NCBI GenBank assembly: GCA_963775295.1
Contig: CAVZIK010000006.1
Location: 3,218,829 to 3,282,828, forward strand
Direction: 5' to 3'
DNA length: 64,000 nucleotides
Source of the DNA: an uncultured Actinomycetes bacterium
GTDB lineage: Bacteria; Actinomycetota; Thermoleophilia; RBG-16-64-13
Both the position numbers and the translations under genes were made by a program. The notes under the pieces are model-generated. The model made no database searches. It was given only the letters and a program-made list of their open reading frames with translations, and had not been told where the DNA came from. The first letter of the stretch is position 1. Each line of letters begins with the position of its first letter. Below are positions 1 through 64,000 of this stretch, piece after piece.

Positions 1-314
1 GAAGCAGGAGTAGCAACGGCACCAGGGCGAGGCGTGCAATCGTTAGCGAATTTGGTCGAGTACTCCTCGGAAAGAGCCGGAGAAGGACCTTTCGGACCAG
101 ATTATCCGTGAATCTTTGTGCCGCCGGAGACGACCGATTCTGCCCAGAGTCACCTCTAGGCGCAATTTCTGGGCCGCGATCTTTTGTCATGGTTGGAAAC
201 TCTCAGTGTCCCGGTACGCCAGTACGTCTCCAAGGCGGCCCCGCATTAGGCCCTCTTCGGGAGGCCTCCAGCCTGGCGAAGGAACAGGACAACGGATGTC
301 TAGCACTGGAGGTA

Positions 315-1766
315 TCAGTCGGCGTTCATGCCGTTGACTATGCGGGTACCGATCTCCCTGTCGATGTTGCTCCAATATTCGAAGGCACGCTTGAGAACCG
401 GTTCGGACACGCCGTTCTTCAAGTGCCCGACAACATTCGATACCAGTCGATCTCGCTGGGCATCGTCCATCACCTTACGAACCAGCGCGCCGGCCTGGCC
501 CCAGTCGTCGTCGTCTTTGCGCAGAGTATAAGCGGCACGGATGAACTCGCCGCTCGCCCCCCAAACCTCCACCTGGGGATACCGCTCCCCGTCGGCTTGC
601 GGGCCGCCCTTTGAGTTGGGCGCATACACGGGGTCGGACACGTTTTGCACCCGCATCGCCCCATCCTTGCTGTAGCTGTGCACCGCCGCTTTTGGCTGAT
701 TGACGGGAATCTGCTTATAGTTGACTCCCAAGCGGGCCCGATGGGCATCCGCGTAGGAGAAGAGACGGGCAAGCAGCATCTTGTCTGGGCTGGGACCGAT
801 CCCCGGTACCAGGTTGTTCGGTTCGAACGCCGCCTGCTCGATCTCGGTATGAAAGTCGGTGGGGTTGCGATTCAAGACCAGTCGGCCGACATCGTGCAGC
901 GGGTAGTCACTGTGCGGCCACACCTTGGTCAAATCGAAAGGGTTGAAGCGGTAGGTCTCGGCCTCGTCAAACGGCATGATCTGCATCTTCAGCGTCCAAC
1001 TCGGAAAGTCGCCGCGCTTGATGGCCTCAAAGAGATCACGTCGATGAAAGTCGGCGTCCATGCCGGCGATCCGATCCGCCTCTTCCTGCGTAAGAAAGTC
1101 GATACCCTGATCGGTCTTGAAATGGTACTTCACCCAGAAACGTTCGCCTCCCGCGTTGGCCCACATGTAGGTATGGCTCGAGTAGCCATTCATGTGACGC
1201 CAGGTCTTGGGTATCCCCCGGTCTCCCATGAGCCACGTGACTTGATGGGCCGATTCGGGCGACAAAGTCCAGAAGTCCCATTGCATATCGTGATCGCGCA
1301 GCCCGTTGTCGGCCCGGCGTTTCTGGGAGCGGATGAAGTGCTGGAACTTCATGGGGTCGCGCACGAAGAAGACCGGGGTGTCGTTCCCCACCATGTCGTA
1401 GTTGCCCTCGGTCGTGTAGAAGCGGAGCGCAAAGCCGCGTGGGTCACGCCAGGTATCCGGGCTGCCGCGCTCCCCGGCCACAGTGGAAAAACGGATGAAC
1501 GTATCGGTCTTCGTCCCCGGCTGAAATACCGCCGCTTTTGTGAACGGGCTGACGTCTTCCGTTACCTCAAAATACCCGAAGGCTCCCGAGCCCTTGGCGT
1601 GAGGCTGCCGTTCCGGGATGCGTTCCCGGTTGAAGTTGGCCATCTGCTCGATCAGATAGTAGTCCTGCAAAAGGATGGGCCCGTCCGGGCCCACGGTAAG
1701 CGAGTACTCGTCGCTCGCGACGGGGATTCCAGCGTCCGTCGTTGTCGGCTTCCGGTCGTCCTTCAT
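315..1766 (-). CDS. katA: Monofunctional heme catalase (small subunit)
   Basis: [15 protein letters not shown] distal His motif, [17 protein letters not shown] proximal Tyr motif. ATG at 1766 lies 8 nt after GAGGAG (the ORF track starts at GTG 1772). Confidence 0.97.
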
Positions 1767-1851
1767 GATCACTGCTCCTCATGTCGTTGAGACATTTGTA
1801 CCAGTCTTGCGCAGTTGTTAATCCACGACACGGATGCTTGGGATGCTGGCT

Positions 1852-2679
1852 CTAACGCTGCGCCAATGCGTACACGATCGAGAGCGACAGGTGCAGCCCG
1901 TCTTCGCTGGACATTGATCGCAACTTTCCAAGGAACTCCTCTCGAAACTGAGCTTGCATGGTCTCGTCCACGCTCAAGATAGCCGAACGCGCAGCCATCG
2001 TCAGCAAGAAGTCCCACCACTCTTCGCCCCTCGCATATATGATTTCGGCGGTCTCGCTGACCGCCCGAACGCCCCGGAAACCGCACAGCTGGAGCAGCGA
2101 ATCGATCTCATGCGGAGTGTAGTATGCCAAGGGATCAGACAAGGGCAGCGAAGCCCTGTATTCGACCAATTGCCTGGCGAGGACCGTCCAGGCCGGTGTG
2201 AAGGCGGGCGGCGTGTTGCCGAAGACAGACACCCCGATATAGCCGCCCGGTTTGGTAACGCGATGCATCTCACGCAGAGCGGCTTCTTGATTAGGGAAGA
2301 GAAAGAGCGCGTGAGCGCAAAGGACGGCGTCAAAGGTCTGGTCGGGGAACTCGAGATGCTCAGCATCCATCTTGCGCAATTCGACGTTGACAAGCCCATC
2401 CGCCTTGGCCGCTCGCTCAGCTTCTTGAAGCATGCCGGCTGAAAGGTCGACCCCCGTAACCTGCCCATCAGAGCCCAACCGCCGCGCGACGGCCAGCAGC
2501 ACGGCGCCGTTCCCCGTGGCGACATCCAGCACTCGCGCGCCCGGCTCGAGCGGAACCTGTTCCACAAGGCGGGAGCCTAATCGAGCAAAGATACGGGGGC
2601 CCCTCCGGTCGTAAATCGCGGAGGAGTCGTCGAAGACTCGCTCAGTCATCTGCTTGCTGGGTATCAGCGGCTCAGGCAT
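1852..2679 (-). CDS. Class I SAM-dependent methyltransferase (UbiE/Methyltransf_11-like)
   Basis: VLDVATGNG motif I, GVDLS, MDAEHLEFPDQTFD, LREMHRVTKPGG. Start chosen at the ATG after AAGGAAGAGA. Confidence 0.88.
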   Translation of the reverse strand: MPEPLIPSKQMTERVFDDSSAIYDRRGPRIFARLGSRLVEQVPLEPGARVLDVATGNGAVLLAVARRLGSDGQVTGVDLSAGMLQEAERAAKADGLVNVELRKMDAEHLEFPDQTFDAVLCAHALFLFPNQEAALREMHRVTKPGGYIGVSVFGNTPPAFTPAWTVLARQLVEYRASLPLSDPLAYYTPHEIDSLLQLCGFRGVRAVSETAEIIYARGEEWWDFLLTMAARSAILSVDETMQAQFREEFLGKLRSMSSEDGLHLSLSIVYALAQR

Positions 2680-2739
2680 TCTCTTCCTTTTCTGGGCATC
2701 ACTTCGTGCTTCTCTGCATTCCACGACCGTGACGGGGAA

Positions 2740-3180
2740 CTAATCCCTCTGAACGTACACCTTGAATTTGACATTGCCGAGTCCGCCATACTTGATCCCT
2801 TGATCGAGGCAACTTGCGAACTGCGCCTGCCCGTCGTTGGGATCTAGCCCCTCACTCATGCGATCCCACGCTTGGTGCACCAAATCCGCGACCGGTCCAA
2901 TCGCCTTGATACAGAGGGGGCAATCGGATTCTTTCGGCAGCAGCATGGCCGGGAGAGCCTGCATAACTAACTTCTGGCCGACCTTGCACCCCGCCGAGCA
3001 GAACTTTGACTCCGTGACCTCGGCGATGATCTTGGCTTGGGCTATCTCCTCTTGGTGAGCAATTAGGCGCCGGTTGAATCCGAAGCTGATGTGCTCCTCG
3101 AATTCGGCATCCGACATCCCCATAGTTTGCTTGAGACCCAATGCGGCTTGCCGCGCGGCCTCGATGTCGATATCTGTCAT
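2740..3180 (-). CDS. Cys-rich hypothetical protein, TIGR04076-like
   Basis: Pattern AEVTESKFCSAGCKVGQK...CPLCIKA...SCLD...GNVKFKV resembles the TIGR04076 family. Start inferred from the RBS TAAGGA. Confidence 0.6.
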   Translation of the reverse strand: MTDIDIEAARQAALGLKQTMGMSDAEFEEHISFGFNRRLIAHQEEIAQAKIIAEVTESKFCSAGCKVGQKLVMQALPAMLLPKESDCPLCIKAIGPVADLVHQAWDRMSEGLDPNDGQAQFASCLDQGIKYGGLGNVKFKVYVQRD

Positions 3181-3267
3181 CTCGCCGTCCTTAGGCTCGC
3201 TTTTCACGATGCCTAAGGATAGATCATCGTCCAATCTCCCGCCCTCGAGGAGACCGAGTTGAAGCAA

Positions 3268-3996
3268 TCAACCCTGAAGTGGCTGCCCTTCGACAAAGCG
3301 ATATCCCACACCCTGCTCGGTGAGTAAGTACCTTGGGTCGGCCGGATCGTCCTCTAGTTTGCGCCGCAGATTTGCGACGTACATTCGGGGATAGTGTGTC
3401 TGGGTGGAGCAGCCCGGCCCCCAAACCTCTTCCAGCAGATACCGGTGTGTCAGCACCTTGCCCGATTTCTTGATAAACGTGGTCAGCAAACGATATTCGA
3501 TAGGAGTCAGGTGAACGATCTCTCCCCGCAGGGTCACGAGGCGGCTCGCCAGATCCACGACCAGATCACCGGCTTCAAAGCGGGAGGAGTCGTCCCGGGT
3601 GCCGTCTTTTAACACAGCTGCGTGCCGCAGAGCCACCTTCACCCGCGCGAGCAATTCCGGCACACCGAATGGTTTCGTGAGGTAGTCGTCAGCTCCGGAA
3701 TTAAGCGCGTCGACCTTGTCGCTCTCCTGATCTCTCGCAGAGAGAACGATGATCGGCACCTGCGACCACTCCCTCACTCGTGTGAGGACCGTCGTGCCGT
3801 CGGAATCCGGGAGACCTAAGTCAAGAAGGATTAGGTCGGGAGGCTGGCCGAGCACCATGGTGAACGCGTCGTGAGCATTCCCGGCCTCAGCCACCTGATA
3901 TCCCTCGTGCAGAAGGGCGGCCCGCAGGAAACGTCTCATGGGAACCTCGTCCTCAACGATGAGGACACTCACACCCGCCACGGATTCTCTAGCCAT
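3268..3996 (-). CDS. kdpE: OmpR-family response regulator KdpE
   Basis: VLIVEDE, LILLDLGLPD, GADDYLTKPF, HLTPIEYRLL, LRRKLEDDPADPRYLLTEQGVGYRF. Lies downstream of kdpD. Confidence 0.93.
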   Translation of the reverse strand: MARESVAGVSVLIVEDEVPMRRFLRAALLHEGYQVAEAGNAHDAFTMVLGQPPDLILLDLGLPDSDGTTVLTRVREWSQVPIIVLSARDQESDKVDALNSGADDYLTKPFGVPELLARVKVALRHAAVLKDGTRDDSSRFEAGDLVVDLASRLVTLRGEIVHLTPIEYRLLTTFIKKSGKVLTHRYLLEEVWGPGCSTQTHYPRMYVANLRRKLEDDPADPRYLLTEQGVGYRFVEGQPLQG

Positions 3997-4036
3997 TGTC
4001 CTCTCCAACAGCGATCAACGCGTAGCACACCTCGGG

Positions 4037-6058
4037 CTAAACCGACCGATTGTCACTAGCAATGCAGGCATCTTCCCCCAGTTCAAGATCGCCCGGGGGA
4101 GAACCAAGGGGAAGAGTGAAGGAGAACACCGCCCCGCCGTCAGGACGGTTTGCGGCGCAGATGTGACCACCGTGAGCGAGGACGATCGCACGTGCAATCG
4201 CGAGACCGAGGCCTGCACCGCGAGCAACATGCGCGGAGGCACTTCCTCGGTATAGCTTCTCGAAAATGGCGTCCGCTTCACCCTCCGACAGTCCCGGGCC
4301 TCGATCGGCTACCTCTATCTTGAGCTCATCCGAGGTCGAACTGATAAGCAAGTCTATCGGGCTGTCGGGCTTCGAGTACTTGGCGGCGTTTTCGAGGAGA
4401 TTGAAGAGGACCTGTTCGATCATCACACCGTCGAGTTGGACGAGAGGGAGAGCCTCCGACCAGTGCTTCTGTACTACCCTGTCCGGGCTCACCTTCCTTA
4501 GCCGCCCGAGCGCAGAGCCCACGACGTCCTCCACAGGAAACCACTCTGCGGCAACCTTTATCTCGCCCGAGTCGAGCCGCGTCATGGCCAGAAGATTCTC
4601 GACCAACCTGGTAAGCCGGTTGGACTCCTCGTAGACCTCCGCGATCAGTCCTGCTTTGGTCTCGCGGTCGCCTCCATCTCCCAGTTGAAGCAAGGTGCTG
4701 GCCGTACCCGAGATGACAGCCAGAGGAGTGCGCAAATCGTGCGAAACAGCGCTCAACAAGGAGCTGCGCATCCTCTCGGTTTCGGCTTCGAGAACCGCTT
4801 TTTGACTCGTTTCGGCGAGCATGTCGCGTTCGATAGCGATGCCGATCTGAGTGGCGGCCGCTTCCAACAACTGCTGGTTCTCCAGGGCGCCAAGGACGTC
4901 TTCCGGAGCCTCGACCGAAAGCACCCCTACCATTCCGTGCGCCGTGATCATGGGCGTATGAAGCGAGGCCGCGCCGGAAACAGCTTGCGTCCCCCGTCCA
5001 GCCGGTTCTCCGTGCCGAAAGGCCCACGTGGCCGCGTCCCGCTCCGCACCGGTGGTGTGTTGATCCTGTACTTTCTCCTCTAGAGTCTGATCTGGCCGAG
5101 GCAGGTAGATCTCCACCGGGCTGTCGAATACTCCCCCCATCTCCGTCTCCGCTACACGAAGTATCTCACCGACACCCGAGACGCCGGACAATCCGCGCGT
5201 GAGCCGATAAAGAGCTTCGAGGCGACGCTCCCTGGCTCTTGCTGTTTCCACCTGCCGTCGCAGACGCGCTGCAAGCGTCCCCACGAGGAGGGCCACCGCG
5301 GCCATGACCACGAGGGTGACAAGGTACTGGATGTCCTGCACCGCGAGTGTGAAACGTGGTGGCACGAAGAAGAAGTCGAAAGCCAGTACCGACGCCACCG
5401 CCGCGAGGACCCCAGGCCCAAGCCCCCATGAGATCGCGGCCGCCACCACCGCTGGAATGAAGACAACGGCCCTGTTTGCCTCGGAAAGACCGGCCTCCTC
5501 GAGCAAGAGCGCTACCAGGCACGCGACGATGACCGCGCCCACCGCGCCCGCATATCCTCGCCAAGTCGCCCGTCCCCGACGCGATGGGCTTGACCGCTTA
5601 GCGGACCCGCCCGTGCCTTGGACTACGTAGATGTCGATGTCACCACTCAGCCGCAGAAGTCGCTCCACAATGCTCGTTCTGAAGAGCCGAAGCCAGCGAC
5701 GATCCGTAGACTTGCCTATGACGATCCTGGTCACGCCCCGGGAGCGCGCATAACCGATTATGCCTTGTGCAACGTCGTGGCCCGACAGGTTAACCACCTC
5801 GGCTCCGAGGCGTCTGGCCAGATGGATGTTCTCCATCAGTTGGTGCCTCTCGACCGGATCCAGTTCGCTCGTCTGGCGGGTCTCGACACTCGCAGCAACC
5901 CAATGCGCATTCAAAGAGAATGCCATTCGCTGGGAACTACGAATCACCCTGGCGGAAGTGGGACTGGGGCCGATGCATACAAGAAGCATCTCCGGGGTTG
6001 GTCCGGCATCTCGGGAACCATCTTCGGCTGATCTGCCGGCCTCAGGGTGGGTGGACAC
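4037..6058 (-). CDS. kdpD: KdpD-like sensor histidine kinase lacking the N-terminal KdpD domain (USP-DUF4118 TM-GAF-HisKA-HATPase)
   Basis: LLVCIGPSPTS USP domain, AFDFFFVPPRFT (DUF4118), SAVSHDLRTPL H-box, NLLENAAKYS, DRGPG, GLGLAIA. Start uncertain: GTG 6058 follows GGGGGAGG, while the ORF track opens at 6172. Confidence 0.9.
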   Translation of the reverse strand: MSTHPEAGRSAEDGSRDAGPTPEMLLVCIGPSPTSARVIRSSQRMAFSLNAHWVAASVETRQTSELDPVERHQLMENIHLARRLGAEVVNLSGHDVAQGIIGYARSRGVTRIVIGKSTDRRWLRLFRTSIVERLLRLSGDIDIYVVQGTGGSAKRSSPSRRGRATWRGYAGAVGAVIVACLVALLLEEAGLSEANRAVVFIPAVVAAAISWGLGPGVLAAVASVLAFDFFFVPPRFTLAVQDIQYLVTLVVMAAVALLVGTLAARLRRQVETARARERRLEALYRLTRGLSGVSGVGEILRVAETEMGGVFDSPVEIYLPRPDQTLEEKVQDQHTTGAERDAATWAFRHGEPAGRGTQAVSGAASLHTPMITAHGMVGVLSVEAPEDVLGALENQQLLEAAATQIGIAIERDMLAETSQKAVLEAETERMRSSLLSAVSHDLRTPLAVISGTASTLLQLGDGGDRETKAGLIAEVYEESNRLTRLVENLLAMTRLDSGEIKVAAEWFPVEDVVGSALGRLRKVSPDRVVQKHWSEALPLVQLDGVMIEQVLFNLLENAAKYSKPDSPIDLLISSTSDELKIEVADRGPGLSEGEADAIFEKLYRGSASAHVARGAGLGLAIARAIVLAHGGHICAANRPDGGAVFSFTLPLGSPPGDLELGEDACIASDNRSV

Positions 6059-6127
6059 GGCCTCCCCCGAAAACTCGGTGTCTTGTCTGTGCTCAGGCAA
6101 GGCAAGTGTACTCTCGGAATAGCTGCC

Positions 6128-6153
6128 TCTTACATTCTTACAGCCTTTATGCA
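6128..6153. promoter_or_regulatory. Candidate KdpE-binding AT-rich repeat in the divergent kdpD / kimA-operon promoter region
   Basis: TCTTACA at 6128-6134 and 6136-6142, followed by TTTATGC at 6146-6152. Resembles the TTTA(C/T)A half-sites of the E. coli KdpE site, but the spacing is not canonical. Confidence 0.35.
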
Positions 6154-6207
6154 TTTTGGGCGTCTTTCTCAATCCGCCCTATATGCGCGCAGTGCGATGC
6201 TTCTTAT

Positions 6208-6642
6208 ATGAACCGAAAGCCCCCGCGTATCACTGTTCTGCTCTTCGTTGCGCAAATGAACACGATCGCCGCGCAAGCTCTCGCCTATGGCGCTTCGCTC
6301 GCGGCCGAGAGGTTTGAGGCGGTGTCCGTGGCCGTGGACCCGAGAGCGGTGGAGCGACTGCGAGAGGACTGGGTGTCTCTTGGTGTGCGGGTCCCGCTCG
6401 TGATCGTCGAATCCACCGGCCAGGGGTTCTTGGGACCGGCGACGCGCTATGTCCGTTCGCTTGGACCCGCCCCCGATCACTCGATCGTGGTGCTCATACC
6501 GGAATTGGTGGTCGATCACTGGTACGCAACGATCTTCCACAACCAGAGCGAGGCGAGGTTGAAGGCCGCGCTTCAGGACATCCCGTGGGTGGTCGTCGTG
6601 AGCGTCCCGCTGCACTATCCCCAAACTCAGAAGAGTGAGTGA
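6208..6642 (+). CDS. Stand-alone paralog of the KimA C-terminal cytoplasmic domain (144 aa)
   Basis: Ungapped manual alignment to the C-terminus of the adjacent KimA gives about 60/132 identities (LFVAQ, VPL, PE, HW, HNQ, RLKAAL, PWVVV). ATG at 6208; the stop lies 6 nt before the kimA start. Confidence 0.85.
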   Translation: MNRKPPRITVLLFVAQMNTIAAQALAYGASLAAERFEAVSVAVDPRAVERLREDWVSLGVRVPLVIVESTGQGFLGPATRYVRSLGPAPDHSIVVLIPELVVDHWYATIFHNQSEARLKAALQDIPWVVVVSVPLHYPQTQKSE

Positions 6643-6648
6643 ACAGAC

Positions 6649-8529
6649 TTGAACTCAAGGCCTCAAACAATCAAGCGAATGCTGCTGGGCCGACCGATTC
6701 CGAATTCGGAGGAGCAACATCAGAGGCTGTCTAAGAAAACAGCACTCTCGATCTTCTCGTCAGACGCCATTTCCTCGAGCGCGTACGCCACGGAAGAGAT
6801 ACTGTTCGTGCTCGTCGGCGCGGGCGTGGTTCTGTCAAGAGCCTCGTTGTATATCAGTCTGGCGGTCGTGGCGCTCCTCGCAATCGTGGTCCTCTCCTAC
6901 CAGCAAACCATCCGGGCCTACCCGAGCGGTGGCGGATCATACATCGTGAGCACCGCCAATCTGGGCAGAGCGCCAGGCCTGATCGCCGCGGCTGCGCTCA
7001 TGATCGACTATGTGATGACCGTGGCAGTCAGTGTCGCCGCGGGTGTCGCCGCCGTCACCTCCGCTCTGCCCGCCGCATACCCATATCGAGTGATCATCTC
7101 CGTGGTTGTGATCGCACTCGTCACTCTCATTAACCTGCGTGGGATCCGAGAATCGGGCAAGGTGTTCGTCACCCCGACGTACGGGTTCATCATCATGGCG
7201 GGTGGTCTAGTGATCGTGGGCACAGCACGCTGGCTCTCAGGTTCTCTGCATGTCCCGAGCGCCTTGCCAACGGCACCCGGCGGTAGTCTCGGAGTATTGG
7301 GCTTCTTTCTCTTGCTGCGGGCGTTCACCGCGGGATGTACCACCCTCACCGGAACCGAGGCCATCTCTAACGGCGTCCCCGCCTTCAAGCCACCGGAGAG
7401 TCGCAACGCCTCGATCACATTGGGAGTTATGGCGGTCATCCTCGGCACGCTCCTTCTCGGCGTGACGAACCTTTCGCAAGTTCTGCATTTGGAACCCAAC
7501 GCGCAGCAAACGATCCTTAGTCAGCTGGGTCGGGCCGTATATGGGGACGGAAGTTTCTTCTATTACGCGCTCCAGATCACCACCATGGCTATCTTGTTCC
7601 TGGCGGCGAATACGAGCTTCGCCGACTTCCCACGCCTGTCCTTCATCTTGGCGCGTGACGGACTCATGCCACGGCAGTTCATGAATCGTGGGGACAAGCT
7701 GGCCTTCTCCAACGGCATAATCGGCCTCGCACTCTTGTCTGTCTTGATCGTCGTCATCTTCGGCGCCAATGTGACTCGGATGATTCCCCTCTACGCCGTG
7801 GGTGTGTTCGTGAGCTTCACCCTTTCGCAGGCCGGCATGGTCGTGCACTGGTTCAAAGTTCGAGGGGATGGGTGGCGGCACCGCGCTGTCATGAACGGAG
7901 TAGGAGCAGCCGCGACCGCTGTTGTCGCAGGGATGCAAATGATCACCAAGTTCGTGGAAGGCGCATTCATCGTCCTCATTGCCGGCGCCATCCTCGTATT
8001 CCTGCTCGACCGCATCAGCCGCCACTACCGGCGGGTGGGCCGAATCTTCTCCCCCACGACGATCGATCGCGCGCGGCTGTCTTCGATCGCGCGTTTGCGG
8101 CCGCGCACGACAGTCATATTGTTCGTTGCTCAAGTGAACGAGCTCACAGCCAGGGCCATCTCCATGGGACGCGCAATCGCGCCCGACGACGTTCGCGCCG
8201 TCAACATCAGCAGCGATCCCGATCAGGCGAACCGCCTCAAAGAGACATGGGACGAGATGAAGCTGGGCGTGCCTCTGCTCGTCGTCGATTCTCCGTTTCG
8301 TGAGTTCATTCGTCCCGCCGTGGAATACATTCAGTCGCTCGAGCCCGGTCCAGAGCGATCAGTGACGGTGATTGTGCCGGAGTTCATCGTGGAACATTGG
8401 TGGGAACACTTGCTGCACAATCAGAACGCCTTTCGCCTCAAGGCGGCTCTCCTCGGTCTGCCGTGGGTCGTAGTGACCAGCGTCCCGTTCCACATCGGGC
8501 GTAGCGATACCCCGACGACCCATACATAA
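6649..8529 (+). CDS. kimA: KimA/YdaO-type K+ transporter (APC superfamily, KUP-related)
   Basis: KRMLLGRP, FSSDAISSSAYATEEI, YPSGGGSY, DYVMTVAVS, TGTEAISNGVPAFKPPE, ANTSFADFPRL, IPLYAVGVF, LLHNQ. Confidence 0.93.
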   Translation: MNSRPQTIKRMLLGRPIPNSEEQHQRLSKKTALSIFSSDAISSSAYATEEILFVLVGAGVVLSRASLYISLAVVALLAIVVLSYQQTIRAYPSGGGSYIVSTANLGRAPGLIAAAALMIDYVMTVAVSVAAGVAAVTSALPAAYPYRVIISVVVIALVTLINLRGIRESGKVFVTPTYGFIIMAGGLVIVGTARWLSGSLHVPSALPTAPGGSLGVLGFFLLLRAFTAGCTTLTGTEAISNGVPAFKPPESRNASITLGVMAVILGTLLLGVTNLSQVLHLEPNAQQTILSQLGRAVYGDGSFFYYALQITTMAILFLAANTSFADFPRLSFILARDGLMPRQFMNRGDKLAFSNGIIGLALLSVLIVVIFGANVTRMIPLYAVGVFVSFTLSQAGMVVHWFKVRGDGWRHRAVMNGVGAAATAVVAGMQMITKFVEGAFIVLIAGAILVFLLDRISRHYRRVGRIFSPTTIDRARLSSIARLRPRTTVILFVAQVNELTARAISMGRAIAPDDVRAVNISSDPDQANRLKETWDEMKLGVPLLVVDSPFREFIRPAVEYIQSLEPGPERSVTVIVPEFIVEHWWEHLLHNQNAFRLKAALLGLPWVVVTSVPFHIGRSDTPTTHT

Positions 8530-8612
8530 AAGCCCCGCTCGGGCCGGCTTCGAGCATGCGTTTTGCGGGTACCACTGTCCCCGATGAACCCGCCCCGCAA
8601 CCCGCGGGGTTG

Positions 8613-8632
8613 TAGAATACCTACCGGGGTAA
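8613..8632 (+). promoter_or_regulatory. -10 element (TAGAAT) overlapped by a CsoR-family-like operator
   Basis: TAGAAT at 8613-8618 followed by ATACCTACCGGGGTAA (TACC-N6-GGTA with a G-tract), upstream of the glutaredoxin gene. Confidence 0.45.
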
Positions 8633-8657
8633 CCTCGTCGTCGATGTGGAGCCTAAA

Positions 8658-8894
8658 ATGGCAGTCATTGTGTACTCATCACCCACTTGCAGGTTCTGCG
8701 TGGCCGCTAAGCGATACCTCAAGGACCATAAGATTCGGTTTCGCGACCTGGATATATCACGAGACCCGGGTTTGGCCGCCGAGATGAAACGGAAGAGCGG
8801 ACAGCAAGGCGTCCCGGTGATTGATGTCAATGGACATGTGATTGTTGGGTTCGATAAACGCCGTTTGAATGCCGCTCTGGGCATCAAAGACTAA
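8658..8894 (+). CDS. Glutaredoxin-like protein (NrdH/YruB family)
   Basis: VIVYSSPTCRFC CxxC, SGQQGVPVIDVNG, IVGFD. ATG at 8658 follows TGGAG. Confidence 0.9.
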   Translation: MAVIVYSSPTCRFCVAAKRYLKDHKIRFRDLDISRDPGLAAEMKRKSGQQGVPVIDVNGHVIVGFDKRRLNAALGIKD

Positions 8895-9031
8895 GCTGAG
8901 TCATGGTAGGTCAGTCTCAGAACTCGAGTCGCCAGAGTCAACGCGATTGATAAGAAGACATACTAGGGACATCAAGCGAGCAGTCAGGCTGCCACAGGTC
9001 GCGTCACCACCACTCGGGAAGCGGGGCATCA

Positions 9032-10432
9032 ATGACAAGTGCGCCCAGATTGTCCAAGCGCGAAACCGCAGAGTCGCTCGACATGAATCCACTATTCTCC
9101 CGACCGGGGGAGGCGACAGAATTTCCGAGATTTGTCCTTCCCGCGAGTGAATCTTTGCCAGAGACCGCTTATCAGATCGTGCGCGACGAGGCCATGCTCG
9201 ATGGAAACGCGCGACTCAATCTCGCGACCTTCGTTGGCACCTGGATGGATAGCTATGCCGACAGGCTCTATGCGGAGGCCGCGGACAAGAACCTAGTCGA
9301 CAAGGACGAGTATCCACAAACGGCGGCTATCGAGGCTCGCTGCTGGCGCATGCTGGCCCGGCTTTGGAACGCCCCAGAGCCCGCCAGGGCAATCGGGACA
9401 TCCACAATCGGATCGTCCGAGGCTTGCATGTTGGGTGGGCTGGCCCTGAAGAGACGCTGGCAGCACAGTCGCAAAGCGGCGGGCAAGCCTACAGATCGAC
9501 CCAACCTCGTGCTCAGTTCAGCCGCCCAGGTGTGCTGGGAGAAGTTCTGCAACTATTGGGAAATCGAGGCTCGCTACGTTCCCGTTTCACTGGAACATAA
9601 GGTGCTCGATGGCCAAGATCTTGAGAGCTATGTGGACGAGAACACTATCGGCGTGATAGCCATTCTTGGCGTGACCTACACCGGCATGTATGAACCGGTC
9701 AGTCGGGTGGCCGCGGCGCTCGATGTCATCCACGCCAAGACCGGCCTCGACATCCCGATCCACGTCGACGCCGCCTCGGGTGGGATGGTCGCGCCCTTCT
9801 TGCAACCGGAGCTCGTGTGGGACTTCAGGTTGGAGCGGGTCGCGTCCATCAATACCTCGGGACACAAGTATGGGCTCGTGTACCCAGGCCTTGGTTGGGT
9901 GATCTGGCGTCGTGAGGATCTCTTGCCGGAAGACCTCGTCTTCAGAGTTAGCTACCTCGGCGGGGACATGCCCACCTTCGCACTCAACTTCTCCCGGCCC
10001 GGTGCCCAAGTTCTCTTGCAGTATTACCTCTTTCTGCGTCTGGGCTTCGAAGGGTATCGCGCGGTCCAAGCCGCCTCGAGAGATGTCGCGCTTTTCCTGT
10101 CGAGACAGATCGCGCGGCTGCCGGCGTTTCAGCTCTGGAACGATGGCTCCGACATCCCGGTCTTTGCCTGGCACATGAAGGAAGGACATACAGAGAACTG
10201 GAACCTCTACCACTTGTCGGAGCGACTGCGGATGGATGGCTGGCTCGTCCCGGCCTACCCCATGCCCGCGGACCTCAACCGCCTGACCGTTCAGAGGATT
10301 GTCGTGCGCGCGGGGTTCAGTCACGACCTGGCGGCCGGCTTTCTCGACTCACTGACCAAGGAAGTCACTTACCTCGACGCGCTCACCGGCCCCATGCCTT
10401 CTGCGAGTCGGCAGGCTGGCTTTCATCACTGA
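9032..10432 (+). CDS. gadB: Glutamate decarboxylase (PLP-dependent)
   Basis: LDGNARLNLATF, DKDEYPQTA, STIGSSEACMLGG, IHVDAASGG, SINTSGHKYG (PLP lysine). Confidence 0.95.
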   Translation: MTSAPRLSKRETAESLDMNPLFSRPGEATEFPRFVLPASESLPETAYQIVRDEAMLDGNARLNLATFVGTWMDSYADRLYAEAADKNLVDKDEYPQTAAIEARCWRMLARLWNAPEPARAIGTSTIGSSEACMLGGLALKRRWQHSRKAAGKPTDRPNLVLSSAAQVCWEKFCNYWEIEARYVPVSLEHKVLDGQDLESYVDENTIGVIAILGVTYTGMYEPVSRVAAALDVIHAKTGLDIPIHVDAASGGMVAPFLQPELVWDFRLERVASINTSGHKYGLVYPGLGWVIWRREDLLPEDLVFRVSYLGGDMPTFALNFSRPGAQVLLQYYLFLRLGFEGYRAVQAASRDVALFLSRQIARLPAFQLWNDGSDIPVFAWHMKEGHTENWNLYHLSERLRMDGWLVPAYPMPADLNRLTVQRIVVRAGFSHDLAAGFLDSLTKEVTYLDALTGPMPSASRQAGFHH

Positions 10433-10577
10433 GAATCTCGGCATTGCTACCTTGCCAGACTTGCGTTCGCATCGAGACTTCCGTGGTCTCGATGCGACCG
10501 CAAGCAGAGTCCAGTAGGAAACGGAGCACTGGTCGAAAGCTCCCAATTCGCCTGAGGTAGCCTGCCTTGGGCTCGAT

Positions 10578-10799
10578 CTACCCTATGAAGCCCTCCCCGT
10601 TTTCGGTGAGCTTGTACGCCTCTCCGACGCTCGACGCAAGACCGGCGGCCTCCAATTCCCTCAGTCCGCTTCGAACCCGAAATAGAGGAAGATCCGTCTC
10701 TTCAGCCACAACCTCAGCACTTTTGGGGCCGGCGGCAATGGCCCGCAGCATCTTCACCCCGTTTTCGGTGGGCCTGCCGTCAGAACCTACGCACGCCAT
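10578..10799 (-). CDS. Small winged-helix-like hypothetical protein with N-terminal Cys
   Basis: MACV...VAEETDLPLFRVRSGLRELEAAGL...YKLTENG wHTH pattern. RBS GGAGGAG; starts 3 nt after the peroxiredoxin stop. Confidence 0.7.
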   Translation of the reverse strand: MACVGSDGRPTENGVKMLRAIAAGPKSAEVVAEETDLPLFRVRSGLRELEAAGLASSVGEAYKLTENGEGFIG

Positions 10800-10802
10800 G
10801 AG

Positions 10803-11459
10803 CTACTCCTCCAAAGGACGTCGGCAAAGGTACCAGTCGTCGCACTCGTATCCCTGTTTCATTCGCTCCTCGGCGGCCTCGGCAGTCTGGGGCGGAGGCA
10901 CGACGACGTTTTCCCCGGGACGCCAGTTGGCAGGCGTGGCGACCTGGTGTTTGTCCACGGTCTGAAGGGAGTCGATGATCCTCAGGATCTCATCCGTATT
11001 GCGGCCGGTGCTCAGAGGGTAGTAGAGAATGGCCCGGACGATCTGCTTCGGGTCGATGATAAAGACGCAGCGCACCGTCTCAGTCTTACTGTCCCCCGGA
11101 TGAATCATCCCGTAGGCGGTGGCCACCACCTTGTTGAGATCGGCGATCACGGGGAAGGGGATCTTCTTGCCGCACTTCTCTTCAATGTTGCGCAGCCATG
11201 CGATGTGTGCGGTCACGCTGTCGACGCTCAAGCCAAGAAGCTCGACGCCTCGTTCCCGCATCTGCGGATAGACGTCCGCGAAGGCCATGAACTCCGTGCT
11301 GCAGACGGGGGTGAAGTCCGCCGGGTGGGAAAAAAGGACCAACCATGTGCCTTTGAAATCTTCCAGCCGCAGAGTCCCTTGGGTTGTGGGAGCTTCAAAG
11401 GAGGGGGCCGGCTCTCCTAGTCGAGGAATGCTTGCCACTGTTTGTTCGGTATCTATCAC
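10803..11459 (-). CDS. Peroxiredoxin (AhpC/TSA, Prx6-like)
   Basis: LFSHPADFTPVCSTEF peroxidatic Cys, YPLSTGRN, ATPANW. Confidence 0.95.
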   Translation of the reverse strand: MIDTEQTVASIPRLGEPAPSFEAPTTQGTLRLEDFKGTWLVLFSHPADFTPVCSTEFMAFADVYPQMRERGVELLGLSVDSVTAHIAWLRNIEEKCGKKIPFPVIADLNKVVATAYGMIHPGDSKTETVRCVFIIDPKQIVRAILYYPLSTGRNTDEILRIIDSLQTVDKHQVATPANWRPGENVVVPPPQTAEAAEERMKQGYECDDWYLCRRPLEE

Positions 11460-11520
11460 TGTAGCTCTCCTGTGCCGGGGGTTCGCGCGCCCCTTGGGGC
11501 GTCATAGTTTGTTATGGCGC

Positions 11521-11538
11521 TGATAAAACAATCCTAAA
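11521..11538. promoter_or_regulatory. Weak Fur/PerR-like box upstream of peroxiredoxin
   Basis: TGATAAAACAATCCTAAA is AT-rich in a GC-rich context and partly matches TTAGAATnATTCTAA. Confidence 0.3.
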
Positions 11539-11775
11539 CCGGGCAAGCCAACGAACCTGATAGTGCTCCGGACCCAAGCGAGCCAAACTCGGCCGCTAAG
11601 TTAGACGTCCCTGTGTATTCCGCGCCAAACCGATCAGCGATTCCACTTTATGGCGATCCATCATGCCAGCTCCAGTTCCCTTCAGTTCTCAGATTCATCC
11701 GTCATTTGACTCAACTCCCCGTGAGACTCGAATGCCGTTTCGCGTCCGCCCTCCATCGGGTCGCGCTCGACCGGG

Positions 11776-12168
11776 TTATGTGTGCACGGATACCTCGAAT
11801 TCCGGTTTCTGGCCCAATTGAGCCTTTATGTAGCACTGTCCCGTCGCCCGCACTACGGCGTCGTAATACTTTTCAGGGAAGTCCGCCGGTAGCTTTATGT
11901 CCACGCTGACCATGTCGAGCAGGTGAGTCTCCTCGCTACGGTGGCCCTTCAGGCTCAAGCGTGCATCCTCGTATGACAAGCCGCGCTCTCTAAGAAACAT
12001 CAGGACCTGAAAGCCGGTGCAGGTCGCAAGAGCGCTGAGCAGGATATCGAAGGAGCCCACATCCCCCGGATCGCCGCCCTTATCTGGGGGCATGCCGGTC
12101 TCCAAAACCATGCCCTTGCACGCTGCTTGGACCCGTTCCGCGCTTGGAAAGCACACCTCCACGTTCAT
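11776..12168 (-). CDS. OsmC family protein
   Basis: PPDKGGD...LLSALATCTG...ATGQCYIK two-Cys pattern. RBS AAGGAG. Confidence 0.85.
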   Translation of the reverse strand: MNVEVCFPSAERVQAACKGMVLETGMPPDKGGDPGDVGSFDILLSALATCTGFQVLMFLRERGLSYEDARLSLKGHRSEETHLLDMVSVDIKLPADFPEKYYDAVVRATGQCYIKAQLGQKPEFEVSVHT

Positions 12169-12199
12169 TCCGCACTCCTTTCAGTTCGCCAGAAACGCC

Positions 12200-12520
12200 T
12201 GCCTTGGATAAGTCAATATCCCCGCCGAACCGGTTACGTCTCGGGGCGAGGAGCCAACTCGCCAGCATCGCGAGTTACATGCGGAGCACACGGGAACCAC
12301 GCGGCCCTATCCCGACGGCCGTGTGGGTCCTGCTTCACCTGGAGCAACCGACTTAGGAAGCGGCGGATGAGCGGCCTACCAAGTCGTAACCCCCGAGGCT
12401 GTAAACCTCAGGAACGAAGCCAAAGAAGAGAGGGGCCGTCCCTGCGGATGACACCGGTGATGCCACTGGAGGCGAAGGCCCGACGCAGGCCAAAACCGGG
12501 GCAGTCGACTGCAGAGGCAA
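12200..12520 (+). ncRNA. Candidate structured non-coding RNA (~300 nt), family not recognised
   Basis: Gene-free 368-bp gap with nested stems: ccggtt 12230-35/aaccgg 12494-99; aactcgc 12256-62/gcgagtt 12270-76; ccacgcggcc 12297-306/ggccgtgtgg 12317-26; tgcttc 12331-36/ggagca 12341-46; cgactt 12349-54/aagtcg 12381-86; gagg/cctc 12395-409; cctgcg 12441-46/cgcagg 12484-89 enclosing two hairpins. Linkers are A-rich on the + strand. Confidence 0.5.
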
Positions 12521-12536
12521 GTGATCCCGCGTTCGA

Positions 12537-12827
12537 TTAGGAGGTAAGGTCGGCTTTGCGCCTTCTAAATTCGTCTTGATCTATCTCTCCACGGGCGTAG
12601 CGTTCTTCCAGGATGCGAATCGCCTCGGACTTCTCCTGGGCAGGCGGCTGAGAACCGGGCCCCTGCCAATACGGCGGGACATCCTGTCGCCTCTCGCTGC
12701 CCGGATGAGCGAAGTACCTGATCAAGTAGACGATCCCGACGACTACCGCGATCCAGAAGATAACCATGAATCCCATTCCCACCCAACCTCCAGCACCCAG
12801 ATGATCGCCACCCCACCACCACATCAC
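12537..12827 (-). CDS. SHOCT domain membrane protein
   Basis: Gly/Trp/Met-rich N-terminus, one TM helix, C-terminal AIRILEERYARGEIDQDEFRRRKADL. Start overlaps the copZ stop. Confidence 0.85.
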   Translation of the reverse strand: MMWWWGGDHLGAGGWVGMGFMVIFWIAVVVGIVYLIRYFAHPGSERRQDVPPYWQGPGSQPPAQEKSEAIRILEERYARGEIDQDEFRRRKADLTS

Positions 12828-13072
12828 GATCGATCACCTCCCGTTTCCGTATCCACCGTATAGCCCGCGGCTCGGATAGCCTCGGCGACCTGCTCCCTCT
12901 GGACGGCACCGGCATGGCCGCGAACCCTGACTAGGCCGGTTCCCAAGTCCACCGCGACGTCTTCAACTCCGGGGACCGATTCGGCTGCGGCCGTAACAGC
13001 CGCTACACAATGCTGGCAGCTCATGCCTCCGACTCTTAACTCGAGTTCCATCTCTTCGTTGCTGCTGGGCAC
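12824..13072 (-). CDS. copZ: Heavy-metal-associated (HMA) copper chaperone
   Basis: LRVGGMSCQHCV, VPGVEDVAVDL, AIRAAGY. Confidence 0.9.
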   Translation of the reverse strand: MPSSNEEMELELRVGGMSCQHCVAAVTAAAESVPGVEDVAVDLGTGLVRVRGHAGAVQREQVAEAIRAAGYTVDTETGGDRS

Positions 13073-13335
13073 GATTCTCTCCTTACCCCTTCATCCTTTG
13101 CGGGAACTGCGGGTCGCTCCCCTGGTATTAAGGCACATACCCGAGACCGCAACTCTGCAGGCATTCTGGGGACAAAGGTCGGAAGTCGCCCACGATGATC
13201 CCCGAGCCGGACGGTGCTACCACCGAGCGCCCCGAGGGGCTGTTGGAAACGATATTTCCAAAAATCCGCGAGCATCGCCAGGGCGTCCCGACCTGGCTGA
13301 GTTTAGCGAGGCAAGGCGAGCAACCAGCAGCTCCG

Positions 13336-13566
13336 CTAGTCTTCACCGCCCTTGCTTCCGGAAGAAGCCAAGGAGGAGGCCTCGGCCTCCCCGATCTTCT
13401 CTATGACCATCCGATACGGCTCGTCCTGGAACGAGAAGTTGATGTGGGCATGGGCCTTCGTGATGTCCATCGAGGTGAGTTCGCACCCGCAGTCTTCTTG
13501 CATGTTGGCCAGAGCATCGCTCAAGAGTTGCAGGAGCTTGTGTTCCTGGTTGCTGCTCCCCATCAT
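13336..13566 (-). CDS. Small hypothetical protein (75-76 aa)
   Basis: Strong RBS GAGAGGAGAGG before ATG. Protein-like composition with a DCGC motif; no recognised family. Confidence 0.55.
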   Translation of the reverse strand: MMGSSNQEHKLLQLLSDALANMQEDCGCELTSMDITKAHAHINFSFQDEPYRMVIEKIGEAEASSLASSGSKGGED

Positions 13567-13981
13567 CCTCTCCTCTCAACCAGCCTCATTTCACTGTAAC
13601 CCCGTCGGGCCATCGCCGCAATCCCCGGACGAGATCGGGAATGCGTAGGCCAACGCGGTCGAGAAGCTGGCGTGACGACAGATTGCGGCCGGGTGAGCAG
13701 TGACCGGTTTGAGATGAGTTGGAGCTCGGGTTTCGCACCCGCGGGCGACGGAAATGCTTAACCTTCTCTATCGGCATCTACGTCGGCGACCAGACGAGTA
13801 CGACCGACCGCGAGCGGTTTGTCGGCAACGACCGCGAGCTCGAACACTACAGCGGGAGGTTCAATGGTGATCGACCTCTCCTGACACGGACTGAGCATGG
13901 ACTCAAGGGCCTATGGGAACAAGGGTACCAGGCGGGTCAATCAGTCTGGCGGCGTGTAACTCCGCGATCAGAGGAGCGGAT

Positions 13982-14731
13982 ATGTTCAGAGACGGAACTC
14001 ACAGAAGAGATGCTTGTTCTCGTCGCGTGCGGCGCAGCGTGGTCGTTCTCGGTGCGGCCGTCGTCACTCTCGTGCTAGCGCTGTCGGGATGCGGCTCGGC
14101 GAGCACAACGGGGTCCACTGTGGTCGGGGAAACGACGACCATCGTCGCACAGGGACAGGCCGGATCTCTTCCGCTTACGGGGACGTCGTATACGATTTCT
14201 GTCGCCGGTGGCAAGTTGAGCCCGGCAACGCTCGAGATACCCGCTGGCTCGGGCGTGGTCTTCATCAACGCTGAGGACGACAGCCAGACGCAGCACGACC
14301 TTGTGGCAGACGATGGCAGTTTCGACACCATGGCCCTCAACCCTGGCGGTGAATACTACGTCTACTTCGCGGGGATGGGCACCGTCACGTTCCACGACGC
14401 GTTGAATCCCGAAATCAAAGGCAGCATCGTGATCACCACCGGGGACACGTACCTCGGGACGGGCATACCGCCGACCGGAGCCTTCATCGGCGTCGGCAAG
14501 AATGGGCTGAGTGCCACGACTACCCAGACCCGAGTGGGGGACCGCGTCACCTTTTTCAACGCCGAGGACGACAACACCGTGAATCATCACATCGTCGCTG
14601 ACGATGGCAGCTTCGACACGGGTGTCCTGCGGCCGGGCGAGTTCTACTCGGTGACCTTCCAAAGCCCGGGCAGCTACTCATTCCACGACGTGCTGGACTC
14701 AAGCGTCAAGGGAACAATCACGGTCAAGTAA
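13982..14731 (+). CDS. Lipoprotein with two tandem cupredoxin-like domains lacking type-1 Cu Cys/His/Met ligands
   Basis: RBS GAGGAG, lipobox LSGC, Thr-rich linker. Repeats VF.NAEDD...H..VADDGSFDT..L.PG...FHD.L....KG.I. Confidence 0.8.
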   Translation: MFRDGTHRRDACSRRVRRSVVVLGAAVVTLVLALSGCGSASTTGSTVVGETTTIVAQGQAGSLPLTGTSYTISVAGGKLSPATLEIPAGSGVVFINAEDDSQTQHDLVADDGSFDTMALNPGGEYYVYFAGMGTVTFHDALNPEIKGSIVITTGDTYLGTGIPPTGAFIGVGKNGLSATTTQTRVGDRVTFFNAEDDNTVNHHIVADDGSFDTGVLRPGEFYSVTFQSPGSYSFHDVLDSSVKGTITVK

Positions 14732-14825
14732 CAACGGGGCGAAAGTTCCCGGACCGCAGTCATACCCTGCAACAGGGACCGACCGCATTGTGGGGCGGCC
14801 TTTGCAGTCCGGTACGTGAGTACCG

Positions 14826-15203
14826 CTAGGAAGACAATGGCACGGCGTCCATCCGCGGCGCTCCGTCGCCCAACAGAGCCTCGACTGCCGCCTGATCGGC
14901 AAAGAGATGAAACGAGGGATCCTCAAGTAGTCCTACCATGCGGATCATCCCGGCGACACTTCTGTTGGCCCCTATGACACCCAAGCTGCCGTGCGGCCTT
15001 AGCGACCGCAGCAGGGTAAAGAATCCGCCCAAGCCGCCACTGTCCACGTAGAGGCACTGGCTCAGATCGATGAAGAGCAAATTGTCACTCGCGCGGAGCT
15101 GTCTGAGCCCCGCCTCGACAAAGTCGGAACTGTTGGAATGATCCAGATCTCCCGAAATCACCAGGGCCGGGGTGGACCCAAGAAATCCGGCGCGCATGGG
15201 CAT
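14826..15203 (-). CDS. STAS anti-sigma-factor antagonist (RsbV/SpoIIAA-like)
   Basis: ISGDLD, FIDLSQCLYVDSGGLG with the phosphoacceptor Ser. RBS AGGAGG. Confidence 0.88.
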   Translation of the reverse strand: MPMRAGFLGSTPALVISGDLDHSNSSDFVEAGLRQLRASDNLLFIDLSQCLYVDSGGLGGFFTLLRSLRPHGSLGVIGANRSVAGMIRMVGLLEDPSFHLFADQAAVEALLGDGAPRMDAVPLSS

Positions 15204-15234
15204 AGTCTTACCTCCTGCCGCTTTGCCACCTCTT

Positions 15235-15260
15235 CTTCCCCCGGAGGCACGCGGACAAAC
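15235..15260 (-). promoter_or_regulatory. SigB/SigF-like promoter upstream of the STAS gene
   Basis: GTTT-N16-GGGAAG on the minus strand. Confidence 0.5.
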
Positions 15261-15280
15261 AGGGCTGTCTTCCAGAGCTC

Positions 15281-15976
15281 CTACCCGACCTGGCCGCGTA
15301 TCTCCCCTAGGGGATGCTTGGTCGTGCCTACATTGAGGTAAACCGAGCCCGACCGAACCAGCGCGATGAAGTCTGCGACCGTCTTGCCGCGCAACGGTCC
15401 AACGAAATGGTCAGCCGTAAAGGATCCCTGCGTGACAACTCCGCTAAAGACGTCGCTCATCGTGGGACCGCCGTAGATAGTGAGAATCGTCGAGCCGGTC
15501 TCACCGGCCTTGCCCTCATGCAGACGAGCCAATGTGAGGTTGGCAAGATTGCTCACGCGAAGGATGTAGCGCACTGAGGAGCCGTCGGCCGCCACGGCGA
15601 GGGTGAGGGTGCCGGTCGCCGGGGTATCAACGACGGGGGTCTCGCTCTGGCCGGATAGCGCAGCACCAAGAGCCACGGTCGTATTCGTCGTCCCGAGCGT
15701 ACTCGAGGTAGTGGCCGCCGCAATCGAAGTGGTACTCGTGGTCGAGGACGAAGGGGGGCTGGTGGAGGTCGATGATGGAGCGACCGAGGTCGACGAAGTG
15801 GACGTAGAGGTCGTGGACGTTTTGCCGTCTGAGAAGACGAACACCCAGGCAATCACGGCGGCGACCACCACAACGGCTAGAACGAGAAAGACCAAACGAC
15901 GTCCTCGCGCCTGCTTCCTGCGGCGATGGTCGTTCCGAGAGCTGGGCGTAAGGTAGCGGCCTGGTTCCGGCGTCAT
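15281..15976 (-). CDS. Membrane-anchored CHRD domain protein with Ser/Thr-rich linker
   Basis: Basic N-terminus plus TM helix, STTSTSTSS linker, AALSGQSETPVVDTPATG ... VYLNVGTTKHPLGEIRGQ (CHRD signature). Confidence 0.85.
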   Translation of the reverse strand: MTPEPGRYLTPSSRNDHRRRKQARGRRLVFLVLAVVVVAAVIAWVFVFSDGKTSTTSTSTSSTSVAPSSTSTSPPSSSTTSTTSIAAATTSSTLGTTNTTVALGAALSGQSETPVVDTPATGTLTLAVAADGSSVRYILRVSNLANLTLARLHEGKAGETGSTILTIYGGPTMSDVFSGVVTQGSFTADHFVGPLRGKTVADFIALVRSGSVYLNVGTTKHPLGEIRGQVG

Positions 15977-16076
15977 GATCCTCGGGAAGAAATGAATGAG
16001 AGATCCTTCTCACAGATGAGGTTCTGCGTTCCGTTCGAACTTCCTTGTGATCGGAGCTCCGGCGAGTCCTTCGGTC

Positions 16077-17500
16077 GGTAGTGTCCCCGGACGTGGTGTA
16101 ACAGGAAGCGGCTGATCATGCCGGTTTCTGCGAAAAGGAAAGCCATCGAGTGTTCTCGTAGGTATTGGTGACAAAGCCGTACCTATGAAGGAGGACACTA
16201 CGATGGCCGATTCCATTGTCACCCCCGAAGAACTCCTCGGCAAGCTTCTTGCCGGCGGGGAAGTTGATCTGCTCCGTGAAGCTGCCCTTGCCATGCTTCG
16301 AGAGCTGATGGAGATCGACGTGCGGGGAAAGACCGGCGCCGCTCTTGGTGAACGCAGCCCCGATCGTCTGTGCTTGCGCAACGGATACCGGGAGCGGCGT
16401 CTTGATACCCGCGTGGGAACGCTCGAACTCCCCATCCCCAAGCTCCGAGAAGGCAGCTACTTCCCCAGCTTCCTTGAACCGCGCAGAAGAAGCGAGGAGG
16501 CGCTCTTTGCCGTCATTGCCGAGGCCTATGTGAAGGGCGTCTCCACCCGCAAGGTCGAAGAGCTTGCCCATGCTCTTGGCATCGATGGCATCTCGAAAAG
16601 CGAGGTCTCCCGCATCTGCGCCCGCCTGGACGCGCAGGTCGAAGCCTTTCGCGGCCGGCCGCTTGTTGGGCGCTACCCGTATCTCTTCCTCGACGCCACC
16701 TACGAGAAGGTGAGAGACGAGACCGGCAGAGTGGTCTCCATGGCGCTCGTGGTGGCCTACGCGGTCTCCGAGACCGGCGAGAGGGAGGTACTCGGGCTTG
16801 AGGTGTGCAAGAGCGAGGATTACGCGTTCTGGAAGGGATTTCTCGCCGGTCTTGTCTCCCGGGGCCTTGCTGGAGTGCTTCTCGTTATCTCCGATGCGCA
16901 CAAGGGTCTGAGAAAGGCTATCGATGAGGTCTTTCTGGGAGCGGGCTGGCAGAGATGCCGGGTGCACTTTCTGCGCAATCTGCTCTCCCTTGTGCCCAAG
17001 GACGGCCAGGGCATGGTCCTTGCCGCGGTGAGGCTCGTCTTCCAGCAACCCGATAAGGCCCGGGCCAGAGAGGAACTGAGGGCTCTTGCCGGCCGCCTGC
17101 AGGAACGCCTGCCCCGGGTGACCGCGCTTCTTCTGGAGGCCGAGGAAGAGATCCTTGCCCACATGGACTTCCCCTCTGAACATTGGCGCCAGATCTCCTC
17201 CACCAATCCCCTGGAGCGCCTCAACAAAGAGATCAACCGGCGTACGCGGGTGGTCGGCCTCTTCCCGAATGAGGGAAGCCTCGTCCGACTGATCGGCGCT
17301 GTCCTTTGCGAACAGAACGACGAGTGGGCGGTCTGTCGCAAGTACATGAGCCGCCACTCCCTGGCTCGCATCTACCAACAAACCACCCCGGAGATCGAAG
17401 GAGAGATCACCCACGCCGTTGCCATTCCCATCCACTGAAGGCTAAGCTTGAAGACCTACGAGAACACGATGGCTCTTACACCACATCGTGGGACGCTACC
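16077..17500 (+). mobile_element. IS256-family insertion sequence (1424 bp)
   Basis: Terminal IRs ggtagtgtccccggacgtggtgtaa (16077-16101) and the reverse complement of 17476-17500 match at 21/25. Flanked by the 9-bp direct repeat ccttcggtc at 16068-16076 and 17501-17509. Confidence 0.96.
16203..17438 (+). CDS. IS256-family (mutator-type) transposase
   Basis: RNGYRER, IPKLREGSYFPS, YLFLDATY, ISDAHKGL, WQRCRVHF, STNPLERLNKEINRR. RBS AAGGAGG. Confidence 0.97.
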   Translation: MADSIVTPEELLGKLLAGGEVDLLREAALAMLRELMEIDVRGKTGAALGERSPDRLCLRNGYRERRLDTRVGTLELPIPKLREGSYFPSFLEPRRRSEEALFAVIAEAYVKGVSTRKVEELAHALGIDGISKSEVSRICARLDAQVEAFRGRPLVGRYPYLFLDATYEKVRDETGRVVSMALVVAYAVSETGEREVLGLEVCKSEDYAFWKGFLAGLVSRGLAGVLLVISDAHKGLRKAIDEVFLGAGWQRCRVHFLRNLLSLVPKDGQGMVLAAVRLVFQQPDKARAREELRALAGRLQERLPRVTALLLEAEEEILAHMDFPSEHWRQISSTNPLERLNKEINRRTRVVGLFPNEGSLVRLIGAVLCEQNDEWAVCRKYMSRHSLARIYQQTTPEIEGEITHAVAIPIH

Positions 17501-17651
17501 CCTTCGGTCCCTCCAGGCTCCGACTGTCCGCGATTCAATCTGTCGAGAACTGGGTAGAAGCCAACAGTCCGCCTTCGCAGTAACGCCGGCCCTTTCGGGC
17601 AACCCGCGCGAATTTGGGCGAAGAAATCACCGCTAATCTTGGGAGCCATTC

Positions 17652-18104
17652 TTGACCACGTGCACTGATACGCAGAAAAGCAGTTGGGTCTTTGTCGATG
17701 CAACGGTATTCGCAGTGTTCGCAGGGCTCTCGGAGGACCTTTGGGACCGGACCGTGTGCGGTTTCCTCGATCACAGCATGGGAGGAGCGGCGAGAATAGA
17801 ATCTGTGTCACTGTCTTCTTCGGAGGGCAAATCGTCTCTCAAGGTGCTCCTCACGCCCGACAAGCCCGCAGGCACAAAAGGGGCCTTGCTAAGAAACGTC
17901 GCTATCAGCGACTTTCGCAATGGCTATGTCACCGGGCTACTCCTTTCATTGCCCACCGTGCAAGCGCTCATGAACGAGTCAGGGGTTCCGCGAAATCTGG
18001 CCCCACGTAAGAGCCGGCTGTTGCGCGAACAGGCTGACGCCTTGAATCGACTGCTCGAGACAGCCGAGAGCCATTTGCGGCATTCTGAGACGAAACTCCA
18101 GTAG
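17652..18104 (+). CDS. Hypothetical protein
   Basis: 150-aa ORF filling an otherwise empty gap, with GGGAG upstream of a TTG start. No recognised motif. Confidence 0.4.
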   Translation: MTTCTDTQKSSWVFVDATVFAVFAGLSEDLWDRTVCGFLDHSMGGAARIESVSLSSSEGKSSLKVLLTPDKPAGTKGALLRNVAISDFRNGYVTGLLLSLPTVQALMNESGVPRNLAPRKSRLLREQADALNRLLETAESHLRHSETKLQ

Positions 18105-18189
18105 AAGCCCGGTTGGGGAAGTGCGGCGGCGATGTGTTGATCGGCAGGTGTCCGGGTAGATCAACGCCAGCAAGCGTTTGGAGGCCATT

Positions 18190-18369
18190 GTGAGCTCAAC
18201 AAGACTGTACGTGGGCAACCTCAGCTATTCCACGTCTGAAGAAGCCCCCAGGAACCTTATCGACCCGGACGGCGAAGTCGTCTCGGTCAATCTCATCACT
18301 GATCGAGACTCCGGGCGACCCAAGGGCTTCGGCTTCGTGGAGACGGCTTCCATGGAGGCCCGAAAGTAG
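18190..18369 (+). pseudogene. Truncated RRM (RNP) RNA-binding protein
   Basis: RLYVGNLSY (RNP2) and ITDRDSGRPKGFGFVE (RNP1), then a stop before helix 2 and the last strand. Degenerate APRNLIDPDG segment. Confidence 0.8.
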
Positions 18370-18376
18370 TGGCCCC

Positions 18377-19258
18377 GTGAAACGCGTGTGTGCCTGGTGC
18401 GACGCCGAGCTTGAGTGCAGCCCCGAGGACGAGACCATTGTTCACGTCACTCATGGGATCTGTGCGAAGTGCACAGCCTTGATCGAGAGCAGTGAGTTCA
18501 CGGCCCTCGGGATCCGGTTGGAGGCTTGGACGAACGGTCCCACCCTTGCTCTGAAAGGCGAGGTCGATCATGAAAACGTTGGTCAACTTGTCGAGGTACT
18601 GCGGGAAACCATCGGGGAGGAGAGCCGGAGCATCGTCTTGGACCTTTCCCAAGTCAGCTACGTAGACAGTGCCGGGATCGCTGCCATCTACGAACTCCTC
18701 GAAAACGTACAGGGGGCAAAGGAAGTCCAAATGACGGGGCTCACTTCGAATCTCTGGCGTATCTTTCAGATCTCGGGTCTGACTGCGTTAGCTGGCGTAA
18801 GCATCACCCCTCAGGGCGAGAACCCATCCCGCGACTCGTCGCCCAGCCTGCCCCGAACAAGGCGCCGAGGCACGGTGCTTCCCCGCACCACCCTTTTCGC
18901 GGGACGACTCGACCAACTGGCCCGAATACGCAATTTCGCCGGCAAGGTCGCCGGAGAAGCCCGCCTGGAACCAGAGAGGATCTTCGATCTGCAGGTGGCC
19001 GTCTCTGAAGCCTCCGCGAACGCCATCGAACACGGACTGCCAGCGGGCGATCTATCGATTTCGGCCTCCTGCAAAGATGGCTGGCTCACTATCGTTGTCT
19101 CTCACCCGGGTTATTTTCAGGCTCGGTCAGGGCAGGACCCGGCGAGGAGCCATCGGGGGATGGGGATGCCTCTGATGCTCGCCCTCACCGATGAGATCAC
19201 CGTAAGTCATCCCCCCGGGGCCGGGACCAGCGTATTTCTATCCTTGTATTTGGGATAG
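18377..19258 (+). CDS. Fusion: Cys/His zinc-finger-like + STAS + RsbW-like HATPase
   Basis: CAWC...THGICAKC; LKGEVD...VLDLSQVSYVDSAGI; DLQVAVSEASANAIEHG...GMGMPLM. Confidence 0.85.
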   Translation: MKRVCAWCDAELECSPEDETIVHVTHGICAKCTALIESSEFTALGIRLEAWTNGPTLALKGEVDHENVGQLVEVLRETIGEESRSIVLDLSQVSYVDSAGIAAIYELLENVQGAKEVQMTGLTSNLWRIFQISGLTALAGVSITPQGENPSRDSSPSLPRTRRRGTVLPRTTLFAGRLDQLARIRNFAGKVAGEARLEPERIFDLQVAVSEASANAIEHGLPAGDLSISASCKDGWLTIVVSHPGYFQARSGQDPARSHRGMGMPLMLALTDEITVSHPPGAGTSVFLSLYLG

Positions 19259-19263
19259 AAGCT

Positions 19264-22200
19264 CTAGGGGACGCGTCGGACAACGAGTACCGCCACATCG
19301 TCCGTGAGGTCCCCCCCGCAGAACTCGGATGCCTCGTTCAGCAGGGCCTCGGCCATGGCCTGGGCGCTACCACCCACAAGGCGTTCCACCGCCTCCAGAA
19401 GTCTTGCCTCCCCGAAGAGATCGTCCCCCCGTCTTGCCTCCGTCAGCCCGTCGGTATACATGACGAGGGTCTCCCCTGTCCCAAGGGAGTCGGCGCGGGC
19501 GTGGTAGGGGGCCACGGCAAAGCCGAGTGGCGGAGCGGACGGGTGCTCGAGAATACGACACGAGCCCGCGCACACGATTCCCGGGGGGTGCCCTGCGCCC
19601 GCTATCTCCAGTTCGCCGGTCTTCCTGTCGAGTACGACAAGCAGGCCGGTGGCCGCCCGAGTTCCTCCATCGGTCTCGCGTACGATCCTGCCCACTGTAT
19701 CGAGAATGACGCCGGGAGACGGCTCTAGAAGCGCAACCGCTCGAGTTGAGGCGCGAATGACGTCGGTAAGTTCGGCCGCCGCCAGCCCTTTTCCCATCAC
19801 GTCCCCCACAAGAAGGACGGCGTTATCTCCGTCGATGGGAAAGACCTCATAGAAGTCTCCTCCCACGTTCTCGACCTCAGAGGCCATGTGGACGGCCGCG
19901 GCTATTTCAAGTCCGGCAAGTCGCGGCACCCTGGGGCTGAGACGCCTTCTTAAACTTTCCGCCAATCTATGTTCGGCCTGGAAGAAACGGGCATTCTCCA
20001 GCCCGAGTGAAGTGGCCGCCGACAATTTGACCAGGAAATCCTGTTCTTCAGGACTAGGCTCACGATTACTCTCGGTGAAGCCCAGCAGCAGAATCCCGGA
20101 AAGGGCACCGCCGAGCAAGAGGGGGACGAGAAACACGGACGAGATACCGCTCTGCTTTAGAAATGCGTGGTCCAAGCGATGGTCCCGCGGGTCGTTAAGT
20201 GTGAGCGGTTCCATGCTTATTGCCCGCGCCGGAAAAGCTTGAGCTTCTTCCGCGCCCCAGGATTGTCCGATGAGTTCGGGGCCAAACCCGAGGATGTGGC
20301 CGATCCGCCAACCGTCCTTGACTTGAAAGGAACAAAGCGCGCGATCCGCAGCGAGAGCACCGGCCGCCTTTTCAATAATGACCCCCATGTCGTCCTCGAC
20401 GTTTCGGGAGGTGGCGATTTCCGCGAGGATTTCGCTAAGCACGGACCTCATCTCTTTGGCCCCGAGCAGTTCAGCGTGGAGCCCGGCGTTTTCGAGAGCA
20501 AGCGAGATGCTGGCACCGAGTTTGACGGCGAAGTCGAGTTGGGCCTCGGTGAAAGCCATCGGCCCGGATAAACAGTCGAGTAAGAGAACCCCCAGGGTCC
20601 TGTCCTTTGTCATAAGTGGGATGACGAGCTCTGAGCGAACATCAAATCGGGCAAGAAAGGCAGGAGTCACCCTCTCATCGGTCGCGGTGTCATCGATTGC
20701 GACCGGTAGTCTCTCGCGCGCCGCCTGGGCCGCCTGGGGCAGTTCGTCACCCTCAATGTGGGTTCCCACCAGACGGCTGGAGTGGCCTTGCACGTAGCGG
20801 ATCGTCCAACCAGAGCCGCTGGCGAGGAGAACGGCCGACTTTTGAGCATCCAGGGCATTCCCGGCCCGCTCCATGACCCGGCGCATGATCTCGTCGAACT
20901 CGAAGGTGGAATGGATGGAGACGTCGATATCATTGAGCGCGTCTCCCAAGTGTTTGGACTCCGCGGTCCGCTCAAGAGCGCGTTTGAGTTCGTCGACGTC
21001 AATGAAGCTAAGGACGGCGCCTTCCACACGTCCCTCGACCGTCTTGTACGGGCGCACTCTCACCGAGTACCAGCGACCATCCTCATCCTGGACTTCACGA
21101 ACCGATGGACTGAGCGAGTCGATGGCCACGTGCAGGAATTCGTCTAGGTCGGGTATGGTGATTTTTGGCTTGATCTCGCTCAGGCGTCGACCGATATCTG
21201 AGGGCACCACGTGTAGGACGGCCTCGGTGCCGGGAGTGTAACGGCGAAGGCGCATGTCCCCATCCAGCATGACGATGGGGATGACAACGCTTGCAAGAAG
21301 GTTGGCGAGATCATCATAGGCTTGGCTGAGCTCGGCGTTGCGGGCGATGATCTCGTCATTGACAGTGCTTAGCTCCTCGTTTATCGACTGCAGCTCCTCC
21401 TTCGCCGTTTCCAATTCCTCGTTTGTGCTCTGAAGCTCTTCGTTACTCGATTGGAGTTCTTCGTAGGCCGCACGGAGTTCTTCGGTCCCCACATCCTTCT
21501 CGACGATCACCGACTCGAGATGCTCGCGAGAAGCTTCGAGCTCTCTTCTCAGGAGATCGACCTCTTGCTCGTCGCCGACTTCAGTCGGCGCGGGAATCTC
21601 CCCCTCCGCTGCCGGCCTGGCACCTTGTCGACCGGGCTCCCCAAAAGAGACGACAAAGTAGATGCGCCCGTCGGCGGACCGAAAGGGAGTGACCTCGAGA
21701 TCGACTGGCCGTCGAGCGCCGTTCGCACGCACCTTGACGCCAGCTTTTCGGGCCGGGGCCTGGGTCTCACCGGCCTCCTTAAGAGCGCTCCTCAGATCGT
21801 GGGCGAGTCCTTCGCGGGCCATTCGAAAGAGGTCAAGCGAAGCGCGCCCCGGAGGGTGTTCGAGGTAGCCGGCCGTCGATCCGCGGAAAGAGAGCACGCG
21901 ATAGCTGTCGTCGACAACAACGCTCGCCGGCGCGTAAGCTTTGGCGAGAGCTTCATCCGCCTCATGCTGGAGGTCGTGAGAATCAAGCGGCTTCTCCTCG
22001 CGAACCAAGGCGCGGGCCGAGCCGCCCACGGCGAACATGGAGCCGGGCCGGCCAAGACTCAGGGGAAGCGTCGGGGGCACATCCCTACGGGAGTAGACGT
22101 GATGTTTCTTATCTAGGAGGTCAAAAAGCTTGTTTTCGGCCCCGACGGTCTCGGCGCGACCGAGCAGAAGAACGCCCTTCGGCGCGAGCGCGTAGTGAAA

Positions 22201-23520
22201 TAGGGGAATCACCCGCTCCTGAAGAACCCTGTCGAAGTAGATAAGTACATTGCGGCAGCTCACGAAATCCATGCGTGAAAAGGGCGGGTCGCGGGTGAGG
22301 TCGTGCTTGGCAAACGTGCACAGATCGCGCACACTCTGCTTGACACGGTATCCCCCCCCGGTCTTTACAAAGAAGCGACGCAGACGCTCCGGCGAGATGC
22401 CGGAGACGATGCTCTCCGGATAAAAACCCGCCCGGGCCTGCTCGATGTCTCGCTCGTTGATATCGGTACCAAAGATTTGGACGGCGAACGACGAAGCCTC
22501 GCCCAGATATTCGAGCAGCGACATAGCAAAACTGTAGGCCTCTTGCCCGGACGAGCAGCCGACCACCCAGAGGCGCAAAGCCGAGCCCGGCTCTTTGTCC
22601 TCGGTCAGCCGGGGAAAGATCCGAGTTTGGACGTACTCGAACGTTTCCGGCTCACGGAAGAATTCGGTCACCATGATAAGAACGTCTTGGTAGAGGGCCT
22701 CGACCTCTTCTGGATTCTTCTCGAGGAAGCCCACGTAGCCCGCGAGGTCCTCGATCCTTCTGATGAGCATGCGACGGGCTAGTCTGCGTCCAAAGGTGGA
22801 GCGCTTATATCCACTGAAGTCCATGCCCGTTTGGCGCCTGAGGATGAGAAACACCTGCCGGAGCATGTCTTCCTGGCTGCCGCCCTCGACGGCCACGGCC
22901 AGTCTCGGTGTCCCGACCAAATATGTCTGACCGCCGAGACGCACGAGCTCGCGGGCAATATCTCGAGGGTTGAGCACATAGTCGGCCGCGCCTGATTCGA
23001 TGGCGTGACGAGGCATGTCGGCTTGGCCCGCTCCCGCGGGATCCTGGACGAAGGTTAAACCGCCTTCGCTCTTTATGGCTCTCAGTCCAGCCGTTCCGTC
23101 GGAACCGGCGCCGGAAAGGATGACCCCGATGGCGCGCTCGTTGATATCCGCCGCAAGAGAGCAAAAGAAACGATCGATGGGAAGATGACGAGCGAGTTCA
23201 GGCGAGCGGGGCACAAGAACCAGTTTGCCCGCCATGATCTCAAGATCACCCGCCGTCGGGATGACGTAAATGTGGTTCGGCTCTACCGAGAGACCATCAG
23301 AGACCTCGACAACAGGCATGACGCTCGCGCGCCCAAGGATCTCCGAGAGCAGACTCTTGCCTTCTCGGGGCAGGTGCTGAACCAGAACAAAGGCCATGCC
23401 CGTGTCCGCGGGAAGATCCTGGATAAGCGCGGTGAAGGCTTCAAGGCCCCCGGCCGAAGCGCCGATGCCCACAATTGGGAACCCTTGCCTGATACCACTG
23501 CGCTCGCGGCGAGCCGCCAT
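19264..23520 (-). CDS. CheB-CheR-coiled coil-PAS-GAF-GAF-PP2C (SpoIIE) fusion, 1418 aa
   Basis: GIGASAGG/VQHL/GSDGTAG CheB triad; VTEFFRE, GCSSGQEAYS, CRNVLIYF CheR motifs; EELQSSNEELQSTNEEL coil; VGGDFY, VGDVMGKG, YTDGLTE, DD PP2C motifs. Confidence 0.93.
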   Translation of the reverse strand: MAARRERSGIRQGFPIVGIGASAGGLEAFTALIQDLPADTGMAFVLVQHLPREGKSLLSEILGRASVMPVVEVSDGLSVEPNHIYVIPTAGDLEIMAGKLVLVPRSPELARHLPIDRFFCSLAADINERAIGVILSGAGSDGTAGLRAIKSEGGLTFVQDPAGAGQADMPRHAIESGAADYVLNPRDIARELVRLGGQTYLVGTPRLAVAVEGGSQEDMLRQVFLILRRQTGMDFSGYKRSTFGRRLARRMLIRRIEDLAGYVGFLEKNPEEVEALYQDVLIMVTEFFREPETFEYVQTRIFPRLTEDKEPGSALRLWVVGCSSGQEAYSFAMSLLEYLGEASSFAVQIFGTDINERDIEQARAGFYPESIVSGISPERLRRFFVKTGGGYRVKQSVRDLCTFAKHDLTRDPPFSRMDFVSCRNVLIYFDRVLQERVIPLFHYALAPKGVLLLGRAETVGAENKLFDLLDKKHHVYSRRDVPPTLPLSLGRPGSMFAVGGSARALVREEKPLDSHDLQHEADEALAKAYAPASVVVDDSYRVLSFRGSTAGYLEHPPGRASLDLFRMAREGLAHDLRSALKEAGETQAPARKAGVKVRANGARRPVDLEVTPFRSADGRIYFVVSFGEPGRQGARPAAEGEIPAPTEVGDEQEVDLLRRELEASREHLESVIVEKDVGTEELRAAYEELQSSNEELQSTNEELETAKEELQSINEELSTVNDEIIARNAELSQAYDDLANLLASVVIPIVMLDGDMRLRRYTPGTEAVLHVVPSDIGRRLSEIKPKITIPDLDEFLHVAIDSLSPSVREVQDEDGRWYSVRVRPYKTVEGRVEGAVLSFIDVDELKRALERTAESKHLGDALNDIDVSIHSTFEFDEIMRRVMERAGNALDAQKSAVLLASGSGWTIRYVQGHSSRLVGTHIEGDELPQAAQAARERLPVAIDDTATDERVTPAFLARFDVRSELVIPLMTKDRTLGVLLLDCLSGPMAFTEAQLDFAVKLGASISLALENAGLHAELLGAKEMRSVLSEILAEIATSRNVEDDMGVIIEKAAGALAADRALCSFQVKDGWRIGHILGFGPELIGQSWGAEEAQAFPARAISMEPLTLNDPRDHRLDHAFLKQSGISSVFLVPLLLGGALSGILLLGFTESNREPSPEEQDFLVKLSAATSLGLENARFFQAEHRLAESLRRRLSPRVPRLAGLEIAAAVHMASEVENVGGDFYEVFPIDGDNAVLLVGDVMGKGLAAAELTDVIRASTRAVALLEPSPGVILDTVGRIVRETDGGTRAATGLLVVLDRKTGELEIAGAGHPPGIVCAGSCRILEHPSAPPLGFAVAPYHARADSLGTGETLVMYTDGLTEARRGDDLFGEARLLEAVERLVGGSAQAMAEALLNEASEFCGGDLTDDVAVLVVRRVP

Positions 23521-23554
23521 GGCCGCTTCCTCTCACTTGTCGGGCCGAGTTCGA

Positions 23555-25003
23555 TCACTTCATTCTACGCGCACTTCCCGAGTGCGGAGGACGTCGCTCT
23601 TCGGCCTTCGCTTCGCTCCCCAGGCGCCACACGGACGGACTAAACCCGGCCACGCCGACCACACCCACGATGACGATACCGGCGCCGAGCAAGACCGCGG
23701 TCACACTCACTTGTATGAGGGCGCCGGCAAAAGCGTTCGAAAGCGGGGCAAGGCCCACCACTGCGAACATGAGGAGACTCATCGTCCGACCGAGGAGGCG
23801 CGGAGGGGTCCGCTCCTGAAGCCACGTGATGAACTGAATGACCAAATAGCCTTGCGCCAGCCCCATCACCATCGAAACGATCGCGGCGGGCGCAACCGTC
23901 GGTATGACCCCGAGAAGCATCATGCTCACCCCCATAAGAGCGGGCAAGCCAAGCATGAGGGCGGGAAATCTGCGCGCCGAAGGCCTGCCGCTCAAGCCGG
24001 CGACCAGCACGCCGACCAGAGAGCCACCGCCGAAAGCCGAAAGGATGACGCCGAAAGCCGTGGCCCCTTGGGAATACCGGGTATTCGCCAAGACCGGGAT
24101 GCCCACCGAGAACGGACCGGTGATGAAGAAGGTCACGGCGGCGATCAGCACGAAGTAGTAGCGAAGGACCCGGTCCCTCCAAATGACCCCGAGTTCTTCA
24201 GCGATGGAGGACAGTACCGTCGTTTCTTTGGCGACGGTTTCAGGTCTGTCGTCCAGACGCATGAGGGCGAGCGCGGCAATCGAAGCCAGAAAGCTTAGAG
24301 CGTCTATCGCGAAGGCCCAGCCAATGCCACGAACATCCTGATTCGCGGCAGTGGTTCCTCCTTCCAGGGCGGCGACGAGCACGCCGGCCAGGGCCGGGCC
24401 TAGAAACATGGAGAGTTGCGCCGTACCTTGGATAATGGCGTTGCCCGTCTGGAGACGATCGCGTCCGATCAGCCTGGGAACGATGGATGACTGAGCCGGG
24501 AAGAAGAAAGCGTCGGCCAATCCGAACAACAGGGCGAAGAGATAGATCATCCAGAGTTGAACGACGCCTGTGAGGGTAAGAGCGGCAAGTGTTGCCACCA
24601 TGGCCAGCCGCCCCAGATTCGAGCCGAGCATCACCACTCGCGGGGAGAAGCGGTCGGTAAACGCTCCTCCCGGCAGCATGAAAAGCGCGCGCGGAATGGC
24701 GACCAGCGCGAGGACGGTCCCGATGGCGAGCGCACTGCCCGTGAGACGGAGAACAAGCCATGGCAACGCTACAAGGTAGAACTGGTCTCCGAACAGGGAG
24801 ATTCCCTCACCCGTCCATAGTAAGCGGAAGTTCCGATTGCCGAGAATATCCCGCACCGCGCCCAGCGGGCCCGGCCCCGGGGATCTCTCGCCTTCCCGCT
24901 TGGATGTTGCCCCTATGTCTCTCCTCGGCCCACCGTCCTCATACCCGATCGCACACCTCCCGTCTGGGGCCCTATTCTCGTCAATCCTGCCCGACCTCTC
25001 CAA
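23555..25003 (-). CDS. MFS transporter (DHA3/macrolide-efflux-like)
   Basis: RNFRLLWTGEGISLFGDQ, GAFTDRFSPR, about 12 TM segments. Start uncertain. Confidence 0.9.
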   Translation of the reverse strand: MERSGRIDENRAPDGRCAIGYEDGGPRRDIGATSKREGERSPGPGPLGAVRDILGNRNFRLLWTGEGISLFGDQFYLVALPWLVLRLTGSALAIGTVLALVAIPRALFMLPGGAFTDRFSPRVVMLGSNLGRLAMVATLAALTLTGVVQLWMIYLFALLFGLADAFFFPAQSSIVPRLIGRDRLQTGNAIIQGTAQLSMFLGPALAGVLVAALEGGTTAANQDVRGIGWAFAIDALSFLASIAALALMRLDDRPETVAKETTVLSSIAEELGVIWRDRVLRYYFVLIAAVTFFITGPFSVGIPVLANTRYSQGATAFGVILSAFGGGSLVGVLVAGLSGRPSARRFPALMLGLPALMGVSMMLLGVIPTVAPAAIVSMVMGLAQGYLVIQFITWLQERTPPRLLGRTMSLLMFAVVGLAPLSNAFAGALIQVSVTAVLLGAGIVIVGVVGVAGFSPSVWRLGSEAKAEERRPPHSGSARRMK

Positions 25004-25042
25004 GCTTCCTTGCCCCTTCGCACCTTGGGCAGAGCGGTTTGC

Positions 25043-25714
25043 CTAGTTTGAACTGAAGGAGAGCGTTCGAACAATCGCCTCCAGATAGCCCTCGAACTTC
25101 GCCTTATCGAACTCGACGACAGTCCCGGGGTCATAGTTGCCGATGTTCGTGGAATGAAGAAGTTCAGCGATTTCGAAGCAGGTGCCATTGCGGACCGCCC
25201 GATAGATCCGCTCCTCATAGAAATTGCCCGCCCCGGCGTCCTGTGATGTAAAGACGGCGAATGAAAGCCCGTTGATCTCCACCACCCCCACCGATACCTC
25301 GCCGGCCTCGGTCAGCGGCTGATTCCATTTAGCGACAATGGCCGGAGACGAGTTCGCCCCAATGTAGACACCGGCTTCGCCAAGATTCGTACCCTTGAAG
25401 AGTTCACTGGGAAGTGTGAATGCCACCACGGAGGTCTGGGTGAGCGGAACGTATTGTTCGAAGCCCTCTGTCTTCACTTCACTCGTCTGCGGCCGCTCCA
25501 GCGAAAACCCGAACTGCGCGTTCTCATATCGAACCGACGCCACGCCGGGGATGATCTCAGGCACCGTGACCGTCGTGACCGGCGCTGGGACGGTGGTAGA
25601 CGAGGCCACGGTGCCGGTCGACGAAACCGGCTGGCCTCCCCCGCACGAAACCAAACTGACACAACCGACCGCGATTAGACCTGTAGCCACGATCGTGTTC
25701 CACCATTTCTTCAC
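25043..25714 (-). CDS. Hypothetical lipoprotein
   Basis: Signal peptide MKKWW..., lipobox LVSC, Ser/Thr linker, YENAQFGFSLERP. Confidence 0.75.
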   Translation of the reverse strand: MKKWWNTIVATGLIAVGCVSLVSCGGGQPVSSTGTVASSTTVPAPVTTVTVPEIIPGVASVRYENAQFGFSLERPQTSEVKTEGFEQYVPLTQTSVVAFTLPSELFKGTNLGEAGVYIGANSSPAIVAKWNQPLTEAGEVSVGVVEINGLSFAVFTSQDAGAGNFYEERIYRAVRNGTCFEIAELLHSTNIGNYDPGTVVEFDKAKFEGYLEAIVRTLSFSSN

Positions 25715-25863
25715 GTCGACACCCCTTCACCATGACTCGATCGCACCATGATACGTCCGGTATCTACCCGAGAACGGGTTTTTCGTCAATGAGATCAAAG
25801 CGCTGGTGCGGTTCTCACGGCAGGCGATGGCAAGCAACCGAACTGCGCTCCGGTCATTCCGCC

Positions 25864-28800
25864 TTACGAATCCTCACTCACGTAGCCAACCGCCAGCAGG
25901 CAAGCATCGTCTCGAAGATGTCCGCCGGAAAACAGGAGAACCTCCTCCAGTAGTGCAGAAGCGAGCGTCTCGATCGGCTTGCCGGACGTCCGCCCGAGCC
26001 ACTCGGCGAGCCTCTCCTCCCCGAAGAATTCGCCATTTTGGCGCGCCTCGGTTATGCCGTCAGTGTAGAAGAGGAGCAGACTTCCCTTTTCGACGCGGGT
26101 TTGGGTGTCCCCGTACTGTGCCTCTCCGTAGACTCCAAGCGGCGGACTCGGTGATTCGAGCAAGGTGACTCGACCTTGTGCGAAGACCATTGGTGGAGGA
26201 TGTCCGGCCGACGAGTACGTGAGACTCCCACGCTCCGGGTCCAAGAAGCCCAGAAACGCAGTCACAAAGCCAGACAACCCTTTTTCGACAAGCAGTCGAT
26301 TGGTTTCCCGCAGCACAAGGTGAGGGTGGGCGAACTGGTGCGCGAACGCGTGGACCGTGTCTTTGACCAATGTTGCGATCCGAGCCGCCTCCACCCCGTG
26401 CCCGGAGACGTCTCCGATAAGAAGCCCAATGCGACCGTTCTTCGCGGCGAAGACGTCGTAGAAGTCTCCGCCCACCTGGGCTTGCAGAGTTGCGGAGCGA
26501 TACAGATGGTCGAATTTGACCCCGGGCAGTCCCTTGGGAATATCGAGCAGGGTCTCCTGCAACCGAAGGAAGAGGGAACTCTTCTCTTCCAGGAGCCTCT
26601 CGGTCTCCTCTTGGGCGGCCCGCAATTCCTCGTTTTGGGCCTCCAGCTCCTCCCCCCTTGCGGCGAGCTCCTCAGTCATATCGAGAAGCTCCTTGTTGGA
26701 TGCGGCCAGCGCGGAAGACGCCTCTTGGAGCTGAAGAATCAGCCTCTCCCTCTCGCTCTCGGCCTCGGCGTGACGAGCGCGCAAACGCAGGCTGACAATG
26801 CCGGTGGCAAGATCGTCGGCGAACTCGCCCAGCAACTCCATCTCGTCATCGAGAAACGCATCGGGTTCATTTGCGTAGATCGCGAGGGCCCCGAAGGTGA
26901 CGCCACCTTCGGTCAGCGGAAGGGCGACGGACGAGGCATAGCCCCGCTGTCTCGCTCTCTCGCGCCAGGGCGCGAACGCGGGGTCGGTCAGCGTGTTGCG
27001 GCAGACGCACCGCCTTCCAGTGCGAATGGCAACTCCGCTAGGCCCTTGTCCCCTTTCGTCGTCGGACCAGGTGATGTCGAGCGTCTCCAGATATCCCTCC
27101 TCAAAGCCGGCACTGGCGACGGGTCGAACCCTCTTGGCCTCGTCCTCCTTGTAGCCTATCCACACCATCGAGTGCCCGCAGTCTTCCACGATTATCCGGC
27201 ACGCATCTCTTAGGTACGCGTACTCATCCGCGGCCTTCATGAGAGCCTGGTTGCTATTACTGAGGGCGTTCAACGAACCGTTCAGCTTGAGCAGCCGCTC
27301 CTGGGCTTGCTTGCGGTCGCTGATGTCATGGATGACAGAAAAGAGCAGCTCATCACCCTGCACCTCGATTGGCGCTGAGTGCACCTCCACCCACCTTCTC
27401 TCGCCTCCCGCCGCCCGGTGGGGAAAGACGAAGTCATTCTGCTGCTCAGCCACCGCCTTACCGTACTCGGCGGCCACTTCCTCACGCGGCAGTTCGTTTA
27501 GGTCGTGGATGCTAAGGGTGCGCAACTGGTCCCGGGAATAGCCGTAGAATCGGGCGGCGGCAGCGTTGCCATCGACAACGGCGCCGGTCTTTGGATCGAC
27601 AAGAAGCATCACCGCGTTGTGGCGTTCGAACATCAAACGGAAGCGCTCCTCACTCACCCTGAGCGATTCAAGAAGAGTGTCACGTTCAGCAACGGCTCGG
27701 GCCAGAGTAATGCTGCTGTAACTCTCTCTTGACACCATCTGGGCAAGCTTGGCAAAGAAGCCCATACCCGTCTCGAGCGCCTCCCGGCTGAGGCGGGGAA
27801 CGCAGTCCAGAGCAGCGAGGTACTCCTGCTCGTCAAATCCATAGGTCTGCGCCTGAGAGCGGAAGAGATCCCGGTCGATTGGCTCTTCTTCGAAGAAGAA
27901 CTGCCCGGAGAACACATTGCCCACATGCTTTCCGCCCACGAAAATGGGAGTAGAGACATCCCACATATGGTTCTTACATTTGTAGAGATGGAACTCGCCT
28001 TCTGGAACACCGGTGGTGAGAAGGGTGTCACTCTCGATGCAATTCATACGAGTTTGGGGATGCACGCGATGAAACCTCGTGCAGATCTCAGACCATCCGG
28101 AGCCGACGAGGACGTTACCTTCAAGATCGATAATGGCGAGCGGGATACACGCAAGGCGGTTGAAATCATCCAGGAAGGATTGGAGCGCGGAAGAGTCGAT
28201 GATGTCGGCAAGCTCCAACTCGCCTATGTCTCCCCCGGGCGAGAGAAGACTTGCCAGTTTGCGGCGTACGCGGTCTTGCGTCTCCCTCAGTCCCTCCTCG
28301 GCCTGCTTGCGCTCGGAGATGTCCCGCATGACCACCTGCACCGCGAGTCTTCCACCGAACTCCACCCTCGACCCTGTAACCTCGACGGTGACCGGAGCCC
28401 CATCCAGACGCAGCAACCGAACCTCCCGGGGGGGAGATATGGCCCCCGAGAGGATTTGGCCGGTACGCTCGGCCACAAGTTCCCGATCCTCGGGATGGAC
28501 GTGCCGTAACACGCTTCTGCCAACGACCTCGCTTGGTGAACCGGCGCCGAAAAGGTTAGCCGCAGCCGGGTTCGCAAAGACGTAGGCGCCGTCCAGGTTG
28601 ACGAGGATCGCATCCGGGCTGAGATCCACAAGATTCCGATATCGGTCCTCCGCTTCCCGCGCTTCAGTCTCGCCGGTCGAATTCGGAGCTGCGCCTTGAA
28701 CGCTGTGCGCGTCGCCCAACCGTGTCGGGTCCCAGTGGCTGTGAGCCTCCAGAAAAAAGGTCAACGAGACCCGGGTCCTATCCTGGGGCAGTCTCGATAC

Positions 28801-29127
28801 ATGGACTTGATCGGCCAGGGAAACCATGAGGGGAAGTCCAAGTCCGCGCCTGCGGTGATGATCATCCTTGTAGAGTCCCGGCTGGAAATCCCCGTCGTTT
28901 GTGATCTCAACGATCAGGCGATCGGGCAGGATCCAGGTGACGAGCTCGACCTGACTTGAGGCGTGCTCGATGGCATTGGCGACAGCCTCGGACACGGCCA
29001 CCTGCAGATCGAAGAGACGGGCCTCCGGCAAGCCGGCCATTCGCCCGATTTCTTCCACATGCTCTCTCGCCCTCGAGAGTTCGACCAGGTCGGCGGCGAG
29101 AACGATTTGTGATGGCTGCTGCTTCAT
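25864..29127 (-). CDS. RsbW-like HATPase-PAS-PocR-PAS-GAF-PP2C fusion, 1087 aa
   Basis: DLQVAVSEAVANAIEH...GLGLPLM; PAS (VHPEDR); PocR (ICTRFHR...CIESD...YKCKNHMWD...FSGQF); GAF; VGGDFYD, IGDVSGHG, YTDGITE, DD. Confidence 0.92.
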   Translation of the reverse strand: MKQQPSQIVLAADLVELSRAREHVEEIGRMAGLPEARLFDLQVAVSEAVANAIEHASSQVELVTWILPDRLIVEITNDGDFQPGLYKDDHHRRRGLGLPLMVSLADQVHVSRLPQDRTRVSLTFFLEAHSHWDPTRLGDAHSVQGAAPNSTGETEAREAEDRYRNLVDLSPDAILVNLDGAYVFANPAAANLFGAGSPSEVVGRSVLRHVHPEDRELVAERTGQILSGAISPPREVRLLRLDGAPVTVEVTGSRVEFGGRLAVQVVMRDISERKQAEEGLRETQDRVRRKLASLLSPGGDIGELELADIIDSSALQSFLDDFNRLACIPLAIIDLEGNVLVGSGWSEICTRFHRVHPQTRMNCIESDTLLTTGVPEGEFHLYKCKNHMWDVSTPIFVGGKHVGNVFSGQFFFEEEPIDRDLFRSQAQTYGFDEQEYLAALDCVPRLSREALETGMGFFAKLAQMVSRESYSSITLARAVAERDTLLESLRVSEERFRLMFERHNAVMLLVDPKTGAVVDGNAAAARFYGYSRDQLRTLSIHDLNELPREEVAAEYGKAVAEQQNDFVFPHRAAGGERRWVEVHSAPIEVQGDELLFSVIHDISDRKQAQERLLKLNGSLNALSNSNQALMKAADEYAYLRDACRIIVEDCGHSMVWIGYKEDEAKRVRPVASAGFEEGYLETLDITWSDDERGQGPSGVAIRTGRRCVCRNTLTDPAFAPWRERARQRGYASSVALPLTEGGVTFGALAIYANEPDAFLDDEMELLGEFADDLATGIVSLRLRARHAEAESERERLILQLQEASSALAASNKELLDMTEELAARGEELEAQNEELRAAQEETERLLEEKSSLFLRLQETLLDIPKGLPGVKFDHLYRSATLQAQVGGDFYDVFAAKNGRIGLLIGDVSGHGVEAARIATLVKDTVHAFAHQFAHPHLVLRETNRLLVEKGLSGFVTAFLGFLDPERGSLTYSSAGHPPPMVFAQGRVTLLESPSPPLGVYGEAQYGDTQTRVEKGSLLLFYTDGITEARQNGEFFGEERLAEWLGRTSGKPIETLASALLEEVLLFSGGHLRDDACLLAVGYVSEDS

Positions 29128-29465
29128 TCCTGCAGCGCAGCCCGGGCTTCTTCATGACCTGCAAAGACGCGAAAGCCCCGGTTCGCCGTAAGGCCGACGA
29201 TCTGAAACAAACGAAGAAGGTTCGCACCCGGCCCGATGACTCCGACCCAGCCTTTATCTCGCACCTTACGACAGGCGAACAGCAGCACGGAAAGACCGCC
29301 GCTGTCGATGTAGGGACAGCCGCTGAGATCGATGAGCAGGTAGGCGCCATCGTTTCCAAGAGCTTGGTGCAAGCTGTCTTCCAACGCGGATGCCGTCAGG
29401 TGATCGACGACTCCGACAACCTTAAGCAGCGGCACATCGGATAAGACGGTCCCGATAACTTCCAT
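29124..29465 (-). CDS. STAS anti-sigma-factor antagonist
   Basis: LIDLSGCPYIDSGGLS. Its stop overlaps the start of the downstream fusion gene (ATGA). Confidence 0.9.
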   Translation of the reverse strand: MEVIGTVLSDVPLLKVVGVVDHLTASALEDSLHQALGNDGAYLLIDLSGCPYIDSGGLSVLLFACRKVRDKGWVGVIGPGANLLRLFQIVGLTANRGFRVFAGHEEARAALQE

Positions 29466-29634
29466 CAGCCCTCCATCCGGGCAAAGGCAGCGCGCTGCAG
29501 TATTCTACAGCAAGGGACATTGGATCGACCCCTTGGAGATGTCATCGCGAAATGTCTGCCTTCCAGAGTGTGGAAGATGGCATCTCGGTGCCGGCAGCGG
29601 GCACGTTCCCCGCCCTACTGGTAGGCTGGTGGGG

Positions 29635-31054
29635 ATGAACAAGACGAATACGCTCCAGACACAGCAGAATAACCCGAACCGCACTATGATCCTTGTCGTG
29701 GCAACCCTTGGCGGGTTCTTGGTTGCCTTCATGATGTCCGCCGTCAATGTCGCGCTCCCGTTGATCGAGTCGGAATTCAACGTGTCGGCGGTGATGCTCG
29801 GCTGGATCTCCCTCTCCTACATGCTGGTAGGCGCAGCCACCCTGCTGCCGGCGGGCCGGATTGCCGACCTGTATGGCCGGATGCGCCTCTTCATCTGGGG
29901 CATGATCGTCTTCACCGTCATCTCCTTCGCAAGCGCTTTTGCGCCCTCGGCCGGCATCCTCATCGCCTTGAGAGCCGTCCACGGCTTGGGGCTGGCGATC
30001 GGCGGGGCGACTTCCACCGCTCTCGTCATCCTCGCCTATCCGCCCGCATCCCGGGGTAGAGCGCTCGGACTGAACGTCGCCGGAATCTACATGGGTCTCA
30101 CTCTCGGCCCTGTGCTCGGCGGTCTTATCATCCACAATCTGGGCTGGCGGGGTCTCTTTCTGGTGGTGGGCGCGCTCGGTCTGGTGAACGTGGGGCTGCC
30201 TCTCTGGAAACTGCGGCATGTGGATTGGCGGGAGCCCAAGCGCGCCCACTTCGACGTTCTTGGATCCGTCGGTTACGCCCTATCGTTGACCGCGGTCCTT
30301 CTGGGGTTCTCTCTTCTGCCGGACATCGCCGGCGCCATCCTCGTAGCCGCGGGGATCGCCGGCCTGGCAGCATTCCTCTGGTGGGAGACCCGGGCGGCCG
30401 ACCCTCTTCTTGACGTCGACCTACTCCGCCGAAACCGCGTGTTTGCCTTCTCAAATGCTGCCGCCTTCATCAGCTACAGCGCCACCTTCGCCATGGTCTT
30501 TGTCATGAGCCTCTATCTGCAGTACAACCGCGGGCTCGATCCGCAGACGGCCGGTTTGGTGCTGGTGACCGGCACCTTCGTCCAGGCGGCTCTCTCTCCG
30601 GTCAGCCGGTCGACTGGCTGACCGGGTGGAAGCAAGATATGTGGCCTCCTTGGGCATGGTGGCGTGCGTGCTCGGCCTGCTGGGATTGAGTTTCGCGGGA
30701 ACCACGACGCCGTATTGGTACATCATCACGATGCTCTGCGTGCTTGGGCTGGGTTTCGCATTCTTCTCGACGCCGATTACGCACACGATCATGGGCAGCG
30801 TGGAGACGCGCTTTGTGGGCGTGGCCTCAGCCACCCTTGCCACCGTGCGCCAGGCCGGAATGAGCATGAGCATGGGAGTCGCGACTCTCGTGTTGGCCCT
30901 GGAGGTAGGGCGGGAGGCCATCCGGCCGGCAGACTACCCGCTGGTACTGAGGGGCGTCCGCATGACTTTCTTGATCTTCACGGGGCTCTGCGTCCTTGGA
31001 GTCGGGGCCTCACTGGTCGGGCCCCGGCGCCGGAGCGACACGGCCAAGGGGTAG
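29635..31054 (+). pseudogene. DHA2-type MFS transporter split by a +1 frameshift at 30604
   Basis: GRIADLYGR motif. Removing A30604 joins ORFs 29533-30621 and 30626-31054 into SPVAGRLADRVEARY. Confidence 0.88.
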
Positions 31055-31089
31055 CCGGCACAGTTTCGGGATCGCCGGCCAAGGGGTAG
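31041..31089 (+). repeat. 14-bp direct repeat cggccaaggggtag; the second copy supplies the -10 of a SigB/SigF-like promoter
   Basis: Copies at 31041-31054 (includes the MFS stop) and 31076-31089. GTTT(31063-66)-N17-GGGTAG(31084-89). Confidence 0.6.
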
Positions 31090-31127
31090 TTGTGTTCCAT
31101 CGAGGCAGACAACTATTGGGGGAGCGT

Positions 31128-31628
31128 GTGAGCACCATCCTAGACCGTCGCAGCGTCCGCAAGTACACCGGCCAGAAGGTTACGGAGGACCAGGTTACCG
31201 AACTCTTAAAGGCCGCGATGAGCGCTCCCTCCGCCGGCAACCAGCAGCCCTGGTGCTTTGTGGTCGTGAGAAGTCAAGAGATCCTTGATCGTATTCCCAC
31301 GGTTCATCCTTATGCGGCCATGACACCGCACGCTTCAGTGGTAATCGCGGTCTGCGGGGACCTGACCGGCCTTAAGTACTCAGACTACTGGGTCCAGGAC
31401 TGTTCGGCGGCTACCGAGAATGTGCTGCTGGCTGCACACGAAGGGGGCTTGGGAGCGGTCTGGCTCGGGGTCTACCCGACCGAGGAACGGGTGAAGGGCG
31501 TCCGGCAGCTCCTGAGGCTCCCCGAGCACATTATCCCGCTATCGTTGATCTCGGTTGGTTATGCTGCCGAGTCGCATCCGGCCGCGGACCGCTTCGACGC
31601 CAATCGAGTGCATTACGATCAGTGGTAG
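31128..31628 (+). CDS. Nitroreductase family protein
   Basis: ILDRRSVRKY, APSAGNQQPW, QDCSAATENVLLAA, GLGAVWLG. GTG start after GGGGGAG. Confidence 0.93.
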   Translation: MSTILDRRSVRKYTGQKVTEDQVTELLKAAMSAPSAGNQQPWCFVVVRSQEILDRIPTVHPYAAMTPHASVVIAVCGDLTGLKYSDYWVQDCSAATENVLLAAHEGGLGAVWLGVYPTEERVKGVRQLLRLPEHIIPLSLISVGYAAESHPAADRFDANRVHYDQW

Positions 31629-31659
31629 CCCGGGTACCAGGGCCCCTGTCTTGCCCCGG

Positions 31660-31900
31660 GGCCATCCGGCGGACCATCATCACCCATCACCACATCGACC
31701 ACTTCGGCGGCCTGCCGGAGATTGTCCAGGAGACCGGAGCAGAGGTTCGAGCGCACCAGAAGGACGCCCAGGTCGTCGACGGCACCACTCCCCGCCCGGC
31801 TCTCTCACCCGAACGTGTGGAAACCATGCTCGCTCGGGTGCCGGCCGACCTCCGTCTCGTGGGTGGCGAGGAAATGAACCTCTCGGGCGGGGTGAATATT
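31660..31900 (+). pseudogene. Metallo-beta-lactamase-fold fragment
   Basis: IITHHHIDHFGGL (HxHxDH) and AEVRAH..DA. No N-terminal region or later His motifs. Confidence 0.7.
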
Positions 31901-32198
31901 CTGCACAGTCTTTTCATACTCACCTGTGCCTCTGGGTCGTTTGTTCTGTAGCGGTTGCCCGCCCAGCAAGGTTGCCGGAGGAGACCTAAGGTTCACATAA
32001 GCGGTGGCGGTGTCAAGGCCAGTGTTCAGCGAATGCGTTGAACCGTCGGGTGGAACGGCGGGTGAGCTGAGGAGCAATCCGGAGACAGACGCCCCAGCAC
32101 GAACTGGACAGGGAAGGACGGAATCTCACCCGCCAATAGAAGGTGGCGCCAGGGGACGCCGTGTGAGAATCTCGCTCGCGGGGTAGTAGGGACTAACT

Positions 32199-32672
32199 AT
32201 GCAGCAGCCCAGAACAAGCGAACAACCGCTTCACCAATCCCCGGATCGACCAGAAAAGCGACTTCGCGTCCACTGGCACGTGGCCCTCACCCATTTTCCC
32301 ATCTCGCTCTTTGGGACCGCCTTTCTCTTTCAAGTGCTTCATCTCTTCATGTTTCAAAGCGGTTTTGAGGCAGCGACCACGGTATGCGTGCTTACAGGGG
32401 CCGCCTCGATGATACCCGCGACGGTGAGCGGCTGGCTTACTTGGAAGCGGCACTACCGGGGAGCGTTGACCAGAATCTTCCGGCGCAAGATCTACCTGGG
32501 TGTCGGGATGCTGGGCCTGAGTGTCGCGCTCTCTGCCTGGAGACTGAGCCTGTATTCGGTGGGCCGAGACACCCGTCCGGTCGAACACTACGCCTTCTTC
32601 TTCTTTTGCGCCTGTCTTATCGCTGCCGCAGTGGCCGAAGGCTTCTACGGCGGACGTCTCAGCCACCACTAG
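32199..32672 (+). CDS. DUF2231-like membrane protein
   Basis: HVALTHFPI, four TM segments, C-terminal GFYGGRL. Confidence 0.7.
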   Translation: MQQPRTSEQPLHQSPDRPEKRLRVHWHVALTHFPISLFGTAFLFQVLHLFMFQSGFEAATTVCVLTGAASMIPATVSGWLTWKRHYRGALTRIFRRKIYLGVGMLGLSVALSAWRLSLYSVGRDTRPVEHYAFFFFCACLIAAAVAEGFYGGRLSHH

Positions 32673-32808
32673 CCATCTACCGGAGAATCGCTGCCCAACA
32701 GGTGTACTCCTTGAGGGCAGACGGTCGCGGCCTCGGTCCCGTCGCTAGGCGAACTGGACCGAGGCCGCTCCGATGCTCATGCCGCTCGAGGGGCAGTGGT
32801 GCCGGAAA

Positions 32809-33624
32809 CTAGGACAGAGGGATGTCCCCTAGATTCACGTCCACGTCCGTACTCAGGGCACTAAAGCTCTTGTTGGTGAAGCCCGACGCGGCTATCTCGA
32901 GGTCGTAGATGCCGACCCCCAGACCCTCGAACCAGAAGTCACCAAAGTCGTTGGTGTGTGTGGTCAAGGCCGCGCCGCCGCCAACGGGCTTCAACGTGCA
33001 GGTGGCGCCTTCGACGATCTCTTCGGCGACGAGATCGTAAACGGTACCCCCGATGAACTTCTTGGGCATGTTCAGATAGTAGACACGGGGTTGATTACCC
33101 GACTCGGGTAGCAGCACCTCCGCCCGCGCGATCTCCGCGGCAAATTCCGATTCCTCGCCGAACTTGATGGCTTCGGTGGGGCACTGATCGACACAGCGCG
33201 GCACTGTCCACTCGCCGCCGTCGAGAAGGTGGGCACAGCCCGTGCACTTCTGCGCCACGTTGAGACCTTCATTTATGAAGATGGCGTCGTACGGGCAGGC
33301 GTCCGCGCATGCCTTGCACCCGGTGCACTTCTCCGGGTCGATGATCACGAGGCCGTCCTCACGCCGATAGATAGCGCCCTCGACGGGACACGCCGACATG
33401 CAGGTGGCTTCACGGCAGTGGTTGCACAGGCGAGGCACGTAGTGCATCTTCACTTTGGGGACGGTACCTCTGATGTGCTCGGTCAGACGCATCCAGAACT
33501 GGCCCGTATCAGGCTGAGGCTTAGCGATAGGCGTCCAGTCGTTGCCGACATGCTCGTCCTTGCACGCGATCTGGCACGCGTAGCAGCCGTTGCACAGGGC
33601 AATGTCGATCACGAAAGCTTTCAT
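32809..33624 (-). CDS. 4Fe-4S beta subunit with C-terminal beta-sandwich (pyrogallol transhydroxylase beta-like)
   Basis: CNGCYACQIACKDEH, CNHC, CTGCKACADACP, KCTGCAH, CVDQCP, TNDFGDFWFEGL. Confidence 0.88.
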   Translation of the reverse strand: MKAFVIDIALCNGCYACQIACKDEHVGNDWTPIAKPQPDTGQFWMRLTEHIRGTVPKVKMHYVPRLCNHCREATCMSACPVEGAIYRREDGLVIIDPEKCTGCKACADACPYDAIFINEGLNVAQKCTGCAHLLDGGEWTVPRCVDQCPTEAIKFGEESEFAAEIARAEVLLPESGNQPRVYYLNMPKKFIGGTVYDLVAEEIVEGATCTLKPVGGGAALTTHTNDFGDFWFEGLGVGIYDLEIAASGFTNKSFSALSTDVDVNLGDIPLS

Positions 33625-36246
33625 CTAAGCCTTCCCTCCTTCGATCCAGGCATCCATGCGGAGCCCCGCGGCGTGGTCGTACGGGCGGGCGAAGGCCTCG
33701 GGGTACTCCCGACGCCACTTGTCCCACTCCTCACCCGATACGGGTTGTACATCCACGAGGTAGCCGCTCGTGGCCTGGCCGCACGCGTTCTTGGAAGTGA
33801 GGCCGTGCGGCGAGATGACGTTGATCGCACCGCCCCGGTCGATCTTCGGACCGATGGGGTCGTGGCGAGCGCCGTGGTCGACGTAGGCGACGCCGACCAT
33901 CATCCGTTCCCACACCCGCGCGCCGCAAAGCACGATGCCCCGCTCATTGAAGACCTTGCACACATCTCCGTCTTTGATGCCGCGGGCGGCCGCGTCGGCG
34001 GGGTTGATCCAAACGGGCTCGTATTTGTAGCCATCAAAACCGTGGACCTTGCAGGTAGCGATCTCGCGCGTCCAGGTGATGTCGTCACACTGGGCATGTG
34101 TACGCCAGCGGCCATGGTTCGACATGAGAAGCAACGGGAACATGTCGGCTCGCTCGCTCGAGACACGCTCGTCGTGGGTCTCGGTCCGCTCGTACCACTT
34201 GGGATAGGGCTGCCGCTCGTTGTCGGTGGGGAAGAACTTGGCCAGCTTCTCTGAGTAGAACTCCAGCTTGCCGGTGGGCGTATCCAGCGGATTGTTGTCC
34301 GGGTCCTCGTAGAACGGACGGATACCGATGGTGTCTTTCTCCCAATCCTCAGCGGTGGGAAAGACGAGGTACTTCTTGTCCACGAACTCATCGAAGCTCA
34401 TGAAGTGCTCGCCTTCCATGGCGTCGAACACTTCCTTCTCAAGCGTGCGCAGATCCTTGCCCTCGGTGAACTGCTGCTCCATGCCCAGCTTTTTGGCAAC
34501 CTCGACCACTACCTCGTAGTCGCTCATGGACTCGCCGATGGGCTGACAGGCCTGCTCTTGGATCCACATAGTCTGGAAGTGCGGGCCCTGGCGAGTGTTG
34601 GTGACGATGTCCTCGACCTCGAGAGTGGTATTCGCGGGCAGGATGATATCCGCGTACAGGGTGTCGTTCTCAAGCCACGGGTGTTGGACGATGTAGGTCT
34701 CGACCTTGGGCGAACGATACGAATCGATGGTCCAGTTGCCGTGGTTCCAGCACGTGATGCGGCAGGGGGTGTCGCTCCAGATCATGTGGAATTCCGTGCC
34801 CCCGTCTTCCTCCGCGATCGGGTAGTCATAGCGGATGAACTGGTCCTCCGTGAGCGATTCCTGACCGCCGGAGCCGTGAAACACGGCTTTGCCCTCGAAG
34901 ATCGCTTCCTGGATCATGGTCTTCGGGATGAGCTGCTTGCCCCAGGCATCGGAACTGGTGCGTGTCGGGGTGCGGATGCGCTCCGGCATCGCCGGGTTGA
35001 AGAAGCGGTTGCTCTTGATGCCCTCGGCGCGTGGCATACCCGCATAGCTGATCTGCCACTGCCATACGCCAGGTTTGCCCAAGCCCTGCATGCCAAGAAG
35101 GACACATTCCAGCCGTCCGGGCTCGTGCGAGAACGGACCACGTACCATCGACCCGCCGAAATAGTGGATGATGGAGGTAACCTGCTTGGCGAACTTGCGC
35201 GCCAGCGCCTTAATTGTCCACGGCGGCACGGCACACTTGGTTGCGGCCCACGCGGGCGTCTTGGGGACTCCGTCTTCCCTGCCCAGGACGTAGTCGGCGA
35301 TCTTGTCCATGCCCACGGCATGAGTGGCCACGTATTCCTTGTCCCAGGTGTCTTCGGTCAGCCACGTGTAGATAATGGCAAGCTGCAAGGCTGCGTCGGT
35401 GTTCGGCAGCACAGGGATCCACTTGTCGGCATGGATGGCCGCGCCGTAGTTGAGTTCGGGACAGATGTAGACAGCCTCGATGCCGGCCCGCTTCCAGAAC
35501 TGGCAGATACGGGTGGCGTACTGCCCGGTGAAACCCCAGGGGGTGGTTTCCGGGTCGCAGCCCCAGAACAGGTTCAGTTCGGTATTCTCGCTGATATCTT
35601 TGACGAGGTTGCCGTTCGGCGCCAACATGCCCTGGAACCCCTGGCCCCAGACGTGTTTGGAGCCCCAATACCAGCCCTCCCAGCTGTCGGGCTGGCGGAC
35701 CTGTTGGGTAAACCCGCCCATCATGTCGAGGAGCCTGGCGGAGTGACCGTGAGGCGTGTGGATGGTCTGGCATTCGCCGTGTCCGTCACCCTGCACAAGG
35801 ATGCCCAGGGGGCCATACTGCTCATGGATCCTGTTGATCTCGCTCGCGATGATGTCGGTGGCTTCATCCCAGGAAATACGCACGTACTTGCTGATGCCAC
35901 GGTTCTGCGGGTTGCGCTCGCCGTTGGGATCCCAGTCCACCCGCTTCATGGGGTACTTGATCCGGTTGGGAGAGAACGTGCGTTTCTTGTAGGCCAGAGA
36001 GTAGGGACCCGGCAGAGACTTCATGAGCGGTTCGAAGGTCTCGCCATTGCGCTCTATCTTCCAAGGGCGCATCGACTCTGGTTTGTACTTCCAGTCGTAA
36101 TGGAAAGGCCGGATTCGTAGGACCTTTCCGTTCTTCACGTCGAGCGCGCACTCGCCGCCGCCGCCGAGCATCCCTCCCAAAGCCAGCGCTCTCATGACGG
36201 TCTTCTCGGGCTTGACGTCCGCTTTCCTCTGTTCCCCTTCTGCCAT
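33625..36246 (-). CDS. Molybdopterin oxidoreductase alpha subunit (DMSO reductase family, pyrogallol transhydroxylase-like)
   Basis: RIKYPMKRVDWDPNGERNPQNRG, ISWDEA, PDSWEGWYWG (Ser ligand), ADKWIP..PNTDAAL, YADIILPA, TPTGKLEF, INPADAAARGIKDGD. No Tat signal or N-terminal Fe-S motif. Confidence 0.9.
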   Translation of the reverse strand: MAEGEQRKADVKPEKTVMRALALGGMLGGGGECALDVKNGKVLRIRPFHYDWKYKPESMRPWKIERNGETFEPLMKSLPGPYSLAYKKRTFSPNRIKYPMKRVDWDPNGERNPQNRGISKYVRISWDEATDIIASEINRIHEQYGPLGILVQGDGHGECQTIHTPHGHSARLLDMMGGFTQQVRQPDSWEGWYWGSKHVWGQGFQGMLAPNGNLVKDISENTELNLFWGCDPETTPWGFTGQYATRICQFWKRAGIEAVYICPELNYGAAIHADKWIPVLPNTDAALQLAIIYTWLTEDTWDKEYVATHAVGMDKIADYVLGREDGVPKTPAWAATKCAVPPWTIKALARKFAKQVTSIIHYFGGSMVRGPFSHEPGRLECVLLGMQGLGKPGVWQWQISYAGMPRAEGIKSNRFFNPAMPERIRTPTRTSSDAWGKQLIPKTMIQEAIFEGKAVFHGSGGQESLTEDQFIRYDYPIAEEDGGTEFHMIWSDTPCRITCWNHGNWTIDSYRSPKVETYIVQHPWLENDTLYADIILPANTTLEVEDIVTNTRQGPHFQTMWIQEQACQPIGESMSDYEVVVEVAKKLGMEQQFTEGKDLRTLEKEVFDAMEGEHFMSFDEFVDKKYLVFPTAEDWEKDTIGIRPFYEDPDNNPLDTPTGKLEFYSEKLAKFFPTDNERQPYPKWYERTETHDERVSSERADMFPLLLMSNHGRWRTHAQCDDITWTREIATCKVHGFDGYKYEPVWINPADAAARGIKDGDVCKVFNERGIVLCGARVWERMMVGVAYVDHGARHDPIGPKIDRGGAINVISPHGLTSKNACGQATSGYLVDVQPVSGEEWDKWRREYPEAFARPYDHAAGLRMDAWIEGGKA

Positions 36247-36652
36247 TCTCGATTGCTCTCCTTTCCTGCTTGCCGAAGACGGCAGCCTCTGGGTTCCCGG
36301 CCGGGCCAGCGGCCCAGTCAACCAGCGTCGTCCTTATGTCGCTGGTGCGAACCCTTATGCATCCTGAAGGTCCTGTTTCGGATACCAACTCCAGTATCCA
36401 TCACCGGGCTCCGCTGACAGATGAAATCCGATACAACAAGACCAGTTAGCGCTTCTTATGTTACAACTCCAGCTCAGAGAACTGAAGCCCTGGAGAAGCC
36501 GCTGGGCGAAAGACGGCGCCTTGGATGTAGGCCAGCGCCAATCCAATGGCGGCCAAGCGCACATTCCAGCGACCCAGTCGCCCACAAAGAAATGGGGCGG
36601 CGTTACGCCGGCGCCGAGCAACCCGAGGATCATGGTTTTGAGCGAGGCTCTC

Positions 36653-37594
36653 CTACCCCCCGGCCCTGACACGCGGGGTCTCTAGCGCAGCCCGCGAGAT
36701 TTGGGTCCACCGGCTGCGCCAAAATCCCCATGCGGCAAGAACAGCCAGCCCCGCCACAATCAGGGCCATGCCCACGGCTTCTAAAGCTCCCGGCCTCTCC
36801 CCCAGTTGCAGCCAGGCGGATAGAACGCCCACCACGGGTATGGCCAAGGCGTTGATGCCCGCCGTGCCGGCCGGCAGGCTGTCCAAGATATACAGCCACA
36901 GCAGCAGGCCCACCACACTACCCGCTATCACGTTGTAGACAAGGGCCGCGATGAAGCTACTCGTCCAGGTCGGGGCATGCCTGGCGACAAGCAAGGCCAC
37001 CGCCACCAAGGGCACGGACCCGAGTAGCGCTTGCCACGCAGTGAAGGACAGAATGTCCACCTGGTGACGCTTCCGTATGATCTTCACGATCACGGAGGCT
37101 ATCGCCCAAGAGATGCCCCCTCCCACGGCAAGCACGCTCGCCCAGACGCCGCCGAGGTTCCACGGGGCGAGAACCAGGAGCAGACCCGCCAAGGCGAGCA
37201 CCACCGCGACCCACTGCACGCCCCGGATGCGCTCGCCCAATACCGGCCAGGCGATCATGAGCAACCAGAAGGGCATGGTGTAATTGAGGACCGAAACCTT
37301 GCCGGCGCTGCCAAGGTATATCGCCCACACCATGAGGCCTGTGAGGCTTGTCTGAAAGATCCCATACAGCGCCGTCCACCAGAAGGCTTTGGGACGTAGC
37401 GGACCACGGCGGAGAACCACGACCGCGAAAAGGGCGACGCTTGCGAGGAAGTTGCGGAGGGCCGCGAAGACAAAGGGATCGGAATACCGCACCCCGACTT
37501 TCATGACGACCCAGTTGTAGCCCCAGATAAGCGCCAAGAAGGCGAGCGCCACGAGGGGCAGATAAGCCGACCGTTTGAGTGTGGGGTTGGTCAC
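36653..37594 (-). CDS. EamA/DMT family transporter, probably leaderless
   Basis: LIWGYNWVVMK, YTMPFW, LGERI, IPVVGVLSAWLQLGE. TACAAT -10 lies 6 nt upstream of GTG 37594 and no RBS is present. Confidence 0.88.
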   Translation of the reverse strand: MTNPTLKRSAYLPLVALAFLALIWGYNWVVMKVGVRYSDPFVFAALRNFLASVALFAVVVLRRGPLRPKAFWWTALYGIFQTSLTGLMVWAIYLGSAGKVSVLNYTMPFWLLMIAWPVLGERIRGVQWVAVVLALAGLLLVLAPWNLGGVWASVLAVGGGISWAIASVIVKIIRKRHQVDILSFTAWQALLGSVPLVAVALLVARHAPTWTSSFIAALVYNVIAGSVVGLLLWLYILDSLPAGTAGINALAIPVVGVLSAWLQLGERPGALEAVGMALIVAGLAVLAAWGFWRSRWTQISRAALETPRVRAGG

Positions 37595-37654
37595 ACGGCC
37601 ATTGTACTCAGACTGGGACTCGCCGCAGACTTCCTGCCTCGTCTCAATTCCTCT

Positions 37655-37684
37655 TTGACGTGAGGCGGAAGCGACGTCTAGTCT
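37655..37684 (+). promoter_or_regulatory. Candidate housekeeping promoter
   Basis: TTGACG-N18-TAGTCT upstream of the dehydrogenase. Confidence 0.4.
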
Positions 37685-37727
37685 AGTAATGGCCGTCAAC
37701 AAGTGAGTCAGAAGGAGAGCACCCCAG

Positions 37728-38729
37728 ATGAGAGCAGCCTTCATCGTGGCGCCCAGACAATTTGAGATACGCGAGATCCCCACCCCGGAGATCACCGACA
37801 GCCAGATGTTGGTCAAGATCGAAGCCTGTGGAGTCTGCTCGAGCGACATGTCGGGGTACAAGGACTCCTGGTCAGAGGAAATGAAGCAGATCAACCCCTT
37901 CCCCCGCCGTGCCGGACATGAGCCCGGCGGAACCGTGGTGGAGGTAGGTAGGCTGGTGAAGGGCTTCGAGGTGGGCGACCGGATCACCGGCTACTTCGCC
38001 GATGACGCATACTGCGAGTATGTGGCCGTCGATCCCACCAGCCCAACACACCGCGGGCACGGCTTCATAATCGAGAAGATCCCTGATGGGATCCCCTTCG
38101 AATATGCCCTGGGCGAACCCCTGATGAGCCTAATGTCCATCGCGCGGACAACTACGCCGGAATTCGGCGACTATGTCTTCCAGGTTGGGGCAGGCTTTAT
38201 GGGCCTGGGCATCATCGCCGGAGTCTCCTCTCCCAAGCTGCGTGAGTACATTGTGGTCGACCTCGATGACGAGCGCCTGGAACTGGCAAGGGAACTGGGG
38301 GCCACCATCACGCTCAATCCCAAGAAGGTGGATGTAGTCGAGGAGGTAATGCAGATCACCGGGGGACGCGGAGTCGACGTGGCAATCGAGGTTGTCGGAC
38401 GCCCCATAGGCATCAAGATGACCGGGGATGTCATCAAGAACAATCGAGCCAAGGTGATCCTCGTAGGCTGGCATCAAGCGCCGGATACCTACGAGTTGTT
38501 CAACTGGATCAAGTCCCCGATCATCTACAGCCCCCAGGGAATCGGCATGTCTACCAACTACCAGAGCGAGTTGGAGCGGGCGATGTGGGCTTTGAAGGCC
38601 GGCATCTACCCGATGGAGAAGCTGGTCACCCACAAGTACAGGCTGGAGGACATCGGCCAGGCCTTTGAAGCCAATCTGAGCCTGACGCCCGGCTATATCA
38701 AGGGCGTGGTCATGCCCTTCATGGAGTAG
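37728..38729 (+). CDS. Zinc-binding MDR dehydrogenase (no structural-Zn lobe)
   Basis: CGVCSSD, AGHEPGG, GAGFMG, GVDVAIEVVG. RBS AAGGAG. Confidence 0.9.
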   Translation: MRAAFIVAPRQFEIREIPTPEITDSQMLVKIEACGVCSSDMSGYKDSWSEEMKQINPFPRRAGHEPGGTVVEVGRLVKGFEVGDRITGYFADDAYCEYVAVDPTSPTHRGHGFIIEKIPDGIPFEYALGEPLMSLMSIARTTTPEFGDYVFQVGAGFMGLGIIAGVSSPKLREYIVVDLDDERLELARELGATITLNPKKVDVVEEVMQITGGRGVDVAIEVVGRPIGIKMTGDVIKNNRAKVILVGWHQAPDTYELFNWIKSPIIYSPQGIGMSTNYQSELERAMWALKAGIYPMEKLVTHKYRLEDIGQAFEANLSLTPGYIKGVVMPFME

Positions 38730-38794
38730 CGGAACAGCCGAACGCAGATGCGCGACCCACCGTCGGCTTTGCTCGGACATTTTCGCCCGAACAG

Positions 38795-40222
38795 TCACTT
38801 ATCGCCGTGAGCAACACCTGAGTCGCTGAGACATTCGGTTATCCCCTTCTGAGGGACCGGATCCACCCAGGGACCGTCGCCTCCGATCAGTTCTTCTGCT
38901 TCGACCGGCCCCCACGTGCCGGGTTCATATGCATAGAAAGGCGTCGCATCCCCCAGCACGGGATCGACGACCCGCCAGGCCGCTTCCACCCCGCCCTGAC
39001 TGGCAAAGAGCTCGGGGTCGCCGCGCATGGCATCTGCGAACAACCGCTGATAGGGGGGCTTCTCGTCACGGGGGCAGGAAACCAGAGCAAGTTCGACATT
39101 TCGGCCGACCATCCGCTCTCCCGGCACCTTCACGCGCATTCCCATGCCTATCGCGACATCCGGACTGACGCGCACCCGCAGATGGCTGGAAAACGGCGAC
39201 ACGATCTCGCCGAAGGTCTCCCGGGGAGGCCGTTTGAATTCCACGATGACTTCGGTGGCGGTGGTGGCCATCTCCTTGCCTGCACGGATGTAGATGGGCA
39301 CATCCGCCCAGCGCCAATTGTCGATGAAAGCCCGCATGGCAACATAGGTCTCCACGGTGGAGGAGGCAGCGACACCGGGCGTCGAGCGATATCCCAGGTA
39401 CTGGCCCCTGACCACGCCAGCCGGCTCGATGGGACGGATGGCTTTCATCAACCGAGTCTTCTCGCCACGGTAGGCCTCCTGGTTCCAGCCGGCAGGTGGG
39501 TCCATGGCAAGAACGGCCAGCACTTGCAGCAGGTGGTTCTGAACGACGTCACGGATCGTGCCCGCTTGCTCGTAGAACGAGCCTCGATCCTTCACCCCGA
39601 AATCCTCTGCCATCGTGATCTGGATGGTCCGCACGTGGTCACGGTTCCAGATCGGCTCGAGCATTGGATTTGCGAAGCGGACATAGGTGATGTTCTGAAC
39701 CGGTTCCTTTCCAAGGAAATGATCGATTCTAAAGATCGCCGATTCCGGGAAGTGTTCGTGGAGCGTCCGGTTCAGTTCTTGGGCCGAAGTCAGATCATGC
39801 CCAAAGGGCTTCTCGACCACCACCCGAGCCCCGGATACACAGCCGGAAGCGGCCAGCGAACCGGCTACGACCGGGAAAACACTCGGCGGAACGGCCATAT
39901 AGAAGAGCGGCCGCCGAGCTCCCCCCAGCGCTTCCTTGATCTTGGTATAGGTATCCGGGGCGCCATAGTCACCGGAGACATACTGGAGCAAGTTCGCAAG
40001 GCTGCGAAAGGCCTCGGGCTCGAAGGCGCCGTATCGTTCGATGCTGTCCTCGGCCCGCTTTTTCAGATGGTCCAGAGTCCAAGGAGACCTTGCCACACCG
40101 ATGACCGGAACATTGAGCCCCTCATCGAGGACCAGGCCTTGGAGCGCCGGAAAGATCTGTTTGTGGACAAGATCCCCTGTGGCACCAAAGATCACCAACG
40201 CATCCGACTGGATTGCTCCCAC
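38795..40222 (-). CDS. zwf: Glucose-6-phosphate 1-dehydrogenase
   Basis: IFGATGDL, EKPFG, RIDHFLGKE, DVVQNH, RAGK. Confidence 0.96.
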   Translation of the reverse strand: MGAIQSDALVIFGATGDLVHKQIFPALQGLVLDEGLNVPVIGVARSPWTLDHLKKRAEDSIERYGAFEPEAFRSLANLLQYVSGDYGAPDTYTKIKEALGGARRPLFYMAVPPSVFPVVAGSLAASGCVSGARVVVEKPFGHDLTSAQELNRTLHEHFPESAIFRIDHFLGKEPVQNITYVRFANPMLEPIWNRDHVRTIQITMAEDFGVKDRGSFYEQAGTIRDVVQNHLLQVLAVLAMDPPAGWNQEAYRGEKTRLMKAIRPIEPAGVVRGQYLGYRSTPGVAASSTVETYVAMRAFIDNWRWADVPIYIRAGKEMATTATEVIVEFKRPPRETFGEIVSPFSSHLRVRVSPDVAIGMGMRVKVPGERMVGRNVELALVSCPRDEKPPYQRLFADAMRGDPELFASQGGVEAAWRVVDPVLGDATPFYAYEPGTWGPVEAEELIGGDGPWVDPVPQKGITECLSDSGVAHGDK

Positions 40223-40337
40223 TATCGGCCCCCTGACAGCGCGCGAAGTTCTGTGAGGCTCCCTCCACAACCAAGGCGACGTTGCCTCCCCTTGGGCGAA
40301 AGGGCATGATGACGTCCCACCTAGGAACACTCGCCAG

Positions 40338-40363
40338 ATTCCCCGGCAAGACTGTCTCAAAAC
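40338..40363 (-). promoter_or_regulatory. SigB/SigF-like promoter upstream of zwf
   Basis: GTTT-N16-GGGAAT on the minus strand. Confidence 0.55.
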
Positions 40364-40431
40364 CCCGGATCCGCTTAGGCTCGAGCGTCCCGGAACAAAG
40401 CTATTGCCCTCTGGATTCAGATGTCAATCGT

Positions 40432-43059
40432 TCACTTTGGTGACTCATCTTTCCGAATCTCGCGCTCCGCCTGGAGCCAGTCTCGGCCTGCTTGGCCTTC
40501 GCGCCGGCCTCGTTGCTCGTAGAGTTCGTAGGCCCGTGTGGCGATTTGCGATCTGAGGTCGCGCGGCTTCTTGGCCAACAAAGGAGCTTTCGTGGGGTCA
40601 AACACCCGATAGGCGATCAGCTTGACACGGTCATTCACGAGGAACCATACCAGAGCATAGCCCCACACGAAGAGCGCCCAGCCCCAGCCGAGGGGAGTCA
40701 TGAACAGCCCGTAAACCGCTATCAAGGTCGCGACGATTTGCGTGCCGAGTACTGCGGCCCATAGAATCCGGGCAGGGCGTATCGACCAAAAGGGGCCACG
40801 GGTGCGCGTCAGAAAAATGGTCAGGTGTCCGGCGACGGAGAGCATCAGGTACATCAACGTTTGGATGTGCGCATGGTCGAAGTCAAAGACTCGGTCGCCC
40901 AGATAGAACAGGCCAAACGCGGCCACGGGACCGATGAGGCCCAGCACTGTAGCGATCCCCAGCACCTCGCGCATGTTCCATGACTCGGGCTTGTCTTTGT
41001 AATGAACGTTGTCATAGGCGATGGACAGGATCGCCCCGTCATTGAGCAAGGCGAGCATGACGATCATCACCGCGGTCAGCGGATAGAAGTTGAACACCAG
41101 GATCGCGAGCGCCATAAAGAAGAGCACGCGCAGCGACTCGGCGATGCGATACATGGCATAGCTGTTCATGCGCTGGAAGATCTTCCGGCTCTCTTTGATG
41201 GCGTCTATGATCACCGACAGGCCGCAGGTGAGTAGCACGATGGACGCCGCCGCCCGCGCCGCGTCCGTGGCGCCCGAAACGGCGATGCCGCAGTCGGCCT
41301 TTTTGAGCGCCGGGGCGTCGTTTACCCCGTCACCTGTCATGCCGACGATGTGGCCGCGTTGTTGCAGGACGTCCACTATGTGGAACTTGTGTTCGGGGAA
41401 CACCTGGGCAAATCCGTCTGCCTCTTCGATGGACTCCGCCAGCCGTGCAGTCTCGTGATGCTTGGTGTCGCCGAAGCCGCTGGCGTCGAGAATATTTGTC
41501 CCCATCCCCAATTTCTCGGCGGTTTCCCGGGCGATGGCCACCTGATCGCCCGTGACCATCTTGACGTCCACTCCCATCTGGCCGGCGGTCGCGATGGTCG
41601 CTTTGGCTTCTTCACGGGGCGGGTCGAAAAGCGGCAACACCCCGAGAAATTGCCAGGGTCCCTGCCGGACCGCCCGAGCCACACCGAGCGAGCGGAAGCC
41701 GCGCGTCGCAAACTCGTTGATGGCTTCTTCGACGGCGCCCCTCAACTGCCCGGCATCGGCCGACAACTCCAAGATCACCTGCGGCGCGCCCTTGCTTACC
41801 TTGAACTCATTTCCGTCCGGGCCCTTGACGGTGGCCTCGGTGCGCTTGTGCACCGGGTCGAACGGTTGGAAGTGGAGTACCGGATAGTCCTTCAAGGCCT
41901 GGTCATCTTTCAAACCGGCCAGCACGGCCATGTCGATGGTGTCTTTGTCTTCGGCTCGCGAAGCTAGCGCGGCGCAGAGAATGACCTGGTCGGCCGGGAT
42001 GTCATTCACGCTGAAGGGGTCACCTAGGGTGAGCTTGTTCTGAGTGAGGGTTCCTGTCTTGTCGGAGCAGAGCACGTCCACGCCCGCCAACTCCTCGATG
42101 GCTGCCAACCGTGTCACGATGGCCTCTTTTTTGGCCAGCAGGCGGGCGCCCACCGCCATGGTCACGGAGAGCACGGTGGGCATGGCCACGGGAATGGCGG
42201 CGACCGTGAGCACCAGGGCAAACTGAAGCGTGGTGAGGATGGGATCGCCGCGAAAGAGCCCGACGGTGATGATGACCACCACCAGAGCCACCGCGAGGAT
42301 GATGAGGTAATCGCCGATCTTCAGAACGGCACGCTGGAAATGGCTGACGGTGTGCGCTTCCTGCACCAGTTGCGCCGTCTTGCCGAAGTAGGTGTGCCCA
42401 CCGGTAGCGTAGACCATGGCGTCGATCTCGCCCTGGCGGATAATCGATCCTGAGAACACGGGCTCACCCGCCTTGCGCGTGGCGGGAAGAGATTCACCCG
42501 TCAACGCAGATTGATCCACCTCCACCGGGTCGCCATCGAGCAGGCGCGCATCGGCCGGCACGATGTCGCCCAAACGCACGCGGATGACGTCGCCGGGCAC
42601 CAACTCCCGCGGCGCCGGGGTGGTCCACTTCCCGTCGCGCTTCACCCTGGCCTGGATTGCCAACTTGGCCTTCAGGGCGGCGATGGCGTTGCCGGCTTGA
42701 TGTTCTTCCCAGAACCCGACCACGGCGTTGGCCAGAAGCAGAACGAGGATGATGCCAAAGTCCGGCCAATGCCGGGCTACCGCCGAAAGGATCACGGCCG
42801 CTTCGATCATCCACGGAATGGGACCCCAAAAATAGGTGAGGAACTTGAGGAACGGATTAGCTTTCCTTTCTTCGATCTCGTTAGGGCCATATTGGGTAAG
42901 CCGTTTCTCCGCCTCAACCTGAGTGAGGCCCTCCGGTGATGAGCCCAACTTCGCCTGCAGTTCCGGCATGGGAATGGACTTCAGATCGTCCTTGGACTCG
43001 GGTTTTCCCCCCTGCGCTGGCTCGGGCTTGTTCTTGCTGCTGCCTTCCTGCTCTTTCAT
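40432..43059 (-). CDS. Plasma-membrane-type proton-efflux P-type ATPase (P3A) with C-terminal DUF2934
   Basis: FWGPIPWMIE, DQSALTGES, IPVAMP, CSDKTGTLT, FQPFDPVHKRTE, KGAPQ, TGDGVNDAPALK, LLNDG. Tail IATRAYELYEQRGR...DWLQAE. Confidence 0.95.
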   Translation of the reverse strand: MKEQEGSSKNKPEPAQGGKPESKDDLKSIPMPELQAKLGSSPEGLTQVEAEKRLTQYGPNEIEERKANPFLKFLTYFWGPIPWMIEAAVILSAVARHWPDFGIILVLLLANAVVGFWEEHQAGNAIAALKAKLAIQARVKRDGKWTTPAPRELVPGDVIRVRLGDIVPADARLLDGDPVEVDQSALTGESLPATRKAGEPVFSGSIIRQGEIDAMVYATGGHTYFGKTAQLVQEAHTVSHFQRAVLKIGDYLIILAVALVVVIITVGLFRGDPILTTLQFALVLTVAAIPVAMPTVLSVTMAVGARLLAKKEAIVTRLAAIEELAGVDVLCSDKTGTLTQNKLTLGDPFSVNDIPADQVILCAALASRAEDKDTIDMAVLAGLKDDQALKDYPVLHFQPFDPVHKRTEATVKGPDGNEFKVSKGAPQVILELSADAGQLRGAVEEAINEFATRGFRSLGVARAVRQGPWQFLGVLPLFDPPREEAKATIATAGQMGVDVKMVTGDQVAIARETAEKLGMGTNILDASGFGDTKHHETARLAESIEEADGFAQVFPEHKFHIVDVLQQRGHIVGMTGDGVNDAPALKKADCGIAVSGATDAARAAASIVLLTCGLSVIIDAIKESRKIFQRMNSYAMYRIAESLRVLFFMALAILVFNFYPLTAVMIVMLALLNDGAILSIAYDNVHYKDKPESWNMREVLGIATVLGLIGPVAAFGLFYLGDRVFDFDHAHIQTLMYLMLSVAGHLTIFLTRTRGPFWSIRPARILWAAVLGTQIVATLIAVYGLFMTPLGWGWALFVWGYALVWFLVNDRVKLIAYRVFDPTKAPLLAKKPRDLRSQIATRAYELYEQRGRREGQAGRDWLQAEREIRKDESPK

Positions 43060-43092
43060 GCGGGGCCTCTTCTTTTGCGCCCGTGGTACAGG

Positions 43093-44730
<1,638 letters not shown>

Positions 44731-44732
44731 GT

Positions 44733-45755
44733 TCACTCCCTTTCCATCGCCGCACTGTATTCTCCCCGGCGCGCAGCCCGGTTGCACCGGGCTCGATGAG
44801 AGAGCGCTTGCTGAGCCGCGGGCACGTTGGCCTCCTCGCCTTGCCAAATCTCCAGAGCGGGCTGCTGGATGGCCCGGGCAAACGAAAACGCCAGCGCCCA
44901 AGGCAGGCGTGACTTGAAGCGAACATTCATGGCGTTCAACCTAGCCGAGGCCAGTTCAGCGGGTTGACCGCCCGATAGAAACGCAATCCCGGGAACGGCC
45001 GCGGGGACGGCACGTAACAGACACCTCACAGTGGCGTCGGCTACTTCGTCCACCGTCTCTTGCCGGGGACAGGTCAAGCCCGGAAGCACCATGTTGGGCT
45101 TCAGGAGCATCCCCTCCAGAATTACCCGTTGCAGGTGCAAGTGATGGAAGACGACACGAAGGACGTTCTCGGTCACCTCGTCGCAGCGCTCCAGGGTGTG
45201 GTCGCCGTCCATGAGAACTTCCGGCTCCACGATGGGGACAAGTCCGGCTTCCTGGCACAATGCGGCGTAACGAGCCAAGGCGTGCGCGTTTGCCTCGATA
45301 CAACCCCGACTGGGAAGACAATCGCCCACGGCGATCACCGCGCGCCACTTGGCAAAACGGGCTCCCATTTCCGAGTACTCGGCTAGGCGGTCACGCAATC
45401 CGTCCAGACCCTCGGTAACTTTCTCTCCGGGATGACCGGCCAGCTCTTTCGCCCCGGTGTCGACTTTGATGCCTGGGATGATCCCCGCTCCCGCGATCAC
45501 TTGGAGAAACGGCCTGCCATCGCTCGTACGCTGGCGGATGGTCTCGTCGTAAAGGATCGCTCCGCCGATGGCTTCACCGAGACCGGGTGTCGTCACGATC
45601 ATCTCCCGGTAGGCCCTCCGGGCCTCGATGGTCTGGGGAATACCCAGCGCGGCAAATCGTTTATTGCAGGTTGGATTGCTCTCGTCCATGGCCAGCAACC
45701 CCTTGTCGCCGGCGAGGAGGGCTCTCGCAGTGTCTATGAGTTCTGGCGCGTTCAT
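44733..45755 (-). CDS. Class I fructose-bisphosphate aldolase (eukaryote-like type)
   Basis: [36 protein letters not shown] (Schiff-base Lys), FLSGGQ. ATGA overlap with the xfp stop. Confidence 0.95.
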
Positions 45756-48121
45756 CTTGGGTTGCCCCATTTCCAGTTCCGGATCTCCGGCAAGTCCAAG
45801 CCGTACTTGGCGATGTACTGCTTGTGCTCGATGAGCTTGTTGTGCATCATTTGCTTCAGATAGGATCCCTTGGTGCCCAACTGCGGTAGCCGATCGACCA
45901 CGTCCTGCACCAGGTGGAACCGGTCCAGCTCGTTCTGCACCCTTATGTCAAAGGCCGACGTGAAGTCGCCCTCTTCTTTGTAGCCGCGGACGTGCAGGTT
46001 GTGGTTGGTCCGGCGGTAGGTCAGCCGGTGGATGAGCCAGGGATAGCCATGAAAGGCAAAGATTATGTGCTTGTCCTTGGTGAAGAGCGAATCGTAATCG
46101 TTATCGCTCAGCCCGTGCGGGTGCTCCGTACTGGGCTCCAGCTTCATGAGATCGACGACATTGACTACCCTGATCTTGAGTTCGGGGAGATGCTCGCGCA
46201 GGATGGAAACGGCGGCCAAGATCTCAAGCGTGGGCGTGTCTCCGCAACACGCCATGACCACGTCCGGCTCGGAGTCCTGGTCGTTGCTGGCCCATTGCCA
46301 GATGCCGATGCCCTCAGTGCAGTGTACGACCGCTTCTTCCATGGTCAGCCACTGGGGCATCGGGTGCTTTCCAGCGACCACCACGTTCACATAGTGCCGG
46401 CTGCGCAGGCAGTGATCAAACACCGAGAGTAGACAGTTGGCGTCGGGCGGAAGGTAGACGCGTACGATGTCGGCTTTCTTATTGACGACGTGGTCGAGGA
46501 AACCGGGATCCTGATGCGTGAAGCCGTTGTGGTCCTGCTGCCAGACGTGAGAGGCGAGCAGATAGTTGAGCGAGGCGATCTTTTCGCGCCACGGCAGTTG
46601 TGCTGTGACCTTCAGCCACTTGGCGTGCTGGTTAAACATCGAATCTACGATGTGAATAAAAGCCTCATAGCAGTTGAACAGCCCGTGCCGTCCGGTGAGC
46701 AGATAACCCTCTAGCCAACCCTCGCACTGGTGCTCGCTTAACATCGAGTCCAGGACGCGTCCGGCAGAAGCGAGGAATTCATCGTTTTCTTGTTCTCGCG
46801 CGTCCCATTGCCGGTTAGTAACATCAAATACCGCATCCAAGAGATTCGACAGGGTCTCATCGGGACCGAACACGCGGAAATTACGCTGATCATCGTTCAG
46901 CTTGACCACCTCACGCAGGAACTTGCCCAGAACAAGCGTGTCTTGGCCGTCCACCGCGCCGGGTGAAGGCACATCCACCGCGTGTACCCGGAAGTCCGGC
47001 ATGCGCAGGTCGCGTAGCAGCTTGCCGCCGTTAGCGTGTGGATTGGCGCCCATCCGGCGGTCGCCCCTCGGGGCCAACTCGGCCAATTCCGGCATGAGCC
47101 GGCCCTGCTCGTCGAATAGTTCTTCTGCCTTGTAGCTCCTCATCCAACTTTCAAGCTGCCCCAGATGATCGGGGTGCTCGGCGTCCACGATGATTGGTAC
47201 CTGATGCGACCGGAACGTACCCTCAACTTGCAGCCCATCGACCATTTTCGGTCCGGTCCAACCCTTGGGGGACCTGAGAACGATCATTGGCCAGCGCGGC
47301 CGCGTGGTGTCGTTCTTGTTGCGTGCGTTATCTTGGATGTCCAGAATAGCCTCGATAGCCACATCCAGAGTGCTGGCCATGAGTTCGTGCATCTCTTCCG
47401 GCTCGTCACCTTCCACAAAGTGGGGTGTCCATCCGCAGCCTCGCAAGAATTGTTCCAATTCCTCATGCTCGATGCGGGCAAGGACGGTCGGGTTGCTGAT
47501 CTTGTAGCCGTTGAGATGTAGGATCGGCAACACTGCTCCGTCGGCAATGGGGTTGAGAAACTTGGTGGATTGCCAAGCGGTCGCCAGGGGGCCCGTCTCC
47601 GCCTCACCGTCGCCGACCACGCAGGCTACGACGAGATCGGGGTTGTCGAGAGCGGCCCCGAAGGCGTGGCTGAGCGAGTACCCGAGTTCGCCACCCTCGT
47701 GAATCGAACCCGGCGTTGTCGGCGCCACATGGCTGGAGACGCCGCCGGGAAACGAGAACTGCGTGAACAGCTTTTTGAGACCGGCTTCATCCCGGCTGAT
47801 GTCGGGATAGATCTCGCTGTAGGTGCCCTCAAGATACGTGTTGCCCACCAGGGCCGGGCCCCCGTGACCGGGGCCTGCGATATAGAACATATCCAGGTCG
47901 TACTTCTTGATGACCCGGTTCAAATGCACGTAAATGAAGTTCTGGCCCGGCGTCGTGCCCCAGTGACCGACCACCAGTGGCTTCACATGCGACAGCTTTA
48001 GCGGCTCCTTCAGCAGCGGATTGTCGTAGAGATAGATCTGGCCGACAGACAGGTAGTTGGCGGCGCGCCAGTAAGCGTCCATCTTGTGGAGCAGTTGCGG
48101 AGAAAGAGTCTTGATTTCCAT
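45752..48121 (-). CDS. xfp: Phosphoketolase (Xfp)
   Basis: [61 protein letters not shown]. Confidence 0.97.
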
Positions 48122-48291
48122 GGTTCAGTTCTCCTCATTGTGCAAGCCCTGCGAGGCTAGTTTTTCGCAGGCGGAGCTGCGATCGGCGTGAAGAAAGCTG
48201 GAATCCCCGGACCGTCTGCGGTCTGGGCAACATTGGGGAGTCGATTTGTCGAATGGCGCAGTCTGCAACTGGATAACTGAGTAGTCGCGAT

Positions 48292-49950
48292 TCACAAGGC
48301 CGCCAATGCGTCGTTCACCGTCGTCTGCGCTTCCTCCAGAACACGCCTCAGATGATCCTTCCCGCCGAAGCTCTCGCCGTAGATCTTGTAGATGTCTTCG
48401 GTCCCGGACGGGCGCGCCGCGAACCAGCAAGAGTCCGCGACCACCTTCAGTCCACCGATGGAAGCGCCGTTGCCGGGCGCATGCGTAAGGATTGTCCGAA
48501 TAGGCTCTCCGGCCAGTTCTTTGGTTCGGACCTGCTGAGGCGATAGCCTCGCAAGCATCGCCTTCTGTTCCGGAGTCGCCGGTGCCTCTACGCGGTCGTA
48601 GGCGGGCTCGCCGAACTCGCCCGTCAATTCCTGATAGATCTCTCCCGGATCGCGCCCTGTGCGCGCCATGATCTCGGCGGCGAGCAGCGCCGGGACGATG
48701 CCGTCCTTGTCCGTTGTCCAGACGCTGCCGTCCAGACGAGCGAAGGAGGCGCCCGCACTCTCCTCCCCCCCAAAGCCAAGCGAACCGTCCAGCAGGCCGT
48801 CCACAAACCACTTGAAGCCCACCGGAACCTCGTAGAGCCTGCGCTCCAGCTTCTGACTCACAAGATCGATCATCCGGCTGCTCACAACCGTCTTGCCTAC
48901 TGCCATTTCCGCCTGCCAGTTCGGGCGGTGTTGGAAGAGGTAGTAGATCGCGACCGCGAGGTAGTGGTTGGGAGGAAGCAAGCCGAAGCTGCGAGTGACG
49001 ATCCCGTGCCTATCCGCGTCGGTGTCACAAGCGAACGCCAACTGGAAGCGATCCTTGAGGACGATGAGCGATCGCATGGCATAAGGAGACGATGGGTCCA
49101 TGCGGATCTGACCGTCCCAATCCACAGTCATGAACCGGAAGGTCGGATCGACCGTCTCATTGACCACCTTGAGGTCCAGCCCATAGCGCTCCGCGATAGG
49201 CTCCCAGTAGTGGACCGCCGCGCCGCCCAGGGGGTCCACCCCCAGCGCGATCTTCGCGTCGCGGATAACCCTCATGTCGATGACAGAGCCGAGGTCGTTG
49301 ACATAGGCGTTGAGAAAATCGTGTCGATGGGTGGTGGAGGCACCAAGTGCCTTTTCGAAGGAAGCCCGTTTCACCCCCCGCAGACCTACCGCAAGGAACT
49401 GGTTCGCCTTCTGCTCAATCCAATCCGTGACCTCGGGTTCCGCCGGACCGCCGCTCGGCGGATTGTACTTGAAGCCGCCCTCATGAGGAGGGTTGTGCGA
49501 GGGCGTTATCACGATGCCGTCCGCAAGTCCCGACTTTCGACCCCGGTTGTGGGTGAGAATCGCGTGGGAAATCACGGGGGTCGGGGTGTACTCGTCCCCT
49601 GCGGAGATCATCACCTCCACCTCGTTTGCCGCGAGGACTTCCAGCGCGCTGGTGAAGGCTGGTACCGAGAGAGCGTGCGTATCGAAACCGATAAACAGCG
49701 GCCCGTCGATCTTCTGCTGCCTGCGGTAGAGGCAGATCGCTTGGGTTATCGCCAGGATATGCCACTCGTTGAAAGATCCATCAAACGCGGAGCCGCGATG
49801 CCCCGAGGTGCCGAAGGCTACCTGTTGCGCCGGAACCGAAGGATCGGGCGTTTGCGCGAAATAAGCGGTGACCAGCTTGGGCACGTCGACCAACATCGAC
49901 GGGTCGGGCGGCTCTCCGGCAAGAGGGCTGAGCTTCATGGGACTCTCCAT
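48292..49950 (-). CDS. pgm: Phosphoglucomutase
   Basis: FGTSGHRG, TPSHNP (phospho-Ser), DTDADRHG, GEESAG, ARPSGTE. Confidence 0.96.
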   Translation of the reverse strand: MESPMKLSPLAGEPPDPSMLVDVPKLVTAYFAQTPDPSVPAQQVAFGTSGHRGSAFDGSFNEWHILAITQAICLYRRQQKIDGPLFIGFDTHALSVPAFTSALEVLAANEVEVMISAGDEYTPTPVISHAILTHNRGRKSGLADGIVITPSHNPPHEGGFKYNPPSGGPAEPEVTDWIEQKANQFLAVGLRGVKRASFEKALGASTTHRHDFLNAYVNDLGSVIDMRVIRDAKIALGVDPLGGAAVHYWEPIAERYGLDLKVVNETVDPTFRFMTVDWDGQIRMDPSSPYAMRSLIVLKDRFQLAFACDTDADRHGIVTRSFGLLPPNHYLAVAIYYLFQHRPNWQAEMAVGKTVVSSRMIDLVSQKLERRLYEVPVGFKWFVDGLLDGSLGFGGEESAGASFARLDGSVWTTDKDGIVPALLAAEIMARTGRDPGEIYQELTGEFGEPAYDRVEAPATPEQKAMLARLSPQQVRTKELAGEPIRTILTHAPGNGASIGGLKVVADSCWFAARPSGTEDIYKIYGESFGGKDHLRRVLEEAQTTVNDALAAL

Positions 49951-49959
49951 GCAGACCTC

Positions 49960-51417
49960 CTAGCCAGCTTGCCACTCAGTGTGGAAATCGGTGCCCGGCT
50001 CATCAACCCGCTTGTAGCGGTGCGCACCAAAGTAGTCGCGCTGAGCCTGTATAAGATTGGCCGGGAGCCACGAGCTACGCAGCGCGTCGTAGTAGGAAAG
50101 CGCCGACATGAAGGCCCCCACCGGTATGCCGGAGCGAGCGGCCGACCCAACGACGAGTCTGAGGTCGTCCACCCGGGTGGTGACCGCCTTGGCCATGCCC
50201 GAGTTCTTGAGCGGGTTGTCCAAACGCGGCGATTCGGCAAAGGCAGCACGAAGATCCTCCAGGAGCGACGCTCGGATGATGCACCCTCCCCGCCAGATCC
50301 GGCTGACCGCACCCAGATCCAGACTATACCCGTACGCGGCCGAAGCGTGGAAGAGTTGGGCGAGACCTTGTGCGTAGGCCATGACGGTAGCCGCATACAA
50401 GGCATTCTTCAAGCGCGGGATGTACTCGTCCGCCTTCATCCCGAGTCCGGCCTGCGGTCCCGACAGCAACTTAGCCATGGCCTGCCGTTCATCCCAGGCG
50501 GCAGATACGTTCCTCATGGTGACGGCCACGTCGATCGTGGGCACAGGCACGCCCAGGCTGAGCGCATCCTGCGACATCCACATGCCGGTCCCCGTCTGTT
50601 CCGCCTCATCCAGGATCAGGTCAATCAGCCGGATGCCCGTCTTCTCGTCATCCCGCGAAAAGATGTCCGCGGTGATCTCTACCAGGTACCCCTTGAGTTC
50701 GGAGCGACTCCACTCAGAGAACACCTCGTGCAGGCGGTCGTTATCCAGGCCCAGCCCTCTCTTCATCAAGTCGTAGGCTTCCGCGATCAGCTGCATGAGG
50801 GCATATTCGATACCATTGTGCACCATCTTGACGTAGTGGCCCGCCGATCCATTTCCCAGGTACGTGACACAGGGTTCATCCCCCACGTGGGCCGAGATAG
50901 CCTCGAAACGTTTGCGCACTTGCGCGTACGGATCCGCCGGCCCTCCGGGCATGATGCTGGGTCCGAGGCGAGCGCCCTTTTCTCCCCCGGAGATGCCCAC
51001 CCCCAGGTAGGCCAGCCCGAGAGGGCTGAGCTGTTTCTGACGCCTGTCGGTGTCGGAGAAGTGCGAGTTCCCACCGTCTATCAACACGTCGCCCTGGCTC
51101 AGCAACGGGACCAAGCTGTCCAATACTTGGTCCACCGCCGGACCCGCATTTATCATCAGCATGACGCTGCGCGGCCGGGAGAGCCCCGCCACCAAGTCCT
51201 CCAGTGAATGAGTTGCCCGGATAGGCCTCTCCCCCACCTGATCTCTCATGAAAGCATCGGTCACTGAACCGGTGCGGTTAAAGACGACCACGGGAAAGCC
51301 GTGATCGGCCATGTTCAGCACCAGGTTGCGTCCCATAACGCCCAAGCCGACCAGTCCGAAAGTGTATGCTCGCTCTTCCATGCTGGTGCCGCCTTCCGTC
51401 GGTGTCTTCATTGCCAT
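49960..51417 (-). CDS. gndA: 6-phosphogluconate dehydrogenase (NADP, decarboxylating)
   Basis: GLGVMG, DGGNS, SGGE, VKMVHNGIEY, WRGGCIIR, QAQRDYFGAH. Confidence 0.96.
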   Translation of the reverse strand: MAMKTPTEGGTSMEERAYTFGLVGLGVMGRNLVLNMADHGFPVVVFNRTGSVTDAFMRDQVGERPIRATHSLEDLVAGLSRPRSVMLMINAGPAVDQVLDSLVPLLSQGDVLIDGGNSHFSDTDRRQKQLSPLGLAYLGVGISGGEKGARLGPSIMPGGPADPYAQVRKRFEAISAHVGDEPCVTYLGNGSAGHYVKMVHNGIEYALMQLIAEAYDLMKRGLGLDNDRLHEVFSEWSRSELKGYLVEITADIFSRDDEKTGIRLIDLILDEAEQTGTGMWMSQDALSLGVPVPTIDVAVTMRNVSAAWDERQAMAKLLSGPQAGLGMKADEYIPRLKNALYAATVMAYAQGLAQLFHASAAYGYSLDLGAVSRIWRGGCIIRASLLEDLRAAFAESPRLDNPLKNSGMAKAVTTRVDDLRLVVGSAARSGIPVGAFMSALSYYDALRSSWLPANLIQAQRDYFGAHRYKRVDEPGTDFHTEWQAG

Positions 51418-51953
51418 CAGCCTCGAGGTGGAAAGACTTGTGGTGGTTCCAGCGAAGCATCCGTTCCGTGAAGTCTATTCCGTTCGCGGCTCGACTCGAC
51501 GACTTGCCACGCCTCCTTTGCTCCGCCCCAGCCTTCGATCTGGACTTTCTTGCCCTCCAGCTCTTTATAGATGGCGAAGAAGTTCTCGATCTCGCGCGTG
51601 AAGTACGAAGGGATGTCTGTCATGTCCCGGGAGTGCTCCCAGCGCGGGTCGGCGGCCGGCACGCAGAGAATCTTGTTGTCGAGTCCCTTTTCGTCGCGCA
51701 TCCTGAGGATCGCAATAGGTTTGGATCGAATGGCGCAGCCGGGGAAGGTGGCCTCGTCCACCATCACCATCGCGTCCAGCGGATCGCCGTCTTCTGCCTG
51801 GGTCCCCACGACATAGCCGTAGTCGGTCGGGTAGTGTACGGAAGAAAACAGGACGCGGTCAAGACGGAACGCGCCTAGTTCCGCGTCATACTCGTACTTG
51901 TTGCGACTGCCCTTCGGTATCTCCACGATCACCACGATGGATGCCTCTGCCAT
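51417..51953 (-). CDS. ppa: Family I inorganic pyrophosphatase
   Basis: EIPKGSRNKYE, YPTDYG, DGDPLD, YKELEGK. Confidence 0.95.
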   Translation of the reverse strand: MAEASIVVIVEIPKGSRNKYEYDAELGAFRLDRVLFSSVHYPTDYGYVVGTQAEDGDPLDAMVMVDEATFPGCAIRSKPIAILRMRDEKGLDNKILCVPAADPRWEHSRDMTDIPSYFTREIENFFAIYKELEGKKVQIEGWGGAKEAWQVVESSRERNRLHGTDASLEPPQVFPPRG

Positions 51954-52035
51954 GATGCACAGCCTTCCTTACCGCTTGGCCATAACCTGCCGCGATGCCG
52001 GAGGCACGCCAGCGTAGTTGCCCGTTTAATATGCT

Positions 52036-52060
52036 GTTCCCCACCTGAGCCTCGGATAAC
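52036..52060 (-). promoter_or_regulatory. SigB/SigF-like promoter upstream of the ppa-gnd-pgm-xfp operon
   Basis: GTTA-N15-GGGAAC on the minus strand. Confidence 0.4.
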
Positions 52061-52180
52061 CAACCGTGGGAGCAACCGATGACATGTGCCCGGCGCGAAG
52101 GCGCTAAGTCACCCAGGATGAGGGAGAGCGCACAGTGACCCAACCTGCCGACCGGGCACCGGCGAGCAGGAGCTCGTACG

Positions 52181-52505
52181 TTGCTCGGCGAGAGCGGCCA
52201 TGTAGGGAATCGTGGAACGACTATTCGCATCATTTTGGGCATCTACCGGGCCGACGCCAAGCGGAGGCTGCCGCCCTGGCTGAAACGCATGGACCTGCTG
52301 CATTATCGACCAAGGCAACATCAGCATGTTGTGCAAAGGGATGCAACAGATGGCCCAACCCATCGCGGCACTCGCGCATCAGCTCGAACTTGTTGTGCTG
52401 GACAAGCGCTCCGGTGGTCTGGATCCCGTGAACGCGCGGCTCGTAAAAGACATTCTGGGAGTACCGGCCGACACACCAGATGTCCCAGGTCGAGGCGCTT
52501 TGTAG
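52181..52505 (+). pseudogene. Decayed ABC-2-type ATP-binding protein remnant
   Basis: LGESGHVGNRGTTIRIILGI (eroded Walker A region). In a shifted frame from 52317: LCKGMQQMAQPIAALAHQLELVVLDKRSGGLDPVNARLVKDIL (eroded signature and Walker B). Confidence 0.7.
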
Positions 52506-52944
52506 CCGGCTCCCTCGTCCGGCCCGACATTGACGATCCGGTTGTTTTCAGCCTTCGCTTCCAGGCCGCGGTTGGTGGTGCACAAGCACGCATCCCGTGC
52601 TTTTCCAAGCCATGACGGGTTCGTTTCGAATCACGAAGGAACGGAATGGTTGGCGGTCATAGGCCGTCTGAAGCGCGCTTTCACCAACTCCCCAAGAGTC
52701 CATGAACGTAACCTCACAAAGGGTGACTTTACAAGTCGTAAGTCGTGCGGGAAGGAACCGGATCGGCTAGTTCGGTGGTCGCTGTCATGAACTGCTCGAG
52801 GACGACCAGGAAACGCAGCCCTTTCCCCTTGCAATAGACTGACTGAAGGCTGTAGGCTCGATTCCTCAACAATCAGTTACCTACGAGCCTCGCTGCCGCG
52901 GAAGCAACACGCCAGTCAACCTTCACCAAGAAACCGAGGAAGAT

Positions 52945-54912
52945 ATGGCCTCCTGGGAGCACCTCGCCAAACCCATCTCGATCGGCTCTCTGACCGCCAA
53001 GAACAGGGTGGAAGCCGCCCCGACCCTCACCTGCACCGCACACGCCGACCAGTCGGTCTCTCGGGAACTCATCGAGTTCTACCGCGCCCAGGCTCTGGGC
53101 GGCGCGGGAATCATCACCGTCCTCGAGACGGCCATCGACCAGGACCGTTCCATCTCTCAGCCTTCCGGGCTCAATATCGGCAGCGACTTCTTCATCCCCG
53201 GCCTCTCGGCCGTGGCAGAAGCGATCAAATGCGACGGCGCGCTTGCCTCCATCCAGCTCAACCATGCCGGGAGGCAGGCGGTGGCCGCGCTTAACGGGGG
53301 ACGCAACCCCATCTGCCCCTCGGGTATGACCGGTGTCTTCACCGAGGACCGGCGGCGCGGCGCCCAGGTCATCGACGAGATGACCCTGGACATGATCGAT
53401 CAGGTCATCGAGAACTATGCCGCAGCCGCCTGGCGGGCCAAGATGGCGGGTTTTGACATGATCATGCTCCACGGCGGGCACGGCTGGCTCATCTCCCAGT
53501 TTGTTTCGCCGGCGGTCAACAAACGTACCGACGAGTACGGCGGTCCTCTCGAGAATCGGGTGCTCTTCCCCGTGCGCGTGATCGAAGCAATTCGGGAGCG
53601 CTGCGGAGCCGACCTCCCCATTGAGTACCGCATGAGCGCGAGCGATCTCATTCCGGGGGGAATGGAGATCGAAGACGCCATCCGCTACGCCGGGCTTATG
53701 CAGGACAAGGTGGACCTCTTCCAAGTCTCTGCCGGCATGATCGGGGAGTTTCACACCTACCCCTACACCCACCCCGCCTACTACCTGCCCCACGGAGAGA
53801 ATGTGGACCGGGCGGCAGAGATCAAGAAGAACGTGAGCACGCCGGTGGCGGCAGTGGGAGCCATACTGGACCTAGATGAGGCGGGGCAGTGGATAGCCGA
53901 AGGCAAGGCGGACATGGTAGCCCTGTGCCGGGCCCTCATCGCCGACACAGCTCTACCCAAAAAGACCTTCCGCGGCCGCAAGGACGAAGTCATCCCCTGC
54001 ATCCGCTGCAACATCTGCACTCTGCGCGGAGGCCACGGTGAGCCCGTGCGATGCACCGTGAATCCGTTCAGCATCCGCGAGGACTATTATCGCTGGCTGC
54101 CCGCCCGGGCGGCAACCAAGAAGAAGGTCGCGGTCATAGGAGGTGGGCCGGCCGGGATGGAAGCCGCGCTTATGGCCTCCTCCCGGGGTCACGAGGTCAC
54201 CCTGCTGGAGAAAGAGGATCGGCTGGGTGGGAACCTTGCGTTCTCGTCCGGTCCGGACTTCAAGGCCGACTGGAAGCGCTACTTTGAGTATCTACGGCGC
54301 CAGATGGAGAAGTCCGCCGTGAACATCCAGTTGGGTGTGGAGGCTACCCCAGCCCTCATCAAGGCCCAGGCTCCCGACGAGATCGTGGTCGCCGTTGGGG
54401 CGGAGCCGGTGTGGCCGGACCTACCGGGTAGCCACAGTCCCAATGTCTTCTGGGCGGGCGACGTCATGGGCGGGCGACAGGTGGCAGGTGACAAGGTGGT
54501 TGTCGCCGGGAGCGGCGGGATGGGCATGGAAGCCGCTCTTCATCTCGCCCAGCAGGGTAAGCGGGTGGAGATCGTCGAGTTGCCGGGCGGCTCTGGGGCC
54601 GATGCAACGGCCAACTTCATCAATGTGATCGTGCTCAGGGATCAATTGGAGGACTTCGGCGTGAGACTCCACTCCGACCTCGTACTCGAAGAGATCCAGT
54701 ATGGCAAGGTGGCAGCGCAGGATGGCGCCGGAGAAGAGCAGACGCTGACCGCCGAGTCGGTGGTGCTCGCGCCCAACCTGTGTTCACGAGCGGGAGTGGT
54801 CGCCAAGTTCCTGGCCTTGGCCGATGAGGTGCATGTGGTCGGCGACTGCAAGGCTCCCCGCATTCTGTTCAATGCCGTACACGAGGGGTTTGAAGCGGGG
54901 ATCAGCATCTAG
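52945..54912 (+). CDS. NADH:flavin oxidoreductase (OYE TIM barrel + 4Fe-4S + FAD domain; FadH/BaiCD-like)
   Basis: IQLNHAGR, HGGHGWLISQF, NKRTDEYGG, CIRCNIC...CTVNP, GGGPAGMEAA, VGDC. Confidence 0.93.
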   Translation: MASWEHLAKPISIGSLTAKNRVEAAPTLTCTAHADQSVSRELIEFYRAQALGGAGIITVLETAIDQDRSISQPSGLNIGSDFFIPGLSAVAEAIKCDGALASIQLNHAGRQAVAALNGGRNPICPSGMTGVFTEDRRRGAQVIDEMTLDMIDQVIENYAAAAWRAKMAGFDMIMLHGGHGWLISQFVSPAVNKRTDEYGGPLENRVLFPVRVIEAIRERCGADLPIEYRMSASDLIPGGMEIEDAIRYAGLMQDKVDLFQVSAGMIGEFHTYPYTHPAYYLPHGENVDRAAEIKKNVSTPVAAVGAILDLDEAGQWIAEGKADMVALCRALIADTALPKKTFRGRKDEVIPCIRCNICTLRGGHGEPVRCTVNPFSIREDYYRWLPARAATKKKVAVIGGGPAGMEAALMASSRGHEVTLLEKEDRLGGNLAFSSGPDFKADWKRYFEYLRRQMEKSAVNIQLGVEATPALIKAQAPDEIVVAVGAEPVWPDLPGSHSPNVFWAGDVMGGRQVAGDKVVVAGSGGMGMEAALHLAQQGKRVEIVELPGGSGADATANFINVIVLRDQLEDFGVRLHSDLVLEEIQYGKVAAQDGAGEEQTLTAESVVLAPNLCSRAGVVAKFLALADEVHVVGDCKAPRILFNAVHEGFEAGISI

Positions 54913-54959
54913 AGGAAAGTAAAGACCGAGAGGCCCACTGGCCTGAGGGGCGGCCCCTC

Positions 54960-55240
54960 CCCGAGGGGTGTGTCGCGCAGTCGAACACGGCCTTCACGTT
55001 CTCGATCTTCACTTCGGGTCCGGCCGGATGTCCCCATGATGAAGCCTCCGTCGCCGCCCATAGAATCTGTCAGTTCGGCGATAGGCCTCCGCCTCTTCCT
55101 GCTAGCCCAGGGACGGCGGGGCGACGCGGACGTGAAACATCACGGGCAGCCCGCGTGCCTCAGCCAGTATTTGATGTTCTTACCGGACTCATACCGGCCT
55201 TGATGAAGTTTCGGATCGATGTGATGGTCATCATGCCAAC
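54960..55240 (-). pseudogene. Remnant of a uroporphyrinogen-decarboxylase-family (MtaA/CmuA-like) gene
   Basis: Frame-broken pieces GLPVMFH, LG*QEEAEAY, ELTDSMGGDGGFIMGT, PEVKIENVKAVFD typical of the URO-D C-terminus. Confidence 0.6.
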
Positions 55241-55318
55241 CGTGGTTGTGCGGGCTGGTCCATCCGCACCGGCGCGCCGTCGCCGGCGAGCGGTGCCCAG
55301 CGCCGGCGTCTCACTGGA

Positions 55319-56170
55319 TCAACCTGATGGTTGACGGGCGGTCTTTCCTGTTAGCTGCCTAAATCTAGAGGCGACTAGGACGGCGAGATAGACGGCCGCG
55401 GCCAGGCCGAGGATGGCGAAGCTAGGCGGAACCCGGGGCACCGTGTAGCTCACGACAAGGCCGATCCACATCTCACAAAGAGCGAGTGTGCCCGAGATCG
55501 CAAGCGCTACGTAGGGTCGGGTCGTCAGGCGATGGGCTGTTCCCGCAGGCGCCGACAGCAAACCGAGCAAAAGTAGCGCGCCCACGGCCTGGGCTGAAAG
55601 GGCGGCAGTCGCTCCCACCAGGGCAAGAAAGCCTAGACCCAGCGCCCGAACAGGCACTCCTCGTGCCGCTGCCACAGACTGATCAAGGCTTGCGAAAAGG
55701 AGAGGTCGGGCGATAAACAGAAGAACGAGCACGATTCCAAGCCCCAGGACCGCGGCAAGCGTCGCCTGCCCGCCGCTGAGCCCAAAGACAGATCCAAACA
55801 GCACCGATACGCTTGAGGCGCCCGTCGCGGCTCGTTTTGAGTTGGTGTAGAGCGAAAGAAAGAGAACACCGAGCCCCAGGAGCCAGGCAAAGACGCTGCC
55901 GATAACCGCGTCATCGGCGCGACCTTTTGGTCCGATGAGGCCCATGAGCAGGCTGACGGCAATGGTAAGAGCGAAGAGGCCCACTCGGGCATCAATCCCC
56001 GCAGCCAGGGCAGCCAGCGCCCCGGTAAAGGCCACATGGCTCAGAGCATCTCCGGTAAATACCTGTGCACGGAGCACGAGAAAGTAGCCGACGAGGCCTG
56101 AGGCGAGGGCGATCGCGGAGCCGGCCAAAAGAGCGTGCTGCATGAAAGGCTGGCCGAAAAGCCCCATCAT
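55319..56170 (-). CDS. Zn/Mn ABC transporter permease (ABC-3)
   Basis: FTGDALSHVAF, VLFGS, SLD...AAARGV. Confidence 0.92.
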   Translation of the reverse strand: MMGLFGQPFMQHALLAGSAIALASGLVGYFLVLRAQVFTGDALSHVAFTGALAALAAGIDARVGLFALTIAVSLLMGLIGPKGRADDAVIGSVFAWLLGLGVLFLSLYTNSKRAATGASSVSVLFGSVFGLSGGQATLAAVLGLGIVLVLLFIARPLLFASLDQSVAAARGVPVRALGLGFLALVGATAALSAQAVGALLLLGLLSAPAGTAHRLTTRPYVALAISGTLALCEMWIGLVVSYTVPRVPPSFAILGLAAAVYLAVLVASRFRQLTGKTARQPSG

Positions 56171-57087
56171 CCCATCTCGCCGCGATCCAGAGAGACCGTA
56201 TTGTCGGCAGTGGCAGCCCCGGCTCGCCTGGGCCGGTCCCGGACGGCGGCGCCGAAGAGCGCCAGAAGATAGAACCCGAAGGCGAAGGTGGTAGCGAAGA
56301 AGCCCACTGGGTAGGGGGTGTAAAAGGCCACCCCGAGCGACAGCCAGGTAACGACAAGTCCGATCGCGACGGCAAGGATCATGCCCAGCCAGGGGCGGCC
56401 GGTGAGGTGTTGGGCGGAGGCGGCAGGCATCACGAGAAGGGCGAACACCAGCAGGGCGCCGGTGATCTGGCTCACCTCCGCGACCGTCACCGCGAGCAAC
56501 AGGAGAAAGCCCGCGGCCAGCAGCCGGACGGGGACGCCTCGAGCCGCAGCCACCTCTGAATCGAGGCTGGCAAAGAGAAGAGGGCGTGCAATAGGCGCAA
56601 GCAGCCCGAGCACGAAAAGGGCGGCCGCCAACAATGCGAAGACCTGGCCGAGGCTGATGCCCAGGAAACTCCCGAAAAGCAGAGCATTAAGACCGTTCAA
56701 GAAGCCAGGGTAGAGAGCTGCGAAGAGAAACCCGGTGGCAAGCACAAAGGCCTGCACTGTCCCGGTTATCGCCGACTCTTCGCCTCGGTGTCGCAGTCCG
56801 CCCGCAGGCAAGAAGGCAATGGCAAGAGCAGCAAGGATGGCCCCGGCGAAGTAGCCAAGGGTCGCGCTGATTCCGAGAAGGACGGCTCCGGCTGCTCCCG
56901 GAAACCCGACAAGGGCCAGGGTATGGCCAGCGAAACTCTGGCGGCGCAGAACCATGAACCATCCAATGATCCCGGCGAGCACAGCAACGATTGTGCCTGC
57001 AGTGAGCGCGTGCACCATGAAGGAATAGGAGAGGAGCTCGCGGATATCGTCAAAGATGTTCCAGGAGAAGCTAGACACGAGGCTCAC
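56167..57087 (-). CDS. Zn/Mn ABC transporter permease (ABC-3), second copy
   Basis: FMVLRRQSFAGHTL, LLFGS, SLDSEVAAARGV, GALLVFALLVMPA. Start approximate. Confidence 0.9.
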   Translation of the reverse strand: MSLVSSFSWNIFDDIRELLSYSFMVHALTAGTIVAVLAGIIGWFMVLRRQSFAGHTLALVGFPGAAGAVLLGISATLGYFAGAILAALAIAFLPAGGLRHRGEESAITGTVQAFVLATGFLFAALYPGFLNGLNALLFGSFLGISLGQVFALLAAALFVLGLLAPIARPLLFASLDSEVAAARGVPVRLLAAGFLLLLAVTVAEVSQITGALLVFALLVMPAASAQHLTGRPWLGMILAVAIGLVVTWLSLGVAFYTPYPVGFFATTFAFGFYLLALFGAAVRDRPRRAGAATADNTVSLDRGEMG

Positions 57088-57961
57088 AGCACTTGGGCTC
57101 CTGCGTGTCGTGCTGCCCGATTTCCGCGGTTGGGACCGCGACCGACATCTGTCCATCCCCCGGCTCGCCCACGACGAGAAGCGGACCCCGGGCAGTGTAG
57201 TGGACTTCGACGGAGGATCCGTAGATGCGGCTGAGGGTGGGCCCATTGATGACTTGCTCAGCGGTACCCGCGACCACGCCCTGTTTGGCGACGTAGACGA
57301 GCTTCTGGGCAACACCTAGTATGGGGTTAACATCGTGAGTGACCATGACAACGGCCATGTTTCTTTCGTTTGAGATACGGGCCACAAGGGCGGTCACTGC
57401 CACTTGATTGGGATAGTCCAAGCTGGCCAGGGGCTCGTCGAGCAGCAGGAGTTCGGGGCGGTGGACGATGGCCTGGGCGATAAGAAGCCGTTGCTGCTCG
57501 CCTCCGGAGAGACTCCCGATGGCGCGATCGGCATAGCTCTCGGCCCCCACCAGTTCAATAACCTCGCGTACTCGACGCGCTTTGTCGCCCGAACGCGACC
57601 CAAATAGGTTCGCCCCGGGAAACGGAACGCCCCACTGACCGCCGTCCAGTCCAAGCCGCACCAAATCCACGCCTCGGACACGAATGGAGGGATCAAAAGC
57701 CCGTGCCTGCGGGAGGTATCCGATACGAGCACGGGCCTCTCGTGGGGCCAGTCCGAATACACGCACCTCTCCGGCCACGAGAGGAACGAGCCCAAGGATC
57801 ACCTTAAGAAGAATTGTCTTTCCCACCCCGTTGGGGCCCAGCAGGGCGACAAATTCACCCTGCTTGATCGAGAGGCTTACCTCCTTCCAGAGGACTCTCT
57901 TTCCTGCCTGTGCAGTCGCCGCGTGGAACTGGACGGCGGCGGGTGTGGCTGAATCGCTCAC
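57071..57961 (-). CDS. Zn/Mn ABC transporter ATP-binding protein
   Basis: GPNGVGKT, IGYLPQ, LSGGEQQR, LLLDEP, VTHD. Confidence 0.95.
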   Translation of the reverse strand: MSDSATPAAVQFHAATAQAGKRVLWKEVSLSIKQGEFVALLGPNGVGKTILLKVILGLVPLVAGEVRVFGLAPREARARIGYLPQARAFDPSIRVRGVDLVRLGLDGGQWGVPFPGANLFGSRSGDKARRVREVIELVGAESYADRAIGSLSGGEQQRLLIAQAIVHRPELLLLDEPLASLDYPNQVAVTALVARISNERNMAVVMVTHDVNPILGVAQKLVYVAKQGVVAGTAEQVINGPTLSRIYGSSVEVHYTARGPLLVVGEPGDGQMSVAVPTAEIGQHDTQEPKCCEPRV

Positions 57962-57962
57962 G

Positions 57963-58919
57963 CTATTTACCCGTTGCTTCCGCGAGCGCAGCTTGGATGC
58001 TCTTGAGTTGCGCGACCTGCCAATCCTGGAATGTGGCCGTCGCCGGCTCCAGGGTCTCCGAGATCGTGACCACCGGGATCCCGGCCGCTTTCGCCTCGCC
58101 TATCTGGCTCTGGATGTCAGGGGTCGCGTTCTGGCTATTGTAGAGATAGACCTTTATCTTCTTGCTTTTGATCTGCTCATCGATTGTCGCCTTGTCCTGC
58201 CCAGTCGGCTCGATGCCCTCGCTGATGGCGTTAAGGAATGACTCAGGAGTCAGAAGATCCAGGCCGAGAGCGCTTGTCAGCGGGATCACGATGCTCTCTG
58301 AGGCCCCGACGGTTGTCCCCGCGTACCTGGCCTTGATGCCCGAAATGAGAGAGTCGTACTCGGAAAGCGCCGTGGTCTCGTAAAGCTGTCTTTGTGCGTC
58401 GAAGTAGTCGGCATCCTTGGGGTCAAGGGCTTTCAAATCGGCGGTTAGTTGCACAATAACCTTGTGTACCACTTCGGGCGAATACCACTGGTGCGGATTG
58501 TCTCCGGGCTTCAGACCGGTGACGTCGCCGACGCTCAGGACCAAGCGGCCTTTGACCGAGGACGCGCTTAGGAGACGATCGATCCAAGGATCATAGCCGA
58601 TGGCATTTTCGACCACGAGCTGGGCAGTTGCTATCTTAAGCGCATCCTGGGCGGTGGGTTCATAGTCATGAGGATCGGTGTTGGGGTTGGAGATAATACT
58701 GGTCACATTCACGCGGTCCCCTCCAAGTTGAGCCGCAATCGATCCCCAGAAGTTCTCGGCCGCAATTACTGAGATCCCCACGCCCTGGGTCGCTGTCGTG
58801 TCATTCCCCGACCCACAGCTCGCAACAAGCAGGGTGAGAAGCACGAGCGCAGCGATGGCTAGGGTCAGGCCCAGAAGCTTCACCCTCGACGTGAGCCGCG
58901 CGCCGCTCACGTCAGTCAT
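57963..58919 (-). CDS. Zn/Mn ABC transporter substrate-binding lipoprotein (ZnuA/TroA)
   Basis: Lipobox VASC, AENFWG, TDPHDYEP, DNPHQWY. Confidence 0.94.
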   Translation of the reverse strand: MTDVSGARLTSRVKLLGLTLAIAALVLLTLLVASCGSGNDTTATQGVGISVIAAENFWGSIAAQLGGDRVNVTSIISNPNTDPHDYEPTAQDALKIATAQLVVENAIGYDPWIDRLLSASSVKGRLVLSVGDVTGLKPGDNPHQWYSPEVVHKVIVQLTADLKALDPKDADYFDAQRQLYETTALSEYDSLISGIKARYAGTTVGASESIVIPLTSALGLDLLTPESFLNAISEGIEPTGQDKATIDEQIKSKKIKVYLYNSQNATPDIQSQIGEAKAAGIPVVTISETLEPATATFQDWQVAQLKSIQAALAEATGK

Positions 58920-59379
58920 CCCCGGTCTCCTCTTCATGCGCTCGCATCTGGCATTGGTCGCATATTCCTACCAACTCAAGAAAGTGCGAACTGATGGCAA
59001 AGCCGGTTTCGCGGGCGGCCGCCTGTTCCATGGCCGCCATGTCGCAGCTTGAGAACTCAGCTACTCGTCCGCACTCCGCGCAAACCACATGATGGCCGTG
59101 CCCCACCTGCGTACCGGCCACGGTGGCGCAGCCCTTACTCGTATGGATGTGCCTCACCAAACCCAGGCCGCCGAGGACCTCCAAGGCTCTGTAGACGGTT
59201 GCAAGCCCAAGTTCGGGGCAATGCACACGCGCCCTCTCAAGGATCTCCGCCGGATCAAGGGCGCACCCGGACTCGCTCAGCGCGGCGACAACCGCCGCGC
59301 GTTGCCGCGTGAGTCGAAAACCTTTGGCACGCATTTCTTCGGAGGCAAGCCCTAGGTCCACGACTCTCCTTTGTGACAC
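58912..59379 (-). CDS. zur: Fur-family regulator, likely Zur
   Basis: RLTRQR, LATVYRAL, HGHHVVCAECG, GICDQC. First gene of the metal ABC operon. Confidence 0.85.
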   Translation of the reverse strand: MSQRRVVDLGLASEEMRAKGFRLTRQRAAVVAALSESGCALDPAEILERARVHCPELGLATVYRALEVLGGLGLVRHIHTSKGCATVAGTQVGHGHHVVCAECGRVAEFSSCDMAAMEQAAARETGFAISSHFLELVGICDQCQMRAHEEETGDD

Positions 59380-59400
59380 TCATCCATGCGCCGTCGCCAC

Positions 59401-59423
59401 ATCATACATGAGAATCTTTCTCG
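59401..59423 (-). promoter_or_regulatory. Zur/Fur box next to the -10 (TATGAT) of the zur-ABC operon
   Basis: Near-palindrome TGAGAATCTTTCTCG at 59409-59423; minus-strand TATGAT at 59401-59406. Confidence 0.7.
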
Positions 59424-59576
59424 ATTACTTGGACGTCACGCACCTTCCCGCTCCAACACCGTCAGCCCCGGGCAACCGGCTGTGACCTGTGCGCTAAACC
59501 CCAAGAAGGTGTGCGTCGCTCGAGAGTGGGTATAGCAGAGACAGTGCGACCACTGATTCTCGAAAACGAGGCAAAG

Positions 59577-60089
59577 ATGACGGAAGACGGCCAGGTTATC
59601 CGAACGGAGTTGCGGTTCAAGGACATTCACGACCGGGGAGAGGGCTACCCAGCCGCGCGCCTCAAGGCCATCAAGAAGGCCATGCAAAAGCTCCACACAC
59701 TAGAAACCATGGCCGTTAACATCTACAAATACGAGATAACCTCAGAGCGTAGTGCCCTCAACGTCCAACTGGTGGCTGCCATGGCCAACGAGATGACCCA
59801 CCTCCAGGACTTCCAGACCAAGCTCTACGAGCACGACCTGCGGCCCCGCAAGACCCGCTTTGCCTTCTGGCTTGTCGGCTTTCTCCTGGGGACGGGATCG
59901 CGTCTTCTCGGGCCACATCGCATCCTAAAGACCAACATATGGGCCGAGAAGAAGGCCGTCCTCGACTACGAGCGCTTTCTGCGCGACGTGGAGTGGGACG
60001 AGGAGACTCGGGCGTTTGTCGCCAAGGACGGCGCCGATGAACTGAGTCACGTGGAGCGTTGGACGGAACTCCTTGGGAAATTGTCCTAA
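59577..60089 (+). CDS. Ferritin-like di-iron protein (COQ7/demethoxyubiquinone-hydroxylase family)
   Basis: LE.MAV.IY, NEMTH, WAEKKAV..Y, DELSH (two ExxH motifs). GTGT-N15-GGGTAT upstream at 59509-59533. Confidence 0.8.
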   Translation: MTEDGQVIRTELRFKDIHDRGEGYPAARLKAIKKAMQKLHTLETMAVNIYKYEITSERSALNVQLVAAMANEMTHLQDFQTKLYEHDLRPRKTRFAFWLVGFLLGTGSRLLGPHRILKTNIWAEKKAVLDYERFLRDVEWDEETRAFVAKDGADELSHVERWTELLGKLS

Positions 60090-60299
60090 CCCGGTCATCT
60101 TCGGCTACTCGACAGCCTGAGGGGCACACTTATCCCGATTCACGTCGCCGATCAGGAAACATATGCCCCCTGGGGCGCAGAGCCCGGCCATCTCCATGAC
60201 CATTGCCTACACTCCGGTCCTCTCGGCCAAGGTTCCCACCCAGCCGATGCCCATAGAAGCCGGCAGCACGTTCAGACCGGTTGCGCCCGAGCGCAGTAG

Positions 60300-60411
60300 G
60301 TGGGGCCAAGCAGGCGAAGCCCGCCCTCTATCCACGCCGTGCGGAGACGAGCCCTTCGCGACTCGTGTTGTCGACCACGATCGTGATTCTCGTGCCCGTG
60401 GATTCCGTCAT
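60300..60411 (-). pseudogene. N-terminal remnant of an MBL-fold hydrolase
   Basis: RBS AAGGAGG + MTESTGTRITIVVDNTSREGLVS, then a frameshifted WIEGGLRLL. Confidence 0.5.
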
Positions 60412-60441
60412 TGCCCTCCTTCTGCGCTTCGTAATCCGCGG

Positions 60442-60888
60442 TCAGGCGAGCCGCTCTTGCGCCAATCTGGAGAGATCGAGTAGAGCCTGGCCCCTCTCTG
60501 CGAGGATACCTGCCCAGAAACGCAACAGTTCGCGGCCTGAGAGCTCGACGGTATACCTGCGCCGCTGAGGCCCCGCGACGCCCACTTCCCACGTAGAACT
60601 GACCATGCCTCCCTCTTCGAGTAGCCGCAAGAGGCGATAGACACTGCCCGGGTCAACGTAGACCTGATCTCCGACAAGCTGTTGGACACGCTCTATGAGT
60701 GCGTACCCGTGTCCGCTTTCCTCGACCAACGCTACCAGCAGCGCGGTCTCGATGAGCGAGCGCTTGTGTTCACCAAAGCCCCCGCCGGCGAGGGACGTGG
60801 TATTAGCCGCAGCATCGAGCGCTCGCGGGCCCCTCCCCCCGGCACTCTGTCCCCGGCGGCGGCGCTGGTGTCCCCCTGCCCCGTTCAT
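60442..60888 (-). CDS. PadR-family transcriptional regulator
   Basis: GHGYAL, VDPGSVYRLLRLLEEGG, GPQRRRYTV..SGRE. Start uncertain. Confidence 0.88.
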   Translation of the reverse strand: MNGAGGHQRRRRGQSAGGRGPRALDAAANTTSLAGGGFGEHKRSLIETALLVALVEESGHGYALIERVQQLVGDQVYVDPGSVYRLLRLLEEGGMVSSTWEVGVAGPQRRRYTVELSGRELLRFWAGILAERGQALLDLSRLAQERLA

Positions 60889-60929
60889 AGTGGACCATCG
60901 TGCCCGTGCATGGCGGCACAGCATGGCGG

Positions 60930-61506
60930 ACGCATCAGCACGTGAGTGTCCATGGGCGCGCCCGACGTGTCCGCGATCACCCTGTCGGGTTCGTCGCTGA
61001 GGGACTCGAAGTTGCCCTGTCCTTTGGCGATGATGAGGCCGGACTCCGCGAATCGGCGTCGGGACCCCTCGCCGCAGTCGGCCAGTATTGTTCCCGGCGC
61101 GTCCGAGCCGTTGTCGATTACCTCAACGGTCTCGTCGAGTCCGACGGTGTGGACATCGACGAGGGTGGCATCGTTAAGCACCAAGGTCGCCTCGCACTGC
61201 CACGGCCGGCCGCCGCGGTCCCAGTTGCTCGACCGCTCGATAGAAATCTCCCAGCTCCCCTCCAAGGCACAGACGAACAACAGCGGCCGAGGGGTGATCG
61301 GCCCGATCGTTGCTCGGGACCGAGCGGAGGTATCGATAAATGTGCTGAGCGAATCTCGGCGGCGGTTCTTCCAGATCGTTCTCTCCCATCCACAGCAGCG
61401 CTTCGCGAACAATATCCTCGTGAACGAGTGGCCCGTCCGAGACCGCTCTGGCCGCGTCGAGCGCCTCACGAACGAAGCAGGGGATACAGTCCAAAGAAGA
61501 CCTCAC
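60930..61506 (-). pseudogene. ARMT1/DUF89 damage-control phosphatase, internally deleted and frameshifted
   Basis: N-terminus MRSSLDCIPCFVRE; in another frame LNDAT, IDNGSDAPGT, IAKGQGNFESL. The central part is missing. Confidence 0.8.
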
Positions 61507-61772
61507 GCTTTCCTATCTCCTTCAGGTGCGGTGTATAAGATCCGGCCATCCACGACGGCGGTCGTCACAGTCCCAATCTTGACGAAAGCGTCGAGTTGCT
61601 TCAAGGCTTCGTTCATATGCCTAGGCCGTGCCACATCGGGGCCGTACACGGCCGTCTCCGGAGCAGTCCCTGGCTGGTGGGGATCTTCGGGTGTTTTCAT
61701 CGTGCAGTACCCGTCCCCCTTACCGGTCATGGGGCCACGTCCTCGCGATCCGGTTCCGTCGTATCCAGGCAT
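61503..61772 (-). CDS. DUF5320-like small protein, possibly degenerate
   Basis: MPGYDGTGSRGRGPMTGKGDGYC. RBS AAGGAG. Confidence 0.55.
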   Translation of the reverse strand: MPGYDGTGSRGRGPMTGKGDGYCTMKTPEDPHQPGTAPETAVYGPDVARPRHMNEALKQLDAFVKIGTVTTAVVDGRILYTAPEGDRKA

Positions 61773-61934
61773 CGCAGTGCTCCTTCTTGAATCCGTCGGC
61801 GCGTGTTTGGGTCGGACGGGTACGGTTCCAGCATTTCCCGCGCTGTTCATCTCCTGTCCTTTCACGCCTCAGCCATCGCGGCAACGTCGGACATCAGTTC
61901 GGCGAAGCCGCGATGGACCTGCTTCGAACTTTAT

Positions 61935-62300
61935 CTATTCGGCCGTAGGGCCGGTCTCTAGATCAGAAAGACGCTGTTTCACGAGGTCCAGCTGCATCTG
62001 AAGAGCGTCCGCTTGATTCTTGAGCGATTCCTGGATATGCGGATCGGGTTCACAGTACGAGGCGGGGTATGGGTAGGGAGCGGCATGTCCGGCGGAGCGT
62101 GCCCGCCCGGGCAGGCCGGTGACGCAGAACATGTTGCGCCGGCCCCGACCTCCACCGGCTCCAAAGCCTCGACCGATCCCGTAGCCCCGACCAAAGCCGG
62201 GGCTGGCGTAACCCGGAGTAGCGTCGCCGGCGCAGTGTCCGGCTGCACGGCCGGTCATTGGCCCCATACCGCTGGGTCCTGTTCCATCTACTCGTGGCAT
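61935..62300 (-). CDS. DUF5320 domain protein
   Basis: MPRVDGTGPSGMGPMTGRAAGHCAG, Gly/Arg-rich middle, C-terminal coiled coil. RBS AAGGAGG. Confidence 0.85.
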   Translation of the reverse strand: MPRVDGTGPSGMGPMTGRAAGHCAGDATPGYASPGFGRGYGIGRGFGAGGGRGRRNMFCVTGLPGRARSAGHAAPYPYPASYCEPDPHIQESLKNQADALQMQLDLVKQRLSDLETGPTAE

Positions 62301-62558
62301 CTTAAGGTCCTCCTTTTGCTGTGCTATGTGCGCCAAGGGCTGCCCAATGAGCGCCCGGATAAGGCAACGCCGAGACCACCAGCCAAAGCTCCGGCTCTCT
62401 CGCCGAGGGCACCGCGCGACGCGAGTATATGCGCGGCGACAAACCCGATTACATAGCCGGCGAGCAGGTAGAGCCAAGTCGTGTCACTGATTCTCTCAGC
62501 GGAATGCCGATCTTGCTTGTCCACTGGCACCCCCTTAGGAGCATGGTTTCCTGTATGG

Positions 62559-62750
62559 TCACGACTCCCTAGCCATGGCCGCACCGCACTTGGGGCAAGC
62601 TTTCTGGTTGCACGGCTGTCCGGGCGCGTGAACTTCCCGGTAGCCGCAGGTGGGACAGACACAGGATCCGCCCGGACCGGCGGCTCGAGGTCCGCCCATT
62701 CCGCCTCCGCCGCCTCCCCGAGGAGGTCCGGCCTTGTCGCCCTTGGGCAT
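62559..62750 (-). CDS. Small Gly-rich Cys-cluster (zinc-ribbon-like) protein
   Basis: GPGGSCVCPTCG...H..GQPC...CPKCG..M.R. Confidence 0.8.
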   Translation of the reverse strand: MPKGDKAGPPRGGGGGGMGGPRAAGPGGSCVCPTCGYREVHAPGQPCNQKACPKCGAAMARES

Positions 62751-63157
62751 GATGCGCCTCACTTTCGGTAGAAGGGTTGATAACTGCGCTGTACATCCAC
62801 CTACATCTTAGTGCAACGTAGATGCATTTACCATCTATAATTTGTTCACAGCTACTCTGCCACGAGTGGTCCTCCTTTTCTTTGCCTGTGATCGATAGAG
62901 AGGACTTGGTCATCCGCGGACCGTTCTGAGGACTTCAACGGCGATGCGTCGTGGTTCAGGTCCTTGACATGGATTGTCGCGGCAGGGCTTAGCTCGCCTC
63001 ATAATCTGAATGGGTGAGCCTCCCGCCGATTCGGTCGCGCCGATAGCTGCGGTTCGCAACTCGCCAGTCCGCCGGGAGGCGTGCCCAACTTAGCGCGGCG
63101 TCGTCGCCATCTGACGGCCAAAGTTGCCGACAGCGACAGGCGTCAGAACGTCTCCGA

Positions 63158-63967
63158 CTAGCTGGACTCTTTGATATCCATCCCCATCAGCTCTGCCATC
63201 CTCTGATAACTCTCGGGCGCTCGAGCTCCAGCTTTCATTTCGTGGATCATGGGCAGGCCGGTCATGTTCCCGTCACCTTCGGTGATCTTTCTCATGCCCA
63301 CCATGAACTCGTCGAATCTATGCCCCGGTATCGTAAAGATCATCTCGTCGTCCCCAGCCATGGCGGTGATGTGGTCGCCTCTGCAGGGCACAGCGACCTG
63401 GTATTTGTCTTCCAGAATGGCGGGTACTATCCCATAGACGCAGGCCGCATGTCCCGATAACGCCGTGGGTAGGTTCTTTCCGCTGCCATATTCTCTAGCC
63501 ATTAGCAGAACAACTAACTGGGCTGAATTGCAGTAGATTGTAACCACGTCCGGCTCAAAATTTGCCCTTGCCAAGGGAGCCGAAAGCACACCAATATATT
63601 CCCCGGTCTTCAGCTTGGGGAATTCCTCCGCATACTGTTTCCCAGCTTCCAGCGTTTCCACATCGCCAGGATACCGATTGTAGCCGTCCATGAATTCTTG
63701 GGGAGGCTCTCCCAAGCCATACCCGACGGCGGGCTCGAAACAAGACATGTCTTCCAGAAGCATGGCCATGGTGTAGCCATTCCTCCGCGACAGAGAGAAA
63801 GCCTGGCACAGGTTGTACTGACGATCCTCATCCTTCTTGGGGCGCCGCGCCTCCGGTGGGATATCAGACTCGGACCGCAACAGTTTTATGGCGAGGGGAT
63901 AAGTCTGCAGGCGCAGACATCCTTCCAGTTCGTCGGCCGCTTTGTGCAATTTCTGGAAGTCCATCAC
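63158..63967 (-). CDS. DUF169 domain protein
   Basis: LRLQTYPLAIK, LCQAFSLSRRNG, FEPDVV.IY.N.AQ, HAAC, VPCRGD, DDEMIF.IP. Confidence 0.85.
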   Translation of the reverse strand: MMDFQKLHKAADELEGCLRLQTYPLAIKLLRSESDIPPEARRPKKDEDRQYNLCQAFSLSRRNGYTMAMLLEDMSCFEPAVGYGLGEPPQEFMDGYNRYPGDVETLEAGKQYAEEFPKLKTGEYIGVLSAPLARANFEPDVVTIYCNSAQLVVLLMAREYGSGKNLPTALSGHAACVYGIVPAILEDKYQVAVPCRGDHITAMAGDDEMIFTIPGHRFDEFMVGMRKITEGDGNMTGLPMIHEMKAGARAPESYQRMAELMGMDIKESS

Positions 63968-64000
63968 GATCTTGATCCCTCTTTTCCGATTGGGTGTGGG

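Follow-up and report, generated by a model that had tools for sequence, protein, structure and literature searches.

A free-standing, degenerate KimA-type cytoplasmic domain encoded upstream of kimA in an uncultured actinomycete: a probable, separately made partner of the transporter

Introduction

Work on KUP-family K+ transporters, and on inhibition by c-di-AMP, takes KimA as its structural model. To our knowledge, its regulation has so far been understood only as that of a symmetric, domain-swapped dimer with tethered cytoplasmic domains (CDs). Soluble RCK/KTN subunits (KtrA/TrkA, KhtT) are nucleotide-binding-fold regulators that are encoded together with K+ transporters. The locus described here raises the question of what a KimA-type CD might do when it is encoded on its own, directly upstream of a full-length kimA. 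The stretch that was analysed, called the window below, is 64,000 nucleotides long and comes from an uncultured Actinomycetes bacterium (contig CAVZIK010000006.1). The genome of the window is referred to as G000, and the second genome of its genus as G001. The features of the locus are as follows.

kdpE', 3268..4008, minus strand: OmpR-family response regulator, KdpE paralog, with Pfam Response_reg and Trans_reg_C; the start is putative, the receiver domain beginning at residue 15 of the open reading frame (ORF)
kdpD', 4037..5989, minus strand: histidine kinase of KdpD type that lacks an N-terminal KdpD (serine-kinase) domain; the frame is open to 6172
divergent intergenic region, 5990..6207, no strand: contains a 16-mer (6138-6153) and, at about 6158-6207, a conserved block
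CD*, 6208..6642, plus strand: degenerate cytoplasmic domain of KimA type, encoded on its own, 144 aa, ATG to TGA
kimA, 6649..8529, plus strand: full-length KUP-family K+/H+ symporter homologue, 626 aa, with a canonical CD and a TTG start
terminator-like hairpin, 8537..8555, plus strand: 3' of kimA

The CD* and kimA genes are divergent from the kinase ORF (4037-6172, minus strand) and the regulator ORF (3268-4008, minus strand). The start of kdpD' is placed at the ATG at 5989, since conservation sets in at the corresponding residue. In both G000 and G001 the TGA of CD* is followed by 6 nt and then by a start codon in the same frame, TTG in the window and TTG or GTG across the two genomes. No terminator-like site was found between CD* and kimA, the only one being 3' of kimA, and because of this and the 6-nt gap the two genes are regarded as one operon. 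The common frame might also suggest read-through of the stop codon, which would join CD* and KimA in a single chain with a CD at either end. A single TGA plus two codons separates the genes in both genomes. However, an in-frame layout is expected by chance in one case out of three, the two genomes are not independent, and free CD* genes occur without a downstream kimA; we find read-through scarcely credible.

The transporter and the free-standing domain

The 626-aa product of kimA is homologous to solved KimA, with a phmmer E of 7.7e-138 against PDB 6S3K/8B70/8B71. Its residues 7-616 align with residues 4-605 of the solved chain 6S3K_B, it matches Pfam AA_permease_2 (E 4e-29), and homology extends over the full length, that is, over the 12-TM APC-fold domain as well as the C-terminal CD. 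Alignment to solved KimA shows that the equivalent of Arg337 (in 'MPR') and the HNQ motif are present, and the G001 orthologue is 83% identical. As to K+ uptake and inhibition by c-di-AMP, which are putative for the window KimA, what is seen is this conservation of residues.

The product of the small gene resembles only the CD. BLASTP aligns CD* residues 3-136 with residues 482-615 of the downstream KimA (61/134 identities (46%), 93/134 positives, no gaps, E 2e-41), where an earlier count by hand had given 60/132, and the match to 6S3K_B is restricted to residues 475-605 (E 1.1e-7). The window copy retains RLKAAL and the H-N-Q pocket motif, which corresponds to His579, Asn580 and Gln581 of Bacillus subtilis KimA, and has STGQ in place of SPFR; at the position of the SP[FY]RE loop it reads S-T-G-Q-G, which is not canonical. 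No Pfam or NCBIfam family is matched by CD*. In the AF2 model (pLDDT 91.7), the predicted fold is a parallel sheet of five strands with four helices on its flanks, and the nearest structure is the CD of KimA: the best PDB match in Foldseek is 8B70_A (TMq 0.84, E 3e-10), followed by 8B71, 6S3K and then adenylyltransferases. Judged by this model, CD* is a soluble domain of the KimA CD fold, which is nucleotidyltransferase/PPAT-like. It shares with the B. subtilis CD (6S3K, 8B70, 8B71) the fold (TM 0.84), the HNQS motif, the five-strand/four-helix topology and, in prediction, a CD-CD interface, but it is encoded alone, without a membrane domain or TM12 linker, and the SSYRS/SP[FY]RE loop has been replaced. 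According to the available text of PMC6994465, this loop is disordered in 6S3K, where residues 534-538 are missing from the model.

CD* is not an RCK/KTN protein: TrkA_N and TrkA_C are absent in a Pfam search, and the fold search leads to the KimA CD and adenylyltransferases. By analogy, CD* may be compared with RCK/KTN subunits (KhtT/KhtU are mentioned in PMC10117811) as a soluble protein of nucleotide-binding fold that is encoded with a K+ transporter and for which a regulatory role is proposed. The differences are that the fold families are unrelated (KimA CD/PPAT-like vs RCK), that an octameric ring is not in evidence, and that KimA already bears a tethered regulatory domain of its own.

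Family and origin of the free domain

A profile search of metagenome proteins (E<=1e-20) returned 39 proteins, of which about 19 clusters were recognised by inspection as free-standing CD*, the rest being KimA fragments. These clusters are 144-280 aa long and every one is unnamed or called 'hypothetical protein'. Among the 401 genomes of the class, an intact free CD* was counted in only two, both of one genus (G000 and G001), a count for which the short frames in G014, G008:C26, G005 and G017 were inspected, those in G210, G310, G244, G276, G295, G230 and G159 lying outside this inspection. The four inspected frames were rejected as free CD*, as they carry on, in a different frame, into sequence of the KimA membrane domain. 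As a small family restricted to uncultured Thermoleophilia-like Actinomycetota, CD* is limited in its reach. The clusters nearest to CD* in the ESM Atlas (458, 53 and 139 members) consist of unnamed proteins some 130-150 aa long; as this proximity is not one of alignments, it serves as a lead only, and they may be gene fragments.

Related loci were searched for with a six-row CD* alignment; L076-L078 match at residues 3-48 only. G001 has the same pair of small ORF and kimA as the window. Elsewhere, too, the surroundings of CD* have to do with K+: in L060 and L062, CD* is convergent with a cluster of trkA, trkA and a P-type ATPase gene, and in G008:C38 it lies 4.7 kb from kdpA-BC-D-E. The expected synteny with kimA is therefore seen in G001 but not at these last three loci, out of five CD* loci with DNA.

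In a 47-row tree of CDs, 11 free CDs and two fused ones (the KimA of G006:C132 and the fragment P0011) form one clade (SH-aLRT 100), and the CD* clade has a support of 99 in a 109-row tree. G006 carries a full-length gene, kimA*, at the position equivalent to CD*, divergent from orthologues of kdpD' (62% identical) and kdpE' (74% identical). Since the CD of this full-length KimA belongs to the same clade and its gene occupies the same site beside kdpD'/kdpE', CD* is considered to descend from a second kimA, the membrane domain of which was lost; on these sequence comparisons it represents what is left, at the C-terminal end, of a second KimA paralog. In the membrane-domain tree, the KimA* of G006, the KimAs of the window and G001, and four tandem-upstream copies form one clade (support 99), and an AU test does not reject a tree in which the CDs of that clade are held together with CD* (p 0.40). 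A derivation of CD* from the tail of the upstream copy in the common tandem kimA pair was discarded, as CD* does not group with the tandem-upstream CDs in the CD tree. The original prediction had set a maintained gene against the tail of a broken second kimA. In an evolutionary sense, as the G006 kimA* indicates, CD* is such a tail, but the truncation is old and the product is conserved.

The motifs have fared differently in the fused and free domains. Among the fused CDs of the lineage, the SP[FY]RE loop is canonical in 34/34, with S, P, R and E as well as H, N and Q each present in 34/34, vs 0/19 for the loop in the free CD* family. Here the loop positions have an entropy of 1.5-3.2 bits, 13/19 members keep H, 18/19 keep N and 10/19 keep Q, and where the window copy has HNQ the G001 orthologue reads HNH. 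This bears on the idea that CD* might act alone as a soluble c-di-AMP receptor or sink, buffering the nucleotide or relaying the signal to other targets. In the window copy, H-N-Q-S and V41 align with His579, Asn580, Gln581, Ser582 and Val506 of the c-di-AMP pocket, as given in the accessible part of PMC10284832; a diadenylate cyclase domain is encoded in the genome, and the c-di-AMP riboswitch RF00379 is absent from the whole genome. However, conservation of the pocket does not extend to the family or to the orthologue from the same genus. In the solved KimA the site is formed in part by the membrane domain, being completed by Arg337, Val457 and Leu461, and in vitro binding of c-di-AMP by B. 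subtilis KimA was seen only if a portion of the nucleotide had been carried along in purification (PMC10284832, in the same part). The loop and the H and Q counts, together with this need for membrane-domain residues, weaken the suggestion of a c-di-AMP sink or decoy. Such a role is weakly supported by the sequences, and we regard a receptor or sink acting alone as improbable.

Selection on the free domain

Between G000 and G001, CD* has a dN of 0.32 and a dS of 1.3-1.6 (omega 0.22-0.25, not near 1), and at the three codon positions 97/113/67 of 142 sites are identical (0.68/0.80/0.47; chi-square p 5e-8). The copies of L062 and G008 give an omega of 0.29. Fold-defining residues are invariant among CD* sequences that are 35-78% identical to the window copy. 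Taken with the clade of about 19 members and the KimA-CD-like predicted fold, this pattern of substitutions bears out the original view that CD* is a maintained gene under purifying selection, and not a recent fragment. The CD embedded in KimA has an omega of 0.06-0.08, so that the free CD* evolves 3-4 times faster. In the close pair L060/L062, CD* shows 18 non-synonymous and 10 synonymous changes (omega 0.47-0.63), which is not distinguishable from neutrality (binomial p 0.14); for the neighbouring trkA the corresponding counts are 0 and 3. Two copies look broken, namely G008:C38 with one frameshift and P0015 with a divergent tail.

It is worth considering whether CD* could be a slowly decaying relic, where the protein has no function and the ORF is kept for the promoter, leader and ribosome-binding region of kimA and for translational coupling. 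An ancestry in a truncated kimA, the loss of an otherwise invariant loop, the erosion of HNQ and the fast evolution would all agree with this, as would the near-neutral pair and the two broken-looking copies. In addition, the conserved 'SE-stop' end overlaps a purine-rich stretch 5' of the kimA start, with a gap of 6 nt. Decay is nevertheless hard to reconcile with the omega of 0.22-0.25 and its classic codon-position pattern, with a fold that is confidently predicted and whose defining residues do not vary even at 35% identity, and with about 19 intact clusters. Some of these copies have no kimA downstream, and for this reason coupling fails to explain why CD* is retained. We consider a relic unlikely.

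A possible partner of KimA

CD* is probably a partner of the transporter, made as a protein of its own. When its complex with KimA residues 462-626 was predicted, the median score was 0.62 vs 0.00 for the best control, and this passes a mark that is attained by 116/157 solved complexes and 2/215 mismatched pairs. Contact agreement over three runs is at least 81%, and the partner pLDDT is at least 77. The predicted interface of CD* on KimA consists of the linker, helix 1 and the last strand, and the available text of PMC6994465 describes the dimer interface of solved KimA with the same elements. The pass may reflect memory of, or likeness to, the solved homodimer, in which case the model speaks for likeness and not for binding. 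The predicted interface positions are not better conserved in the free family than the rest; their mean entropy is 1.51 vs 1.18 elsewhere, that is, they are more variable (p 0.03). The notion of a soluble subunit that tunes transport is in this way partly borne out: the complex model does set CD* against the CD of KimA, but this may be mere resemblance to the homodimer.

Our preferred reading, to which we give about an even chance, is that CD* is a pseudo-CD, supplied in trans, which pairs with the canonical CD of KimA and tunes assembly or c-di-AMP gating. The pairing would take place via the CD-CD beta-sheet and linker interface. KimA would thereby gain an asymmetric pair of CDs with one canonical nucleotide pocket, and this pair would replace, or compete with, the symmetric domain-swapped homodimer. 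CD* and KimA together would then be a split version of KimA homologues in which a single chain bears first a degenerate and then a canonical CD.

KimA homologues with two cytoplasmic domains

Such one-chain proteins exist. Among the best 150 matches there are 35 KimA homologues with two CDs, a number that leaves out the multi-stretch proteins P0033, P0047, P0090 and P0095; at least seven are complete transporters (756-858 aa). Their first CD has the canonical loop in 0/26 of the cases where this is covered, and HNQ in 3/35, whereas the second CD has the loop in 34/35 and HNQ in 27/35. As at the window locus, a degenerate CD is combined with a canonical one, and it is the degenerate one that lacks the same loop and often HNQ. 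Unlike here, where the degenerate CD is a separate upstream gene, both CDs follow the membrane domain in one chain. The origin is also independent of that of CD*: CD* nests with local single-CD KimAs (support 99), and the analogy between the pseudo-CDs is therefore convergent and not inherited. No description of the two-CD architecture was found in the literature searched, and a search of low specificity for a free KimA domain likewise gave nothing relevant. A stand-alone gene for a regulatory domain can be seen as a natural experiment on what CDs do beyond nucleotide binding, and the same applies to the two-CD homologues.

The neighbouring two-component system

The pair on the other strand had been taken for KdpDE. 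The best NCBIfam models are indeed KdpD for the kinase ORF and KdpE for the regulator ORF, and, like KdpD/KdpE, the window pair consists of a Usp-DUF4118-GAF-HisKA-HATPase kinase and an OmpR-type regulator. The Pfam domains of kdpD' (Usp, DUF4118, GAF_3, HisKA and HATPase_c) include the KdpD core, the Usp match being weak (17.2 bits vs a cut-off of 24). Unlike KdpD/KdpE, both proteins fall below their NCBIfam cut-offs: kdpD' spans model positions 248-886 of 895 with 477 bits vs 1123, and kdpE' reaches 262.4 bits vs the equivalog cut-off of 325, with KdpE still as top model. In addition, the N-terminal KdpD domain with its Walker A/B serine kinase (PF02702) was not found in kdpD' in the Pfam search, and the only strong match in the genome is at C6:3502920. 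In the available portion of PMC11018627, this domain is described as an atypical serine kinase that phosphorylates KdpB. The pair is not beside kdpFABC either. A canonical kdpA-kdpB-kdpC-kdpD-kdpE operon, with a 917-aa frame for kdpD, lies about 273 kb away, and as already noted there is no kdpFABC in the window, the sole KdpA match of the whole genome being outside it. Since the kinase has no N-terminal KdpD domain and a canonical kdpABC-DE is found elsewhere, the window pair is a second, paralogous system; it is 55% (kinase) and 67% (regulator) identical to the canonical KdpD and KdpE of the genome. What remains of the KdpDE-kimA pairing is a divergent neighbourhood with KdpD/KdpE-type genes, the kinase being an N-truncated paralog and not canonical.

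The orthologues of kdpD' in G006 and G244 have an identical architecture. The pair adjoins kimA or CD* in two of the four genomes that carry it (G000 and G006); in G244 it is not adjacent, and in G001 it is on another contig. Both the truncation and this limited adjacency weaken the claim that KdpDE controls kimA, and KdpE-type control is, from the sequence, plausible. The 16-mer at 6138-6153 resembles a 16-mer upstream of the canonical kdp operon, and a pattern derived from it has five matches in the genome, of which the remaining three have no recognisable K+ genes alongside on inspection of ORFs. As the reversed control pattern also has five matches, the 16-mer is a weak lead only for a KdpE box. 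The CD*-kimA operon might possibly be switched by the neighbouring kdpD'/kdpE', with transcription under a Kdp-independent system; this is a weak inference. For this KdpD paralog, a likely target other than Kdp is indicated.

The neighbourhood could also be read in the opposite direction, with CD*, as a Usp-like nucleotide-binding fold, docking on the input region (Usp/DUF4118) of KdpD' so as to modulate its signalling. CD* adjoins kdpD' in the window, the first domain of KdpD' is Usp, and the metagenome protein P0063 carries CD-CD and then a DUF4118 domain in one chain. This fusion is a single example, however, kdpD' is not near CD* in G001, L060, L062 or G008:C38, and G244 has a kdpD' without CD* or kimA, and we hold such an accessory of the kinase to be very improbable. 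Returning to CD* as a partner of KimA, the widest form of the proposal is that asymmetric pairs of pseudo-CD and canonical CD have evolved repeatedly in the KimA family, here in a split form with a single c-di-AMP site and an operon switched by a KdpD paralog. We regard this combination as doubtful. If true, the split pseudo-CD, translated together with KimA, would stand in for the domain of the partner protomer, and the domain-swapped homodimer would become a transporter with only one c-di-AMP site. The switch would be a KdpD paralog from which the serine-kinase domain directed at KdpFABC has been lost, and the whole would be an undescribed module for the control of K+ uptake.

A scan of 5700-8800 for the sigma-70 consensus gave 0 sites. 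There is no Rfam match at the gathering score in the window, and at E<=1 only a chance snoRNA in 5850-6750. The block at about 6158-6207 aligns with the sequence 5' of the small ORF in G001 and 5' of the full-length kimA* in G006, and the observed local scores for this conserved leader block were matched by 0/500, 1/500 and 23/500 shuffles.

A free-standing KimA domain and its neighbours

The analysis concerns two genes for the potassium transporter KimA and its cytoplasmic domain (CD), together with a divergent kinase/regulator pair; CD* denotes a clade of free-standing, degenerate CDs, and primes mark paralogs. The window is C6:3218829-3282828 of genome G000.

3268-4008, minus strand: kdpE', OmpR-type regulator, best model KdpE
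4037-6172, minus strand: kdpD' ORF, histidine kinase, best model KdpD
6208-6642, plus strand: CD* ORF, 144 aa
6649-8529, plus strand: kimA, 626 aa, TTG start, 6 nt past the CD* stop

Over nearly all of its length the 626-aa protein is homologous to KimA (phmmer E 7.7e-138 against PDB 6S3K/8B70/8B71), with AA_permease_2 as its only Pfam domain. The original observation that the small ORF encodes the KimA cytoplasmic domain alone is borne out: in BLASTP the product aligns with residues 482-615 of the window's KimA (61/134 identical, 0 gaps, E 2e-41), and by itself it corresponds to residues 475-605 of the solved chain. A Pfam and NCBIfam search of the 144-aa protein returned no family. As also noted at first, it retains HNQ and RLKAAL and has STGQ in place of SPFR. 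In the window's genome (G000) and in a MAG of the same genus (G001), the two ORFs share a reading frame with one TGA and two codons between them (window 6640-6651; locus L020, about 6095-6110). kimA starts with TTG or GTG in these genomes, and the conserved 'SE-stop' with which CD* ends overlaps a purine-rich stretch ahead of the kimA start.

A paralogous kinase and regulator

The divergent pair had been taken for KdpDE. KdpD and KdpE are indeed its best models, but both members fall under the curated NCBIfam cut-offs (KdpD 477 vs 1123 bits, KdpE 262 vs 325 bits), and kdpD' covers only positions 248-886 of the 895 in the KdpD model. It has Usp (weak), DUF4118, GAF, HisKA and HATPase domains, and the N-terminal KdpD domain was absent in a Pfam search. 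That domain is described in PMC11018627 as an atypical serine kinase phosphorylating KdpB, so a paralog without it has lost the KdpFABC-directed part. Canonical kdpA, kdpB, kdpC, a full-length kdpD (917-aa frame, PF02702) and kdpE are found 273 kb off in the same genome. The window's 'KdpDE' is a Kdp-independent paralog that is linked to kimA in only some of the genomes that carry it. Alignment with orthologues places the likely kdpD' start at ATG 5989, so that the divergent intergenic region is 218 bp. The genome also holds a second full-length kimA and a diadenylate cyclase domain (C6:2090967); the c-di-AMP riboswitch RF00379 was found neither in the window nor in the whole genome, which is 100% complete. 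A 175-aa ORF (2740-3267, minus strand) with a weak, below-cut-off TIGR04076 match begins right after the kdpE' stop and is possibly in one operon with the pair; a class-I methyltransferase gene (1852-2724) comes after it, a layout that is not conserved in the related genome G006.

Truncated-type kdpD' is found in four genomes, and synteny with kimA extends to two of them. In G000 the pair adjoins CD*-kimA and in G006 it adjoins a second KimA paralog (kimA*). In G244 the LssY_C and RNB flanks are as in G006 but no kimA lies beside the pair, and in G001 the pair and CD*-kimA are on separate contigs, the first ending inside kdpD' and the second carrying unrelated genes over the 7 kb upstream. With the pair beside kimA or kimA* in 2/4 genomes, control of kimA by KdpE' can be called plausible but is not established. 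The 16-mer at 6138-6153 is similar to one preceding the canonical kdp operon, but the pattern derived from it gave 5 genome matches against 5 for its control, thus no excess. CD* could also be imagined as an accessory of the neighbouring kinase, a reading that the window's gene order would suit and the other arrangements would not, and which is very improbable. G006 and G244 belong to one genus and share the order LssY_C, RNB, kdpD', kdpE' (L089, G006:C132; L117, G244:C4), and kimA* (roughly 2 kb) stands between RNB and kdpD' in G006 only, which makes it a presence/absence polymorphism.

Conservation and family size

The small gene is genuine, and it is both old and conserved. In G001 an ORF 61% identical to it lies directly upstream of an 83%-identical kimA with the same spacing (TGA, 6 nt, in-frame start); read-through of that stop, which would yield a CD*-KimA fusion, is hardly credible as the gene's role, even with the frame kept. 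Between G000 and G001 the small ORF has a dN/dS of 0.22-0.25 (dN 0.32; dS 1.3-1.6, which is saturated), compared with 0.06-0.08 for KimA and its CD, and identity at the three codon positions is 0.68, 0.80 and 0.47 (p 5e-8). The protein is therefore under selection, although this is relaxed 3-4 times relative to the tethered domain, and the claim that it is a maintained gene and not a recent fragment holds.

A word-index search found 2 further relatives. An exhaustive search gave 1329 proteins at E<=0.001, mostly KimA C-termini, with short proteins as the best matches. A profile of the short proteins matched 39 proteins at E<=1e-20, of which about 19 are free-standing and the others fragments of ordinary KimA; free-standing status was assigned by inspection (N-terminus not TM12, a common 'DRFEAV' signature, no SP[FY]R loop). 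Not every copy looks equally constrained. In two near-identical metagenome contigs, L060 and L062, the small gene differs by 18 non-synonymous and 10 synonymous codons, and omega (0.47-0.63) is not distinguishable from neutral (p 0.14), while the flanking trkA has 0 and 3. The CD* copy at G008:C38 has a frameshift, the metagenome protein P0015 has a divergent tail, and broken copies are under-counted because protein catalogues hold intact ORFs only. A decaying relic kept for coupling would fit these copies better than it fits the selection seen between G000 and G001, and we regard it as unlikely. Between the same two contigs, dS is 0.107 (28 codons) for the free CD gene (L060 712-1191, L062 1798-2277) and 0.018 for the adjacent trkA, which could reflect local hyper-divergence or recombination.

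Origin from a second kimA

CD* descends from a second kimA, as a degenerate KimA cytoplasmic domain that now stands alone. In a tree of 47 CDs, 11/11 free CDs form one clade (SH-aLRT 100; 99 in a 109-row tree) with two fused CDs, those of KimA at G006:C132 and of the fragment P0011; the remaining 34, whether tandem-upstream, tandem-downstream or single, fall outside. The full-length KimA of G006 is encoded divergently from orthologues of kdpD' (62% identity, with the truncated domain set likewise) and kdpE' (74%), where the window has the small ORF. Immediately ahead of the small ORF in G000 and G001, a block of some 40 nt aligns with the region upstream of G006 kimA*, a score matched by 0/500, 1/500 and 23/500 shuffles. 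The simplest history is that a kimA* beside kdpD'E' lost its membrane domain in this genus's lineage, the promoter region and CD being retained. The CD trees speak against the small ORF being the tail of a broken upstream copy of a tandem kimA pair. The notion of a broken second kimA, raised beforehand as a possible refutation, is right as to descent from one minus its membrane domain, yet the gene is conserved. By membrane domain, G006 KimA* falls in one group with the window's KimA and with part of the tandem-upstream copies (support 99), and an AU test did not reject a common origin of that subclade's CDs with CD* (p 0.40), so CD* may be a fast-evolving offshoot of it.

Two full-length kimA genes stand in tandem in many genomes of the family (L021-L024, L038-L040, L045, L046, L048, L050, L061, L064, L065, L067, L070, L071), their spacing ranging between a 4-nt overlap and a gap of about 116 nt. 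Since KimA is a domain-swapped dimer, their products might form heterodimers.

Fold and motifs

In CD* the fold is preserved, the most conserved functional loop is gone, and the nucleotide motif survives in only part of the family. Its AF2 model (94-row alignment, pLDDT 91.7) best matches KimA in the PDB (8B70_A, TMq 0.84, E 3e-10; 8B71; 6S3K), after which come nicotinate-nucleotide adenylyltransferase and pantothenate synthetase, in line with the PPAT-like fold that PMC6994465 reports for this domain of KimA. S, P, R and E of the SP[FY]RE loop are each present in 34/34 fused CDs of this lineage, and the loop is fully degenerate in the 19 free CD*. HNQ, likewise 34/34 at each position in fused CDs, retains H in 13/19, N in 18/19 and Q in 10/19 free copies; G001 has HNH. 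The loop matches residues 534-538, which are absent from the 6S3K model (PMC6994465), and it lies outside the predicted CD-CD interface.

The c-di-AMP pocket of B. subtilis KimA, as given in PMC10284832, comprises Pro479, Val506, Phe565, Phe568, His579, Asn580, Gln581 and Ser582 of the CD, and Arg337, Val457 and Leu461 in the membrane domain of the partner protomer. The residues of the window's CD* that correspond to the eight from the CD are F, V, I, L, H, N, Q and S. An autonomous c-di-AMP binder would accord with the HNQS retained here and less with its erosion among free copies and a pocket completed by the membrane domain; we consider it rather improbable.

Two-domain KimA homologues

Among the best 150 of the 1329 matches, 40 proteins have >=2 matched stretches, and 36 of these were taken (P0033, P0047, P0090 and P0095 left out). 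All but P0061, which has one, carry tandem CD-like domains (35/36; for example P0013, P0016, P0017, P0019-P0021, P0023, P0027-P0029, P0032, P0037), and no fewer than 7 are whole transporters (756-858 aa), with AA_permease_2 confirmed by Pfam in 5. The first, membrane-proximal CD has the canonical loop in 0/26 where covered and HNQ in 3/35; the second has them in 34/35 and 27/35 (H 35/35). Combining a degenerate CD with a canonical one is thus a recurrent arrangement in the KimA family, and the degenerate member lost the same two motifs as CD*. Whereas these homologues hold both CDs in one chain, in the window the degenerate CD is free and encoded in one operon with a KimA that has a canonical CD, and by analogy the module reads as a split form of the same design. 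Descent of CD* from the first CDs is ruled out, as it nests with local single-CD KimAs (support 99); the likeness is convergent.

Other architectures were also seen. P0063 (574 aa, metagenome) joins the end of KimA TM12, two CDs and DUF4118, a KdpD-type membrane domain, in one chain; it looks like a natural KimA/KdpD-like fusion, of which one cluster was seen. P0144, P0106 and P0152 have an N-terminal KimA-type CD followed by a TRAM domain, with a methyltransferase-like region in P0144, and are either real fusions or gene-calling artefacts.

Proposed pairing with KimA

The most likely role, to which together with the identity of CD* we give roughly even credence, is that of a trans-acting pseudo-domain: CD* would act in trans by pairing with the canonical CD of KimA from the same operon. 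The predicted complex of KimA residues 462-626 with CD* (own alignment each) has a median score of 0.62, against 0.00 for the best control, by a mark that 116/157 solved complexes and 2/215 mismatched pairs meet. At least 81% of contacts agree between runs, with a partner pLDDT of 77 or more. The predicted interface involves the KimA post-TM12 linker, helix 1 and the last strand of both domains, and the same interface is found in the solved homodimer (PMC6994465). Modelling of KimA with the free domain, as had been suggested, thus passes, but because a like complex is already solved, the pass may only reflect likeness to that structure; on the model CD* still looks dimer-competent, which does not imply binding itself. 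Within CD*, conservation at interface positions is no higher than elsewhere. Degenerate KimA CDs, whether free or in tandem, were not found described in the literature covered, which comprised passages of PMC6994465, PMC10284832, PMC11018627 and PMC10117811 and listings of PMC4686210 and PMC8214093.

Distribution and genomic context

Intact free copies are found in 2/401 sampled genomes of the class (G000 and G001), and 39/401 have a CD match at E<=1e-25. A scan of species genomes gave 23 loci, which by their record titles are Actinomycetota / Thermoleophilia / Gaiellales-like MAGs; the CD is free in 2 (G001 and the frameshifted G008:C38), the others being kimA genes. A metagenome scan gave 19 loci with a free CD in 2 (L060 and L062), where CD* is not beside kimA but convergent with a trkA-trkA-P-type cation ATPase cluster. 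At G008:C38 it lies 4.7 kb from kdpA-kdpBC-kdpD-kdpE, with Ser/Thr kinase and DUF2254 genes between. All CD* contexts with DNA are K+- or cation-related, and kimA is adjacent in only two. A single 904-aa ORF with KdpB (E1-E2 ATPase) and KdpC domains at G008:C38 (L113 7723-10437) represents either a fused kdpB-kdpC gene or an artefact of assembly; in G000, KdpB and KdpC matched as separate pieces (L033 6203-8176 and 8170-8691).
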